Source: an uncultured Verrucomicrobiae bacterium (GTDB lineage Bacteria; Verrucomicrobiota; Verrucomicrobiia; Limisphaerales; Palsa-1400). From it: a DNA stretch of 64,000 nt. Below, piece after piece: positions 1-64,000 of the stretch (its first letter is position 1; each line of letters opens with the position of its first letter). The notes under the pieces are model-generated. The model saw only the letters and a program-made list of their open reading frames with translations. It searched no databases and was not told the origin of the DNA. A program made the position numbers and the translations under genes. Location: contig CAVPOM010000004.1 of assembly GCA_963707025.1 (NCBI GenBank), forward strand, positions 1 through 64,000. Reading direction: 5' to 3'.

Positions 1-23
1 ATATCCAGCGCGGTTGTACATGG

Positions 24-48
24 GCCAGCCCCCGGAAAGGGGGCTGGC
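24..48 (-). terminator. GC-rich hairpin downstream of the large secreted-protein gene; possible terminator
   Basis: gccagccccc-ggaaa-gggggctggc, a 10-bp perfect stem 25 bp past the stop at 73; no clear U tract. Confidence 0.4.
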
Positions 49-72
49 GCGATGACGCTTGAGTCAAGTATA

Positions 73-3000
73 TTACTGCGCCGTGACCTGATAGTAACCC
101 TGCAAGCCAGTCACAGTTTCAGGCACAACATGGACCGTGCCGTCACCGGGGATGGAGCCTACTTGCGACCAGGCGATGGGAGGTGTCAAGCTGCCCGTGA
201 ACATGACCTTATAGGTGTAGCCGGCCTGAGTGGGGATGGTTAGCTGGATCTGGGATCCAACCACCGCAGCCGTGAGCTGAACGGGGGACGGCGTTGCCAC
301 CAGCATGAAGAATTCGGAATTGAGGTTGTTTCCGCTGGTTACTCTGAGCGTTTCCACGCCGCCCAGCGAAAGATTCACCACGTTGCCATTGCCATCGAGA
401 AGTGGAATCCAATGCCAGGCCTGCCAGCCCACCGCATTGGGATCGGAGAAGGTGCCCAGCACAGTTGTGGTCTGATTGGCGGTGCCGACACCGCTGGTGA
501 CCTGACTGAGCGAGGTCCCGCTGAACGGGCCTGCGCCGCCGCCAGCCGGCCCCAAACAGTGAAGGTGTTGGTCGGCCAGGTCCGGGTGTAATTGAGCCAA
601 TAGCCGTTGCCGTAATAGCCAAGGTTGACAGGCCCAATATTGGGGTCCGGCACCGCGACTCGCTCGGCCACGAATTTGGGACGCACATAGTCGCTGGCGG
701 CCTGGCTCCCCACACCGTCGGCCCTGTAGATCTCATTGGCCCCGGCGGTTTGGCCGTCGTTGGGGAAGTAGATGTCTATATTCTGTTGGGCGACCGCACC
801 ATGGCCGGTCGGATCCACCCCAGGCGTGAAGCCGTTCGGATAGCCGTAGTAGCTGTTGGCGGCAAAGTTGTAAACCGTCGTTGACGCGGTATCGCAGGTC
901 GGGACGGGATTGTCAATGAACTGGGCGCTGACCCAGGCCGTGCCGTTGAAGGTGCTGAAGTCATAGTCCGCGGCTTCCCATTGATAATTATTGACATTAA
1001 AGGTGTCAAAATTGATGGTGAAGATGGAGTAAAGCGGGGTGGGCGAGGCCGTGTTGGTGACGCTGAGCACCGCGCTATAGACCGCATTAGACTTGATCGG
1101 ATAACTGCCGATCCAACTGCTGCCCGAGTGGGTTAGGGTCACCCCCGAGGTGACATCCACGCCGTTCAACACCAGGTCAATGCCGCTGCTGGTGATGGCG
1201 GCGCCGTTGTTGGGTCCAACGGTAAAGGTGAAGTGGTTGGTGGGTTCAAACGGGTGAACCCCATCCGGATAGGAGTATTGCAGGCCGGGCGTGTAAACGG
1301 GCACGACAGGCATTAACATGTAGAAGTCCAGGTTCGGATTGCCCACCACCTGGGCCTGCAAGGTTTCCACCCCGCTCAGGGAAACAGAAACCAGGTTGCC
1401 GTACGCGTCCACCATGGGCACGTACACGTAGGTATTCCAGCCATTGTCGGTGAAGCTGAACGTGCCGAGAAGGGTGGTGGGTTCGTTTTGCGCGTTGGCA
1501 ACTCCGTTAATCAGGGACATCTCCTCGGCAGTACCCCCGCCGACCGTAGCCATGCGGCCCCAGATCGTGTAGGCGCCGGCGGGAGCGGAAACCCCAACCC
1601 CGGGAGTCCCCGGACCGTATGTTCTGGTATAATTCAACCAATCGCCCGCGTTGTTGTATCCCACTTCGATAGACACATCTGTCGCGTCGCCATTGGCGGC
1701 GGCGATGAGATATTTTTGCGCTATTAGATTGTTCGGCGGCGAGCCAACCTGCGGGGCGGCGTACCCACAGATCGGAAGGTCGGTGTTGCGGTAATAACTG
1801 CCGTCGGCCAGTTGGGTCCCGCCCCAGGAGCCATTAAGATCAACTCCCTGTTGGGCGTAGAAGGCGTTGGAAGAGAGGAGGGCATAAAGGGCCAGCCCGC
1901 CGTTGGCCGGAGTGTCAATAAACTGGCCGCTGCTGTAGTTGTAATCCTCCGTTTCGATGACGAGGATGGGGGCCATGGTGTCAAAAATAGTGGCAGGCGT
2001 CGTGGCGCTGTTGCCATTGTTATCGGTCGCCAGGATCTTAAGATTGTAAGCCAAATTGGGTAACAGCGGGCAGGTGATAACCGCCGTGCTGGTGCCCAGG
2101 CCCACGGTGGTCGCATTGAGGTTGTTGGTCACCGTATTGGTCGGTCCGGTCAGCCCGTGGGTTTGGGCGACGGCAAAGGCGTTGGTGATCGTGCCGCCCG
2201 CGGAGGTGGCGGTGACGGTAATAGAAGTGTTGGTGACCAGACAGGCCCCGCTGACCGTGTTGGTGACCGTGGAGATGGTCGGGGGCACCGGGCCGGCGAT
2301 CAGGTCCAGATCGCAATCGTCAAAATAAATGGAGCCGCCGTGGGCAGCCACGTCCACGAACTTCGCAATAAAGTTGGCGGAAGCCGTGCCCGGCGGGGCG
2401 GTCATGGCGCCGGAGGGGCCGGTGGTGCCAATGACCATGCCGCTATTGGTGGCGGGGATGCCGGTCACCAGCATCTGATTGGTCACCGCCAGCGAAACCC
2501 AGGTGTCCAGCGGAAAACTGTTTGGACCGGTGCAAGTCAAGTTGCTGATGCCAAACGATTGGTAGGCGGCGAGCAGATTGCCGCCCAGGTCCAGGAAATC
2601 CACCTCGTAAAAAAAGATGCAGGGACCGCTCAGGTCTTCGTGCGGGGCCAGTGTCCATGCGCTGGCCGCCATGATCGAGCCGGGGGTGCATCCCACCTCC
2701 TGGCTCCATTGATTGGAGCTGCCAGGGGCTTGATAATCATACACATTGGCTACGTTAGTCCCGTTGTGTGTGACGACGTCCTCGGCCGGAACATCGGCAG
2801 GGCACATGCCGGCATTGTAATAAGTAACCGGGGTGTTGCTAGAGGTCAGCAGGGAGAGGATATTGATGGAGCCAGTCGAGGCGCCAGCACCGGTGGTCCT
2901 AACCCAGGGGAGGCCGGAAGTGATCTCAAAATCGGCGTTGACGAGTTGATTGCCCTGGCCGCCGGGCACGGCGTAACTCGGGCTGGAAGGCGGGGAGGAG

Positions 3001-4676
3001 AGGGCCAAGGCATTCACGGCCACCACTTCATAATAGTAGTAGTCAACCGTTGGATTGATGGTTGAGTCCAGGTAAGTCGTCCCCGTAATGCCCGTGGCAA
3101 GCGAGGTATAGGGACCACCCTGGCTGGTGGCGCGCAGGATGTTGTAACTGGTGGCGGACACATCCGTCCAAGTCACGATGGCTTGACCGACCCCGTCCGG
3201 GCCGACATTTACGATGATCGGCGCGGGAGGCGGTCCGACCGGAGTGGTGCTGACTTCCGCCGAAGCGGTCATCGCCGTCGCCAGGCCGTCGTTCACCGCC
3301 GTCACAATATAGTAGTAAGTGATTTCGCTGACCGCGGTCGTATCGGTATAAGTGGTGGCTGACAATCCGCTGGCGATGGTCAGTTCGGCGCCGGGGGTGG
3401 TTGATCTGGCAACATTGTAGGTGATGGGGCCGGGACTGCCGGTCGCGGCGGTCCAATTCAACACCACCTGATCGCTGCCTGCTGTTGGGGTTACCACGGG
3501 CTGGCTGGGAGGAGCTACCACCGTGAATTGGTACTCGAAGGAATTGGGGCTGGTGGTGCCGTCGCCGGTTCCATCCAGCGCCGAAACAACATAGTAGTAA
3601 GTCTGGTTGTTGAGCGCGGTCGTATCCGAGTAGCTGGGTGAGGTCAAGCCGGTGGCGAGCTGGCTATATGGGCCGCCGCTGGTTGACGAACGGGAAATGG
3701 TATAGGAAGCTGCATTGGCCAGGGTGCTCCAGGTCAAATTGGCCACGTTGTTGCCGGCAACGCCCGCCAGGTTGGTGGGCGCCTGGGCGGACCAGTAAAT
3801 GTCTTCAACCTGAGCCGCGGTGGCCGCGCCCGTGACCGTCGCGGTTGCTCCGTAAAAGCGGAAGTCATCCAGCCGGCCGCAGAAGGGGCGCGCTCCGGTG
3901 TCCTGGCGGTTGGCGATCTGCAATTCGTCGTTGTTCCCAGCATTAGTGATGGAAATGCTCGTGCCAGCCAGGGCCAGCGTCGAGGACACCGCGAGAGTGC
4001 CGCCTCCGTCGGTGCCGGTATAGAGGGTTATCGTCGCGCCATCGTAGGTCAGGCATTGGAAGAGCCATTGGTTGGTGGGAAAAGTGCCGGCGGAGTCCGT
4101 CGTGGGCCAACTGGGCGCGGCCCCGAAAATTGAGGTGGCGCCGACGGAGGCAGCAAGCTGATTCACCGTCTGCCAAAACAGTCCGATGTTTCCGGCATTC
4201 GCCTTGTCCCCGGTGTGGCCCAATATAAAAAGGCGTATTTCGGTAGTGCCGGAGTTGGCCGCGTTTTTGGGGTTGCACCAAATGGAGGCCGTAAAGCTCT
4301 GGATCGTCCCGAAAGAGAGGGCGGCATTGGTCACCACCAGACAGGGCCCGCTGACAAGGGAGGAGCCTTCGCCGCCCGGCGTGGCGAACTCCGAGTTGGT
4401 GGACAGATCCAACGCCACATGCAGGCCCGAGGTGCCGCTCCCATAAACGCCGTGATAATTGGCCAGCCCATGAGTACGGTTGTAATTGCTCAAATTCAAA
4501 CTCACCCCGAAGCTGGCGTCACTGGGGGTCGAGTAGTCGGTGGGGCCGGTGGACAGATCGGTGAAGGGAAACCTCACGGAAGTCGCCGGGTTGGGCACGA
4601 GCTGTTGGGCGCGGGAGATGCCGAGGGAAATGGCCAGGGCGGCGGCGGTGAGAACGACAAGTTTGATTGTTTTCAT
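73..4676 (-). CDS. Large secreted protein (~1530 aa): LamG/ConA-like domain, several FN3 repeats, CBM-like modules, C-terminal beta domain; apparent 1-nt frameshift near 541
   Basis: Signal peptide MKTIKLVVLTAAALAISLGISRA (ATG 4676); LamG-like G-x-LDDFRFY; FN3-like W...Y.I.R...Y.D...YYY.V.A; repeated E-x-EDY...WLNYTRT modules. ORF 375..4703 reads ...WGRLA and continues as GGAGPFSG...GYYQVTAQ in ORF 73..600. Confidence 0.8.
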
Positions 4677-4798
4677 AGGAATAGCCTGTGCGGTTTGGGT
4701 CAATTGGTTTTCTGTTTTTGCTGGCGGCTTGCTGACTTCACTTTGGTTGCGGTGATGGCGGTTTTTGTTAGTGCGTTTCTATGCGGTGTGTTTGCTGC

Positions 4799-5745
4799 TT
4801 AATGATGAACAACAGTGCTGGCGCTCTGTAGAAACAACAGGTCTTTTGGCGGATTTTGGCTGGGAGGCAGCCGGGTGAAATTGGGATTGCCCGGCAAAAT
4901 GGTTGGCGGCGCCCAATTCTTCAACACGGTGGGATCATACCATTTTTTAATCTCGGCATGGGCGTCCGCATAAGACATGCCGCCGGCGCCATTGTGATAG
5001 GATGCGGGGCAATCAATCCATTCGTTGATGGTCGGGTCGCAAATAAAAGACCCGTCGTTGATGCTGACAGGGTTCTCATCAAGCAACACCCAGAGCTTGG
5101 AAGGGCCGGGATTGCCCAGGTCGGCGTCTTTGTAGTAGGAAATGACCGGGCTGGTGTCATAAGGCGCGATCGGGCTCATCCAAGTGTTCATGGACATGCT
5201 GCGAACATTGGGATAACTTACTCCGAAGGAGCTATAAACACTGATATCCGCCGGGCATTTGTAAACATTCGGATTGTTGACATAGGGGTAGATCACCCCC
5301 GCCTTGATCCACGCAACCCCGACATTCAAGGCGGCACTGGCTGTACTCAGCTCCAGGTTATCATTTTGCTGCCCCGGGCACCATTGAGCCTCCTCGCCCG
5401 CCTGTGCCGCAGCGAGATTGGGAGGCTGGTAGCCTTCATCTCCGTTGGGCGCGAGGAGGTTCCGATTGTCACCCGTGTACATGCTCCAGCCCAGGATTAA
5501 TTGTTTGAGGTTGCTCAGGCACTGAACACCCTGGGCGTGCTGTTTGGCCTTGGCCAGGGTCGGCAGCAGCAAGGCCGCCAGGATGGCGATGATGGCTATC
5601 ACCACCAGCAATTCGATCAAGGTGAATGCGGCGGAAACAGGGCCGCCTCTCCCAAGCCTCCCGCCGCCCGCCGGGGCCGGCTCCGTCTTCCCTGCTGGAG
5701 GGCGAAGTTTAGACTTGCAGCAATTGCTTTCGTTTTCATTTTCAT
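4799..5745 (-). CDS. Prepilin-type N-terminal cleavage/methylation protein with H-X9-D C-terminal motif (DUF1559-like)
   Basis: [29 protein letters not shown]...C.SNLKQ and [15 protein letters not shown]. Start uncertain: ATG 5745 (MKMKTK...) is out of frame with FTLIE, so a frameshift at 5640-5740 is possible. Confidence 0.85.
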
Positions 5746-5969
5746 GGCTTGTTTCAACCCGTGGCCGCGCGCCGCGCAGGCCTGGTCTTTTCGTTGCAGT
5801 GTGACTTGTGATGGTAATGCAGAGCAGCCTTGGGTTCCATGACGGATTGGACCGTTCCATTTCCCGCGACGGGGCTGCCAAGCTGGCTCCTGTTCACTCG
5901 AAGTGATATTTCCGCCGACACTGCTGGGAAAAGCATATAATAATGCATGGAAACGTGCTTAATCCGTAT

Positions 5970-6113
5970 AAAATACTACATCACGCCAATCATGTCAATA
6001 GGTTTTGATCCGAATTCTAAACAAAACTGTGCCCGTCGCAACCGTTTTTGAGCATAATTGTAATTGTAAATAGTACATATTGACATGCTCTGTGCGCTAT
6101 GTAATACTACATC
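5970..6113. promoter_or_regulatory. Divergent sigma70-like promoters with a shared candidate operator
   Basis: TATTGACATG on both strands (TTGACA at 6080-6085 on +, 5998-5993 on -); aatactacatc at 5972-5982 and 6103-6113; imperfect palindrome atgtaatactacat at 6099-6112. Confidence 0.45.
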
Positions 6114-6235
6114 TCAGACAAGTATGTCAACAGCTTTTAACGCTAAAACAGGGTATTCCTCTCCATTTGAGCTGTATATTGCTTTCTATCAACATGTTGC
6201 GTCTTTTCTCCAGGCGAAAAGAACTTAACCGGATT

Positions 6236-7813
6236 ATGTCGCAGACACGGCCATACAATGTCTTCGTTTCGCTGGTGGCCGCTTTTGGGGGATTGGTCTG
6301 GGGTTTTGACGCCGCTGTCATTTCGGGCGCGGTCCCGTTCCTCCAGCAATATTTTGGTCTGAACGGAACGCAAGGAGATTTGAAACTGGGTCTGGCGGTG
6401 AGCGGCCTGGGTTGGGGGGTGCTGGGAGGAATGGCCATCTTCGGCTTTTTGAGCCGCCGGTTTGGGCACGAGAGAATTCTTGTTGTCACAGCGGCGGTTT
6501 TCGCCCTTGCGGCCTGGATGTCGGCGCTGGCCGCAAGTTTTCCAGTTTTTGTCGCCTGGCGGGTGCTGGGGGGAATCGCCGCGGGAGCAGCCATCCTGGC
6601 TGCGCCGGAGTATATGGAGGAAGTTTCACCATCGAACTGGCGCGGAAGCCTGGTGTCACTGAGCCGGTTGATGATCGTGGCTGGCATGGCGGCGGCGTTT
6701 TTCTCCAACCGGTTTCTGCTGGACGTTGGAGAAAACAACTGGCGGTGGATGCTGGGGGTGGAAGCCAGCCTGGCGGCGGCTTATTTTCTTTTGCTTTTGG
6801 CGTTTGCGGAAAGTCCCCGGTGGTTGCCCGGCCGGGGGCGAGAGGGAAAAGAGCGGGAGGCGCCAGGCAAAATCGGCGGGGAGCGTGAGCCGGAAACGGA
6901 GTGGCGCCGCATTGGGGCGGGGCCGGCCGCAAACCCTGCCGGGCGCGGCATGGGCGGAAGATTGGGGCGCAAGATGAAAGGGCTTATGTTGACTGGCCTG
7001 GCCATCGCCTTTTTTCAGCAAATCACGGGCATCAATGCCGTTTTGCGTTATCTGCCCGGGCTTTTCATCCAGGCCGGCGCCAGCCTGGATGCGGCGTTTT
7101 GGCAGTCGGTGGCGGCAGGCCTGGCCAGCCTGGGCATGACGCTGGCCGCCCTCTGGCTGATGAACAAAATCGGCCGCAAGCCGCTGTTGATGCTGGGCGC
7201 CGCAGGCATGGCGGCGGCGGCGCTGACGTGCAGTTGGGCCTTTCACTCGGCCACGTACCAACTCACGGCAAAGTCGTATGAAATGCTGCAAGCCGGCAAG
7301 GTCCCTTCGGATTTCATGGCGGACTTGAAGGGCGCCGAGGGGCCTGTCTTCGCGACGGACAAGGAATTTGTGGCGGACCTGGCGCAGCGCTTTGGGGCGG
7401 ACCGGATCGCGCCGTACCGGGACACGCTGGCGGCCGCGGCCTTCAACCTTCGCGCCAGGGTGGTATTTTGGGCCATCATCGGCTTGGCCGCTTCTTTCGC
7501 CTTTTCGCTGGGGCCGCTGACGTGGGTGCTGCTGACTGAGATCTTCCCCCATGAATATCGCGGGAGGGCGTTGCGGCTGGCGGGTTTTTGGAACGCGGCG
7601 GCCGGCGCCGGTGTGATCTTCATTTTTCCGTGGGAGCTGTCGCATCTCGGCGCCGCCGGGACGTTTCTGGCCTGCGGGCTTTCGGCCCTGGCCGCCTTGG
7701 TCTTTGTCGCAGCGCGCCTGCCCGAAACCAGGGGGAAATCCCCGGAGGAGTGGAAAGGCGTTCCGGCCCGGTCTCCCGCGGAAACCGGGGCCGAGCCGCT
7801 TACTGTCAAATAA
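6236..7813 (+). CDS. Sugar porter family MFS transporter
   Basis: AAFGGLVWGFDAAVISGA, ESPRWL, FFQQITGINA, W...TEIFP...R and PETRGKS motifs; multiple TM segments; start placed at ATG 6236 (MSQTRP). Confidence 0.9.
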   Translation: MSQTRPYNVFVSLVAAFGGLVWGFDAAVISGAVPFLQQYFGLNGTQGDLKLGLAVSGLGWGVLGGMAIFGFLSRRFGHERILVVTAAVFALAAWMSALAASFPVFVAWRVLGGIAAGAAILAAPEYMEEVSPSNWRGSLVSLSRLMIVAGMAAAFFSNRFLLDVGENNWRWMLGVEASLAAAYFLLLLAFAESPRWLPGRGREGKEREAPGKIGGEREPETEWRRIGAGPAANPAGRGMGGRLGRKMKGLMLTGLAIAFFQQITGINAVLRYLPGLFIQAGASLDAAFWQSVAAGLASLGMTLAALWLMNKIGRKPLLMLGAAGMAAAALTCSWAFHSATYQLTAKSYEMLQAGKVPSDFMADLKGAEGPVFATDKEFVADLAQRFGADRIAPYRDTLAAAAFNLRARVVFWAIIGLAASFAFSLGPLTWVLLTEIFPHEYRGRALRLAGFWNAAAGAGVIFIFPWELSHLGAAGTFLACGLSALAALVFVAARLPETRGKSPEEWKGVPARSPAETGAEPLTVK

Positions 7814-7830
7814 AAACAACAGGCCGCTCC

Positions 7831-8517
7831 CTATTCCTTGACCCCGCCGGGGCCGCCGATTTGCAGGCAATGGCGCATGGCTTGGAGGACCAGTTCGCTG
7901 GAGCTTCGCAACTGCAGCTTTTCCTTGATGCGGGCGCGGAAGGAGTTGATGGTGGGAATGGTCAGATTCAACTCGCGGGCGATTTGGCGCGTGCCTTTTC
8001 CCTGGCCCAACATGCGAAAAACTTCCAGTTCGCGATCGCTCAGCGTTTGCACGGCCGAGGCCGGTTCCTCCTCCTTGCCCAGCATGAACTTGGAAAGCAT
8101 GATGGTGGACATTTTCTCGCTGAGATAAATGTTGCCGGCCAGCACTTTGGCAATGGCCGACTGCACGGTGCGGGCCGGCTCGTGTTTCATGACATAGCCC
8201 ATGGCCCGGGCCCGCATGGCCCGCTCGGCAAAGAGCGTTTCGTCGTGCATGGAAATGACCAGGATGGGCAGGTCCTCGTACTGCGCCTTGATGGTCTTGA
8301 TCAAATCCAGGCCGCTGGAGGCGCCGAGCGAAATGTCAATGATGACCAGATCCGGCTTCAAGGCGGCCACGGCGCGCTCGGCTTCCGCGGCGTCGGCCGC
8401 TTCGCCGCAAACCATCCATTCCGGGTTGCGCTCGATCATCTGGCGCAGCCCCTCGCGGAAGAGGGGATGGTCGTCAACAATAATAATTCGGCTCTTGGGC
8501 GTCTGCGGTTCGTTCAT
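7831..8517 (-). CDS. NarL/LuxR-family response regulator
   Basis: REC domain (IVDDHPLFREG, PDLVIIDISL) plus LuxR HTH (LSDRELEVF...KEKL). Confidence 0.95.
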   Translation of the reverse strand: MNEPQTPKSRIIIVDDHPLFREGLRQMIERNPEWMVCGEAADAAEAERAVAALKPDLVIIDISLGASSGLDLIKTIKAQYEDLPILVISMHDETLFAERAMRARAMGYVMKHEPARTVQSAIAKVLAGNIYLSEKMSTIMLSKFMLGKEEEPASAVQTLSDRELEVFRMLGQGKGTRQIARELNLTIPTINSFRARIKEKLQLRSSSELVLQAMRHCLQIGGPGGVKE

Positions 8518-11013
8518 AGGGCAAGGGCGGCGGGGCGGTGGTTGCGGCCGTGGTCCGGCGCCGGCAGGCGCGGCACGGCCAGAAACATGCAGGTGACATC
8601 GGTGCCTGAACCCGGCGTGCTGCGCAAGGTTAAGGTCGCGCCAATGACCCGGGCCCGATACTGCATGATGCGGATGCCCATGCCCGTCTGCGCCTGGCTG
8701 CCCGGGGCGAACCCCTGGCCGTCGTCGCGCACGCTCAAGGCATAGTGGTCCTTGACCGCGGCCAGGCAGATGGCAATGTTTTTGGCGTTGCTGTGTTTGG
8801 CGGCATTGGCCACCGCCTCCAGCACAATATAATAAAGGTGCAGCGCCGTTTCATTGTCCACCACCGCCGGCGGGGAAGTGGTGGAGAAGCGGCAGGAGAT
8901 TTTAAACAGCTCGCTGGAATTGACGGCCAATTCCTCCAGCACCGAGACCAGCCCGTTTTCCTCCAGGCGGACGGGAAACAGACCGCGGGCCACGCCGCGG
9001 GTTTGGGAGATGGCCTGGTTGATCAGCCCGCTGATTCTTTCGATTTGCACGGATTCCGGGGCGGCTTTTTCCTCCAGTTTATCGGCCAGGGTGGCGGTCA
9101 TGAGGGCGATGCCGGCCAGTTGCTGGCAGACGCCGTCGTGCAGATCGTGGCCGATGCGCCGCTGCTCGCGGTTGCTGATTTCCAGTATTTCCCGCTCCAG
9201 ACGCTTGCGTTCGGTGATGTCGCGCGCCATCACTTCAATTTCCACCTTGGCGCCGGATTGCTCAATCAGCCGGCCGCTGATTTCCAGCCGTACCCGCTGC
9301 TGGCCGGCGGTGAGGAAATCCCACTCCGCCGTCGGGGAGGCGGCCGCGGAGGTCATCTGTTCGAGCCAGCGTTGCACGGCGGGCTGCTCTTCCGGAGCGA
9401 CCAGTTCGAGGATGTTTTTCGACAGGACCTGGCCGCGCGGCCATTGCAGCGAGGTTTCTCCCGCCCGGTTCATGGAGGTGATGCGGCCGTTGAGATCGTG
9501 CGTATAGACGACATCGTTGGCGTTCTCGTAAAGGTCCTGGTAGCGCTCCTTCAAGGTGGCCTCGACCCGGAGTTTGTCGCTGATGATCCGGGTTTGCTGA
9601 TGAACCCGGCGGCGCAGGACAGCCACCCAGATGGAGGCGGCCAGGGCGACGATGCCCAGAGTGGCCGCCATCCACAACAGCTTCTGCAGATTCCACCACG
9701 GCACGACTTGCAACACCTCGATGTCCGCCGGCGAGCGCAGCAGGATGCGGAAGGACCGGGCGCGCCAGTTTTCCCCGGGGCGCCAGTCCGGCCCGGTTTC
9801 AATCGCACAAACCCCGGTGACGGCCAGCTTGCTGCCGTTTTGCAGATAGGCGAAGTCCACGCCGCCGCCCGGGCTTTTGCGCTCCAGGTAGGCATGGAAG
9901 ATGAAGCCGCTGGACTGGAGGACCAGGAATTGTTCTTGACTGTGGCGGGCGCGGTCCAGCACGGTGGCCTGGATGCGCACCAGCCGGGCAGTCGTGCGTG
10001 CCTTTGAGCGCCTCATCGGCCGTGACTTCGTCCGGCACGGGCAGCGCATCCCGGCCTGTTTTGCGGAAGACCGCGTCCTTCAACGTCGGATTGTATTCTC
10101 CCCGGTCGGCAAAGCCGAGCACTTCCACATGGTCGCTGACCCGGAGCGGGTCGGTCTCCGCGGTTTCGACGTAAAGTCCGGTCGTGTTGTCCTCGAGGTA
10201 CAAGATGTTGTCGTGGCGGTAAATGACCGTGCCGGCGACTTTGACCCGATGGCCGTAGGTGGCATCGGGGGTGAATTGGAGCAGGCTGTTGATGGGACGA
10301 GGCGGGCCGGAGCCGGCAAAGGAATCGCCGGCGGATGGTTTTTCGATCACCAGATCTTCCAGCCGCGGCACCAGCAGCCGGATATTGAACAATTGCCGCT
10401 GGCGGTTGAAGCGGGTCAGGCAAACCCCGCGCGCCGCCACCGTGCTGTCCACCAGGTCGGTCTGGAGGGTGCGGGGCAGGCTCCGGGCCACGGCGGTGAC
10501 CCGTTCCCCGGCAATGGCAAGGTCAATTAGATAGTACTGGCTCGCAGCGTCAAAGCGCACGGCCCGGACAATGCCGTGAACTTCCACGAATTGGCTGTCT
10601 TCCTGCCCGCTGGACAACAGCTCGAAGGCCACGGGCTTGGCGGTCGGAAATGTGCCGGGCCCAAGGACGCGCAGCCGGGAGGGTTCGATGATCGGCGCAT
10701 ATTCGCCCCGGCTGGATTGGCCTTCGATTTGGACGATCTGTCCGGCCTGCAGGGCGGGATCGGCCGGATCGGCCAGATAAAAATAAATCCCGGCGCTGTC
10801 ATCCTGGATGAACCGTAAAAACTGGGTTTGATCGAAGAACGTCACCAAACCCGTGATCCGCACCGGATAATGCCGCGCCGCCTCTTCCGGCGGCAGTTTC
10901 CTCACCGCCGCGGCGTTCGTCAACACCGGCAGGGCATCGTCCGCCGCCCGCACCGGCGCGGCCACCCCCAGCAAACAAACCAGCCAGGCGGCGGCCCGCC
11001 AGCGCTGGCCCAT
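8514..11013 (-). CDS. Membrane sensor histidine kinase (periplasmic domain, TM, PAS, HisKA_3/HATPase); apparent +1 frameshift near 9987
   Basis: ORF 9799..11043 (signal peptide, ...ALKGTHDC) joins ORF 8514..10049 (RLVRIQATV... PAS, EQRRIGHDLHDGVCQ, DDGQGF, GMGIRIM) if one C is removed from TGCCCGG; overlaps the RR start (ATGA). Confidence 0.85.
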
Positions 11014-11297
11014 CAAAACCGGTTGTGTTCGTAATACTTTCACGACGCGATGCGAGATAATGCATGCTCGCTACGATGAAATTGTAGCAAATCGCACGGC
11101 ATTAAGCCAAACATTTATGCGATGGAACCAGGACCCGCAGGGCCGGCGAATGCAGGCCCCGCCAATTGGAGGACCCGCCTTCGCCTGCCTTCCGCCGCCG
11201 CTGGGCGCGGCCGGGCTTCCGCCGTCGTTCAATCTTTGGCCGACGAGACGGCGGACAACGGAGTGATGGAGTGATGGGTGCGGTGGTTCAAAAAAAA

Positions 11298-11337
11298 TGG
11301 TTTGACCTGGTTTGACCTGGTTTGACCTGGTTTGACC
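11298..11337. repeat. 10-bp tandem repeat (tggtttgacc)x4
   Basis: Four exact copies read directly. Confidence 0.95.
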
Positions 11338-11548
11338 GGCTGGGGGGCGCAGGCAGAAGGCAGCGTGCCGGGAATCCTGGTCCCGCCGCCGTCCCATGCC
11401 GCTGTGGCCGTTCCCCTTTTCACTATGCAAATTTTAGCATGTAAATCAGGGCCGTCAACGGAAATATGCGGATTCTCGCAAGGCGCTAAGCATTAGGTAC
11501 TTAGGCTTGGAAATTATGAAGGATAAATTGAGACGGCGGCAAAACGCC

Positions 11549-11621
11549 TGTAGCGGCGGTCTATGACCGTCGCCATGCCGTTATTTCCCCTGGTTGGCGG
11601 CGGTCGCAGATCGCCGCTACA
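11549..11621. repeat. GTAG-type REP doublet (REPIN-like inverted pair)
   Basis: tgtagcggcggtctatgaccgtcgcc (11549-11574) is inverted against ggcggcggtcgcagatcgccgctaca (11596-11621), 22/26 match; each arm is self-palindromic. Confidence 0.75.
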
Positions 11622-11798
11622 ATCGTGGACGGGCGTTTTGCAGAGGTCCCAAGCCGGGTTATGCGGAACCGGACCAGCGACCCGGCCGGAACAACCAATG
11701 GGGCACAATTGGCAAAACATGGCTATAGCCTTGCGCCAGGAACGGGCGTACTGTTGGGAGTACGGGAGCCAAGGGTCGTGCCAAGGAGAGGAGATGAT

Positions 11799-13583
11799 AT
11801 GAGAAACATGATTGTTGGTGGCGCGCTGGTTTTAATGGCGGCGCTGTTGGACGCCCCGCCTGCGGCGCAAGGGCAGTTCACTTACACCACGAACGCCGAC
11901 GGCATCACGGCCACCATCACCGGTTACACCGGACCTCCCTGGGCGGTGAGCATCCCTGACACCATCAGCAACCTGAGCGTCAGCAGCATCGGCGACTGGG
12001 CCTTTTATTCCACCGGCGTGATCAACGTCACCATCCCCAACACCGTCAGCAACATCGGGGCCGGGGCGTTCTTTGACTGCGCATCGCTGACCAATGTGAC
12101 CCTGGGTGACAACCTCGCCAGCATCGGCGATTGGGCGTTTGCTTTCTGCTCCAGCCTGACGAACGTCAATTTTCGGGGAAACGCTCCGGCCCTCGGGGGT
12201 GACAATGTATTCTACGGCGACTCGGCGACCGTCAATTACCTGCCGGGCACGGCGGGCTGGGGACCGGCGTTCGGCGGTCTTGCGGCGCTCCTCTGGAACC
12301 CGCCTGTGCTCTACAATTACATGACCAACAACGGCGCCATCACCATCACCAGATACACGGGTCCTGGAGGTTTGGTGGCCATTCCCTCCACGATCAATTT
12401 CCTGCCCGTCACCAGCATTGGGGAATATGCGTTTGCCTTCCGCTCCAGCCTGACCAGCGTCACGATTCCCGGCAGCGTCACCAACATCGGGCTGGCTGCG
12501 TTCGGTGGCTCCTCCAGTCTGACCAACGCCACCATTGCCAATGGCGTCGTCAGTATCGGAGACGGCGCTTTTGACGGATGTGCCAGCCTGGCCAACCTGA
12601 TGATTCCCGGCAGCGTCACCAGCCTCGGGGATTCGGCGTTTTTTTCCTGCACCAGCTTGACGAACTTCACGATTCCCGCCAGCGTCACCAGCATCGGGGC
12701 CGGGGCGTTCGCCGGCTGCTCCAGCCTGTCCAGCGTCACCATTCCCGCCGGGGTCACAATCATTGGGCAGGCGCCATTCGCCGCCGCCCTCAGCATATTC
12801 GCTCCAGGGGTGTCAGTTCGATGTGCCAGCCTGACTGCCATAAATGTGGACCCAGAGAATGCATTTTACAGAAGCATCAATGGAGTTCTGTTTGACAAGA
12901 GCGCGGCCACGCTGCTTCAATACCCGGGCGGAATGGCTGGAGGCTACACGATTCCCGGCGGCGTTACCAGCATCGCATCGGAGGCCTTCTGCGGCACCGC
13001 GCTCACCAGCGTCACCATTCCGGGCAGCGTCACCAACTTCGGGGATTATGCCTTCGCTTTCTGTGCCGGCCTGACCAACGCGACGATTGCCAACGGGGTC
13101 ACCGGCATCACGGGGAACGAGGGGTGGGTGTTTGGTGGCTGCACCAACCTCACCAGCATCACGATTCCCGGCAGCGTCACCAACATCGGCAATTCTGCCT
13201 TCAGTGAGTGCTTCCGCCTGGCAAGCGTCTTTTTCAGTGGTAATGCCCCCGCTGCCAGTTCGTCCGCATTCGTTGTTGACGCAACCGTCTTTTATCTGCC
13301 GGGCACGACGGGCTGGAGCAACTCCTTCAACGGTCGTCCGGCCCTGCTCTGGAACCCGCTGATTCAAACCGCTGACGGCAGTTTTGGCGTGCAGAACGGT
13401 CAATTTGGGTTCAACATCACCGGCACCACCAACATTCCCATCGTCGTGCAAGCCTGCGACAAACTGGCCAGCCCCGTTTGGACTCCGCTGCAAAGCCTCA
13501 CGCTCACCAACGGTGCGTATTATTTCAGCGAGCCTTTTCAGCCGGGCAGTTCCGGGCGCTACTACCGCATCAGCTCGCAATGA
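11799..13583 (+). CDS. BspA-like leucine-rich-repeat (LRR_5) surface protein
   Basis: Signal peptide from ATG 11799; many IP.SVT.IG..AF..C..LT repeats; C-terminal ...GRYYRISSQ domain. Confidence 0.9.
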   Translation: MRNMIVGGALVLMAALLDAPPAAQGQFTYTTNADGITATITGYTGPPWAVSIPDTISNLSVSSIGDWAFYSTGVINVTIPNTVSNIGAGAFFDCASLTNVTLGDNLASIGDWAFAFCSSLTNVNFRGNAPALGGDNVFYGDSATVNYLPGTAGWGPAFGGLAALLWNPPVLYNYMTNNGAITITRYTGPGGLVAIPSTINFLPVTSIGEYAFAFRSSLTSVTIPGSVTNIGLAAFGGSSSLTNATIANGVVSIGDGAFDGCASLANLMIPGSVTSLGDSAFFSCTSLTNFTIPASVTSIGAGAFAGCSSLSSVTIPAGVTIIGQAPFAAALSIFAPGVSVRCASLTAINVDPENAFYRSINGVLFDKSAATLLQYPGGMAGGYTIPGGVTSIASEAFCGTALTSVTIPGSVTNFGDYAFAFCAGLTNATIANGVTGITGNEGWVFGGCTNLTSITIPGSVTNIGNSAFSECFRLASVFFSGNAPAASSSAFVVDATVFYLPGTTGWSNSFNGRPALLWNPLIQTADGSFGVQNGQFGFNITGTTNIPIVVQACDKLASPVWTPLQSLTLTNGAYYFSEPFQPGSSGRYYRISSQ

Positions 13584-13640
13584 TCAATCCGAATGAACTG
13601 CGGGCACTGCGTTCGTTTCATTATTGTAATGTCGGCGCCC

Positions 13641-13806
13641 TGTCCGCCGTAGGCTTGGCGCAGGTGGATGTGCGCCGAAGTCGAGCCACAGGCTCGACTC
13701 TACACCAAATTAAGGCACTTCCGAACTGCGCCGGGACCTGTGGGCCGGGGGGAGGCAGGCGCGGGCTGAACGGACCGTTTTGGCGGCGGTCGCAGACCGG
13801 CACGAC
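13641..13806. repeat. Cluster of short REP-like palindromic repeats
   Basis: tgtccgccgtaggcttggcgcaggtgga (same family as repeats at 38530 and 44520); gtcgagcc-aca-ggctcgac-tctac at 13680-13703 (GTAG on -); degenerate ggcggcggtcgcagaccggcacgaca near 13782. Confidence 0.55.
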
Positions 13807-13879
13807 AGGGGAAGAGGCGGGAATGTCGGAGGGGCGGGATTGCCAAGGTTCCAGAAAGCAGGTATGAAGAAGGGGATTC

Positions 13880-15679
13880 ATGGAATTGTTTCACCTTAAA
13901 CTCAAACGGTTCGTGGTGGCCAACTACCGGAGCGTCAAACGGATCGAGCTGGACCGGCTGGACAATATGGTCTGGCTGGCCGGACGGAATAACGCGGGCA
14001 AATCCAATCTGCTGGACGCCTTCCAGTTTCTGGCCGACGCCGCCATCAGCTTCGAGCACGCCCTGGCGGCGCGGGGCCACGATCTGGCGCAGGTCATGCA
14101 CCGCAAGAAACCGCACGCCAAAATGGAATTTCAGTTTGAATTCGTTCTGGCGGCGGACAAACGGGCCGAATTGGTCCAGCAACTCTTCGGCGAAAAGACG
14201 GCGGCCTCCGGCGCGCTGGCCGGGGATTTTCTCACGGCGCTGACGCTGAAGGTGGTGATTGGCCGGGACTTTTTTTCGGAGGAGCTTTCCACGCCCAATT
14301 TGCGCGGCGACCGGCCTTGTCTGATTTTTGCCATCAAGGGCGCGCCGAAGAAGACGGAGGTGACCTACGGGCAGTTGGAGGCGTTGTGCAAGAAACACCT
14401 GGACGAGATTCCCTCCGAACCGTTCGTGCCCGATGTGCCGCCGGAACCGAGCCAGCCGTTCCGGCTGCGGCTGGGCCGGCCGGAGTCGGGCGCGGTTTAT
14501 GAGGTTTCCAACGAGCTGGCCGACGGGGTGAGGCGGCAGTTCAGCGGGCTGGAATGGGCCGCGCCGCCGGATCGCATCCCGTCAGCGGACGACCGGCAGC
14601 CGGCCCTGGCGGCGGAAGCGGCCAATTTGCCGGAGGTGCTGCACTGGATTTACAACAACAAGCCGAGCCAATTCCGGCGCATCGAAGCGCAGGTGCAGAG
14701 GCTGATCCCGCGCCTGGGCAGGCTGCACACCCCGACGGTGGAGAAGGCCACGACGCTGGCGCTGATTGATCCGCGCGACGACGAGTTGGTTTATTCGCTG
14801 AGCCAGATGAGTTCGGGCATGCGGGCCGTGGTGGCCCTGGTCACCAAAGTGATGCTGGCCGCCCCCGGGTGCTGGCTTTGCCTGGAGGAGCCGGAGTACT
14901 GCCTGCATCCCCAGGCGCAGAGGCGGCTCATGCAATTCCTGCGCGCGGAATCGGCCGGCAAACGAATTTTCGGCGCCACCCATTCTCCCGCCATCGCCGC
15001 CGCCTGCCCCATGTCGTCCTTGTTTCTGGTGCGGCGCGACGCCGACAACTGCACGGTGGCGCTGCCGGTGACGCCGGCCAACGCGGCCCAGGTGATCGAG
15101 GAACTGGGCATCGCCACCCCCTTCGGTTTTGAGGCCGACACCGTGGTCTTTGTGGAACAGTCCGATTACATTCCGGTCTATGAGGCCTGGGCCAGGAAGT
15201 ACGGATTCCGCATCGAGGTGCAGTTTCTGGCCTGTGACGGGGGCGACACGCTGCAGTACCTGGCCAACGCGCGGGTGGCCTTGAGCCGGTTCGTGCGCAC
15301 GGTGGTCTTCGCCGTCTTTGGCAACGGCAGCGCGCAGAACCGCACGACCGTCGCGCAACACCTGGAATTGCCGGAGGACCAGGTGGTGACGCTGGATTTC
15401 CCGGAGTTGGAAGGGTGCCTGCTGGAGGCCAAGGCCATTCGCAAGGCCTTTCCCGCCATCACCCTTTCCGAAACCGAACTGGAGGCGCGCCTGGACCCCG
15501 CGCTGATTTTGCTGGACCAGAAGAAGGCGCTGCGCGAGCTGCTGGCCGAGTTCAAGATCGGGGAGTACGACGGCCATCTGGGCGGGCGGATCGCGGAGGC
15601 CATGGAAAACATCCCGCCGGATGTCGCGCAATTATTCGGGAAAATAGAGGCGCGCGCCAAGCCGTTCTGGGAGATTTAG
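13880..15679 (+). CDS. ABC/AAA_15-type ATPase fused to a degenerate TOPRIM-like domain (OLD-family architecture)
   Basis: Walker A GRNNAGKSN, signature MSSG, Walker B CLEEPE, H-loop ATHSP, then VVFVE and ELE motifs. Confidence 0.75.
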   Translation: MELFHLKLKRFVVANYRSVKRIELDRLDNMVWLAGRNNAGKSNLLDAFQFLADAAISFEHALAARGHDLAQVMHRKKPHAKMEFQFEFVLAADKRAELVQQLFGEKTAASGALAGDFLTALTLKVVIGRDFFSEELSTPNLRGDRPCLIFAIKGAPKKTEVTYGQLEALCKKHLDEIPSEPFVPDVPPEPSQPFRLRLGRPESGAVYEVSNELADGVRRQFSGLEWAAPPDRIPSADDRQPALAAEAANLPEVLHWIYNNKPSQFRRIEAQVQRLIPRLGRLHTPTVEKATTLALIDPRDDELVYSLSQMSSGMRAVVALVTKVMLAAPGCWLCLEEPEYCLHPQAQRRLMQFLRAESAGKRIFGATHSPAIAAACPMSSLFLVRRDADNCTVALPVTPANAAQVIEELGIATPFGFEADTVVFVEQSDYIPVYEAWARKYGFRIEVQFLACDGGDTLQYLANARVALSRFVRTVVFAVFGNGSAQNRTTVAQHLELPEDQVVTLDFPELEGCLLEAKAIRKAFPAITLSETELEARLDPALILLDQKKALRELLAEFKIGEYDGHLGGRIAEAMENIPPDVAQLFGKIEARAKPFWEI

Positions 15680-15787
15680 AGCATTTTCAATAAAACTGCA
15701 GCCCTTTCACCTGAGCGGGATTCGGTGAACCGGCTTGCCTCCTGCAGTTGCAATTCTGTTTAAAGAACTCTGATTATCTTTAAGAAG

Positions 15788-15832
15788 AAACTCCCCGCAT
15801 TGTCACAATACTCAATGCGGGGAGTTTTATTT
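15788..15832. terminator. Probable bidirectional intrinsic terminator
   Basis: aaactccccgcattg-N10-caatgcggggagttt, a 15-bp perfect inverted repeat followed by T-rich sequence, between convergent genes. Confidence 0.7.
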
Positions 15833-15977
15833 TACATATCGCAATTGAAGCTGTCGAGAAAAAAGATTGGAGCATTTGCGATGTGCGATGAGACTGGCAA
15901 CATAACGCCCGGCCGGGATGCAATGAACCGGATGGCCTGCTGCGGCCACGCCTCTATCTAAACCGCACTAAGGGCGC

Positions 15978-16700
15978 TCACTTGAAGGCGGCATAGACGC
16001 GGTGGACGTCGTCGTGGTCGTCGAGGGCGGTGAGGAAATCGGTGACTTGCTTGCGGGCGGGTTCGTCGAGGGCGACGAAGTTCTTGGCCAGGAAGCGGAT
16101 TTCGGCGGCGAGGATGGTCCAGCCCGCCGCCTGCAGGGCTTTGGAGACCGCGTCCAGGTCTTTGATTTCGGTCAGGAAACGCGCCCCTTTTTGGCCGGCC
16201 GGAATTTCCTCCGCGTCGAGGGCCTCCACTTCCTGCGCGCCGGTTTCAATGGCGTCGGCTTCGGCGTCGCGGTTGGGATCGGCATGGGTGGCTTCGACCA
16301 CGCCAAGATGGTTGAAAAAAAAGGCGACGCTGCCCGGCTGCCCCAGGGAGCCGGCTTTGAACAACATGCGGATCTCCGGAGCGGTGCGGTTGCGATTGTC
16401 GGTCAGGCACTCAACGACGATGGGAACCTTGTGGGGCGCGAAGCCCTCGTAGGTGACCAGTTCGAAGACGACCTTTTCCTCGGTCAATCCCGCGCCCTTT
16501 TTGATGGCCCGCTCGATGGTGTCGCGGTAAACGGAGCTTTTGCGCGCCTTCTCCACCGCGGCGGCCAGACGGGGGTTGAGTGCGGGATCGGGTCCGCCGA
16601 GTTTGGCGGCGACCATGATTTCGCGGACCAGCTTGACCACCATCTGCCCCTTTTTCTGGGCATTGGCTTCGCGGCCGGCTTGTTTCCATTGCGCGCCCAC
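15978..16700 (-). CDS. yebC: YebC/PmpR family protein
   Basis: GGPDPALNPRL, YEGFAP, VECLTDNRNRT, LDDHDDVHRVY. Confidence 0.92.
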   Translation of the reverse strand: MGAQWKQAGREANAQKKGQMVVKLVREIMVAAKLGGPDPALNPRLAAAVEKARKSSVYRDTIERAIKKGAGLTEEKVVFELVTYEGFAPHKVPIVVECLTDNRNRTAPEIRMLFKAGSLGQPGSVAFFFNHLGVVEATHADPNRDAEADAIETGAQEVEALDAEEIPAGQKGARFLTEIKDLDAVSKALQAAGWTILAAEIRFLAKNFVALDEPARKQVTDFLTALDDHDDVHRVYAAFK

Positions 16701-16955
16701 TTTAGCAAACTCCTGGAACGGTGGTGGTCATTCGGCCGGACAGTGTGCGGCGGAGCCGGCGGCCGTCAACCTTTCCGGCAGCACCTGAGCCGCGCCGTTA
16801 ATAGCGCAATTACTCGTAATGCCTCAGTGACGGCAGGGACACCGTCGGAGTGCGCCGGTCCCCGGGCGCAGCAACGTCCGGACCTCAGCCGCGGGACAAA
16901 TCCCGAAGGCGCCGTGTCTTTGCCTGGTGCTGCGCCCGAGGACGGGGAATGGCGC

Positions 16956-17303
16956 TTAAATAAGACCTAAAACTTTCTTACCCAGCCTCTTACGACGCGG
17001 GGGATGCGGGATGGTTTCAAACAAGACCTGACGGCTCAAGCGTTGCATGGCTTTGATGGTGGCTTGCACCTCCCGCCACTCGGCAATGGCGTCATGGAGC
17101 CACTCATATTGTTCTTTGGAGAGAGCGACACTGACCGTTTTGCCTTTGACCTTGCGGGTCCACTGATAACAAGGGCCGCCTGCTCCGGGGCCGCGGTCTT
17201 GCACGTAGCCCTCGCTGATCCAGCCGGTTCTGGCCAGCCGGTCGCGTAATTGGGCGTATTGGGCCTGCCATTGGGCTGGCCGGGTTGTTTTGTGAGTCGG
17301 CAT
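16956..17303 (-). CDS. IS passenger/accessory protein, 115 aa, basic; resembles DUF6788-type transposase-adjacent proteins
   Basis: MPTHKT...GPCYQWTRKVKGKTVSVAL...; its stop codon lies inside the left TIR; family resemblance recalled, not searched. Confidence 0.7.
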   Translation of the reverse strand: MPTHKTTRPAQWQAQYAQLRDRLARTGWISEGYVQDRGPGAGGPCYQWTRKVKGKTVSVALSKEQYEWLHDAIAEWREVQATIKAMQRLSRQVLFETIPHPPRRKRLGKKVLGLI

Positions 17304-17352
17304 AAAGAAAAGAGTAGCAGACGTGTCAATAAGGCGGTATATATACCGCCTT

Positions 17353-18840
17353 ATGCCCGACACCCCCTTCTTCCCGGCCTGGCGGCCCCGTCTGGCGGCG
17401 GCGGGCCGCCGCTGTGCCCACAGCCTGGCGCGCCTCCGTCACGCCACCTTGAGTCAGATCGAGGACCGCCTGGCTCCCGCCTTGCCCACCGACCTCCTGC
17501 GAAAACCGGCCGCCGGCGACTACTCCCGCGAGCAGGTTTACACTCTGGTTCGCACCTGGTGGTGCTGGGTCTGGCCAGTCTTCCAAGCCAACACTTCCTG
17601 CCGCCACGTCGTCCTTCAGGTGCAGGCCCTGCTGGCCTTGGTCCAAGGCCCGGAACCGGAGCCGGACAGCAGCGCCTATTGCCAGGCCCGCGCCAAACTC
17701 CCCCTGGCCTTGCTGGAGCAAGCCTTCGCGGCCAGCGCCGACAGCGCCGAAAAGCGCGCCCCGGCCAGTACGCTGCTACAGGGCCGCCCGTTGAAAGCGG
17801 TCGATGGCAGCGGCACCCACCTGCCCGACACCCCGGCCAATCGGGCGGCCTTTCCCCCCAGCCAAAGCCTGCAGCCCGGCGGCGGCTTTCCCCACCTGCG
17901 CGTGGTGGCTCTGTTCTCCGCCGCCAGCGGCGCCCTTTTGGCCAAAGCCACCGGCAGCCTGCGCTCCTCCGAACTGGCTCTGTTTCTCCACGGCTTGCGC
18001 TCGGCTTTGCACCCCGGCGACATCCTCTTGGGCGACCGCGCCTATGGGGTTTATATTATCGCCGCCGTCCTCCAACTCCTGGGCGTGGATTTGCTCGCGC
18101 GGGTCTCCGTGCGCAACCGCAAGGTGGATTTCCGCCAGGCCCGCCAACGCCTGGGTCACTGGGACGCGCTCTTTACCTGGTCCAAACCCGGCCGGCCTTC
18201 GCCCCTGCTTTCGTTCCTGGAATGGCTCGGACTGCCGCCGCAGATCACGGTGCGGGTGCTGCGCGCGCGCCTGAGCCGGGCCGGCTTCCGCACCCGCCAC
18301 CTGACCCTGGTCACGACCCTGTTGGATGCGGCGCTTTTTCCAGCGGAGGAACTGGCGGCCGCTTATGCCCGGCGCTGGCGCATGGAACTGTGCCTGGACG
18401 ATCTCAAAACCACCCTGGGCATGCAGAGCCTGCATTGCCTCTGTCCCCGCATGGTGGAGAAAGAACTCCTGCTCTTCCTCACCGCCCATAATTTCCTGCG
18501 CTGGATCATGGCCGAAGCCGCGCAAAGCCAGAACGTGGACTTGGATCGGATCAGTTTCAAAGGCAGCCTGGACGCCTTCCGGCAATGGACGCAGGCACTG
18601 GCACAACTCGGACACGCCCGGAACAAAGGGGGACGGCGCCGCCAATTATGGCAGCGGCTGCTCCGAAGGCTGGCGACCGATCTGGTGCCCAGGCGTCCGG
18701 GAAGAGCGGAGCCGCGCGCTGTCAAGAAACGATCCAAATACCCCCATTTGAACAAATCGCGGCATCAATACCGCCAGCCCTGGAGCCGCAATAAACGCCG
18801 CCGTCTGGCCCGGGCCAAAAGAAAGGCTTCCCTTATTTAA
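17353..18840 (+). CDS. IS4-family DDE transposase (495 aa)
   Basis: AVDGS, LGDRAY and the Y-x2-R-x3-E-x6-K motif (YARRWRMELCLDDLK); stop inside the right TIR. Confidence 0.93.
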   Translation: MPDTPFFPAWRPRLAAAGRRCAHSLARLRHATLSQIEDRLAPALPTDLLRKPAAGDYSREQVYTLVRTWWCWVWPVFQANTSCRHVVLQVQALLALVQGPEPEPDSSAYCQARAKLPLALLEQAFAASADSAEKRAPASTLLQGRPLKAVDGSGTHLPDTPANRAAFPPSQSLQPGGGFPHLRVVALFSAASGALLAKATGSLRSSELALFLHGLRSALHPGDILLGDRAYGVYIIAAVLQLLGVDLLARVSVRNRKVDFRQARQRLGHWDALFTWSKPGRPSPLLSFLEWLGLPPQITVRVLRARLSRAGFRTRHLTLVTTLLDAALFPAEELAAAYARRWRMELCLDDLKTTLGMQSLHCLCPRMVEKELLLFLTAHNFLRWIMAEAAQSQNVDLDRISFKGSLDAFRQWTQALAQLGHARNKGGRRRQLWQRLLRRLATDLVPRRPGRAEPRAVKKRSKYPHLNKSRHQYRQPWSRNKRRRLARAKRKASLI

Positions 18841-18929
18841 GCGCCATTCCCCGAGGACGGGCGCACTCCTTCACCGAGGCATTGCAATTACTCTTTGAAC
18901 TTCATTTTTCCGAACCCTATAATCGGCCG

Positions 18930-20240
18930 ATGCTTGATATCAAATTGATTCGCGAACAAGCCGAGTCGGTCCGCCAGCGCCTGGCCACGCGCGGGGCAGG
19001 GGATGAAAGCAAAATTGACCAGATTCTTTCCCTGGACGAGCAACGACGCAAAATGCTGGTGGAAGCGGAGCAGTTGAAAGCTTCCCGCAATCGCGTCTCC
19101 AAGGAGATCGGCGCGCTCATGGCGCAAAAGAAGGCGCCCGAAGCCGAGGCCAAAAAAGCCGAGACCCGCCAGATGGGGGAGCGCATAGCGGCCTTGGACA
19201 AGAGCATCATGGAAGCCCAAGAGCAGCGCGACGCCTTGCTGCTGCAATTGCCCAATCTGCCCCATGCCAGCGTGAAGATCGGCCGGACGGCGGCGGACAA
19301 TGTGGAGGTGCGCGTCTGGGGCAGGAAGGCGGAGTTTCAGTTCAAGCCCAAAACGCACGTTGAATTGTGCGAGTCGCTCGGCCTGGTGGATTTCGCGCGC
19401 GCCGCGAAAATTTCCGGCAGCGGATTTCTGCTTTACACCAATTGGGGCGCGCGGCTGGAACGGGCGCTGATCCAATTCCTCCTCGAATTGCACACGGGCG
19501 AGCACGGCTACACCGAGGTTTCCCCGCCCTATCTGGTCAACGCCGCCTGCATGACCGGGGTGGGCCAGTTCCCCAAGTTTGCCGACCAGTATTACGCCGT
19601 GCAGGAAGGGTTGGACGCGGCCACGCTGGGAAAACTGTTTCTCATCCCCACCGCCGAGACGCCGGTGGCCAACCTGCACCGCGAGGAGATTTTGCCGGAA
19701 AGCCGGCTGCCGGTTTATTATTGCGCCTACACGCCCTGTTTTCGCGGCGAGGCGGGCGCGGCGGGGGTGGGCACGCGCGGCATGATCCGAGTCCACCAAT
19801 TTGACAAGGTGGAACTGATCAAGATCACGCGGCCGGAAGACGGTTACGCGGAGCTGGAGAAACTGGCGGCCAACGCCGAGCGGGTGCTGCAACTGCTGGG
19901 CCTGCATTACCGGCTGATCCAGCTTTGCACCGGGGACCTGGGATTTGCCAGCGCGCTGACTTACGACCTGGAGGTGTGGGCGCCGGGACAGGGGCAGTAT
20001 CTGGAAGTGTCCAGTTGCTCCAACTGCGAGGATTTCCAGGCGCGTCGCATGAATCTGCGTTACAAAACTGAAGCGGGCGAAAACAAATTCCCGCACATCC
20101 TCAACGGCAGCGGGACGGCCCTGGCCCGGCTTTTTGTGGCGCTGGTGGAAACCTGCCAGCAAGCCGACGGCAGCGTGCTCATTCCGCCGGTCTTGCAGCC
20201 GTGGATGAAAACCGAGCGCCTGGCGCCGCCGCCGGCTTAG
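18930..20240 (+). CDS. serS: Serine--tRNA ligase
   Basis: MLDIKLIR, LIPTAE, FRGEAG...RGMIRVHQFDKVE, EVSSCSNCEDFQARR, LNGSG. Confidence 0.98.
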   Translation: MLDIKLIREQAESVRQRLATRGAGDESKIDQILSLDEQRRKMLVEAEQLKASRNRVSKEIGALMAQKKAPEAEAKKAETRQMGERIAALDKSIMEAQEQRDALLLQLPNLPHASVKIGRTAADNVEVRVWGRKAEFQFKPKTHVELCESLGLVDFARAAKISGSGFLLYTNWGARLERALIQFLLELHTGEHGYTEVSPPYLVNAACMTGVGQFPKFADQYYAVQEGLDAATLGKLFLIPTAETPVANLHREEILPESRLPVYYCAYTPCFRGEAGAAGVGTRGMIRVHQFDKVELIKITRPEDGYAELEKLAANAERVLQLLGLHYRLIQLCTGDLGFASALTYDLEVWAPGQGQYLEVSSCSNCEDFQARRMNLRYKTEAGENKFPHILNGSGTALARLFVALVETCQQADGSVLIPPVLQPWMKTERLAPPPA

Positions 20241-20344
20241 GCCATGCGCACCCGGAAAATGAGCGCCCAGGCTGGAATTTTTTGGTCCCATCCGACGGAT
20301 CGGTCGGATCGGTCGGATCTTCACCGCGCGAGCGGCGATTTCGC

Positions 20345-21829
20345 ATGAAAATTCTCCTGGCGAGCAGTGAGGTTTATCCTTACTCCAAATCCGGCGGCCT
20401 GGCCGACATGCTCGGGGCCCTGGCCAAATTCCTGGGGCGCGCCGGGCATGAGGTGGGGCTGGTCACGCCGCTCTATCGCGGCATTCGCGAGCGTTTTCCC
20501 GGCCTGGAGCCGCTGGACTGGCAACTGGATTTGCCGCTGGGCGGGGAACGAGTTCAGGGCAAAGTCTGGGTGCGCCATCTGGCCGATGGGGAGAGGATTT
20601 ATTTTATTGATCACCCGCCCTTCTACGACCGGGCGGAATTATATGGCGAACGGGGCGCGGATTATCCGGACAATGCGGAGCGTTATATTTTCTTTTCCAA
20701 AAGCGTGGTCAACCTGGCCCGCTATCTGCCTTGGCAGCCGGAGGTGCTGCATGTCCATGATTGGCAGGCGGCCCTGGCCGCGGCCTTCGTCGCGGACGAA
20801 AAGGGGCGCGGCGGCTGGGCCGCGCCGCCGCCGGTCTGCCTGACGATTCATAACCTGGCCTTCCAGGGCAATTTCCCCGCCGGGCGATTCGCCCTGACCA
20901 ACCTGCCCAGGGAGTTTTTTCAACCCGGCGGGATGGAATTTTACGGCGGGATGAGTTGTCTCAAAGCGGGCATCACTTATGCCGACCTGATCACCACGGT
21001 CAGCCCCCGCTACGCCCGGGAAATCACCACCGAGGAGTATGGGTGCGGGCTGGACGGGGTGTTGCGCGGGAGGCAGGACGCGCTGGTGGGAATTCTCAAC
21101 GGGGTTGATTATGACGAGTGGACGACGCAGGCCAACCCCTATCTGAGCCACTTTTACACCGCCCGCGATTTGCGGGGCAAAACCGCCAATAAAATGGAAT
21201 TGCAGGAGGAACTGGGCCTGCCCGTCCGCGCCGAGGTCCCGCTGTTCGGCACGGTGGCGCGCCTGGCGCAGCAAAAGGGGGTGGACATTCAATTGGGCGC
21301 GCTGGAGGAGATGCTGGCGGCCGACATGCAGTTCATTTTGCTGGGCAGCGGCGGGCGGGAATTTGAGCGCGGCTACCGCAAGCTGGCCCTGCGCCACCCC
21401 GGCAAATGCGCCGTCAAAATTGGTTTTGACACCATCCTCTCCCATCGCATCGAGTCCGGCTGCGATTTTTTCCTGATGCCCTCGCTCTTTGAGCCGTGCG
21501 GATTGAACCAGATGTACAGCCTGCGCTACGGCACGGTCCCCATCGTCCGCGTCACCGGCGGGCTGGACGACTCGGTGACGGACGCGACCGACGCCGCGGA
21601 CAAGGCCGACGGCATTAAATTCCGCGAGTATTCGGTGCGCGCCCTGGCCAAGGCCATCCGCAAAGCCCTGGTTCTTTACGCGGACAAGGAATTGCTCGAT
21701 CGCTATCGCCGCAACGGCATGGCCAAGGATTTCTCCTGGAGCCGCACCGCCGCCGCCTACGAGGTGGTGTACCGCCAGGTCCTCCAGTCCCGCCAAATGG
21801 CGGCGCCGGCCGACCCAATCGGGGCATGA
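20345..21829 (+). CDS. glgA: Glycogen synthase
   Basis: KSGGLAD, HVHDWQ, TIHNLAFQG, MPSLFEPCGLNQMYSLRYGT. Confidence 0.97.
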   Translation: MKILLASSEVYPYSKSGGLADMLGALAKFLGRAGHEVGLVTPLYRGIRERFPGLEPLDWQLDLPLGGERVQGKVWVRHLADGERIYFIDHPPFYDRAELYGERGADYPDNAERYIFFSKSVVNLARYLPWQPEVLHVHDWQAALAAAFVADEKGRGGWAAPPPVCLTIHNLAFQGNFPAGRFALTNLPREFFQPGGMEFYGGMSCLKAGITYADLITTVSPRYAREITTEEYGCGLDGVLRGRQDALVGILNGVDYDEWTTQANPYLSHFYTARDLRGKTANKMELQEELGLPVRAEVPLFGTVARLAQQKGVDIQLGALEEMLAADMQFILLGSGGREFERGYRKLALRHPGKCAVKIGFDTILSHRIESGCDFFLMPSLFEPCGLNQMYSLRYGTVPIVRVTGGLDDSVTDATDAADKADGIKFREYSVRALAKAIRKALVLYADKELLDRYRRNGMAKDFSWSRTAAAYEVVYRQVLQSRQMAAPADPIGA

Positions 21830-21894
21830 CCCTGGGTTGGCGCTGGCCTTGGAGGGGGATTTGGGTCCAAGATGGCGGCGGCAAGAGTTCCAGC

Positions 21895-22923
21895 ATGAAA
21901 GCCGTTCAACTCATGGCGCATGGCGCGCCGGGCCAGTTGGTGTGCCGCGAGGTGGCCGATCCAGTGGCCGCGCCCGGCGAGGTGGTGGTGCGGGTCCGGG
22001 CCTGCGGGCTGAACCGGCTGGATCTCTGGCTGGAGGAAGGCAGCCTGCCCGGCGCGCCGCCGCTGCCGCGCATTCCGGGCGGCGAGGTTGCCGGCGAAAT
22101 CATCGCGCTCGGCCCCGATGTGGCCCAGTGGCGCATTGGAGATCGCGTGGCGGTGCAATCCAATTTGTTCTGCGGGGAATGCGAATTTTGCAAGCGCGGC
22201 GAGGAGTCTCTCTGCCTGAAGGGCCGGCTGCTGGGGGTGCATCGGGATGGCGGATTCGCCGAAAAGGTCAGTGTGCCGGAGCGGGCGCTGGTTAGAATGC
22301 CGGACGGGGTTGATTTTGAGACCTCGGCCGCACTGACCCTGGCCAGCAGCACCGCCATGCATATGCTGACCCAACGGGCGCAGGTCCGGATCGGCGACTG
22401 GGTGCTGGTGATCGGCGGCGCCAGCGGCGTCGGGGCTGGCGCGATTCAGATAGCAAAACACCTGGGGGCCCGCGTCATCAGCACCGGCTCGACCGTCGCC
22501 AAACGAAATTTTGCCACGGGGCTGGGAGCGGATTACGTGGTGGACCCGGGCCCCACCGATTGGCCGGCGGAAGTCCGCCGGATAACCGGCAAACGCGGGG
22601 TGGATTTGGTGGTCGAGCATGTGGGGGGCGAGGTGCTGGCCAAATGCTTCGACTGTTTGGCGCGCGGCGGAACCATTGTCACCTGCGGCGCGACGGCGGG
22701 ACGCGAAGTGCCGCTGAAGCTCTGGCCCTTTTTCGTCAAGGAACAGAAGCTGGTTGGCAGCTATGGGCGGCACCGCGAGGACATTTTGGCGGTGCTGCAA
22801 TGGGCCGCGGGCGGCAAGCTCAAGGCCGCCATTGGCGGAATTTACCCGCTGGCCGGGACCCGCGCCGCCTTCGACGCCCTGCGCCGGCGCCAGGTCATGG
22901 GCAAGCTCATCATCAAGCCTTAG
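21895..22923 (+). CDS. Zinc-binding MDR dehydrogenase/quinone oxidoreductase
   Basis: CGLNRLD, structural Zn motif CGECEFC...C, GASGVG, GKLII. Confidence 0.9.
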   Translation: MKAVQLMAHGAPGQLVCREVADPVAAPGEVVVRVRACGLNRLDLWLEEGSLPGAPPLPRIPGGEVAGEIIALGPDVAQWRIGDRVAVQSNLFCGECEFCKRGEESLCLKGRLLGVHRDGGFAEKVSVPERALVRMPDGVDFETSAALTLASSTAMHMLTQRAQVRIGDWVLVIGGASGVGAGAIQIAKHLGARVISTGSTVAKRNFATGLGADYVVDPGPTDWPAEVRRITGKRGVDLVVEHVGGEVLAKCFDCLARGGTIVTCGATAGREVPLKLWPFFVKEQKLVGSYGRHREDILAVLQWAAGGKLKAAIGGIYPLAGTRAAFDALRRRQVMGKLIIKP

Positions 22924-22968
22924 AAAAACAAAGTTGACGCGCAGGGCTTTGTTGGGCAAAGTTCGTTC

Positions 22969-23601
22969 ATGCAAACTGATTGGGCCTCGGAAAACCTGCA
23001 AGTCATTCGCACTTTGATGGAGCGGTCCGCCCTGTATCGCCGCGCGCTCGCGCCGGTCATGGGCGTGGTGGGGGTGACCGGCCTGGCCGCCGGCGCGGTC
23101 GGGGCGGCCCTGCGCTTTGAATCGTCGCGCCTGTTTGCGGCGTATTGGGCCGCGGTCGCGCTGGTCTGTTTGACGGAAGCGTTCCTGCTGATCCGGCGTC
23201 AGGCGGTCAAGGCACTGGAGCCTTTTTGGTCGCCGCCGACACGCCGGGTGGCGCAAGCCGTCGCGCCGGCTTTTTTCGTGGGTTTGGCGGCGGGAATTGT
23301 GTTTTTCATCGTGGACACCGATGAACGCGATGATGTGCTGGCCCTCGTCGTCATCTGGTTGGCCCTTTACGGATTGGCCATGCATGCGGCCGGGTTTTTC
23401 ATGCCGCGAGGAATTCGCCTGTTCGCCTGGGGATTTATTTTATGCGCGGTGGCCGTTCTTGCCAGCATGATATGCTTTGATGGCTTGCCGGACTTGCCCT
23501 GGGCCAACCCCAGTGTCGCCATGGGCGCATTTTTTGGCGGAGGCCACCTGGCCTGCGGCATTTATCTTTACTTCACGGAAAAGCGCGGAAATGTTGCGTG
23601 A
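22969..23601 (+). CDS. Integral membrane protein cotranscribed with a winged-helix regulator
   Basis: About 6 hydrophobic segments; ENL..IR.LMERS N-terminus; overlaps the next gene (GTGA). Confidence 0.8.
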   Translation: MQTDWASENLQVIRTLMERSALYRRALAPVMGVVGVTGLAAGAVGAALRFESSRLFAAYWAAVALVCLTEAFLLIRRQAVKALEPFWSPPTRRVAQAVAPAFFVGLAAGIVFFIVDTDERDDVLALVVIWLALYGLAMHAAGFFMPRGIRLFAWGFILCAVAVLASMICFDGLPDLPWANPSVAMGAFFGGGHLACGIYLYFTEKRGNVA

Positions 23602-23906
23602 ACACAAAACCGTTTCTTCAGCTCGACCGCGTGATTCACGAGAAGGGGCGCCTGCCCATCGTGTCGCTGCTGGCGGCCTCGGCGGAGCTGTCCTTCACCG
23701 AACTGCGTGACACGCTGCAGATGACCGATGGCAACTTGAGCATGCACATCAAAACCTTGCAGGAAGCGGGGTTCGTTTCCGTCGCCAAGTCGTTTCGACG
23801 GCGGCGTCCGCTGACCACCTGCGCGCTGACGCCGGCCGGGCGGAAAGCGTTCGCGGCCTACATTGACTTGCTGGAGGAAATTGTCCTGCAGGCGCGGCAG
23901 AAATAA
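23598..23906 (+). CDS. Winged-helix transcriptional regulator (HTH_34/MarR-like)
   Basis: LDRVIHEKGRL, FTELRDTL.MTDGNLS.H...L.EAG, LT..GR.AF. Confidence 0.9.
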   Translation: MNTKPFLQLDRVIHEKGRLPIVSLLAASAELSFTELRDTLQMTDGNLSMHIKTLQEAGFVSVAKSFRRRRPLTTCALTPAGRKAFAAYIDLLEEIVLQARQK

Positions 23907-23956
23907 TAATTGCACAAAGATTGAACATTATTCCGGGAAGGGCGTCCTATTACTTT

Positions 23957-24901
23957 GTGATACAAAGTGAATGCGAAAAAAGTCCGCCGCCGGCGCGCGC
24001 CCTCCGCATCCTCCGGGCGGCCCACCTGGGCATGTGTTTCGGAGTGCGCGACGCCATTGCCCTGGCGCGCGCCCAGGACCGCTCGCCGCCGCTGACCATT
24101 TTGGGCGAGCTGGTGCATAACGAAACGGTGCTGGCCGGCTTGCGCGCCCGCGGCATCCGCATGGAGGACCGCGTCGAGAATGTCCGCACGCCGTCGGTCA
24201 TGATCACCGCGCATGGCGCGCCGGACAAGACCTTGCAGGCCCTGCAGGAGCGCGGGCTGCGCGTGCTGGAAGCGACTTGTCCGCTGGTTCATTACGCCCA
24301 TCGGGCGGTGAAAACGCTGATCCGGGAAAATTTTCACCCCGTCATCATCGGCCAGCGCGGGCATGTGGAGGTGCGCGGGTTGACGCAGGACTTGGCGGAA
24401 TTTGACGTGATCCTGACGGAGGAGGACACGCTGCAACTGGCGGAGCGCCCCCGGTTTGGCGTCGCCGCCCAGACCACCCAACCGATTGACCGGGTCCGTC
24501 ATTTGGTGGGAGTGATGCGCCACCGTTTCCCGCGCTCCGAAATCCGCTTCCTGGACACTGTTTGCCAGCCGACCAAGCAACGGCAGGCGGCGGCGCTGGA
24601 GGTGGCGCGGCAGGCCGATGTGGTGATTGTAGTTGGCGGGGAGCACAGCAACAACACGCGGGAATTGGCGGCCACTTGCCGCCGGTTTTGCCCCCGGGTG
24701 CATCAGGTGGCGGACGCGAGCGGCTTGTGCGCGGACTGGATGATGGATGTGGAAACGGTGGGGCTGACCGCCGGCACTTCCACCCCTGACCACGTCATTG
24801 ATGAAGTGGAATTGCGCCTGCGCGCCCTGGGCGGCACCTGTGGTGAGGGGCAGGAGAAGGGAGCCGGCTGGTTTTCCGGCGAAAACCATGTTGCGCGATG
24901 A
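23957..24901 (+). CDS. ispH: 4-hydroxy-3-methylbut-2-enyl diphosphate reductase
   Basis: GMCFGVRDA, LVHN, TAHG, ATCPLV, H.EV.G, QTT, DTVC, SNNT, TAGTSTPD; start uncertain (in-frame GTG 23957 used). Confidence 0.93.
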   Translation: MIQSECEKSPPPARALRILRAAHLGMCFGVRDAIALARAQDRSPPLTILGELVHNETVLAGLRARGIRMEDRVENVRTPSVMITAHGAPDKTLQALQERGLRVLEATCPLVHYAHRAVKTLIRENFHPVIIGQRGHVEVRGLTQDLAEFDVILTEEDTLQLAERPRFGVAAQTTQPIDRVRHLVGVMRHRFPRSEIRFLDTVCQPTKQRQAAALEVARQADVVIVVGGEHSNNTRELAATCRRFCPRVHQVADASGLCADWMMDVETVGLTAGTSTPDHVIDEVELRLRALGGTCGEGQEKGAGWFSGENHVAR

Positions 24902-24908
24902 CTAACGA

Positions 24909-26513
24909 TCAAGGCAGGTTATGCCCCGGGATGGAGCAGCGCGCTTTCTCGCCCACCGAGCCGATGGTGTAGGTGCCGCCCTGCGGACAGACGAAGAATT
25001 GGCCGTTTGGGCCGCGACCCAGATAGGGCAGGAGGTCTTGTTCGGTGGGCGTGTCGGCATTCTTTTTGTTGTTGTCCGCCGCCCACATTTTTTTGGCGAG
25101 TTCGATCTGCCTGAGATTGTTGACACAACTGATGTTTTGCGCCCTGGCCTTGGCTTTGGCGAGAGCGGGGAGAAGCATGGCGGCCATCACCGCGACTCCT
25201 CCGGCGGCGGCCGGAAGAAGCATCGCACCGGCGGATTGATTGCCGTTGCCGAAGGCCTCCCATCCTTCCGGGCCGTTGGCGCTGACGGAGTAGGCCAACG
25301 CGACCGAGTTGGAGGCCATCATGTCGCGCACGGTTTTTGAAATGACCTGCTCCTCCGAGCCGGTTTGGGCGGCGAGCATCCCCTGCATGGCCTGGGTGAA
25401 CGACTTGCCAAATTTTTGGCTGATCAGGGTAAAATTATTGCCTTCGTTCGGGATGGCCTGCGAGAGTTTTTTGAATTCGGCGGTGGATTTGTAACCGCTC
25501 TTCTTCCCCGACTGCACGGCCATGATGTCCTGGAGCAGACCGTCCGAGGAGGTCAGGAACAGATAATCTCCGCTGCGCGCCAGGGTGGGCCGCAGAGGCA
25601 CGGGGAGGGGAATGGGCATGCCGACACTGATGGTTTTGACGCCGCCCAGTTCGGTTTTGGCGACCATGGGGTTGCCAATCATGAGTTGGTCAATCCGGTT
25701 GTAGATGGCATCATTTTTCACCTTGATATAAAAGGCCAGGCCCGGTTCGGGGATTTGCAGCGGGCTGGCGGGAATGGGCAGGGTGACTGGTTTGGATTCG
25801 TCCAGGGTGAACATCACGCCGTAACCGCCGCCCAGTGAGTTGAGCAAATCATCAAAGCTGATGCCCGCCGCCGCCTTGAATTTGTCCGGGAATTGCGCCA
25901 GTCCTTGGTCCACCTCCGGCAGGTGGAGTTGCTTGAGTTCCTTTTGAATGGTCTTCCAGAGCAGCGGAATATCCAGGTCGGCGTAGGCGGCGAAGGCGGT
26001 GTTTTCCGGCAGCAAATCCAATTCCTTGAGCGGATGGGCCTCTTTGCCAAAGGCCGACCACATCAGGCCGTCGTTCTCGCCCTCATAATGGTGGACGATG
26101 ACTTTGCTGTAATAGAAGCCCGCCTCGCGCGCAATCGAACTGGCGCCGACGCCGCTGATGTGTTCAATGCCGCTGTCTTTGACCAGGTTGTCAATCACTT
26201 GAAAGACCCGGGCGATGCCCTCGCGCCCCATCGGCGGGGCGGCCGGCATCTGGGAGAAGACGTTGCTGTAAATGGCGATCTTTTTGGACAAGCTGCTCAA
26301 GGCCTTCTCGGTGCTGAGGTAAAGGTAGAAGCTGCCCCCTTTGTCGAGCTTGCCCGTGACCTGGTCGAAGCTGGTCTTTTCGGCGGAAGCGACGGCTCCG
26401 CCCCCGCCGGTTTTGGGCGGAACGGAAGCGACGTTTGGCTTGCAACCGGCGAAGAAGGCAACGCCGGCGATAAGCAGGGGAATTGGGACCAGTTTGAACA
26501 GGCGGTTATTCAT
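24909..26513 (-). CDS. Lipoprotein with C-terminal pilin-like domain (paralog 1)
   Basis: Lipobox FFAGC; C-terminal MAAMLLPALAKAKARAQ..SCVNNLRQI...CPQGGTY...C.IPGH. Confidence 0.8.
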   Translation of the reverse strand: MNNRLFKLVPIPLLIAGVAFFAGCKPNVASVPPKTGGGGAVASAEKTSFDQVTGKLDKGGSFYLYLSTEKALSSLSKKIAIYSNVFSQMPAAPPMGREGIARVFQVIDNLVKDSGIEHISGVGASSIAREAGFYYSKVIVHHYEGENDGLMWSAFGKEAHPLKELDLLPENTAFAAYADLDIPLLWKTIQKELKQLHLPEVDQGLAQFPDKFKAAAGISFDDLLNSLGGGYGVMFTLDESKPVTLPIPASPLQIPEPGLAFYIKVKNDAIYNRIDQLMIGNPMVAKTELGGVKTISVGMPIPLPVPLRPTLARSGDYLFLTSSDGLLQDIMAVQSGKKSGYKSTAEFKKLSQAIPNEGNNFTLISQKFGKSFTQAMQGMLAAQTGSEEQVISKTVRDMMASNSVALAYSVSANGPEGWEAFGNGNQSAGAMLLPAAAGGVAVMAAMLLPALAKAKARAQNISCVNNLRQIELAKKMWAADNNKKNADTPTEQDLLPYLGRGPNGQFFVCPQGGTYTIGSVGEKARCSIPGHNLP

Positions 26514-26638
26514 GGTTGTTCCTTCAGTCAAATAATTACCTTGCATCATCCAACCCTGGCGCGCCCGGAAAGGCGAGCACAAAGTCAGGCTGCTTTTTCA
26601 TGGATCAGAGCATGTTTCCTGCTCCCGGCCCGGCCAGC

Positions 26639-28264
26639 TCAAGGCAGGACATGCCCCGGGATGGTGCAGCGCGGCCTTTCGTTGATGGCGCCGATAATGT
26701 AGGTGCCGCCCTGCGGGCAGACCGGGAATTCTCCGGCGGGTCCGCGACCCATATAGGGGGTGATGTCTTGCGCGGTGGGCGTGTCGGTGTTTTGTTTGTG
26801 ATGTTCCAAGGCCCACTGCTGTTTGGCGCCGTCTATCATTCTGAGATTGGCGATGCAGGCGTTTTGTTGCGAGACTCCGGCGTTCTGTTGGGCCATTGCC
26901 CTGGCCCTGACGAAATTAGGGATGGCAATGGCGGCCAGCAACCCGCCCACGGCGACGGCGGGAAGAAGCACCGCGGCGCTGGCCAGGGATTTATTGCCGT
27001 TGCCGAAAGATTCCCATCCTTCCGGGCCGTTGGCGCTGACGGAGTAGGCCAACGCGACCGAGTTGGCGGCCATCATGTCTTGCAAGACTTTGGCCTGGCC
27101 GCCCATCCTGCCGGCCTGGGCGCCGACCATCCCTTGCATGGCCTCGGTGAACGACTTGCCAAACTTGGCGCTGACCAGCGAGAAACTGTTGCCTTGATCG
27201 GGAATGCCCTGCGAGAGTTTTTTGAATTCAGCGGTGGATTTGTAACCGCTCTTCTTTCCCGACTGCACCGCCATGATGTCCTGGAGCAGACCGTCCGAGG
27301 AGGTCAGGAACAGATAATCTCCGCTGCGCGCCAGGGTGGGGCGCAGAGGGACGGGGAGGGGAATGGGGATGGCCACACTGATGGTCTTGACGCCGCCCAG
27401 TTCGGTTTTGGCGACCATGGGGTTGCCAATCATGAGTTGGTCAATGCGGGTGTAGATGGCATCATTTTTCACCTTGATATAAAAGGCCAGGCCCGGTTCG
27501 GGGATTTGCATCGGGCTGGTGGGAATGGGCAGGGTGACTTGTTTGGCTTGGTCCAGGGTAAAAATAACGCCGTAACCGCCGCCCAGTGAGTTGAGCAAAT
27601 CATCAAAGCTGATGCCCGCCGCCGCCTTGAATTTGTCCGGGAATTGCGCCAGTCCTTGGTCCACCTCCGGCAGGTGGAGTTGCTTGAGTTCCTTTTGAAT
27701 GGTTTTCCAGAGCAGCGGAATATCCAGGTCGGCGTAGGCGGCGAAGGCGGTGTTTTCCGGCAGCAGATCCAACTCCTTGAGCGGATGGGCCTCTTTGCCA
27801 AAGGCCGTCCACATCACCCCGTCGCTCTCGCCCGCATAATGGTGGATGATGGCCCGGTTGTAATAGAAGTCCGGCTCGCGCGCAATCGAACTGGCGCCGA
27901 CGCCGCTGATGTGTTCAATGCCGCTGTCTTTGACCAGGTTGTCAATCACTTGAAAGATCCGGGCGATGCCCTCGCGCCCCATCGGCGGGGCGGCCGGCAT
28001 CTGGGTGAAGAGGTTGCTGTAGGTGGCGATGCTTTTGGACAAGCTGCTCAAGGCCTTCTCGGTGCTGAGGTAAAGGTAGAAGTTGCCTCCTTTGTCCAGC
28101 TTGGCCGTGACCTCGTCAAAACTGTTCTTCTCGGCGGAAGTGATGGCCCCGCCCGCGCTGGTTTTGGGCGCGACGCCAGGGTTGTTGGGTTTGCAACCGG
28201 CACAGAGGGCCACGGCGGCGCTGAGCAGGGGTATGGAGACGAGTTTTAATATGCGGTTTTTCAT
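26639..28264 (-). CDS. Lipoprotein with C-terminal pilin-like domain (paralog 2)
   Basis: Lipobox LCAGC; C-terminal LLAAIAIPNFVRAR...ACIANLRMIDGAKQQWA...CPQGGTY; central region nearly identical to paralog 1. Confidence 0.8.
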   Translation of the reverse strand: MKNRILKLVSIPLLSAAVALCAGCKPNNPGVAPKTSAGGAITSAEKNSFDEVTAKLDKGGNFYLYLSTEKALSSLSKSIATYSNLFTQMPAAPPMGREGIARIFQVIDNLVKDSGIEHISGVGASSIAREPDFYYNRAIIHHYAGESDGVMWTAFGKEAHPLKELDLLPENTAFAAYADLDIPLLWKTIQKELKQLHLPEVDQGLAQFPDKFKAAAGISFDDLLNSLGGGYGVIFTLDQAKQVTLPIPTSPMQIPEPGLAFYIKVKNDAIYTRIDQLMIGNPMVAKTELGGVKTISVAIPIPLPVPLRPTLARSGDYLFLTSSDGLLQDIMAVQSGKKSGYKSTAEFKKLSQGIPDQGNSFSLVSAKFGKSFTEAMQGMVGAQAGRMGGQAKVLQDMMAANSVALAYSVSANGPEGWESFGNGNKSLASAAVLLPAVAVGGLLAAIAIPNFVRARAMAQQNAGVSQQNACIANLRMIDGAKQQWALEHHKQNTDTPTAQDITPYMGRGPAGEFPVCPQGGTYIIGAINERPRCTIPGHVLP

Positions 28265-28390
28265 GGTTGTTGCTTAAGTCAAATAGTTACCTTCCGCCAG
28301 CAAACCCTGTTTGGCCCCGAAAGGCGAGCACAAAATGGCGCTGCTTTTGTAATTGACCGCTGAACGGTTCCTGCTGGCGGGCCTGGGGTT

Positions 28391-30354
28391 TCATTGGACG
28401 CGGCCGAATTTTTTTTCCAGTTCGCGGAAATTCATTTCGATCAGGGTGGGGCGGCCATGCGGACAGGTATAGGGCATGGCGCAATGGCGCAAATCCTGGA
28501 TCAAGTTCTCCAACTCCGGGCGGGCCAGCGGATCATGGGCCTTGACGGCGTGGCGGCAGACCGTCTTGGCCACGGTCTGCTCGCCCAGGCGCAGGGTGTT
28601 GACGGCCTGGCCGGCCGCCTTGAGCTCATCCACCAGCGTCAGAACAAAGCGGCGGGGATCGCTCGCCTTGACAAAAGGAGGGAGGGCGTCGAGCAAGAAG
28701 GTGCGTTCGCCAAACTCGCTCAAACCGACCCCCAAACGGGTGAGGGTGGGGAGTTGCTGGCGCAGAAAATGGGCGTCGCGCACGGGCAACTCCACCGTTT
28801 CGGGCAGGAGCAGGCGTTGGGAGGGGGCGGCGGCGGCTTCCTCCAGCCGCCGCAGCATTTGTTCAAACAGAACCCGTTCATGGGCGGCGTGCTGATCCAG
28901 CAAGACCAGGCCGCGATCAGATTCGAGCACCACGTAAAGGCGGCCGATGACCCCCACCAGACGCAAGGGCACTTGCAGGAGCGGGACGGGGGCATTTTGG
29001 ATTGCGGCTGGCGGCTGGTGGATGGCGGATTGTCCGGCAGGCGGAGAGTCTGTGGAGGCGTGGCCCGATGGCGGAATTTGCACGGCGGCGGGCGGGTGGC
29101 GGATGGCGGATTGGCCGGCCGGGGAGACGCTGTCGAGCCGTGAGTCGGCGGCGGAATTTGCATGGCGGCGGGCGGGACCGGTGGCGGCGGGGCGAGTTTT
29201 GGAAAATCCGGCTGGTCCGGCGCGGGCGGGAGGAGGGGAACGGATTGGGCGGCCGGACGGGGCGCCGCCTTTTTGGGCGGGGCGTGGAAATGTAAAAGCG
29301 TTTCCCGAATGGCCTGGGCCAGCAATTGGCGCACGGCCTTTTCGCGATGGAATTTCACCTCGCGCTTGGCCGGGTGGATGTTCACGTCCACCTCCGCCGG
29401 ATTGACTTCCAGAAACAGGCAGCAAACCGGATAGCGGTCTTTCATCAAGGCGGTGTGATAGCCCTCGAGCAAGGCAAAATTAATCCCGCGATTTTCCACC
29501 GGCCGCCGGTTGACGAAGACATGCTGCTCCGCCCGGCTGGAGCGCGAGACGCCCGGCGCGCCCATCAATCCCCAGACGCGCAGCGGCTGCGGCGGGATGA
29601 GGCTGGCCGGCCCGGCGGTGCCGCCGGGTTGATCGGGCGGGGCGGGCAACTCGGCGGTAAAATCAACGGCCAAAAGCCCCGCTTCGCCGCCGGGCAGCGC
29701 CCCCCAGCGTTCGCGCAAGGCGGCCAGCCGGTCTTGCTGGCGCACGGCGGGCAATTGCCAGACCAGGCGGGCGTCTTTGACAAATTCCATGGCCACTTCC
29801 GGGAAGGCCAGCGCGGCCAGGGTGAGGTAATGCTGGATGTGGGCCGACTCGGTTTCATCGGCGCGCATGAATTTGCGGCGGGCGGGCAAATTGAAGAACA
29901 ATTGGCGGACTTCAATGCAAGTGCCGGGAGCGCTACCGCAACCCTTGACGGCGATGATTTTCCCCCCGTGGACCAGGATCTCGGTGCCTTCGGGCGCGGG
30001 GCTGTCGCGCTCGCGGGTGGCCAGGGTGAAACGGCTGACGCTGGCGATGCTGGGCAGGGCCTCGCCGCGAAAACCCATCGTGCTGATGGCGCTCAGATCC
30101 TCGGCCCGCTGGATTTTACTGGTGGCGTGGCGTTCCAGGCTGAGCAGGGCGTCGTCGCGGCTCATGCCCAGGCCGTCGTCGGTGACGCGGATGAGGCTGC
30201 GGCCGCCGGCGTGAATTTCGACGGCCAGCCGGGTGGCTTGGGCGTCGAGGGAATTTTCCACCAATTCCTTGACGACGCTGGCCGGGCGTTCCACCACTTC
30301 GCCCGCGGCGATTTGGTTGGCCACCTGCTCCGACAATAAACGAATGCGGTTCAT
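28391..30354 (-). CDS. mutL: DNA mismatch repair protein MutL; apparent 1-nt frameshift in the linker near 29122
   Basis: N-terminal IAAGEVVERPASVVKELVENSLDA, GFRGEAL, DVNIHPAKREV; C-terminal DQHAAHER and CPHGRP in a second frame; the shift falls in a C4 run. Confidence 0.95.
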
Positions 30355-30430
30355 GGAGACTGCCGGCAAGCCGGTCCGTCCTGCGCGCCCATCATCCTGC
30401 TTTTTCCCGCGGCCTTCCGGCCGGCCGGTT

Positions 30431-31546
30431 TCAAAGGGCCGGTGTCCTGGCAGCCGGCAAGGTGAAGCCAAAAACGGCGCCGCCCTCGGGCGCGTTTCTG
30501 GCAAAAATGGCGCCTTGATGGTCCTGAATAATTCTTTTGCATATCGCCAGCCCCAAACCGGTGCCGCTGGCCTTGCCGAAAGTGGCAAAAGCCTGGAAAA
30601 GACGGTCCCGCATTTGCGGCGCAATCCCCTGGCCCGTGTCGTGCATTTCCGTCACCACCGCCTGCTGGCTGTCGATGCTGAAAGTCAACCGGACCTTGCC
30701 CCCGCCCGGCATGGCATCGGCGGCGTTGCCGATAAAATTATGAAAGACGCGCGCCAGCCGTTGCGGATTGATCTGCACCGGCACGGCGGGGGGCTGGTTG
30801 ACCAGCTCCAGCGTCACCGATTTGAGGGCGGCCTCCTGCCGGATCTCTTCGAGCAATGGCAGGACAAAGGCGCGGTAATCCACCCGGGCCGGCACCTCGC
30901 TGGCATGCGAGCCTTGGACGAACTCCAGCAGTTCACTGACCATGTTACTGATGCGCTCGACCTGCTTGCGAATGCGCCCTCTGGAAAGCTGGCGCGATTC
31001 CGGGGTGGCGGAAGGCATGCAAGTCATGTCGGCGGAGATGCCGATGGTATTGAGGGGATTCTTTAAATCATGCGCAATGGAACTGGCAAAGCGGCCCACC
31101 AGCGACAGCCGTTCGGCCTCCAGCACCTCCCTGATATATTTTTCATTGAAATCCCGGATGCGCTTGCTGTTGTCCACCAGAATCGCCACCGCCAGCCGGG
31201 GCGTCTGGTCCAGCAGTTCCAGCAAATCCGGCCGGGCAATGAAATAAACGGCGGCCGGTCCCTCGGCCACCGCGCTCAACGAGCGCGGATTATCATCCAG
31301 GACCGCCATCTCGCCAAAAAGATCACCCTCCGCCGCCTGCGACAGAGGGCGGGCCTCGCTCTGCCCCACCACTTTGGTCAGGTTAACCAGTCCGTTCTTG
31401 ACCACGTAAATGCCGTCGCCGGGGTCGCCTTCCTTGAAGATGGGTTCATTGGGCGCATAAGACCGTTCCTGTGTCACCTGGCGCACCTTGGCCAGGTCGG
31501 CTGGCAGCAGGCGAGAAAAAAGCTTGGTGGATTCCAACGGCACCAT
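30431..31546 (-). CDS. cNMP-binding-domain sensor histidine kinase
   Basis: IFKEGDPGD...FGEMAVL...RS (cNMP domain); IAHDLKNPL H-box; DTGQGI, GTGLGL. Confidence 0.92.
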   Translation of the reverse strand: MVPLESTKLFSRLLPADLAKVRQVTQERSYAPNEPIFKEGDPGDGIYVVKNGLVNLTKVVGQSEARPLSQAAEGDLFGEMAVLDDNPRSLSAVAEGPAAVYFIARPDLLELLDQTPRLAVAILVDNSKRIRDFNEKYIREVLEAERLSLVGRFASSIAHDLKNPLNTIGISADMTCMPSATPESRQLSRGRIRKQVERISNMVSELLEFVQGSHASEVPARVDYRAFVLPLLEEIRQEAALKSVTLELVNQPPAVPVQINPQRLARVFHNFIGNAADAMPGGGKVRLTFSIDSQQAVVTEMHDTGQGIAPQMRDRLFQAFATFGKASGTGLGLAICKRIIQDHQGAIFARNAPEGGAVFGFTLPAARTPAL

Positions 31547-31616
31547 GTCCGCAGTTTAGGCGGGAAAGCGGGAAGGTAAAGAAAAAGCTGGGCGCAAAAA
31601 GTTTGCCGGGAACACA

Positions 31617-32687
31617 TTATCCTTCCGTCGAAAAACGGCAGAGGATGGTGTGGCGATAGGTTTGGCCGGGCTTGAGGATGGGGGAGGGAAAGTTGGGATG
31701 GTTGATGGCATCGGGGAAATGCTGGGTTTCCAGGCAAAAGCCATGACGGCGTTGATAGACCCACCCCCCTTTGCCGGTGATGGCCCCATCGAGAAAGTTG
31801 CCGCTGTAGAATTGCACGCCGGGCTGGGTGGAAAGCACCTCCAGCACCCGGCCGGAAGTCCGCTCGGCCACCCGCGCCACCACCTCCAACTGGTTGGCCG
31901 GTTTGCGGGCGACCCAGTTGTGATCGTAGCCGCCGCCGAATTTCAACTGGTCATCGTTCTCGTCAATGCGGGCGCCAATGGCGGCCGGCTGGCGGAAATC
32001 AAACGGGGTGCCGGCCACCGTTTGCATCCGCCCGGTGGGAATGAGCGAGCGGTCCACGGGGGTGAATTGATCGGCGTTGATCTGCAGGGCATGGTTGAGG
32101 ACATCGCCCCGGCCAGCCAGGTTGTAGTAGGAGTGCTGGGTGAGGTTGACGATGGTGTCCTGGTCGGTGGTGGCGGTCAAATCCAGCCGCAGCCCGTTGT
32201 CGGCCGTCAGCAGGTAAACGGCCTGGACGCGGAGGTTGCCGGGAAAACCCTCCTCGCCGTCCGGGCTGAGGTAGCTTAAGGCCACGGCGGGGCCTTCGGG
32301 CGTCATCCGCGGCGCGGCCTGCCAGACCACTTTGTCAAATCCCCGCAGCCCGCCGTGGAGGCAGTTGGGGCCGTTATTGACCGCGAGTTGGCGGGTGACG
32401 CCGGCCAGCGTGAAGCGGCCTTGGGCGATGCGGTTGCAGCAGCGCCCGACCAGGCAGCCAAAATAGGGGGTCGCTTTGAGATAACCGTCCAGGGTGTCGT
32501 AGCCCAGCACGACGTCGCCCAGCCGGCCCTGGCGGTCGGGCACCAGCCAGGCGGTGACGATGCCGCCGTAATTGGTCAGGCGGACTTCCACGCCCTGGGC
32601 GTTGCGCAGGGTGAAAAGCTCCGCGGCCGCTCCCTCGGGAGTCTGCCCGAAGGGGGCGCTGCTGATTTCCGCAGTGGATGTATTCAT
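31617..32687 (-). CDS. galM: Aldose 1-epimerase (galactose mutarotase)
   Basis: GR..NRI, LHGG..GFD, NLTQHSY, GYDHN, CLETQHFPD. Confidence 0.95.
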   Translation of the reverse strand: MNTSTAEISSAPFGQTPEGAAAELFTLRNAQGVEVRLTNYGGIVTAWLVPDRQGRLGDVVLGYDTLDGYLKATPYFGCLVGRCCNRIAQGRFTLAGVTRQLAVNNGPNCLHGGLRGFDKVVWQAAPRMTPEGPAVALSYLSPDGEEGFPGNLRVQAVYLLTADNGLRLDLTATTDQDTIVNLTQHSYYNLAGRGDVLNHALQINADQFTPVDRSLIPTGRMQTVAGTPFDFRQPAAIGARIDENDDQLKFGGGYDHNWVARKPANQLEVVARVAERTSGRVLEVLSTQPGVQFYSGNFLDGAITGKGGWVYQRRHGFCLETQHFPDAINHPNFPSPILKPGQTYRHTILCRFSTEG

Positions 32688-32739
32688 GGCGGCGATTTTG
32701 TCAGACCGGCGCGGCAAAAGCGAGTCCTGATCCGAACGC

Positions 32740-35010
32740 CTACTTAATGTCATTGACCAGCGTGGTCAGCGTTTGGCCCGGCAGGGTGAACTGGGCCGAT
32801 CCATTCTTGACGGTGACCGGCTCGAGCTTTGCCAGACCGCGCCTCCCATCTGTCACATACACGCTCATTTGCGTGACCGGGGCGGGCAATCCGGCCAGTG
32901 TGACCGGGCGGCCGGCGCCGTTGTTGACCAGGTGGACGGTATAAATCCGGCGGGACGGGTCCACACAAGCGGCGGGGAGGACCAGGCCGCTGTTGGAGTG
33001 GGCGGGGATCCAGGCCGAGCCGGCCGGGGCCAGGTTAAACTGCTTGAGGTTGTGGAACCGCTGCGCCGGCTGCAGCGCGCCGGCGGCATCGGACATGAGG
33101 ACGGAATAATCCTGGGTGAGCTGCCATTCCAGGATGGATTCAGGCTGGCAGAGGCGCATGATGCGGACGTACTCGGCGGCTTCGTCAAGCGCATACCAGG
33201 CCTCGCGGAAGACGTTGGGGTAAGTGGAGGCCTGGGCGTCGTTGCCGCCTTCGGCATCGAAGAGGGGGACGCCCAGTTTGGCAGCGGCGTCGGCCCATTT
33301 CTGATACTGTTCGTCGGTCGCGCCGCGCCAGGAATGGAAGGAGACGGCGCCGATGTATGGGACCGCATCGGAGTCGTTGAGGGAGGGCTGAATGAAACCG
33401 ACGGGCAGGGCGTCGCCGGTGTCACCGAGAAGCATCCGGGTCTTCAGCCCGATGGACTTGAAATACGCGCCCAGTTTTTTGATGGCTTCGGCGTGTTCTT
33501 GCGGGCTTTGCAGGACGTTGATGCCGATGTTGGATTCGTTGAAGCTGAAGTACTGCGGTTCCGCGCCGTAATGGGAGCGCAGGTAGAGGAGATAGGAGCC
33601 GATGGACTTGCAGATGGCGTCCCACTTGGCCGGGTCGAGGCGCTGCCCCCGCGCTCCGCCACCGCCGCGACCGCCGCCAGCGCCGTTGCCCTGCACGGCC
33701 CAAGAGGGAGGAAACCAGCAACTGATAATCATCGGGATGTTTTGCTTCGCCAGCTTCCCGGCGATCTCCATGGCCGGAGCGACCGAATTCATCCCAACGC
33801 TGCCGCCGCCGCGTCCGCCGCGCGCGGGAGGGGCGTTGGAGGCGCCGGCGGGAGGCTCTGCGGCACTCTCAGCGGCCAGGAGCGGGGGAGGCGAATTTTC
33901 CTCCGGCTGCCAGGTGTTCCACGGCATGGCCACGCGGCCGTAGGCGACGCGCATGTTGTCGAAGATGTATTGGATGACCTGGGCATCGCGCGGACTCTGG
34001 ATGCGGTAATTGCCGCCCATGCCGTCAAAAGTGCGACCCGGCTTGGAAGGATCAATCGTGACGGTGACGGGGCCGGTTTCGACATCGCCGGAAGCCTTGA
34101 GGGTGAAGTGCGATTCAAAGACCTGGCCGGCGGTGGTGTTGCCGGTGGCGATGGGAAAATAGACCTGAATATCCATGGCAGCGGGGTTGTTGCCGGTCGG
34201 GGCTTGCTGCACAACCACCCGGCGTATCTCGCCTTTCCCAAAACTCACTTGCACTTCCTCGTGGTTTTTCCCAGTAAGGCGAATTCCCGGGCAATCCGCC
34301 AACAGATAAAGCCCGTGGTGCCAAGGCTGTGGCGTCGTCAGCGCCATAGTCCACCGGCCTTCCCCGAAGTCCTTCATCCCCTGTTCCGCCTGATTCAGAA
34401 ATGGGGTGTTGGTTGTTTTCAACTGGTCTAAAGGAGGGGCCGCGTTGCTGAGAAGTCGGGCGCCGCCATTGGAGTAAACATCGAAGGGAAGGACCAGGAA
34501 GTAGTAAATGCCGGCAATGGTTTGATCCTCCAGCGAGGTGAGGCGGAGACTGACGTCGCAGGTGCCGGGAGCGGTGTCCGTATAGGTGATGGTGTAGTTG
34601 AAGCCGCTGGCGGCTCCTCCACGGCCGCCCCTTCCTCCGCGACGCCCAAAACCGCCGGCCAGGTTGGTTGCGCCGCTGTTGTTCGTCCCGGCGGCAACAT
34701 TGGTCGCGCCGCGCGGGCCGGCTCCGGCGCGCGGGCCGCCCGCGCCGTATTGCAGGTTTTCACCGACGGTGACGGCGTTGTTGCTGCGGACATATTGACT
34801 GGTGCGGGTGGGGCCTTCCCGCTGCGAGAGGGTGAGTTGGGTAAGATCCGGATTGTAAACTCCCACAGCGGTGGTGAAGGGCACGAGCTGGCCGCCTACC
34901 CGGATGCCGCGCAAATTGCCCCATCCGCTGACTTCGGCCTGGCCGGCAACCCGGTTGCAACAGATGGAGACAAACAACGACAGGGCAAAACAAAGCGTTC
35001 CTCTTTTCAT
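32740..35010 (-). CDS. Secreted clan GH-A glycoside hydrolase (GH30-like)
   Basis: Signal peptide; F.GMGGN, W.PP.W, SFNE (acid/base), AE (nucleophile), C-terminal beta domain ...LPGQTLTTL. Confidence 0.65.
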   Translation of the reverse strand: MKRGTLCFALSLFVSICCNRVAGQAEVSGWGNLRGIRVGGQLVPFTTAVGVYNPDLTQLTLSQREGPTRTSQYVRSNNAVTVGENLQYGAGGPRAGAGPRGATNVAAGTNNSGATNLAGGFGRRGGRGGRGGAASGFNYTITYTDTAPGTCDVSLRLTSLEDQTIAGIYYFLVLPFDVYSNGGARLLSNAAPPLDQLKTTNTPFLNQAEQGMKDFGEGRWTMALTTPQPWHHGLYLLADCPGIRLTGKNHEEVQVSFGKGEIRRVVVQQAPTGNNPAAMDIQVYFPIATGNTTAGQVFESHFTLKASGDVETGPVTVTIDPSKPGRTFDGMGGNYRIQSPRDAQVIQYIFDNMRVAYGRVAMPWNTWQPEENSPPPLLAAESAAEPPAGASNAPPARGGRGGGSVGMNSVAPAMEIAGKLAKQNIPMIISCWFPPSWAVQGNGAGGGRGGGGARGQRLDPAKWDAICKSIGSYLLYLRSHYGAEPQYFSFNESNIGINVLQSPQEHAEAIKKLGAYFKSIGLKTRMLLGDTGDALPVGFIQPSLNDSDAVPYIGAVSFHSWRGATDEQYQKWADAAAKLGVPLFDAEGGNDAQASTYPNVFREAWYALDEAAEYVRIMRLCQPESILEWQLTQDYSVLMSDAAGALQPAQRFHNLKQFNLAPAGSAWIPAHSNSGLVLPAACVDPSRRIYTVHLVNNGAGRPVTLAGLPAPVTQMSVYVTDGRRGLAKLEPVTVKNGSAQFTLPGQTLTTLVNDIK

Positions 35011-35273
35011 GGCGCTAAAGATTGCGGGTAAATGACCATCAAATAGAAGCGGCGGCAAGCCAATTTGGGTCTTGCGCGCCTCCGTTGCAGGCTTATTTGA
35101 CAAGATGCGCGCCGTTGGGTGGATTTTTTGCTTTCGTTATTTGTGGTTTTGCGGTTTGATGCTTGCATGTGTGAACGGCTTTGCGTCCCAATGTGGCATG
35201 GTCCCATAGATGATGTTCTCCGCCGGCCAGAGGGTGGGAGGGTTGATGCTGGAACTTTGAATGGATACCGCAG

Positions 35274-36296
35274 ATGATCCGCCTCAAAGACATCGCCGCC
35301 CAGGGGGGCGTATGCGTCATGACCGTGTCCAAGGCCTTGCGCGGCACGAGCGACGTGGCCGCGCCAACGCGGACCCGCCTGCGGGCGCTGGCCCAACAGA
35401 TGGGTTACGTGCCCGATTTCATGGCGCAAAGCATGCGCAACCGCACGACCAAACTGCTCGGCCTGGTCCTGCCCACGGTGGCCAATCCCATCGTGGGCCG
35501 CACCGTCTCCGCCATCGAAGAGCGGGCGCACGAACTGGGCTACGATCTGATTCTGATGCACCACCAGAACCTGGTGGAACGGGAGGAGGCCTGCCTGCGC
35601 CGGCTGCTGTCGCGGCGGGCGGACGGACTTTTTATCTTTCCGGTTTACCGAATGGCGCCCGCCTCCGCCATCTACGAGGACCTGGCGCGGCGCGGCACGC
35701 CGGTGGTGATCCTGGGGCAACGCGCCCCCTTCTGCGCCAATTTCCACAATGTGGAAACGGACGACGTGCGGGGCAGCGCGCTCATCACGGGGCATTTGCT
35801 GGAATTCGGCCACCGGAAAATTGCCTTCCTGTGCGGCCCCACCAGCGCGCCCTGGGCGCAGGAGCGGCTGGAAGGCTATCGCCGCGCCTTGCGGGAAGCC
35901 AAGGTGGAGTGGGACGACGGCCTGCTCTTCAATGCGGGCGCGACCCTGGAGGAAGGGGAAAAAGCCGCGCTGCAAATCTTGCAGGAGGCCCCGTCCGTCA
36001 CCGCCGTGCAGGCCGCCAGCGATTTGTCGGCCATGGGCGCGGCCAAGGTTTTTTTGAATCAAGGACTCCAGATTCCCAAGGACCTTTCGGTGGCCGGCTT
36101 TGGCAACATTCTCATGAGCGAATACTTCCGCGTGCCGCTCACCACCGTGCATCAGCCCAAATCGCGCCTGGGCGTGGCCGCGATGGAAATGATGCAAAAG
36201 CTCCTGCGGGGCGAGCCGGCCGAGGCGCGGCGTTTGCCGGCCGAAATCATCCTGCGCGCCAGCACCGGCCCGCCCAAGCGGCCGGCCCAGGGTTAG
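35274..36296 (+). CDS. LacI-family transcriptional regulator
   Basis: LKDIAAQGGVCVMTVSKAL, GHRKIA, IPKDLSVAGF, PLTTVHQP. Confidence 0.96.
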   Translation: MIRLKDIAAQGGVCVMTVSKALRGTSDVAAPTRTRLRALAQQMGYVPDFMAQSMRNRTTKLLGLVLPTVANPIVGRTVSAIEERAHELGYDLILMHHQNLVEREEACLRRLLSRRADGLFIFPVYRMAPASAIYEDLARRGTPVVILGQRAPFCANFHNVETDDVRGSALITGHLLEFGHRKIAFLCGPTSAPWAQERLEGYRRALREAKVEWDDGLLFNAGATLEEGEKAALQILQEAPSVTAVQAASDLSAMGAAKVFLNQGLQIPKDLSVAGFGNILMSEYFRVPLTTVHQPKSRLGVAAMEMMQKLLRGEPAEARRLPAEIILRASTGPPKRPAQG

Positions 36297-36348
36297 CCCG
36301 CCGGCGGAGGTTGCTCCAAGGAGATTAAGATTAAGATTAAGAATAGGA

Positions 36349-36690
36349 ATGGCCTCCAACAATAAGCCGGTACCGGCTGACAAGCCGCCAGAAACTCCGC
36401 CGGGGGATGGCCCGGTCGAATTGCCGATGGATGGAGTGCTGGATTTGCACACCTTCCGCCCGCGCGACCTTGGCGGGCTGATTCCCGACTGGCTGGCCGC
36501 CTGCCAGGAACGGGGCCTGCTGGAGTTGCGCATCATTCACGGCAAAGGCACGGGCAAGCTGCAGCGCAGCGTCCACGCCATTCTCGCCCGGCATCCCGAG
36601 GTGGCGCGCTATGGCCTGGCCGGGGCCCACTATGGCGGCAGCGGGGCGACCATCGTCCATCTGCGCCCTGCGCCGCGCTCAGAGGGGTGA
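36349..36690 (+). CDS. Stand-alone Smr-domain protein
   Basis: LDLH, RIIHGKGTG.L, GGSGAT.V. Confidence 0.9.
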   Translation: MASNNKPVPADKPPETPPGDGPVELPMDGVLDLHTFRPRDLGGLIPDWLAACQERGLLELRIIHGKGTGKLQRSVHAILARHPEVARYGLAGAHYGGSGATIVHLRPAPRSEG

Positions 36691-36721
36691 GGCGGCTTGC
36701 GTCAGAAACTTGGCGGCTGGC

Positions 36722-37664
<943 letters not shown>

Positions 37665-37668
<4 letters not shown>

Positions 37669-38208
37669 GTTCCGCCCTCCTGCTGCAGGATCACCTCGTC
37701 GGTGCCGCCTTCCTCGCGGAATCGGACGTTGATTCGCTCGCTCAGGGCGGTGGGCACGTTCTTTGCCGACGAAGTCCGCCTTGATGGGCAGTTCGCGGTG
37801 GCCGCGGTCAATCAGCACCGCCAGTTGGATTCTTTTGGGCCGGCCAAAATCGTTCAGCGCGTCCATCGCCGCGCGGGTGGTGCGCCCGCTGAAAAGCACG
37901 TCATCCACCAGCACGACCGTCTTGCCGGTCACATCAAAGGGAATGACGGTCGGCTGGATGGTGGGCGCGGCGCGCCGGTCCAGGTCGTCCCGGTGCATGC
38001 CCACGTCCATGCTGCCCACCGGCACCGGCTGCGACCAGATGCCGGAAAGAATGCCCGCCAGCCGATTGGCCAGGGGAACGCCGCCGCGATGAATGCCCAC
38101 CAGCACCACCTCGGCGCTGTTTTCGTTGCGTTCGGCGATTTCGTGCGCGATGCGCGTCAGCGCCCGCTGCATGGCCGCGGCATTAAGAATCATGGTTTCC
38201 TTGTGCAT
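37665..38208 (-). CDS. pyrR: Pyrimidine attenuation protein/uracil phosphoribosyltransferase; apparent +1 frameshift near 37762
   Basis: [41 protein letters not shown] then NVPT...EGGT* in the next frame; TGA overlaps the pyrB ATG. Confidence 0.95.
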
Positions 38209-38365
38209 AAAAAACGGACTGACAGGGCGGGCGGGCGGTCCCCGGCCCGCCGGGGGGGTGATGGGGTGATGAGTGCGGAGTGCCAAGCGCGCAGCTATGG
38301 CAGACGGCAGTCCTCTGCCCACCCTCGGGGTGATTGGCGCGCTCCATAAAATTGATATTCATCGG

Positions 38366-38396
38366 CCTTGGCGGTCTCTCGGGACCGCATTAAAGG
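38366..38396 (-). promoter_or_regulatory. PyrR-binding RNA loop in the pyr leader
   Basis: CCUUUAAUGCGGUCCCGAGAGACCGCCAAGG resembles the PyrR binding-loop pattern (UUUAA...UCC.G.GAG...AAGG), ~160 nt upstream of pyrR. Confidence 0.75.
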
Positions 38397-38477
38397 TTCC
38401 CGGCTCAGTCCGCGGGTGATTGTGGGAACAATCCGGGATTTTGCAAGTGTTTTTCCTGACACCAGACGATGGCGCGC

Positions 38478-38594
38478 AGTGGTGGAGTGATGGAGTGATG
38501 GGGCGCAGGAAATGCAGAATGCAGAATGCCTCCACCTTCGCCGGGCCTTCCACCTTCGCCGGGCCTACGGAGGACAGGACGGCGGACGGGAAAT
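38478..38594 (+). repeat. Composite intergenic repeat (gagtgatg units, aatgcag heptamers, ccttcgcc module)
   Basis: Related copies at 44506-44592 (+), 61103-61176 (-) and partially 11260-11283. Confidence 0.75.
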
Positions 38595-38789
38595 CACGGA
38601 GGGCAGAATCATGGCGGCAATGCCGGGGGAAGGCCACAGTGAGGGGAGTTGAATTCCGGAGAAAGGGGCTTGACGGGGGGGGCAATGTGTGCGTCTGTAG
38701 ATCGTACATTAGGCACGCTGATTGTTTCTTATTGTGAATATAAGGTGGTATGAAACCGACCTTGGTTCCAGGAAAGAGAACCGTTTTAG

Positions 38790-41700
38790 ATGAAAATGAA
38801 AATGTCGGTGCGGAAGCCGCTTGCTTTGGTTGCCAGCGGCTTGTTTTTATACGCCTTGAACCTGCACGGGCAGAGCGCCCCCGGCATCACCACCCAACCG
38901 CAAGGGCAATTCGCAACGAACGGACAACCGGCCGGCTTTAGCGTGGGCGCAAGCGGCGCCAGCCCGCTTCACTATCAGTGGCAATGGAATGGCGTGGCGC
39001 TGGCCGGAGCGACCAGTTCAAGCCTGGCGCTGACCGCGGTTACGAACGCGGGCAACATCACGGTCGTCGTCACCAACAGCGCGGGCAGCGTGACGAGCAG
39101 CGTGGCTGGGTTGGTCTTGATCGCGCCGCGAGCTTTGGCGGTGCTTCACACTTTCGGCTCGGTTGGGGACGGCGCCTGCCCGGATGGCCTGGTCTCATCA
39201 TCAAACTTGCTTTACGGGACTACTTACAGCGGAGGGATCTATGATGGCGGGTCGGTCTTTGCGGTGTACCCCGACGGCACCGATTACACCTTGCCTTACC
39301 AATTCACCGGAGGCACGGACGGTGGCAACCCACAGATTGGGTTGGCCATTGGGGATATTTGGAACGGCAACTCCGCCATCTATGGCACAGCGGCCAGCGG
39401 CGGCGCTGGCGGAGGCACCGTCTTTGCGGTCAATGGCAGCCACTCCGGGCAACTTTCAGGTCTGAAGGAGCTGACCGGTGTTCTGGGTTGGGGGGGTGGT
39501 GTTGTGAATTCCGTGTTTGGCTTCAATTATAGCGCCCTCCATATCCAGTTCGACGTGCTGGATGGCTTCACAGGCGGCTCCGATGGAGCCGGTCCGCAAG
39601 GGGGCTTGATCGAGTCAGGCGCCACGTTTTACGGGACAACGGGGCAGGGCGGATCCAGCGGCTACGGGACGGTGTATGCGGTGAACGACGATGCCAGTGG
39701 TTTCAGCACCCTCTACTCGTTCACCAACGGCGTGGACGGAGCCAGCCCGGAAGCCGGCTTGATTTTGGCGGGCACCACGCTCTACGGGACAACCTCGTCC
39801 GGCGGCGCAAACGCTCTGGGCACAGTGTTTTCAATCAATGCCAATGGAAGCGGTTTCAAAGCACTCCATACGTTCACCGGCGGTGGCGACGGGGCCAGCC
39901 CGCAGGCGGGATTGGTTTTGGGCAGGAATGTTTTATATGGGACAACCTCGTATGGCGGCGCCAGCGGTTGCGGGACGGTGTTTGCCGTCCATACCGACGG
40001 CACCGGATTCAAGACTCTTTATGCCTTCTCGGGCGGTCTGGACGGGGCCAATCCGGAAGCGGGATTGACCCTGGCGGGCGACACGCTCTACGGAACGGCG
40101 CGGTTTGGCGGCAACAACAACAACGGGACCGTGTTTTCCCTGGCCACGAACGGCGGCCTCATCGTGCTCTATGCCTTTACGGGTGGCGCCGATGGCGCGA
40201 ATCCCCCGCAGTCGGGTCTGATCGTGTCCGGCAACACCCTTTACGGTGTTGCCCAGGGCGGCGGCGCGAATCTGGCGGGGACGCTGTTCCGTCTTTCCCC
40301 GCTCGTCGAGATAATCCAGCAACCGGCGGGCGCCACCGTTTCCAGTGGTAGCGCGGCGTCCTTGACGGTCGTGGCCGCCGGCGTTCCACCGTTGGCCTAT
40401 CAATGGTGGTTTAACAGCAGTGCGATTGCGGGCGCCACCAACGCGAGTCTGACTCTGGCGGCGGCGGGAGCGAATAATACCGGCAGCTACATGGTGGTTG
40501 CCACCAACGCCTACGGAAGCGCGACCAGCAGCAACGGAGTGTTGACGGTGATTTCGGGGCTGCCGTCCATTGCCGCCCAGCCAGCCAGCGCGGTGGCGGG
40601 CCTGGGGCAGCCGGCGCAGTTTGGAGTCACCGCCTATGGCACCTGGCCGCTGGGCTACCAATGGCAGTTTAACGGCGGAGCGCTGGCGGGGGCGAACGGT
40701 TCGACCTTGAGTATTCCATCGGCCGCGGCCACGAACGCCGGAAGTTACAGCGTGATCATCAGCAACGACTTTGGCGCGGTGACCAGTTCTGTGGCGGCAT
40801 TGGCGGTGTACTCCGCGCCCGCCATCACGGTCCAGCCGCAAGGGGTGATGGTCTTGAACGGTTTGCCGGCGGAATTCGCCGTTTCGGTTTGCGGGGCCAT
40901 GCCGCTGGGCTGGCAATGGTTCTTGAACGGCAGCGCGCTGGATGGCGGCACCAATACAATGCTCAGCGTGCCGGACGTGACCTCGAGTGATGCTGGCTCT
41001 TACACGGTGGTGGTGAGCAATGCCTACGGAAGCGTCACCAGCAGCATTGCGGCTTTGACGATTGATCTGCCTCCCACGATTTTGGTTCCGCCGCAGAACC
41101 TGGTGGCCAACGCCGGTGAGACCGCGGCATTCAGTGTCAGTGCCTGCGGCACGGCGCCGCTGAGTTACACCTGGCTGTGCAATGGGGTTCCATTGGCAGG
41201 CGCCACCAATTCTGTCCTGACGCTGCAAGTGTCAACCAACAGCCCCGGCAATTACAGCGTGGTGGTCACCAACAACTGCGGCAGTGCGGCCAGCAGCGCG
41301 GCCATGTTGCTGGTGGAAGAGCCGCTGGCCTGTACCGTGCTGCATCCATTCGGGGTTGGCTGGGATGGCAACGGACCAAACTGCGGCCTGGTGTTGGGGG
41401 GGGGCCTCCTTTACGGCACAACGACAGAGGGGGGGACCAATAACGCCGGCACGGTGTTTTCCGCGAGCACCAGCGGCGGCAATTGCACGGTGCTCTACAG
41501 TTTCACCGGTGGGGCGGATGGAGCCAATCCTTACGGCCATCTGGTGCTCTCCGGCAATACGCTCTACGGAACCGCCTCGGGCGGCGGAGCCAACGGCAAT
41601 GGCTCGGTTTTTGCAATCCACACCAACGGCACCGGCTTCACCGTGCTCCATTCCTTTAACGGTGATGATGGCGCCAGCCCTCTGGCGGGCCTGGTCTTGT

Positions 41701-44501
41701 CCGGCCTCACTCTTTACGGCACAACGTCAGAGGGCGGAACCAACTATTCAGGTGAGGTGTTTTCCGTTGGCACCAATGGCGCCGGCTTCAATGTTCTCTA
41801 CAATTTCAGCGGTGGCGCGGACGGGAACGATCCCACGGGCGAGTTAATCGTTGCCGGGACGACCCTTTATGGAACCACCCAATCTGGCGGAGTCAACGGC
41901 GTTGGCAACATTTTTTCCGTGAGCACCAATGGCGCCGTCTTCTCGAATCTCTACAGCTTCACCGATGGCGGCATTCCCTCTGCCGGCCTGGTCTTGTCCG
42001 GCCTCACTCTTTACGGCACCACGGCAGACGGCGGAACCAACTACTCAGGCGATGTGTTTTCGATTGGCACGAGCGGCAATGGTTACAAAGTGCTTTACAA
42101 CTTCACCGGCGATGCGGATGGGAGTTCGCCCTGCTGCAGCCTGGTGTTGTCCGCCAGCAGCCTTTTCGGAACCACGACCGGCGGCGGAACCAACTATGAT
42201 GGCACGGTGTTCTTGGTGAGCACCAGCGGCACCGGGTTCAAAGTGCTGCATAACTTCACGGGAGGAACGGATGACAGCGACCCGCAGGCAGGGCTTCTCC
42301 TTTCTGGCACCACGCTTTATGGAACCGCGCAGGGCGGCCAGATCAGCCAGGGCGCCATTTTTTCATTGTCCACCAGCGGCACCGGTTTCAAGGTGCTTTA
42401 CGACTTCACCCAAGGGTTGGATGGCGGCAACCCGGAAGCAGGGCCGATCCTCTCCGGGGGCACGCTTTACGGGGCCGCTCCGAACGTCGTTTATTCGGTG
42501 GAAGCCAGCGGCATCGGATATAAGGCGCTCTACCTCTTCACCAACGGCGAGGATGGGGATGATCCGTTTTACAGCCTGGTCCAGTCGGGGAGCACTCTTT
42601 ATGGAACCTGCTACGATGGCGGGTCGAATGGTTACGGCACGGTGTATTCGATCGCTACGAATGGCACGGGCTTCAAGGTGCTTCACACCTTCGCCGATGG
42701 CAATGACGGGGCCACCCCATGCAGCGGGTTGCTGCTCTCGGGGAGCACTCTCTACGGGGCCACGATGTCGGGCGGAACAAACGGCGCCGGAACGATTTTC
42801 TCCGTGAGCACCAGCGGCACGGCTTTCAAGACGGTTTACGCCTTCACCGGCGGCACCGATGGCGGCTCGCCATCCGGATTGATCTTGTCCGGCACGACGC
42901 TCTACGGCACGACGGCAGGCGGCGGCGATAATTACTCCGGGAATGTGTTCGCCGTGAAAACGGCCGGGACGGGATTCACCAATGTTTACAGTTTCACCGG
43001 CGGCGCCGACGGCAGCCTTCCCTCTGCCGGTCTGACCTTGTCCGGCAACACTCTTTTTGGCACGGCGTGCAACGGAGGGTCCAACATAATGTCCGCGGAC
43101 GGGCTGGCCGGCTGGGGAACGATTTACTCGGTGCTCACCAGCGGCGCCGGGTTCAAGGTGCTGCACACTTTCACCGGCGGCGCGGATGGAGGCAATCCGC
43201 AGTCGGCCCTGTTTCTGTCGGGCCAGACCCTCTATGGAACCACGTGCTACGCGGGTGACCAGGGCGGCGGCGGCACGGTTTTTATGGTCAATACAAATAC
43301 CGATTGTTTAACAACGCTTTACGGTTTCACCGGCGGTCCGGATGGGTCCAATCCCAACAGTGTGCTGGAATCCGGGAACACGCTTTATGGAACCTCCTAT
43401 GGGGGCGGTTATCTTTACGGCGGGACGGTGTTCAGCTTGTCGTTCGCGCCGGCCATCACCACCCAGCCCGTCAGTCTGGCGGTTTCCAACGGCACCGCGG
43501 CTGGCTTCATGGTGGCGGCGGCCGGCGTGGCGCCGCTCCATTATCAATGGCAGTTCAATGGGGTCTCCATCCCAGGGAGCACCAACACGGTCGTGGACCT
43601 GTCCTACGTGGTGGACAGTAATTCGGGCAATTACACGGTGGTGGTGACCAACTTCTATGGCAGCGTGACCAGCAGCGTGGCGGTGTTGACGGTGGCGCCT
43701 CCGCCGATTGTGCCGCCCGGCCAGCCGCCGCTGATTGGCGTTCAACCCCTCAGCCTGACGGTGAGCAACGGGCAGCCGGCGCAGTTTGGCGTTACGGCCT
43801 ACGGCGCCAGCCAGTATCAATGGTTCTGGAACGGCGCAGGCTTGGCCGGGGACACCAATTCGATCCTCAGCTTCTCAGCAGTGGCCGCCGCCAGCGCCGG
43901 CAATTACACCGTGGTTGCCGCCAACGCCTCAGGCAGTGTGACGAGCACGGTGGCGGTCTTGACCATCGTCGTGCCGCCCTTGCTGCCCAGGGTCGCGGGC
44001 GTCATCAGGAGCGCTCCCGCGATCACGGCCCAACCGAACAGCCTGACCGTATTGAACACCCAATCCGCGCTCCTTCAAGTCCAGGCTTCCGGCACCGCTC
44101 CCCTCAGCTACCAGTGGTCTTGCAACGGGCGGAACCTGGCCGGGGCTGCCGCCTCGACCCTCAGTCTGCCCGTGGTAACTACCAATAGCGCCGGCAGCTA
44201 CAGCGTGGTCGTGGCCAATGGCCTGGGCAGCGTGACCAGCGCGGTGGCTGTGCTGACTGTCACCGTTGCGAGCACCCCGCCGCAGATCATCACCAGCGAT
44301 GGCTTTTTCGGCTTCCTGACCAACCAGTTCGGGTTCAATGTCAGCGGCACGACCGGGCAGTCCATTGTGGTGGATGGTTCGACGGATCTGGTGAATTGGA
44401 CTCCGCTCTGCACCAACGCCGCCGGCGGCAATCCGTTTTACTTTTGCGATCCGTGCTGGACCAATTTTCCTGGGCGCTTTTACCGGGCCAGGGTGCAGTG
44501 A
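38790..44501 (+). CDS. 1903-aa secreted protein with Ig-like domains and tandem Gloeo_Verruco-type repeats
   Basis: Signal peptide; I..QP...YQW..NG...G.Y.VVV.N..GSVTS Ig repeats; many LYGTT..GG....GTVF...L..F.GG.DG..P repeats; C-terminal GRFYRARVQ. Confidence 0.9.
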   Translation: MKMKMSVRKPLALVASGLFLYALNLHGQSAPGITTQPQGQFATNGQPAGFSVGASGASPLHYQWQWNGVALAGATSSSLALTAVTNAGNITVVVTNSAGSVTSSVAGLVLIAPRALAVLHTFGSVGDGACPDGLVSSSNLLYGTTYSGGIYDGGSVFAVYPDGTDYTLPYQFTGGTDGGNPQIGLAIGDIWNGNSAIYGTAASGGAGGGTVFAVNGSHSGQLSGLKELTGVLGWGGGVVNSVFGFNYSALHIQFDVLDGFTGGSDGAGPQGGLIESGATFYGTTGQGGSSGYGTVYAVNDDASGFSTLYSFTNGVDGASPEAGLILAGTTLYGTTSSGGANALGTVFSINANGSGFKALHTFTGGGDGASPQAGLVLGRNVLYGTTSYGGASGCGTVFAVHTDGTGFKTLYAFSGGLDGANPEAGLTLAGDTLYGTARFGGNNNNGTVFSLATNGGLIVLYAFTGGADGANPPQSGLIVSGNTLYGVAQGGGANLAGTLFRLSPLVEIIQQPAGATVSSGSAASLTVVAAGVPPLAYQWWFNSSAIAGATNASLTLAAAGANNTGSYMVVATNAYGSATSSNGVLTVISGLPSIAAQPASAVAGLGQPAQFGVTAYGTWPLGYQWQFNGGALAGANGSTLSIPSAAATNAGSYSVIISNDFGAVTSSVAALAVYSAPAITVQPQGVMVLNGLPAEFAVSVCGAMPLGWQWFLNGSALDGGTNTMLSVPDVTSSDAGSYTVVVSNAYGSVTSSIAALTIDLPPTILVPPQNLVANAGETAAFSVSACGTAPLSYTWLCNGVPLAGATNSVLTLQVSTNSPGNYSVVVTNNCGSAASSAAMLLVEEPLACTVLHPFGVGWDGNGPNCGLVLGGGLLYGTTTEGGTNNAGTVFSASTSGGNCTVLYSFTGGADGANPYGHLVLSGNTLYGTASGGGANGNGSVFAIHTNGTGFTVLHSFNGDDGASPLAGLVLSGLTLYGTTSEGGTNYSGEVFSVGTNGAGFNVLYNFSGGADGNDPTGELIVAGTTLYGTTQSGGVNGVGNIFSVSTNGAVFSNLYSFTDGGIPSAGLVLSGLTLYGTTADGGTNYSGDVFSIGTSGNGYKVLYNFTGDADGSSPCCSLVLSASSLFGTTTGGGTNYDGTVFLVSTSGTGFKVLHNFTGGTDDSDPQAGLLLSGTTLYGTAQGGQISQGAIFSLSTSGTGFKVLYDFTQGLDGGNPEAGPILSGGTLYGAAPNVVYSVEASGIGYKALYLFTNGEDGDDPFYSLVQSGSTLYGTCYDGGSNGYGTVYSIATNGTGFKVLHTFADGNDGATPCSGLLLSGSTLYGATMSGGTNGAGTIFSVSTSGTAFKTVYAFTGGTDGGSPSGLILSGTTLYGTTAGGGDNYSGNVFAVKTAGTGFTNVYSFTGGADGSLPSAGLTLSGNTLFGTACNGGSNIMSADGLAGWGTIYSVLTSGAGFKVLHTFTGGADGGNPQSALFLSGQTLYGTTCYAGDQGGGGTVFMVNTNTDCLTTLYGFTGGPDGSNPNSVLESGNTLYGTSYGGGYLYGGTVFSLSFAPAITTQPVSLAVSNGTAAGFMVAAAGVAPLHYQWQFNGVSIPGSTNTVVDLSYVVDSNSGNYTVVVTNFYGSVTSSVAVLTVAPPPIVPPGQPPLIGVQPLSLTVSNGQPAQFGVTAYGASQYQWFWNGAGLAGDTNSILSFSAVAAASAGNYTVVAANASGSVTSTVAVLTIVVPPLLPRVAGVIRSAPAITAQPNSLTVLNTQSALLQVQASGTAPLSYQWSCNGRNLAGAAASTLSLPVVTTNSAGSYSVVVANGLGSVTSAVAVLTVTVASTPPQIITSDGFFGFLTNQFGFNVSGTTGQSIVVDGSTDLVNWTPLCTNAAGGNPFYFCDPCWTNFPGRFYRARVQ

Positions 44502-44720
44502 CTCTAATGCACAATGCCTCCTCCTCGGCCGGGCCTTCCTCCTTCACTGGAGTTACGGAGGACAGGACGGAGGACAGGGAATGCAAAATGGAGAAGCGGT
44601 TTGAACTGGAGAAAACGGAGAGATTTTGGACCCGGCCGGGCGGCACATTTGCTTCTTGTCGCGGGGCGGGGAGGGTGTATGGTTGGCGCAGTCACCACGA
44701 AACAAGCAAAGGCTTTAAAT

Positions 44721-47700
44721 ATGGGCGAGAATAAAACGATCTGGGCGTTCGACCTCGGAACGGGTTCGATTGGCGAAGCGGTGCGGGACGGGACCAAGTT
44801 TTTGCACAAGGCTTCACTATTGATCCCCGCGGATTTTGCCGAAACCAAAACCGCCGCTGGTCGTCGCCGCATGTGCCGGACGCGCCTTGCCCACCAGGCG
44901 CGTGAGACTTGGCTCGATGACTTAATGCTCAAGGCGGGAATTGAACCGCTCAAGGGGCGGCGTACTGTGAAAGTTGATGGCAAGTGGCAGGCCGCGCCCG
45001 AGACTGAGGAACAGCAGCGGAATCGGGAACGCCTGGAACGCGAGTTTGCAGAGGCGGGAGATTCAACTTGTTACACGTCCTGCCTGCTCCGCATCAAACT
45101 CCTGCGCGGTGAAAAACTTGAGCCTTGGCAGGTTTATAAAGCGTTGCATTCGGCCATTCAAAGGCGCGGTTACGACCCCAACATTCCGTGGAAAACCCGG
45201 ACACGGAGCAAGGCCAAGGCTGGACAATCCAATGATGATGACGCCGGGACGCAAGCCCGCATGGAAGAATTTGAGAGACATCTGGAAGAGATGGCTCCGG
45301 GGAAGCCGGAATTTCAAGTTCCCTGTTACTTTGATGCTTGGAAAATGGGACTCTGGAATCCGTCAGATCCGATGCGACTCAAGAATCGCCTTGATTGTCG
45401 CGCCGAAAGCACGCGCAATCAAGTCGTGCCGCGCGAGCTTGTCGAGAAGGAAATTCGCGCCCTTGTTGACGCTGCTGGGAAGTACTATCCCGCACTGGCC
45501 GGCCAAGCAGACTTCCTGCTTTATGGTCGCGCAAAAACCGCGTACGCGTCCTTCTATGGCAAGCTCCGCAAGCAACATAATTTGAAAGAAGGTGGCGCGA
45601 ATGATTGGCAGGGCGTAGTGGGCCAGAAGATTCCGCGCTTTGACAACCGCATCATCGGCAAGTGCGTTCTCATCCCGCGCTTGAACGTCTGCAAGATGCG
45701 GACAGATGAAAAGGGTGATTTGCACGCACAATCGCGCCTTGCCGCTGAAACGGTTTTCCTGATGAGGCTGAAGAATATGAGATTTCAGACTGCCGAGGGG
45801 CAACGTGGCTTGACCGCGCAAGAAATCAACACGGTCTTTAACGACCCCAAGCGAAAAAAACTGGCCTTGACCGAGACCGCGTGGAAAAAGCTCTGTGTGC
45901 TTTTTGGCGGGAAGCCGCTTCTGGGTCAGTTTCAGGAGGTCGAAGAACCCAGCTTTTCCGGGCGAAGCCGTTATTGTCGGCCCGCCTTGGAAATACTCAA
46001 GCGACTGATTCTCTCAGGGGATTCTCCCCAAGCCGCCCACGATAAAGAGCTCGCACGCCTGAATGGGAACTCGGATCCCCTCAAAGGATCGGTGCCTCAA
46101 GACCTCCGGTTCTTGCTCCAGATGGGAAAAACTTGGGATGGAATCTATATTCCGAATCAGAAACTGGATGCGCTCGCTCACTTGACAGGCTATGCAGACG
46201 AGGCCATCCGCGACCTCATCGGCACGCAGAACGATCCTGTGGTTCGGCACCGCCTCACCTTGTTCGCCGAGCGACTGCATAAGTTGAGGGAGAAATTCGG
46301 CGTGCCTGATTCGGTCGTCCTGGAATTTGTGCGCGAGGATTTTATGGGGAAGAAGGCCAAGATGGAATATTTCAAATTCCAGCGTGACCGTGCCGCGCAA
46401 CGAACAAAGGCGCGGGAACAAGCGCGAACCTTCGGCGCTGAGGAGCGCTCTTCAGGTCTCAAAATGGAATTGCTGACGGCTCAGGTTGGCGAATGCGTTT
46501 ACACTGCGGAAAAGTTGATTCCAGAGGAATTGGATCAATACGTGATTGACCATATTGTTCCAAGAGCCAAAGGGGGACCCGATTCGGTGCTAAACTATGT
46601 TTTGACGACCCGCCGGGCAAATGATGACAAGGGTAACCGGACGCCATTTGAGTGGCTTTCCGTGACGGTCGGATGGGATGCTTACGTTAATCGTGTCAAA
46701 GGCAGGATTGGCACGCTGCGGAACAAAAAAGTTCAGTTGCTCATTTCTGCCGAAGCCGAAAGTCTCGTGGAACGCTACACTTCGCTGGCCGAGACAGCCT
46801 GGATTTCCAAACTGGCGCAAACGATTATCGGCCTCCGGTTCGGCTGGCCGGGCGGTATTTCGGACGGGGAACGGAAGGTGATCGTCGTGTCCGGCGGACT
46901 GACCGGGCGCATTCGACGCAAGTACAAGCTCAACAGCCTGCTCAATCCAGAGGCCAAATCGGAGGAAGAAGCAGAAATAAAGAATCGCAAGGATGACCGC
47001 CATCACGCTCTTGATGCCATGGTCATCAGCTTCATCCCGGGCTGGGCGCGCAACGCGAAACTCTCCGGGTTCTTTCGATTTCCTGAAGGCGTGGATCGCG
47101 AGTTGTTTGGCCGTGAGATATCCGCGGTGATTCCAGAGGAGGTGTGCTTCGAAAAAGCGACGCTGGCGGAAACGATTTATGGGGTGCGCGGTCAAGGCCG
47201 AGGCAGACTGATTGTGCAGCGCAAGAAGGTTGTTGAACTCGCCCAAAAGCCGATGGCCCCGGGCAAAACAAACTTCGACCTCGCCTACGCCCAGAAGCAG
47301 ATACTATCAATTCGCGACGCGCACATTAGACAGCGACTCGCAGATTTCGTTGCCACCAGGCCCATCGAAGAGGCTTGGAACACATTTTGCGAAAGCTTTT
47401 GCCTGCGACGGACAGATGGATCATGCGGAAGTCCCATCAAATTAGTTCGGGTCAACGTAGGAGGAACCACCGAGTACAAGGATTTATCCAAAGATGGAAC
47501 GGGCGCATTCCGAAAGGGCTTCAAGGAACACAAAGGACAAATTGTATTTTTAGATAAAAAAGGAAAGCTCCGCGTTCGTCCCATTTATGCTTTTGAATCA
47601 GTCCGAACGGTACAAAGGGAACTTACGGCCTCCGGTGACTGCCAGGCGGTCAAGGGCTTTTTTCAGTCGGGGTGTTTGATCGAACTCGCCTCAAGCATCG

Positions 47701-47852
47701 CGCACCGTTCTACTCCGTTAGCGCCAGGAAGATACAAGCTGAACACGATGCGCACAGATGGTTACGTCACTGTAACGGACTCCGCCGGAAAAATTTCACT
47801 CCCTATCAGCTTGGAGAAAATGTTTGCTGCGGGTTTCAAGCGGGTCGAGTAA
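44721..47852 (+). CDS. cas9: Compact Cas9 (1043 aa), type II-C organisation
   Basis: RuvC-I WAFDLG, Arg-rich bridge helix, RuvC-II VLEFVRE, HNH DHIVP...N...N..KG.RTP, RuvC-III HHALDA; followed by cas1-cas2 and an array, with no csn2 or cas4. Confidence 0.95.
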   Translation: MGENKTIWAFDLGTGSIGEAVRDGTKFLHKASLLIPADFAETKTAAGRRRMCRTRLAHQARETWLDDLMLKAGIEPLKGRRTVKVDGKWQAAPETEEQQRNRERLEREFAEAGDSTCYTSCLLRIKLLRGEKLEPWQVYKALHSAIQRRGYDPNIPWKTRTRSKAKAGQSNDDDAGTQARMEEFERHLEEMAPGKPEFQVPCYFDAWKMGLWNPSDPMRLKNRLDCRAESTRNQVVPRELVEKEIRALVDAAGKYYPALAGQADFLLYGRAKTAYASFYGKLRKQHNLKEGGANDWQGVVGQKIPRFDNRIIGKCVLIPRLNVCKMRTDEKGDLHAQSRLAAETVFLMRLKNMRFQTAEGQRGLTAQEINTVFNDPKRKKLALTETAWKKLCVLFGGKPLLGQFQEVEEPSFSGRSRYCRPALEILKRLILSGDSPQAAHDKELARLNGNSDPLKGSVPQDLRFLLQMGKTWDGIYIPNQKLDALAHLTGYADEAIRDLIGTQNDPVVRHRLTLFAERLHKLREKFGVPDSVVLEFVREDFMGKKAKMEYFKFQRDRAAQRTKAREQARTFGAEERSSGLKMELLTAQVGECVYTAEKLIPEELDQYVIDHIVPRAKGGPDSVLNYVLTTRRANDDKGNRTPFEWLSVTVGWDAYVNRVKGRIGTLRNKKVQLLISAEAESLVERYTSLAETAWISKLAQTIIGLRFGWPGGISDGERKVIVVSGGLTGRIRRKYKLNSLLNPEAKSEEEAEIKNRKDDRHHALDAMVISFIPGWARNAKLSGFFRFPEGVDRELFGREISAVIPEEVCFEKATLAETIYGVRGQGRGRLIVQRKKVVELAQKPMAPGKTNFDLAYAQKQILSIRDAHIRQRLADFVATRPIEEAWNTFCESFCLRRTDGSCGSPIKLVRVNVGGTTEYKDLSKDGTGAFRKGFKEHKGQIVFLDKKGKLRVRPIYAFESVRTVQRELTASGDCQAVKGFFQSGCLIELASSIAHRSTPLAPGRYKLNTMRTDGYVTVTDSAGKISLPISLEKMFAAGFKRVE

Positions 47853-47858
47853 GGATTT

Positions 47859-48743
47859 ATGAGCCACCACATTCTCCATGTTCTCAAACATGGGTGCGTG
47901 TTGTCCAGAGACCGGGGGTTTTTGGTTTGCCGGGGCGAGGACAAGAGCGAAAACCGCATTCCTTACGAGGATTTGCGCGCGGTCATTATTGCCGCCCGCG
48001 GGGTTACACTCACTTCGAGCTTCGTTTCTGCCGTGCTGGAAACGGATGGAATTATTCTGCATTGCAACGAAAGTTACCAGCCTTGCGGGGTGACCGCTCC
48101 ACTGGGACGGGTGGTTGACACCAGAGCATACCTCCATCAGGCGGAGCGACCGGAGCGCCTGAACAATCGCCTCTGGCAGCATCTCATCCGGGGCAAAACG
48201 CTCAATCAATTGAAGGTGCTCAAGAAGCGGCAGTTGACTTCGCCTCATCTGGAATTGGCCTTGAAGGACGATTATTTCGACGAAGGCAATTGCGCACGGC
48301 GGTACTGGCAGCTTTATTTCCCTTCCATTGGCTGGGTTTCCTCGTCCCGGGACCGCCGGCAGGATAACGCGCCGAACAATATGTTGAATTATGGCTATGC
48401 GGTGCTGTCCGCTCTTTGCCACCGGGGTCTGCTGGTGCATGGGTTGACGCCGCTCCTCGGGGTCAAGCATTGCACGCGCTACCGTGCTGACCCGCTGGTC
48501 TATGATTTGATGGAGCCGTTTCGCCCGGCGGTGGATTTGATGATGGCTGAGTTCATGGTCGGCGAGGATGTCAGCATGAAAGCCTGGTGCAAAAAAGTGG
48601 GAACGCAACTGCGGGAGAAACGGGTGATGCACGAACGGTTTTCCTTGAAAATCATGGACGCGATTGATGCCTCGGCCAATTCTCTGGCGCGCAGTTACAG
48701 CGAAAAGTCGGACAAGCCGTTTTGGGTGCCGGAATTGGAATAG
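47859..48743 (+). CDS. cas1: CRISPR-associated endonuclease Cas1 (type II)
   Basis: EGNCARRYW, N.MLNYGYAVL, GL.P.LG..H, LVYDLMEPFRP.VD. Confidence 0.96.
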   Translation: MSHHILHVLKHGCVLSRDRGFLVCRGEDKSENRIPYEDLRAVIIAARGVTLTSSFVSAVLETDGIILHCNESYQPCGVTAPLGRVVDTRAYLHQAERPERLNNRLWQHLIRGKTLNQLKVLKKRQLTSPHLELALKDDYFDEGNCARRYWQLYFPSIGWVSSSRDRRQDNAPNNMLNYGYAVLSALCHRGLLVHGLTPLLGVKHCTRYRADPLVYDLMEPFRPAVDLMMAEFMVGEDVSMKAWCKKVGTQLREKRVMHERFSLKIMDAIDASANSLARSYSEKSDKPFWVPELE

Positions 48744-48755
48744 GAAAGGCCGCCG

Positions 48756-49112
48756 ATGGCCGTCGAAAAGAAAAGTCCGTTTCGTATGGGGTGGATTCTG
48801 GCCATGTTCGACTTGCCGGTGATGACCGAGCGGGAACGAAAAGCGGCGACAAGGTTCCGCAACGACCTCCTCGACAACGGTTATTTGATGATTCAGTTTT
48901 CCGTGTACGCGCGGCCCTGCGTCAGTTACGATCAGATGGAGGTGCATATCGGGCGGATCAAGGGATTGATTCCCACCGCCGGGAATGTCAGGCTGATGTT
49001 CATGACGGACGAGCAGTGGAAAAAAAGTTACACCGTGATCGGGGAGAATTACAAAGAGGATCGGCGTGCAAAAGACCCCTCCATTCCCAAACAAGTGGAT
49101 TTTTGGGAATAA
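48756..49112 (+). CDS. cas2: CRISPR-associated endonuclease Cas2
   Basis: MFDLPV...FRNDLLDNGYLMIQFSVY...G.VR...TDEQW. Confidence 0.96.
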   Translation: MAVEKKSPFRMGWILAMFDLPVMTERERKAATRFRNDLLDNGYLMIQFSVYARPCVSYDQMEVHIGRIKGLIPTAGNVRLMFMTDEQWKKSYTVIGENYKEDRRAKDPSIPKQVDFWE

Positions 49113-49196
49113 AACTGGCTCCCGGACGTGCTGGGCAGTGGTCCGAGAGCCAATATTTCAGTTAAGGCTTCTCCCCCCGGAGATGCGGGTAACTGT
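49111..49196 (-). ncRNA. Predicted tracrRNA (~85 nt)
   Basis: Anti-repeat at 49161-49192; 3' hairpin ggcucucggac/guccgggagcc (G-U only in - sense) followed by aguuuu; upstream TGGACA-N16-TAGAGT promoter-like sequence. Confidence 0.75.
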
Positions 49197-49233
49197 CTTA
49201 AACTCTACCACATCAAGCCATTCTGTCCAGCCT

Positions 49234-49866
49234 ATTATACCGCGCCTCTCCGGGGGGGGAAGCCAAAACTCCCGAAAATGAAATGCACGCAGTCAAGCGA
49301 TTATACCGCGCCTCTCCGGGGGGGGAAGCCAAAACCTTGGAATGACCACTTCAATCGTGGTGGCAATTATACCGCGCCTCTCCGGGGGGGGAAGCCAAAA
49401 CAGCAAGAGACTTTTGCAATGTAGCACGTTGATTATACCGCGCCTCTCCGGGGGGGGAAGCCAAAACTACGTCAAAACTTAAAAGGCCCGCCCGACTATT
49501 ATACCGCGCCTCTCCGGGGGGGGAAGCCAAAACGGGCGCGCCAATGCCGCAAATCCACCACCCATTATACCGCGCCTCTCCGGGGGGGGAAGCCAAAACT
49601 GGGGTGCTCTCTAGGTCGAGATGGCGGTGATTATACCGCGCCTCTCCGGGGGGGGAAGCCAAAACGGGCGCGCCAATGCCGCAAATCCACCACCCATTAT
49701 ACCGCGCCTCTCCGGGGGGGGAAGCCAAAACTGGGGTGCTCTCTAGGTCGAGATGGCGGTGATTATACCGCGCCTCTCCGGGGGGGGGAAGCCAAAACGA
49801 CGGTCTGGACTATCTGGCGGAGCCGGTCATTATACCGCGCCTCTCCGGGGGGGGGGAAGCCAAAAC
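49234..49866 (-). CRISPR. CRISPR array: 10 repeats (36 nt; last two 37 and 38 nt) and 9 spacers of 30 nt (7 unique)
   Basis: Repeat (- strand) GTTTTGGCTTCCCCCCCCGGAGAGGCGCGGTATAAT; + strand starts at 49234, 49300, 49366, 49432, 49498, 49564, 49630, 49696, 49762, 49829. Confidence 0.99.
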
Positions 49867-49886
49867 GATCATGAAGTTTTCTGGTC

Positions 49887-49945
49887 CTTGGCGACTTTTT
49901 CGAGAACGTGACCGCTTCGGGCGCGTTCTCGAAAAAGTCGCCAAG
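49887..49945. other. 22-bp perfect inverted repeat beside the array
   Basis: cttggcgactttttcgagaacg (49887-49908) / cgttctcgaaaaagtcgccaag (49924-49945). Confidence 0.85.
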
Positions 49946-50098
49946 CCTTGGGGCGCTCGTGGCTCGCGGGGAGGGATGGCCTGCGGCGGGCAGCGAGTGC
50001 GCGCCCTACCTCTAAAGGCATGCTCTGCGTCCATCGTCCGGGCTCCATCCTGGAGTTTCGCCCGGTGGCCCTGCTTGGCCGCTGTCCCGGTTCCGCTT

Positions 50099-50305
50099 TC
50101 AGGTCTGGCGGCTCTTGCGCCACTTGCTGCGGTGTTTCATGATCCAATCGGTCAAGGCACGCTCGAAACCGATGTCGTGGCCGGCCTTTTCGGACTCGAT
50201 CCACTTGTGCCGTAAAATCTCGTCCCGCTCCGCCTGGAATTCGCGGTAGAGGGAGGATCGTGTGACCACGTCGTTCTCTGATGGGCCGCTGGATGTGTTG
50301 GGCAT
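50099..50305 (-). CDS. Small DUF4032-like protein (68 aa)
   Basis: SLYREFQAERDEILRHKWIESEKAGHDIGFERALTDW. Confidence 0.75.
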   Translation of the reverse strand: MPNTSSGPSENDVVTRSSLYREFQAERDEILRHKWIESEKAGHDIGFERALTDWIMKHRSKWRKSRQT

Positions 50306-50383
50306 AAAACTTGGTATTTTTTGCTCAAAGACCGGCATGTTAGCGGGATGATGACGAATAATCAATGAAAAAGTAACCGGAAT

Positions 50384-50743
50384 TTAACTTGCGTCCAAAC
50401 CGAGGGCCTGCCGGCCCTGCGGACTGATCATGCTTTGGTGCCAGGGCGGGTCCCAAACCAGTTCGACATTGGCCTCTTCGATCTGGTCCAGGGCGAGCAG
50501 TTTTTCCTGCACATTGCCGGCAATCTGCCCGCCCAGGTGGCAGCCGGGCGAGGTCAGGGTCATCTTCACGTTGGCCTGGGTTCCCGTCACTGAAACGTCA
50601 TAGACCAGCCCCAAATCCACGATGTTGAGCGGGATTTCCGGGTCAAAACAATGGCGCAGTTGACCCCAAATCAAGTCTTCAATTTCCGCCCGCCTGGCGC
50701 CATTGCCGGGGGCGGAGCCGGACGATGTTGGCTGCGTGTTCAC
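50384..50743 (-). CDS. Metal-sulfur cluster assembly factor (DUF59/SufT-like)
   Basis: DPEIPLNIVDLGLVY, MTLTSPGC, VELVWDPPW; start GTG 50743 inferred. Confidence 0.9.
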   Translation of the reverse strand: MNTQPTSSGSAPGNGARRAEIEDLIWGQLRHCFDPEIPLNIVDLGLVYDVSVTGTQANVKMTLTSPGCHLGGQIAGNVQEKLLALDQIEEANVELVWDPPWHQSMISPQGRQALGLDAS

Positions 50744-50762
50744 AAGCTGATAATATGATAAA

Positions 50763-51797
50763 TTATCGGAGCCTTTCGCGCAAGGCCTGTGCCACCGCAA
50801 TAAAAGCCTGCGCGGCCGGCCCTTCCGGCTGGCCAACCACAACGGGTACCCCGGCGTCGCCACCCACCCGGATTTCCGTAAAAAGGGGGATTTCGCCCAA
50901 AAACGGAATGTTGCGCCGTTGCGCCTCGGAGCGGCCGCCGCCGTGGCCAAAAATCTCCAGGCGCTCGCCGGCGGGTGTGACAAAATAGCTCATATTCTCC
51001 ACGATGCCAAGGATGGGCACATTGACCTTTTCAAACATGGCAATGCCTTTGCGAACGACTCCCAAAGAGGCCTCCTGCGGTGTGGTGACGATGACGCCGC
51101 CATCCAGCGGGACAGTCTGGCACAGGGAGAGTTGGGCGTCGCCGGTGCCCGGCGGCATATCCACCAGCAGAAAATCCAGAGGCGCCCATTCCACTTCGGT
51201 AATGAATTGCTGGATGGCCTTCATAATCATCGGGCCGCGCCAAATCACCGGGGCATCGTCCTCGACCAGGAACCCCATGCTCATCAACTTGACGCCGTGG
51301 CGCGCCGGCGGGACCAGTTTTTCCGCGGCGCTGACGGTGGGTTTATCGCGAATTCCCATCATCAGCGGGATGCTGGGGCCGTAAATATCGCAATCGAGCA
51401 ATCCGACTTGCGCGCCCAGATGCTGCAAAGCGCAGGCCAGATTGACCGAGAGGGTGGACTTGCCCACGCCGCCCTTGCCGCTGGCCACCGCCACCACGCG
51501 ATGGATGCCCGGCAGGTTGTTCTGCTGCGACCAGGCCGTGGCGCCGCCCGGCGCGGGCGAGGCGGCGATTTCGACATGAAGATGCTCCAGCTCCGGGACG
51601 GCGCGGAGAGCTTTCTCGACCTCGCCCTTGATTTGCGCGGCCACGGCGGGACTGCCGCCGGTCAACTGGAGGGAAACGCTGACCGCCCCGGCATTGACGG
51701 CGATGTTTTTGACAATGCCAAAAGAGACAATATCGCGCGAATAGCCCGGATATTTGACCGACTTGAGGGCCTGGGTGACAATTTCCTGATTGAGCAT
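50763..51797 (-). CDS. apbC: Mrp/NBP35 (ApbC) Fe-S carrier ATPase
   Basis: SGKGGVGKST, DCDIYGPS, WRGPM, DMPPGTGD, VTTPQ, GIVENMS. Confidence 0.95.
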   Translation of the reverse strand: MLNQEIVTQALKSVKYPGYSRDIVSFGIVKNIAVNAGAVSVSLQLTGGSPAVAAQIKGEVEKALRAVPELEHLHVEIAASPAPGGATAWSQQNNLPGIHRVVAVASGKGGVGKSTLSVNLACALQHLGAQVGLLDCDIYGPSIPLMMGIRDKPTVSAAEKLVPPARHGVKLMSMGFLVEDDAPVIWRGPMIMKAIQQFITEVEWAPLDFLLVDMPPGTGDAQLSLCQTVPLDGGVIVTTPQEASLGVVRKGIAMFEKVNVPILGIVENMSYFVTPAGERLEIFGHGGGRSEAQRRNIPFLGEIPLFTEIRVGGDAGVPVVVGQPEGPAAQAFIAVAQALRERLR

Positions 51798-52051
51798 AGT
51801 TAGGACATGGTTCTTCGCGCCCGGCGAGGTTAAGGTTCAACGACGGCGGAGCAAAGACAAAAATTTAGCGGCCAGGCCCGTGCGCTGGATGGGTGTGCAA
51901 AGACCTGCCCGCCCAATACTGGCGGCAGTGCCGTCGCCACCAGGGCGGGCTTGCGCCCGTCCGGCTGCATTGCAAGGGCAGGATGGTGAACGCCCCCGGC
52001 AGAGGGGTAAGGAAGGCTTGTTTTTCAGCCGAACGCGGTTATTTTTCCGGC

Positions 52052-52267
52052 ATGAGCAAGATTGAGGAAATCGAGCAAGCCGTCGAGCGATTGCCTTTAA
52101 AAGAGTTCGCCATGCTGGCTGTCTGGGTTGACCGACGCCGCCGGCAGCTTGAAATCCCTGAGCCTGCCACCGACAAATGCCAGGCGGCCGTGCGCGACCA
52201 CAGCGCCTTTCTAAACAGCTACGCCCCTCAAGACGAGGGTCTTTACGACGATGCCGCAGCCCGGTGA
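52052..52267 (+). CDS. Putative antitoxin
   Basis: Small acidic ORF (MSKIEEIEQAVERLP...DEGLYDD) overlapping the downstream toxin start. Confidence 0.6.
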   Translation: MSKIEEIEQAVERLPLKEFAMLAVWVDRRRRQLEIPEPATDKCQAAVRDHSAFLNSYAPQDEGLYDDAAAR

Positions 52268-52574
52268 ATTCTGGCTGGCGGATATTCCTTTCACAACCGG
52301 CGCCGCCTCGAAGCTGCGTCCCGTTTTGGTGCTTTGGACGGATGCGGCTGATGTTGTGGTGGCGGCGGTTACTTCGGCACAGCCGCGTACCAAGACCGAT
52401 GCAGCCTTGCAAAACTGGGCCGGCGCGGGTTTGCGCGTGGCCTCCACCGTAAGACTTTCCCGGCTGGACTGTCTGGAACGACACCTTTTGCGCCGCCGGT
52501 TGGGTGCCCTTGATCCGCTCGATGCCGGGCAGTTGCAGCGCGTTTGGGCGAACGAAATCCGGCTGCGGTTCTGA
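52251..52574 (+). CDS. PemK/MazF-family toxin
   Basis: PGEFWLADIPFT....K.RPVLVL...V.AVTS...AGL...S.VR. Confidence 0.8.
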   Translation: MPQPGEFWLADIPFTTGAASKLRPVLVLWTDAADVVVAAVTSAQPRTKTDAALQNWAGAGLRVASTVRLSRLDCLERHLLRRRLGALDPLDAGQLQRVWANEIRLRF

Positions 52575-52675
52575 CCCTGCGCCAGCGCGCGCCGGCGGGG
52601 GCGGCGGAAGTTCTTGTTGCAATCCGCCTTGGCCGTGTGAACACTCTGCCGGAGGGTTAAATGGACCCTCCTTTT

Positions 52676-53419
52676 ATGATCGAACTGGCCAATCAAATCG
52701 CCGTGGTGACCGGGGCGGGACGGGGCATCGGGCGTGCCATCGCGCTGAAATTTGCGGCGGCGGGGGCGGAGGTGGCGTGCGTTTCGCGCACGGCGGAGAA
52801 TGCGGAAAAAGTGGCGCAGGAAATCCGCGCCCTCGGGCGCAAGGCCTGGGCGCACGCGGTGGACGTGGCCGATGCGGCCGCCGTGGCCGCGGCGGCGGAA
52901 GCGATTCTGGCGGAGGCGGGCCGGGTGGACATTTTGGTCAACAACGCCGGGATCAACCGCGACGGATTGATGATGCGGATGAGCGAGGCGGATTGGGACG
53001 CGGTCTTGGACACAAATTTAAAAGGGGCGTTTTCCTTTACCAAAGGCTTGAGCCGTGCTTTTCTCAGGCAGCGCTCGGGGCGGATCTTGAACATCTCCTC
53101 GGTCATCGGGCTGATGGGCAACGCCGGGCAGTGCAATTATTCGGCCAGCAAGGCCGGGCTGATCGGTTTTACCCGGGCGGCGGCGCGGGAATTCGCCTCG
53201 CGCGGCGTCACGGTCAACGCCCTGGCGCCGGGCTACATTGAAACGGACATGACGGCGGTGATGACGCCGGAAAGCAAGGCGGAGATAGCCCGGCACATCC
53301 CCTTGGGCCGGTTGGGGCGGACGGAAGACATCGCCGCGGCGGCGCTGTTCCTGGCGGGGCCGGGTGCGGCTTACATCACCGGGCAGGTGCTGACGGTGGA
53401 CGGGGGCCTGGTGATGTAG
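52676..53419 (+). CDS. fabG: 3-oxoacyl-ACP reductase
   Basis: [32 protein letters not shown]; upstream of acpP-fabF. Confidence 0.96.
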
Positions 53420-53532
53420 AGCCAGGCGGGCCGGAGGCGCCAGGCGCTTGCGGCGAGAATAAAAATGCAATAGGACTTGACGCCCCCGGCAACCTGGGGC
53501 ATAGAAAAGCCAAACAACAACGGAGTTTACCA

Positions 53533-53778
53533 ATGCCTGAAAAAACAATTGAGGAAAGAGTCAGAGAGATTATCGTTGAACAACTGGGCGTCAACGCTGA
53601 CCAAGTCACCCCCGAAGCCAAATTCATCGAGGATTTGGGAGCTGACTCGCTGGACACGGTGGAATTGGTGATGGCGCTGGAAGAGGAGTTTGGCAACGAA
53701 ATCCCGGACGAGCAGGCCGAGAAGCTGCAAAGCGTGGGGGATGTCATTAAATACATTGAGGACACCCAGAAAAAGTAG
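53533..53778 (+). CDS. acpP: Acyl carrier protein
   Basis: [20 protein letters not shown]. Confidence 0.98.
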
Positions 53779-53797
53779 TGGCTTCGCCCGTTGACGG

Positions 53798-53830
53798 GGC
53801 AGCGCGTCTGACGCCGGGCTGCCTTTTTTT
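53798..53830 (+). terminator. Possible partial intrinsic terminator between acpP and fabF
   Basis: ggcagc...gctgcc stem followed by T7, immediately before the fabF ATG. Confidence 0.5.
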
Positions 53831-55090
53831 ATGGCGCGACACTGGATAGACCGCAGAGTGGTAATCACCGGGCTGGGGGCGGTGTCCTCGCTCGGCCAGA
53901 CCGTCGAGACCTTTTGGAAAAACATACTCGACGGCCAATGCGGCATCCAAGCCATCACCGCTTTCGACGCCTCCGCCTACGACTGCCGGATCGCGGCGCA
54001 AATCAATCAATTCGATCCCAGCCCGGCTTTTCCCTCTCCCAAGGACGTGCGCCGGGCGGATCGCTTCACCCAGTTTTCCGTCTTCGCCGCCCATCAGGCT
54101 CTGCTGGACTCGGGCGCGGACCTGGACAAGGTGGACCGGGACCATGTGGGGGTGTTCATCGGCTCGGGCATCGGCGGATTGCATACCACCGAAGCGCAGC
54201 ACCGCAATCTCCTGAGCAATGGCCCCGGGCGGCTTTCCCCGTTCATGATTCCGATGCTCATTCTCAACATGGGTTCGGGGCTGTTTTCCATCTTCCAGAA
54301 TTTGCGCGGTCCGAATCTGGCCACTTGTTCGGCCTGCGCCACCGCCACCCACGCCTTGGGCGAGGCCTGGCGGACCATCAAAATGGGCGACGCCAACATG
54401 ATGTTTGCCGGGGGCAGCGAAGCGGCCATCATCCCGATGGGCATGGGCGGCTTTTGCGCCATGCGCGCCCTGAGCACGCGCAACGACGATCCGCAACACG
54501 CTTCCCGGCCCTTTGATCTGGACCGGGATGGATTTGTCATGGGGGAAGGCGCCGGGGTGCTCGTGCTGGAAGAATTGGAACACGCCAAGGCGCGCGGCGC
54601 CCGCATTTACGCGGAAATGACCGGTTACGGCAACACCGCCGACGCCAACCATCTCACCGCGCCGTCGCCCGGCGGAGAAGGGGCGGCCCGCTGCATGAGG
54701 ATGGCGCTGCGCTCGGCCGGACTGAACCCTTCGGACATTTCCTACATCAACGCGCACGGCACCTCCACCCAGCAGGGCGACATCGCCGAAACTCAGGCGA
54801 TCAAGTCCGTTTTCGGCGCGGACGCGAAAAAAATCGCGGTCAGCTCCACCAAGGGCGCGACCGGGCACATGTTGGGCGCGGCCGGCGCGGTGGAGATGAT
54901 CCTTTGCGTCAAGGCCATCCAGGCCGGCGTCGTTCCCCCCACCATCAATCTGGAGAAGCCCGATCCGCAATGCGATCTGGACTACGTGCCCGGCGCGGCC
55001 AGGGAAATGAAGGTCGCCGCTGCTGTCAACAATTCCTTCGGTTTCGGCGGCCACAACGCCTCCGTCATCGCCGTCCAGTTCAATGGTTGA
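53831..55090 (+). CDS. fabF: Beta-ketoacyl-ACP synthase II
   Basis: SACAT, RDGFVMGEGAG, NAHGTST, STKG.TGH.LGAAG, NSFGFGGHN. Confidence 0.97.
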   Translation: MARHWIDRRVVITGLGAVSSLGQTVETFWKNILDGQCGIQAITAFDASAYDCRIAAQINQFDPSPAFPSPKDVRRADRFTQFSVFAAHQALLDSGADLDKVDRDHVGVFIGSGIGGLHTTEAQHRNLLSNGPGRLSPFMIPMLILNMGSGLFSIFQNLRGPNLATCSACATATHALGEAWRTIKMGDANMMFAGGSEAAIIPMGMGGFCAMRALSTRNDDPQHASRPFDLDRDGFVMGEGAGVLVLEELEHAKARGARIYAEMTGYGNTADANHLTAPSPGGEGAARCMRMALRSAGLNPSDISYINAHGTSTQQGDIAETQAIKSVFGADAKKIAVSSTKGATGHMLGAAGAVEMILCVKAIQAGVVPPTINLEKPDPQCDLDYVPGAAREMKVAAAVNNSFGFGGHNASVIAVQFNG

Positions 55091-55188
55091 CCCGCTTTCG
55101 CGCCAGGCTTCGGCGCACCCGGACCCACGCCGCCGCGCACCGGGCGGGTGGGTGGGCTTGGCCCGCCGGACGGGGCGTCCTGGCCAAA

Positions 55189-55678
55189 CTATCCCTTGAA
55201 CACCACCAACACGCCGTAGTCCTCCACCTGGTTGTGGGTGGACATGTCAATGGTGCTGTAGTTAATGGTGTTGATGCTCACGATGTTGACCTGCCCGACC
55301 TCCTCCAGGAAGTGGGATACCTTCTCATCGAAACGGTCCCGCCCCACCTCCTGGCAATCCGATCTTTTGAAGGTTTTGATGCGCATGGTCTTGTCACCGG
55401 TCTTGGCCACCACCTCCAGCGGGCGGCTGGGTTTTTGGATAAGCCCGTCCGCCGGCGCCTCGTCGGGCCGGCACGCTGAAGTGCCTGGACTCGTGAAAGG
55501 CTGCGATGGCGTCGGGCGCGGCGGGGGCCGGGGCGGGCGCGGGCGCGGGGCTGCTTGATGATTGACTGGGCACCGTGATGGTGTTGAAACAGGAGGGGCA
55601 TTGCAGAGTGGATCCGGCCCCGCCGGCATCCACTTCCAATTCCTGGTCGCAGTGCGGACATTTGAAGACGACATCCAT
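55189..55678 (-). CDS. Zinc-ribbon hypothetical protein; apparent frameshift near 55467
   Basis: N-terminal CPHC...CPSC and PA linker (ORF 55394..55678) continue as the protein-like LIQKPSRPLEV...DYGVLVVFKG (ORF 55189..55674). Confidence 0.65.
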
Positions 55679-55839
55679 AGTTAACTCACTTTGGTGTTGG
55701 GTTTAGGCTGTATGGCGTCAGAGTAGCCGCCGCGCCGGAAAAATCGAGACAAATCTTTGCGCTGGCAGGTTTTCCAGCCCTCTCCTGCCCGGGCTGTTTT
55801 GAACTTTGAATTCCGCCGCGGCAAGTTTATACTGGCATA

Positions 55840-56484
55840 ATGAAACGTGAGCATATTCTGGCCGGTCTTTTCCTCGGCCTTTCTCTTTTGCGCCTGCCGG
55901 CCGTGGGACAGGACGCCGCCGCCACCAACGCCGCCGCGGTGGCGGAACAACAAGGCGTGGATGAAAAGTTCAAATCAATGGCCGCCGACATCAAAAGCCT
56001 GCGCGACGCCAACCAGATGCTCCTGGAAAAATTGTCCGCGCTCACCGATGACCTGCGGCAGATTCGCACCGAGCAGGCCCGCCTGGCCGCCACTGCCGTC
56101 GGGCGCGATGACCTCAAGCCGCTGGCCCAACGCATTGAGGAAGTGGACAAGAAACGCCAGGAGGACAAGGAGTCCATTTCAGAGGAGATCAAACAATCGG
56201 CCGCCCGCCTGGAAAAGCTGCTGACCAGCGCCCCCGAGATTTCGCCCAAGCCTCCGCCCATCAAACCGGCCCCCGGCGCGCCGCCGGCCGCGGAGGACGG
56301 ATTCAGTTATACGATCAAAGACGGCGACAGACTGCTGGACATTGTCAACGCCTACAACGCCGACTTCAAAAGCAAAGGGATGAAGACCATCACCTTGAAA
56401 CAGGCCATGCAGGCCAATCCGGAGGTGGATTGGACCCGTTTGAAAATCGGCCAAAAAATCGTCATTCCCCATCCGCCGGAGTAA
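55840..56484 (+). CDS. Secreted coiled-coil + LysM domain protein
   Basis: Signal peptide, heptad region, Y.IKDGD.L..I...ANP....LKIGQKI.IP. Confidence 0.85.
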   Translation: MKREHILAGLFLGLSLLRLPAVGQDAAATNAAAVAEQQGVDEKFKSMAADIKSLRDANQMLLEKLSALTDDLRQIRTEQARLAATAVGRDDLKPLAQRIEEVDKKRQEDKESISEEIKQSAARLEKLLTSAPEISPKPPPIKPAPGAPPAAEDGFSYTIKDGDRLLDIVNAYNADFKSKGMKTITLKQAMQANPEVDWTRLKIGQKIVIPHPPE

Positions 56485-56496
56485 CCGGCCGCCCTC

Positions 56497-56973
56497 ATGC
56501 AAATCACCCGCGCAGGCGAATACGGCGTTTTGGGCCTGATGAATCTGGCCCGGCGCGCTCCCGGCGAAATGGCCATGATCGAAGAGGTCAGCCGGATGGA
56601 GAAAATACCGGGCAGCTTTCTGGCCAAAATTTTCCAGCATCTGGTCAAAGCCGGCCTGGTCCGTTCCAACCGGGGCGCGCACGGCGGTTTTGCGCTGGCC
56701 CGCAACCCGGCGCAAATCACCGTGCTGGAGATTATTGAAGCGATCGAAGGCAAAATTATTTTCCAGCGTTGCAAACTGGACAAGCCGGACTGTCAACACG
56801 TCGGCGGTTGCGCGGTCTGCGGCTTGTTTGAACAGGCGCAGGACGGGGTCAAAGAGGTGCTGGCGCGCACCAGCCTGGGCGGCCTGCTGGCTCGGAAGAT
56901 GCCGGCGCCCGCGCTGGCTTCCCCCGCCCGCCGCCGCCACCGCCCGAGCCTGGGGCGCGCGCGCCGCCCATGA
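56497..56973 (+). CDS. Rrf2-family regulator (IscR/NsrR-like)
   Basis: EYG...L, FLAKIFQ.L.KAGLV.S.RG..GGF.LAR, C-x6-C-x5-C-x2-C. Confidence 0.92.
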   Translation: MQITRAGEYGVLGLMNLARRAPGEMAMIEEVSRMEKIPGSFLAKIFQHLVKAGLVRSNRGAHGGFALARNPAQITVLEIIEAIEGKIIFQRCKLDKPDCQHVGGCAVCGLFEQAQDGVKEVLARTSLGGLLARKMPAPALASPARRRHRPSLGRARRP

Positions 56974-57386
56974 AGCCGGCCCCGGCTCTTTACAATCCCA
57001 CCGTGCTGGATCATTTCCTGAACCCGCGCAACGTGGGGGAAGTGCCGCAAGCCGAGGCGCTGGGCCAAGCGGGCGAACCCAATTGCGGCGACACCATGCG
57101 GCTGAGCCTGCGCATCCAGGACGGCAGGATTGTGGACGCACGGTTCCGAACCCTGGGCTGCGGCGCGGCCATCGCCAGTTCCAGCATGGCGACCGAATTG
57201 CTCAAAGGCAGGACGGTGGAGGAGGCGCGGCATTTTTCCAACGAGGAGGTGGTGGCGGCGTTGGGGGGATTGCCGCCCGCCAAGCGCCAATGCTCCGTCC
57301 TGGCCGGGCAAGCCCTGCGCGCCGCGCTGGCAGATTATGACAGAAGGCGTCCCGGCGCGGACGCCCCCCGCCGGCCCGGCCGCTGA
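56970..57386 (+). CDS. iscU: IscU/NifU-N-like Fe-S scaffold
   Basis: DHF.NPRNVG, CGD, GCGAAIASSS, LPPAKRQCS. Confidence 0.88.
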   Translation: MKPAPALYNPTVLDHFLNPRNVGEVPQAEALGQAGEPNCGDTMRLSLRIQDGRIVDARFRTLGCGAAIASSSMATELLKGRTVEEARHFSNEEVVAALGGLPPAKRQCSVLAGQALRAALADYDRRRPGADAPRRPGR

Positions 57387-57398
57387 ACCGTCCCGCCG

Positions 57399-58577
57399 AT
57401 GCGCCACGTTTATTTAGACCACCAGTCCGCCACGCCCGTTTTGCCGGAGGTTCTGGAGGCGATGCAGCCGTTTTTCACCGAGGCTTATGGGAACCCTTCT
57501 TCGTTGCACCGGCACGGCTTGCTCGCCCGCGACGCCCTCGACAAGGCCCGCGCGCAGATCGCCGCCTTCATCAACGCGGCCGCGCCCGAAGAAATCATCT
57601 TTACTTCCGACGGGACCGAAGCCGGCAACCTGGCCGTCAAAGGAGCCGCCGCCGCCAATGAGCGCAGCGGCAACCATCTTATCATCAGCGCCACCGAACA
57701 CCCGGCCGTGATCGCCTCGGCCGAATACCTGGAAAGCCGCGGCTTTGCCTGCACCCGCCTGAAAGTGGACGCGGAGGGCGTGGTTGATCCCGGCAACGTC
57801 CGCTCCGCCATTATTGACAAGACGATTTTAATCGCCGTCCATCACGTCAACCATGAGATCGGCACGATTGAGCCGGTGCGGGAAATCGGCGCCCTGGCCA
57901 GGGAGCGCGGCATTGCCTTTTATGTGGATGCCGAGGCCAGCGCCGGCTGGCTGCCCATGGATGCGCAGGACTGGGGCGCCAGCCTGCTTTCCTTTTCCCC
58001 GCACCGCTTTTACGGGCCAAAAGGCGTGGGCGTCCTGTATCAAAATCGGCGCACCCGCCTGGCCGCAATGCTGCACGGGGGCGACCAGGAAGACGGGCGG
58101 CGGGCCGGAGTGGAGAACGTGCCGGCCATTGTCGGGGCGGGCGCGGCGGCGGAAATCGCCGGACGCGAACTGGCGCAACGCCGCGCCCACTGCGCCCGTT
58201 TGCAGCGGCGGCTGTGGGACGGTTTGCGCGCCAAAATTCCCCATATCAAGCTCAACGGCCCCGAACCTGGACCCGGCCGCCATCCGGGCACCTTGAACAT
58301 TTCCACCGAATTCATCGAAGGCGAAGCGCAATTATTGCTGTGCGACATGCAGGGCATCGCGGTGGCCAGTGGTTCCAGTTGCGTGAGCCGGTCGCGGCAA
58401 ATCTCCCACGTCCTCGCCGCCATCGGTCTGGACCCGGCGCTGGCCCGCGGCAACATCATCCTCTCCCTGGGCCGGGACAACACGGAGGAGGACGTGGACT
58501 ACGTGATCGAGACCTTCCCGAAAATCGTCGCCAAACTTCGCGCCCTCTCCCCCGCCTGGCAGGACAAACCCATCTGA
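57399..58577 (+). CDS. IscS/NifS-like cysteine desulfurase homolog lacking the PLP lysine
   Basis: YLD...TP, YGNPSSLH, EH, N.EIG, SPHRFYGPKG (R at the K position), SGSSC. Confidence 0.85.
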   Translation: MRHVYLDHQSATPVLPEVLEAMQPFFTEAYGNPSSLHRHGLLARDALDKARAQIAAFINAAAPEEIIFTSDGTEAGNLAVKGAAAANERSGNHLIISATEHPAVIASAEYLESRGFACTRLKVDAEGVVDPGNVRSAIIDKTILIAVHHVNHEIGTIEPVREIGALARERGIAFYVDAEASAGWLPMDAQDWGASLLSFSPHRFYGPKGVGVLYQNRRTRLAAMLHGGDQEDGRRAGVENVPAIVGAGAAAEIAGRELAQRRAHCARLQRRLWDGLRAKIPHIKLNGPEPGPGRHPGTLNISTEFIEGEAQLLLCDMQGIAVASGSSCVSRSRQISHVLAAIGLDPALARGNIILSLGRDNTEEDVDYVIETFPKIVAKLRALSPAWQDKPI

Positions 58578-58610
58578 ATCTACCCAAAAGCCAGCCATGA
58601 ACCGTTCCGG

Positions 58611-58668
58611 GGAGCATACGCGCCCTCGCGTGTGGCGGCCGGCGCCCTCGCCGGCCGCTTTTCTTTTG
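58611..58668 (+). repeat. GGAG-headed double hairpin (REP-like), possibly acting as a terminator
   Basis: catacgcg-ccct-cgcgtgtg and gcggccggcg-ccct-cgccggccgc, followed by ttttctttt. Confidence 0.6.
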
Positions 58669-58683
58669 TTCCATAGGAATTGC

Positions 58684-58983
58684 ATGGATCCTCCCTCAGC
58701 GCTGACGGCGCGTTACCCGCGGATTTGGGATCTCATCCAGCCCTTGCCACGGAGCGTCCGGTTGGGCTACATTGACGGCATGACCGTGAAACGGACAAAA
58801 TCAGTAACCCTTGAAGAGCTCTGGGATTACGAAGCCAGGCATCCCGTGGTCTTCGCGTCACCCCGCGCCTTGGCCGAAGCGCGTCTTATTGCTGATTTGT
58901 ATCGCGCAAGGCATTGGCGCCGCCTTATGCGGGCTAATGGTGTGGCACATGATTCATCGCGCCGCAAGCTTGCAGTGGCCTAA
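58684..58983 (+). CDS. Hypothetical small protein
   Basis: Open frame with no recognisable motif; start uncertain. Confidence 0.3.
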   Translation: MDPPSALTARYPRIWDLIQPLPRSVRLGYIDGMTVKRTKSVTLEELWDYEARHPVVFASPRALAEARLIADLYRARHWRRLMRANGVAHDSSRRKLAVA

Positions 58984-59112
58984 AGCCTCCCCGACAAGTG
59001 CCCGGTCGTAAACTCGCTGGATTCCAGCTCGCGCCCTGTTTGCCCTTCGCAACCTGGAATCCACCGCCATCACCACCAGGGCACGGCTTCGCTCACCATG
59101 CTCGCTGATTGG

Positions 59113-60396
59113 TCAGGGGAAGCCGAGGCCGTAGAAGCGTCCTGAACTGTTTCCCTGCAGTGGTTCGCTGTAATGAAACAAGCCGTTGACGAGCGTGTTC
59201 GTCGTCAGCGGAACCCAATCTGCGTTGGCCAGATTTGTACAGACTTCCACCACGACGGCAAAATCATTCGAAGCCGTGATGTCGAACCCAAATTGATTAT
59301 TCCTCATCCCAAAACCACCGTCGCCGGTTTGAATCACCGGATTCCAAAGCACAGGGGACAGCCCGCCGAAAGGGGAACTCCATCCGGTCGTGCCAGGCAA
59401 ATAATAGACCGCCGCATCGTTGTCAGGAGAGAACACATTCGAGCCAAGGGTGGGAGCGTCGCCCGTGAAATACACGCTCCGCAGGTTCGTGGAGTTATTG
59501 AACGCATAATCTCCGATGCTGGTGACGCTGCCGAGCACCGTGACGCTGGTCAGGCTTTGGCACATGAGGAACGCACTGCCCCCAATGCTGGTGACGCTGC
59601 CGGGAATGGTCACGCTGGTGAGGCCGCTCTGCTCGAACGCACCGTCCCCGATGCTGGTCACCCCGCCGGGAATCGTCACGCGAGTCAAGTTGGTGCAGTA
59701 ACCGAATGCCAACTCTCCGATGTTAGTGAGGCTGCCGGGAATCGTCACGCTGGTCAGGCTGGTGCAGGAAAAGAACGCCTGAACTCCGATCTCGGGCACA
59801 CCGTTGCCAATCGTGACGCTGGCCAGGTTGGTGCAGGCATCGAAGGCATCCAATCCGATGTTGGTGACGCTGCCGGGAATCGTCACGCTGGTCAGGCCAG
59901 AGTCAGCGAATGCCTCATCCCCGATGCTGCCTACGCCATTGACAATGATGACGTTTGTCAGGTTGTTGCACTCACCGAAAGCATTATACCCTATGCTGCT
60001 AACGCTTCCAGGAATCGTCACGCCCTCAAGATCAACACATCTGAAAAACGCAAAATCTCCGATGTTAGTCAGGCTGCCCAGAATCGTGACATTGGTCAAG
60101 TCGGTGCAGACCTCAAACGCATTCGCTTCAACACTGGTGACGCCGGAGGGAATCATGACCTCGGTTATGAGGGAGCCGCCGGAATTGCCAAAAACGTCGC
60201 TGAACGCGCCATGCCCGATAATGGTCACGGTCAGGCCGTTGGTGGTGGGTGGAATCGCCACGGCCCCTCCAGTCCCCGTATATTGGGTAATGGCGATGGT
60301 ATTGTCGGCATTTGTAGAAATAACGAATTGGGCTTGCACCGCCGCCGGTGCGGCCAGTACCAGTGAGCCTAAAATGATGGGCCAGGTTTTTTTCAT
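59113..60396 (-). CDS. BspA-like LRR_5 surface protein
   Basis: Signal peptide MKKTWPIILGSLVLAAPAAVQA; IPGSVT.IG..AF..C.LT repeats; paralog of 11799..13583. Confidence 0.9.
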   Translation of the reverse strand: MKKTWPIILGSLVLAAPAAVQAQFVISTNADNTIAITQYTGTGGAVAIPPTTNGLTVTIIGHGAFSDVFGNSGGSLITEVMIPSGVTSVEANAFEVCTDLTNVTILGSLTNIGDFAFFRCVDLEGVTIPGSVSSIGYNAFGECNNLTNVIIVNGVGSIGDEAFADSGLTSVTIPGSVTNIGLDAFDACTNLASVTIGNGVPEIGVQAFFSCTSLTSVTIPGSLTNIGELAFGYCTNLTRVTIPGGVTSIGDGAFEQSGLTSVTIPGSVTSIGGSAFLMCQSLTSVTVLGSVTSIGDYAFNNSTNLRSVYFTGDAPTLGSNVFSPDNDAAVYYLPGTTGWSSPFGGLSPVLWNPVIQTGDGGFGMRNNQFGFDITASNDFAVVVEVCTNLANADWVPLTTNTLVNGLFHYSEPLQGNSSGRFYGLGFP

Positions 60397-60918
60397 TTCT
60401 GAGCGATGGTCATTGTATTTTGAGCCTTGTCCGGTCATTTTGGGACTCCGTTGGTGTACAAGGTTGCCAGTTGATCGTAGCCGCTCCTTTGAGAAGGTAA
60501 CGGCGGACCGCACCGGCGTCAAACTTAAAAGCCAGTTCCTTGCGGCACAGAATTTACTCTCATCTCCATAAACTGCGGCCTTCCAAGCCTTCGAGACGCG
60601 GGGCATACAGTCGCAATTCCCGCGCTCTTTCCTCGCCTTCGCGGACAATTCCAGGACTCAATGGCGTTGAAGCCACCCGGTTCATCCGCCTTCGCAGGGC
60701 CTCCTGTTCAAACCTCCTGTTCATTCCGCATTTTCTTTAAAACCGGCCTTGACAAAAATTAGAACCTATGGTTGAGTTGCCAGCGTGAGACACGTAGGCA
60801 CAGCCGCAAGCCGCCTCCCGGAGGTTGCGCCCGGCGCAGGCGTCGAGGGCGGGGAAAGATCCCCGGCACCTTGCCATGCGCGCCACCACCGAAATGGATG
60901 GCGGTCCGTTCTAGTTGT

Positions 60919-60974
60919 TTTCACCTGGTTTCACCTAATTTCACCTAATTTCACCTGGTTTCACCTAGTTTCAC
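60919..60974. repeat. 10-bp tandem repeat (tttcacctRR)x5.6
   Basis: Read directly; related to the unit at 11298. Confidence 0.9.
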
Positions 60975-61203
60975 TTCCCGGCCATAGGGGGCATGCCACC
61001 AACCCCATTTCTCCCCAGCTTTTGTGGTTTCCCACGTTACTTTGCGGCCATCGCATGCCTGCATGCCAACAATGGATCAACGACAGCCCATTGGCCAATT
61101 CCTTCCATTTTGCATTCTGCATTTTGCATTCTGCATTGCCTGCGCCCCATCACTCCATGACTCCACCACTCCACTCGGCGATTAGTTAATCCAGGCGACC
61201 GGC

Positions 61204-63540
61204 ATGAGCGCAGACCCAACCCAGCCCCAGCCGCAATCGGAAACACCGGCGCTGCCGGATTGGCCCAACTGCCTCTGCCTGAGCCTGCTGGCGGCGCTGA
61301 CCCTGGCCGTATTTTCGGAGGTGCTCCTGGTCAGGCCCGGCGAGGTGCTCTCGGACGGGCAGATGGACCTGGGCTATTTTTTTGTCCACTGGCGCTATTT
61401 TGGATTTCATGAATTGAAAATGGGGAATTTGGCGCTGTGGAATCCGCACTGCCTGAGCGGCACGCCGTTTTTCGGGAACTTCCAGTCGGCTTTGCTCTAT
61501 CCGCTGAATTTTCTTTATTTGCTGCTGCCGTTGCAGGCCGCCATCAACTGGAGCATCGCCTTGCATGTGTTTCTGGGGGGCGCGTTCACGTTTTATTGGA
61601 TGCGTCACCGCGGATTGCATTCCCTGGCCTGCCTGCTTTCGGGGGTGATGTTCATGTTGTGCGGTCCGCATTTTTTGCAGGTTCATGCCGGGCATTTGCC
61701 CAACCTTTGCACGCTGATCTGGGCGCCGCTGTTGTTCCTGGCCATGGACCAAATGCTGGACCGGCCCGGCCTGGCCCCGTGCCTGACCGGCATGTTTGCG
61801 GTGGCCATGTCGGTTTTGGCCGGGCATCCCCAGTTCGTCTTTTACATGGGTGTGGCTGCCGGCGTTTATGCCGTTTTGATTCTCCTCCGCCACCGGCCGG
61901 GCGGGAAAGTGATTTTGGGGCTGGCGGCGATGGCGGCGGGCGGGATCGCCTTGAGCGCCGTCCAACTTTTCACCGGCTTGCAGGAAGGAGGCGAGACGAT
62001 GCGGAGCGTCGGGATGTCGTATGATTTCGCCTCCAGTTTTTCCTTTCCCCCGGAGAACTTTCTCACGCTGGTGGCGCCGTGGTGCTTTGGGGACATGAAA
62101 AACGACCTGTATTGGGGCCGGTGGGCTTTGACGGAGGTGTCCCTTTTCGTCAGCGTGACGGGCCTGGTGCTGGCGGTGCAGGGCATGGCGCGGGGACGGC
62201 CGGCCACGCGGCGGTTTTTAATTGTCCTGCTGGTCATGGCGCTGGTGCTGGCGCTGGGCCGCTACACTCCGGTGTTTCGCCTGCTCTTCGATTATGTGCC
62301 GGGTTTCAACGTTTTCCGCGGCATGGATAAATTCCTCTGGCTGGCGGCTCTGTTTCTGGCGGCACTGGCGGGGATTGGCCTGGACCAGATGCTGCGGGGA
62401 CAGGCGGTGGCGCGCTGGCTGATTTGGGGAGCGGCCGGGGCGGGATTGGCGCTGTGCTTGCTGGCCTTTTTGCCGGCCCACGCCGCCTGGTGGGGCCGCA
62501 TGCTCCAAGGGATGCATCCGGAGGGATCGGTCAACCTGCCGGAAGGATATTACAAAGACCCGCTCTTCATTTTGCACAGCCAATCCCAGGCCTCCTGGAG
62601 CCTGGTGCGGGGCGGCATTTCCCTGTTCCTGGCCAGCGCGCTTCTGGCCCAGGTCAAACCGCGCCGCCGCCTGGCGTGCGGGGCCTTGCTGCTGCTGGCC
62701 GTGATCGAACTGGCCGATTTCGCCGGGACCTCGCTGGTGACGTTCCGAATCAGCGCGCCCTATGCCCCCGCCGTGGCGCAGTTCCTGGCCCAACACCCCG
62801 GCGACTATCGCATCCGCCACTACAACCCCAACAGCGCCATGACGACCGGGGCCTTGGATGTTTCCGGCGATGATCCGGCGGGGCTGACGCGCTATATGCG
62901 GCTGCTCTATTTTTCCGCGGGCATTGACTTCGACAAGGCCCAGCGCGGCAACTTCGCCCAAGAACCCAATACCAATGTCCTGCGCATGTTGCGCCTGCGC
63001 TATCTTTTTTCGGACGATGAAAAGACTTGCACGGAGCTGGCGGGCGGATTGCCGCATTTGTTGCTGGTGGACCGGTTTCGGCTGATGACCAATTACCATG
63101 AGATTTTTTCCACCCTGACCAATGAGAATTTCAAGATGGAGGAAGAGGTGATTCTGGAAAGCCGGCCCTCGCCGCTGCCGCAGCCGGCCCGTGAAAAGGG
63201 AACGGCGCGGCTGCTGGAATCCTCCACCGACTCCCTTAAAATCGAGGCGGAAGTGGGGGCGCCCGCGCTGTTGCTGATCACCGACTCCTACAGCCGCGGC
63301 TGGCGCGCCCTGGCGCTGCCGGGCAGCACGCAAGCCCGCTACGAGGTGATGCCGGCCAACTATTGTTTGCGGGTGATTCCGCTGGCGGCGGGGCGCCATT
63401 TGTTGCGGGTCGAGTATTCGCCGTCCGGCTTTCGCGTGGGGAAAGTGGTTTCCATCGTGGCCTTGGCCGTGTTTTTTGTCCTGCTGGCGATGGTGGTGAA
63501 AAATCGTTTTTGGGATGGGAAGGAGCTGGCTCCCGGGTAA
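61204..63540 (+). CDS. YfhO-family multi-pass membrane protein (GT-C-like)
   Basis: LWNP...GTPF...LYP.N, LAGHPQ, L.AVQL, C-terminal L...DSY..GW.A...AN...R...L.AG.H...Y.P. Confidence 0.8.
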   Translation: MSADPTQPQPQSETPALPDWPNCLCLSLLAALTLAVFSEVLLVRPGEVLSDGQMDLGYFFVHWRYFGFHELKMGNLALWNPHCLSGTPFFGNFQSALLYPLNFLYLLLPLQAAINWSIALHVFLGGAFTFYWMRHRGLHSLACLLSGVMFMLCGPHFLQVHAGHLPNLCTLIWAPLLFLAMDQMLDRPGLAPCLTGMFAVAMSVLAGHPQFVFYMGVAAGVYAVLILLRHRPGGKVILGLAAMAAGGIALSAVQLFTGLQEGGETMRSVGMSYDFASSFSFPPENFLTLVAPWCFGDMKNDLYWGRWALTEVSLFVSVTGLVLAVQGMARGRPATRRFLIVLLVMALVLALGRYTPVFRLLFDYVPGFNVFRGMDKFLWLAALFLAALAGIGLDQMLRGQAVARWLIWGAAGAGLALCLLAFLPAHAAWWGRMLQGMHPEGSVNLPEGYYKDPLFILHSQSQASWSLVRGGISLFLASALLAQVKPRRRLACGALLLLAVIELADFAGTSLVTFRISAPYAPAVAQFLAQHPGDYRIRHYNPNSAMTTGALDVSGDDPAGLTRYMRLLYFSAGIDFDKAQRGNFAQEPNTNVLRMLRLRYLFSDDEKTCTELAGGLPHLLLVDRFRLMTNYHEIFSTLTNENFKMEEEVILESRPSPLPQPAREKGTARLLESSTDSLKIEAEVGAPALLLITDSYSRGWRALALPGSTQARYEVMPANYCLRVIPLAAGRHLLRVEYSPSGFRVGKVVSIVALAVFFVLLAMVVKNRFWDGKELAPG

Positions 63541-63641
63541 GGAGAGGGCGATTTTCCGCGGAAAGCCGCCGGGTCTTTTTTGTGTTTTTTTGGTGTTGCA
63601 AGTGGTCAGGGTTGCATTATTGTCTTCCATCTTAATCGGAA

Positions 63642-63718
63642 GCGAGCGTAGCTCAGCCTGGTAGAGCATCACGTTGCCAACGTGAGTGTCGAGGGTTCGA
63701 ATCCCTTCGCTCGCTCCA
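63642..63718 (+). tRNA. tRNA-Gly (GCC)
   Basis: gcgagcg/cgctcgc acceptor stem, D arm, anticodon arm tcacg-ttgccaa-cgtga, T-loop ggttcgaatcc, encoded CCA. Confidence 0.97.
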
Positions 63719-64000
63719 TTTGCCCATTTGCGTCAGCGTGCGACAGACCGCGCCAAAGCCCCTCATTTACAAGCACTTGCGCGGGCTTTGCCTCTTCAAT
63801 CATTGCGACAGCTTGCGACCCGTTTTGACCCGCCGCGCCTAAAATCTGTGCGCGTCCTTGTGTATACCCCAACATCGGAGGCAATCCCTTGACAGCCTCG
63901 TAAATCTCAAATTGCGACCCATCCGTGTAACCGTCTGTCTGGTGCAGTGTTTGATGACGCATTTGCTTTCTCGCAAAATTATCGGAAATGCCGTGCTTGC

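Follow-up and report, generated by a model that had tools for sequence, protein, structure and literature searches.

A conserved IscS homologue without the Schiff-base lysine in an Rrf2-linked operon of Verrucomicrobiota: very probably a maintained non-desulfurase tied to iron-sulfur metabolism

The window analysed here, a stretch of 64,000 nucleotides at the start of contig CAVPOM010000004.1 from an uncultured Verrucomicrobiae bacterium (GenBank assembly GCA_963707025.1; source genome G000), carries an operon on the forward strand whose last gene (57399..58577) encodes a full-length, IscS-fold protein of 392 amino acids without the active-site set of a desulfurase. The frame is uninterrupted, and its lysine-less, IscS-like product is called IscS* below. 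As a preliminary description of this DNA had stated, iscS* shares an operon with rrf2 and iscU; both lie 5' of it. The start of the iscU scaffold gene (56970..57386, forward strand) overlaps the rrf2 stop, and its product matches TIGR03419 best, at 159 bits, which is below the cut-off of 187.9. The rrf2 gene (56497..56973, forward strand) encodes an Rrf2-family regulator that scores above the TIGR00738 cut-off and contains four cysteines (C-x6-C-x5-C-x2-C). A gene without a Pfam or NCBIfam family (55840..56484, forward strand) ends 12 bases 5' of rrf2 and occupies the place of the promoter and operator found in relatives; it is probably co-transcribed with the rrf2 operon and unrelated to it in function. 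A terminator-like hairpin, recognised by consensus match only, ends the operon (58634..58659, forward strand). The gene for the Fe-S carrier ATPase Mrp/ApbC (50763..51797, reverse strand) is next to a SufT-domain gene, the pair spanning 50384-51797; mrp is 4.7 kb from rrf2 and on the opposite strand here, and directly 3' of iscS* in many relatives.

Several other features surround the operon. A fabG-acpP-fabF-like run upstream (52661-55090) is syntenic in three genomes of the genus and elsewhere unrelated to the operon, and a gene for a leucine-rich-repeat surface protein (59113-60648, reverse strand) lies past the terminator; one further member of the genus likewise has it 3' of iscS*. In the list of open reading frames, cas1- and cas2-like frames stand ahead of a repeat array (47859-49800). 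Small toxin-antitoxin-like or DUF488 genes are present at 51893-52574 and at loci L005 and L034 (5897-6274), L037, L038 and L411; they are repeated insertions between iscU and iscS* or nearby, and in genome G373 the insert disrupts iscU.

Alignment with E. coli IscS places Arg203 of IscS* (codon CGC, 58005..58007) at the Schiff-base residue Lys206, which confirms the replacement that the preliminary description had pointed out; the intact frame, the TSDGTE, DAEAS and RAGVEN motifs and the cysteine of SGSSC are likewise as it described them. Other replacements in the alignment are Gln183 by Ala180 (57936..57938), Thr243 by Val238 and Gly74 by Asp71 (57609..57611), as well as two that the description overlooked, Asn155 by His152 (57852..57854) and Arg354, at the substrate-carboxylate position, by Ile354 (58458..58460). 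All of these codons are on the forward strand, as is that of the loop cysteine Cys328 (58380..58382), which aligns with E. coli Cys328. Also retained are E. coli His104 and Asp180 (His101 and Asp177 in the numbering of IscS*), Ser203 and His205. We take Gln183, Asn155 and Asp180 to be active-site positions of IscS; Gly74 presumably belongs to the phosphate-binding turn at residues 74-76, and Thr243 is assumed to complete the PLP site of the partner subunit. According to one review, the catalytic residues that cysteine desulfurases strictly conserve are Lys, Arg, His and Cys, and the Arg binds the substrate carboxylate (PMC8918507).

The AlphaFold model of IscS* has a pLDDT of 90.9, with the Cys loop (residues 327-332) below 50, and matches NFS1, E. 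coli IscS and Archaeoglobus fulgidus IscS at TM scores of 0.91-0.94. IscS* has the fold-type I class V fold with the long Cys loop, together with the conserved His (His101) and catalytic Cys (Cys328) of type I desulfurases, and lacks both their Schiff-base Lys and their substrate-carboxylate Arg. It scores below every NCBIfam cut-off, including those of TIGR03402, the best family (436 of 530.75 bits), and TIGR02006 (360.5 of 643.2 bits). With two defining residues missing, IscS* is outside the active IscS/NifS family. Based on the known mechanism and the A. fulgidus precedent described below, it is likely to be inactive as a desulfurase. The closest solved sequences (PDB 9WEP, 9WER, 9WEW, 9WFE and others) are a Lys-bearing desulfurase of 406 amino acids and its variants, of which 9WFE is altered at the Thr76, Gln183 and Arg354 positions.

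These features are conserved well beyond the source genome. Among the 120 best homologues (70-100% identity, query included) residue 203 is Arg in 112 and Lys in 8, Cys328 is present in all 120, and neither Gln at 180 nor Arg at 354 occurs in any; the named homologues belong to Verrucomicrobiota, one of them to Pedosphaera. Sequencing error as the source of Arg203 is ruled out by the 112 homologues with Arg and by the codons of 29 orthologues, in which all four CGN triplets are used, and for the same reasons the residue changes in IscS* are not attributable to chance. An orthologue is found in 30 of 41 relatives; across the order iscS* occurs as a single copy in 70 of 121 genomes, and of 200 genomes from elsewhere in the phylum 2 have it. 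In a set of 53 orthologues from distinct genomes, from which a split copy in G019 was excluded, residue 203 is Arg in 45, Lys in seven and Thr in one. Cys328, His101 and Asp177 are kept in all 53, and Gln183, Asn155 and Arg354 (E. coli numbering) in none, the rest of the site being absent also from the seven orthologues with Lys203. Asp71 is present in 43 of the 53, Thr76, Ser203 and His205 (E. coli numbering) in 50-52, and Thr at the Thr243 position in only 28. IscU contacts IscS at Glu309-Ala316, Glu347 and Arg379-Lys391, and the Cys328 loop is a mobile shuttle, according to PMC2854127. Glu309, Glu311, Leu380, Arg381 and Ser384 are kept in 53 of 53 IscS* orthologues; the canonical paralogue, too, retains the docking residues, at 81-95%.

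The median dN/dS (Nei-Gojobori) is 0.175 for iscS* compared with 0.148 for the canonical paralogue (210 pairs, 21 genomes), the dN of iscS* is 1.3 times that of the paralogue, and within the genus dN/dS is 0.13-0.23 (10 pairs). Single-copy conservation and purifying selection indicate that iscS* is not decaying, and a pseudogene is rejected on the grounds of open frame, conservation and dN/dS. The preliminary description had proposed a maintained pseudoenzyme, which conservation, dN/dS and the joint loss of four active-site residues support; its own counter-scenario, in which close homologues would all keep Lys and this copy would be decaying, does not agree with the predominance of Arg and the low dN/dS. 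It had also raised rescue by the Lys of GPKG. That is unlikely, since the same Lys is ordinary in canonical proteins (88 of 94) and is not invariant in IscS*, being replaced in 3 of the 53 orthologues. Overall, IscS* is very probably a maintained non-desulfurase tied to Fe-S metabolism.

Regulation points in the same metabolic direction. The palindrome GGAC-N7-GTCC is located just 3' of a TTGACA-N17-TAxxxT promoter upstream of rrf2 in 20 of 31 regions, and it is absent in the source genus, where another gene abuts rrf2. The same palindrome, at the same position after the -10 box, precedes suf in 17 of 17 genomes of the family for which sufficient upstream sequence is available, including G000 (C18:563133, locus L003; the other sites are in L351-L368), with scores of 16-26 compared with at most 6.2 for coding controls. 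Outside this count are G028, G034, G035 and G040, which have no sufB in the region, and G011, with 110 bases upstream; in other families the suf operator was found in none of seven genomes. There are two exceptions to the pairing of site and regulator, G024 having the site with rrf2 not found and G030 having rrf2 and no site, and the remaining top operator matches in G000 have no Fe-S context by eye. We infer that the Rrf2 of the iscS* operon binds GGAC-N7-GTCC, as a repressor of that operon in relatives and of suf; the sites are probably an IscR-like regulon of the four-Cys Rrf2.

The source genome has further Fe-S genes. A search for canonical desulfurases elsewhere in G000, which the preliminary description had proposed, finds two orphan IscS-type genes (C4:363907 and C3:30407) and one sufS, the latter in a full suf locus that also encodes SufU, SufT, a rhodanese and another IscU-like protein. 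In that locus (C18:556160-559410; L003:6162-9406) this second IscU-type protein, encoded after the rhodanese and additional to SufU, has all cluster ligands; the rhodanese-IscU pair after sufS is absent in G014, G016 and G024. The operon IscU of G000 keeps three Cys and the Asp, and its ligand His is replaced by Gln107. This change is common to all six genus members examined, two of which have also lost the first Cys; the operon IscU proteins of other families are 85-100% alike.

The distribution of iscS* across genomes is complementary to that of SUF. SufBD was not found in 26 genomes, namely six of the first set (G006, G029, G031, G036, G037 and G039; 81-97% complete) and 20 of 73 further genomes, the latter being all 61 new genomes with IscS* and 12 without, with 31 no-match genomes outside the count. 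All six of the first set have IscS* and an intact operon IscU, and the 20 have IscS* in every case and an operon-type IscU in 19, which gives 26/26 and 25/26 for incomplete metagenome-assembled genomes whose kin are not independent; about a dozen families are represented. Genomes without IscS* have SUF in 21 of 21 cases (nine of the first set, 12 further), and an operon-type IscU occurs in none of the 12. The canonical paralogue is present in 19 of the 20 SUF-less genomes tested and another canonical IscS-type in the twentieth, and two genomes of 2.6 Mb have only the canonical paralogue, IscS* and one IscU. Where SUF and IscS* coexist, the operon IscU is mostly lost or drifting and iscS* stays: an operon-type IscU is found in 7 of 41 such further genomes, so that IscS* is retained without it in 34 of these 41 and in 18 of 23 of the first set, and one SUF genome has an interrupted iscU remnant. 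In G014, G016 and G024 SufU is the sole NifU_N-family member. IscU therefore cannot be the sole partner of IscS*. The mrp gene is 3' of iscS* in 15 of 24 further loci, and among named loci it adjoins 5 of 12 Lys-less genes and none of 68 Lys-bearing ones.

Lys-less IscS proteins form a wider family. In a set of the best 150 representatives at 50% identity, the Lys is missing from 48, of which 32 have Arg in its place; 47 of the 48 have the Cys, the remaining one not being covered, one has Gln183 and four have Arg354, compared with 99 and 100, respectively, of the 102 with Lys. A FastTree phylogeny of 240 rows contains three Lys-less groups: the archaeal, A. fulgidus-like SSND type; two Rokubacteria-like rows in which the other residues are retained; and a bacterial clade of 64 rows, 49 of which form an Arg subclade. 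With 28 trait columns removed, the 15 sampled bacterial Lys-less rows still cluster (98/95), with one canonical-motif row inside. The AU test rejects an origin shared with three SSND proxies (p-AU 0.0038; 40 rows, LG+G4), A. fulgidus IscS being represented in the tree by these proxies of its lineage and compared in its own sequence in the alignment only. The IscS* lineage thus appears to have arisen separately from that of A. fulgidus, inside the bacterial Lys-less group (AU p=0.004). The Rokubacteria proteins (L130, P0193), encoded in an E. coli-type isc operon, have Leu or Met at the Lys position with Gln183, Asn155 and Arg354 kept, and are a third, separate Lys loss.

The non-Arg members of the bacterial clade, in which residue 203 is Gln, Met, Ser or others, are associated with sulfur carriers. 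Searches with E. coli TusA, and equally with a query taken from a Lys-less locus, place tusA next to 53 of 67 metagenome, 5 of 12 named-genome and 5 of 7 Dehalococcoidia-related loci of this kind, compared with 0 of 13, 0 of 68 and 0 of 16 Lys-bearing loci in the matching sets; a paralogue-locus set overlapping the named-genome set was excluded. The dsrE2 gene adjoins 24 of the 67 metagenome loci. Neither gene was found beside iscS* in 20 loci of the order studied here, and a search of G000 detected no DsrE2. True TusA was rejected as a sulfur donor in this order, as the Pfam matches, in 12 of 38 genomes, are weak, one strong match apart. No canonical desulfurase was found among the class V proteins of five sister-group genomes, for which completeness is not given. 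One locus (L084:3204-6718) is a single run moaD-moaE-iscS*-tusA-mrp, with a Lys-less IscS beside molybdopterin sulfur-carrier genes, and the deltaproteobacterial genome G244 (L146, L147, L150, L140) has three Lys-less IscS genes, two with iscU and one with dsrE2-tusA, in addition to one canonical iscS-iscU. In the accessible literature, which excludes most subscription journals, we found neither a description of this clade or an experiment on any member nor a bacterial Lys-less IscS with tusA or dsrE2.

The nearest functional precedent is A. fulgidus IscS. As the review describes it, this protein is inactive, has Asp in place of Lys, binds PMP and provides its Cys as the fourth ligand of the IscU cluster, its sulfur source being stated as open (PMC8918507). 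Its structures (PDB 4EB5, 4EB7 and 4HVK; D199K, 4R5F) share the IscS fold with IscS* (TM 0.91-0.93, 4EB5 0.93; 42-43% identity), and in both proteins the Schiff-base Lys and Gln183 are replaced (DATAS in A. fulgidus), the loop Cys is kept and IscU is a neighbour. The two differ in that A. fulgidus IscS has Asp instead of Arg and keeps Asn155, whereas the order with IscS* also has active IscS paralogues, linkage to mrp and the Rrf2 operator. IscS* accordingly has the Lys loss, loop Cys and IscU neighbour of the A. fulgidus type without common descent with the SSND lineage. Methanosarcina acetivorans IscS1 (MA0808) also lacks the catalytic Lys, coexists with an active IscS2 and is paired with IscU (PMC7585200); it is archaeal and uncharacterised, and is likened to IscS* by description. 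Because these two Lys-less IscS proteins are already published, IscS* is not a new kind. Of the non-canonical Fe-S assembly module envisaged in the preliminary description, the part that finds support is the Fe-S assembly role, through synteny, the operator common with suf and the SUF-complementary distribution. The MIS system (MisS-MisU) is defined by an active desulfurase (PMC13066941). It and the NifS/IscS type I systems (TIGR03402, TIGR02006) resemble this locus in a minimal rrf2/iscS/iscU set without chaperones. As to the MIS trait of a desulfurase-scaffold gene pair lacking carriers and chaperones, the pair exists here, but its desulfurase copy is presumably dead, the active IscS is encoded elsewhere as an orphan, and mrp frequently adjoins the operon. 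The tusA/dsrE2-linked Lys-less IscS proteins of Nitrospirota, Chloroflexota and Deltaproteobacteria belong to the same clade, with the same losses and the Cys kept; they mostly have Gln at the Lys site, while the IscS* order has mrp and neither tusA nor dsrE2.

Conservation of the docking residues, the A. fulgidus precedent, the losses at the active site, purifying selection, the SUF-complementary distribution and the operator common with suf lead us, with modest confidence, to see IscS* as a non-catalytic protein that docks the scaffold and donates a Cys in Fe-S assembly, and that would depend on a separate sulfur source. IscS* would then work like A. fulgidus IscS without being of its lineage. 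The operon would be an Rrf2-controlled Fe-S assembly unit, ancestrally in the order rrf2-iscU-iscS*-mrp, with IscS* as its non-catalytic member. An IscU-type scaffold would dock at the C-terminal surface of the retained IscS fold, and Cys328 on its flexible loop may be a ligand of the nascent [2Fe-2S] cluster, a persulfide way-station or both. IscS* itself would release no sulfur from cysteine; the donor here may be the orphan, fully canonical IscS paralogue (G000:C4:363907), and in the sister group TusA/DsrE2 carriers or sulfide are the probable source. The pocket may retain a B6 vitamer, bound non-covalently. Since G000 has SUF and its cognate IscU is drifting, the working partner in this genome may be the suf-linked IscU-like protein or Mrp. 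The presence of the docking residues in the canonical paralogue means that the paralogue could serve IscU alone, in which case IscS* would be a regulator or holdase. It is possible, though doubtful, that SUF-less Verrucomicrobia have a split desulfurase system, in which one IscU requires a dedicated dead IscS for docking and as the fourth ligand while an unlinked active IscS supplies the sulfur in trans. Once SUF had arrived, IscU would have been dropped, and the dead IscS would have stayed on in the Rrf2-suf regulon to sense sulfur or clusters.

A sensing or regulatory subunit acting independently of IscU, which would inform the four-Cys Rrf2 of the state of sulfur or clusters, or hold clusters and pass them on to Mrp, is unlikely. 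The CymR-CysK pair provides a model for such a subunit, loss of iscU has reduced the operon to rrf2-iscS* in 11 of 30 loci of the first set, and mrp linkage, the Rrf2 operator at suf and the retention of IscS* where SufU is the only scaffold found would all fit. However, rrf2 also adjoins canonical iscS, in 21 of 68 loci, so that adjacency needs co-regulation only; moreover, rrf2 and iscS* are unlinked in G009, G013, G015 and G017, and an rrf2 orthologue was not found in G024, G025, G027 and G038, all of which have IscS*. It is quite unlikely that IscS* instead pairs with the orphan active IscS as the silent subunit of a heterodimer, adding the surface that faces the partner, another mobile Cys and the site where IscU docks, and so steering sulfur from the active subunit to Fe-S assembly. 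A canonical IscS-type protein is present in all Verrucomicrobial genomes with IscS* that were examined, and the 232-245 loop (Gly232, Gly233, Glu236, Arg240, Gly242) is 100% kept in 29 orthologues while residues of its own site are lost, but homodimer stability accounts equally well for that loop, the Thr at the Thr243 position is kept in only about half of the orthologues and the genes are unlinked. The preliminary description had suggested a heterodimer partner, and if the partnership is taken as obligatory, the five sister-group genomes argue against it.

A B6 enzyme with a new chemistry, using PMP or PLP non-covalently with no need for Lys, is improbable. PMP-dependent sugar dehydrases carry out B6 chemistry without Lys, and the constancy of His104 and Asp180, the near-constancy of Thr76, Ser203 and His205, a basic residue 203 in 52 of the 53 orthologues and the newly conserved Asp71 and His152 would suit such a protein, but residue 203 varies freely in the sister group, Asp71 is located at the phosphate turn and the neighbours are solely Fe-S and sulfur-carrier genes. 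The binding of PMP by A. fulgidus IscS, the reason for which is given as not known (PMC8918507), also favours it. A decaying copy, or a desulfurase still active through another Lys, is very improbable: the elevated dN, the drifting IscU of the source genus and the split G019 orthologue are outweighed by the open single-copy frame, the within-genus dN/dS, the unremarkable GPKG Lys and an Arg354 that is never present, and because sufD of G019 is split as well, assembly indels are indicated there.

The function and sulfur source of Lys-less IscS are treated as open in two reviews, with evidence from one thermophilic archaeon (PMC8918507, PMC13066941). The IscS* lineage adds mesophilic genomes whose only recognisable machinery for Fe-S assembly consists of IscU, IscS* and one orphan active IscS; a system of these three proteins could be rebuilt in vitro or in E. 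coli. Since sources label IscS* proteins 'cysteine desulfurase', automatic annotation over-counts these enzymes. For the family itself, the lineage indicates that loss of the Lys recurred in bacteria and persisted across an order, and that IscS* outlives its scaffold.
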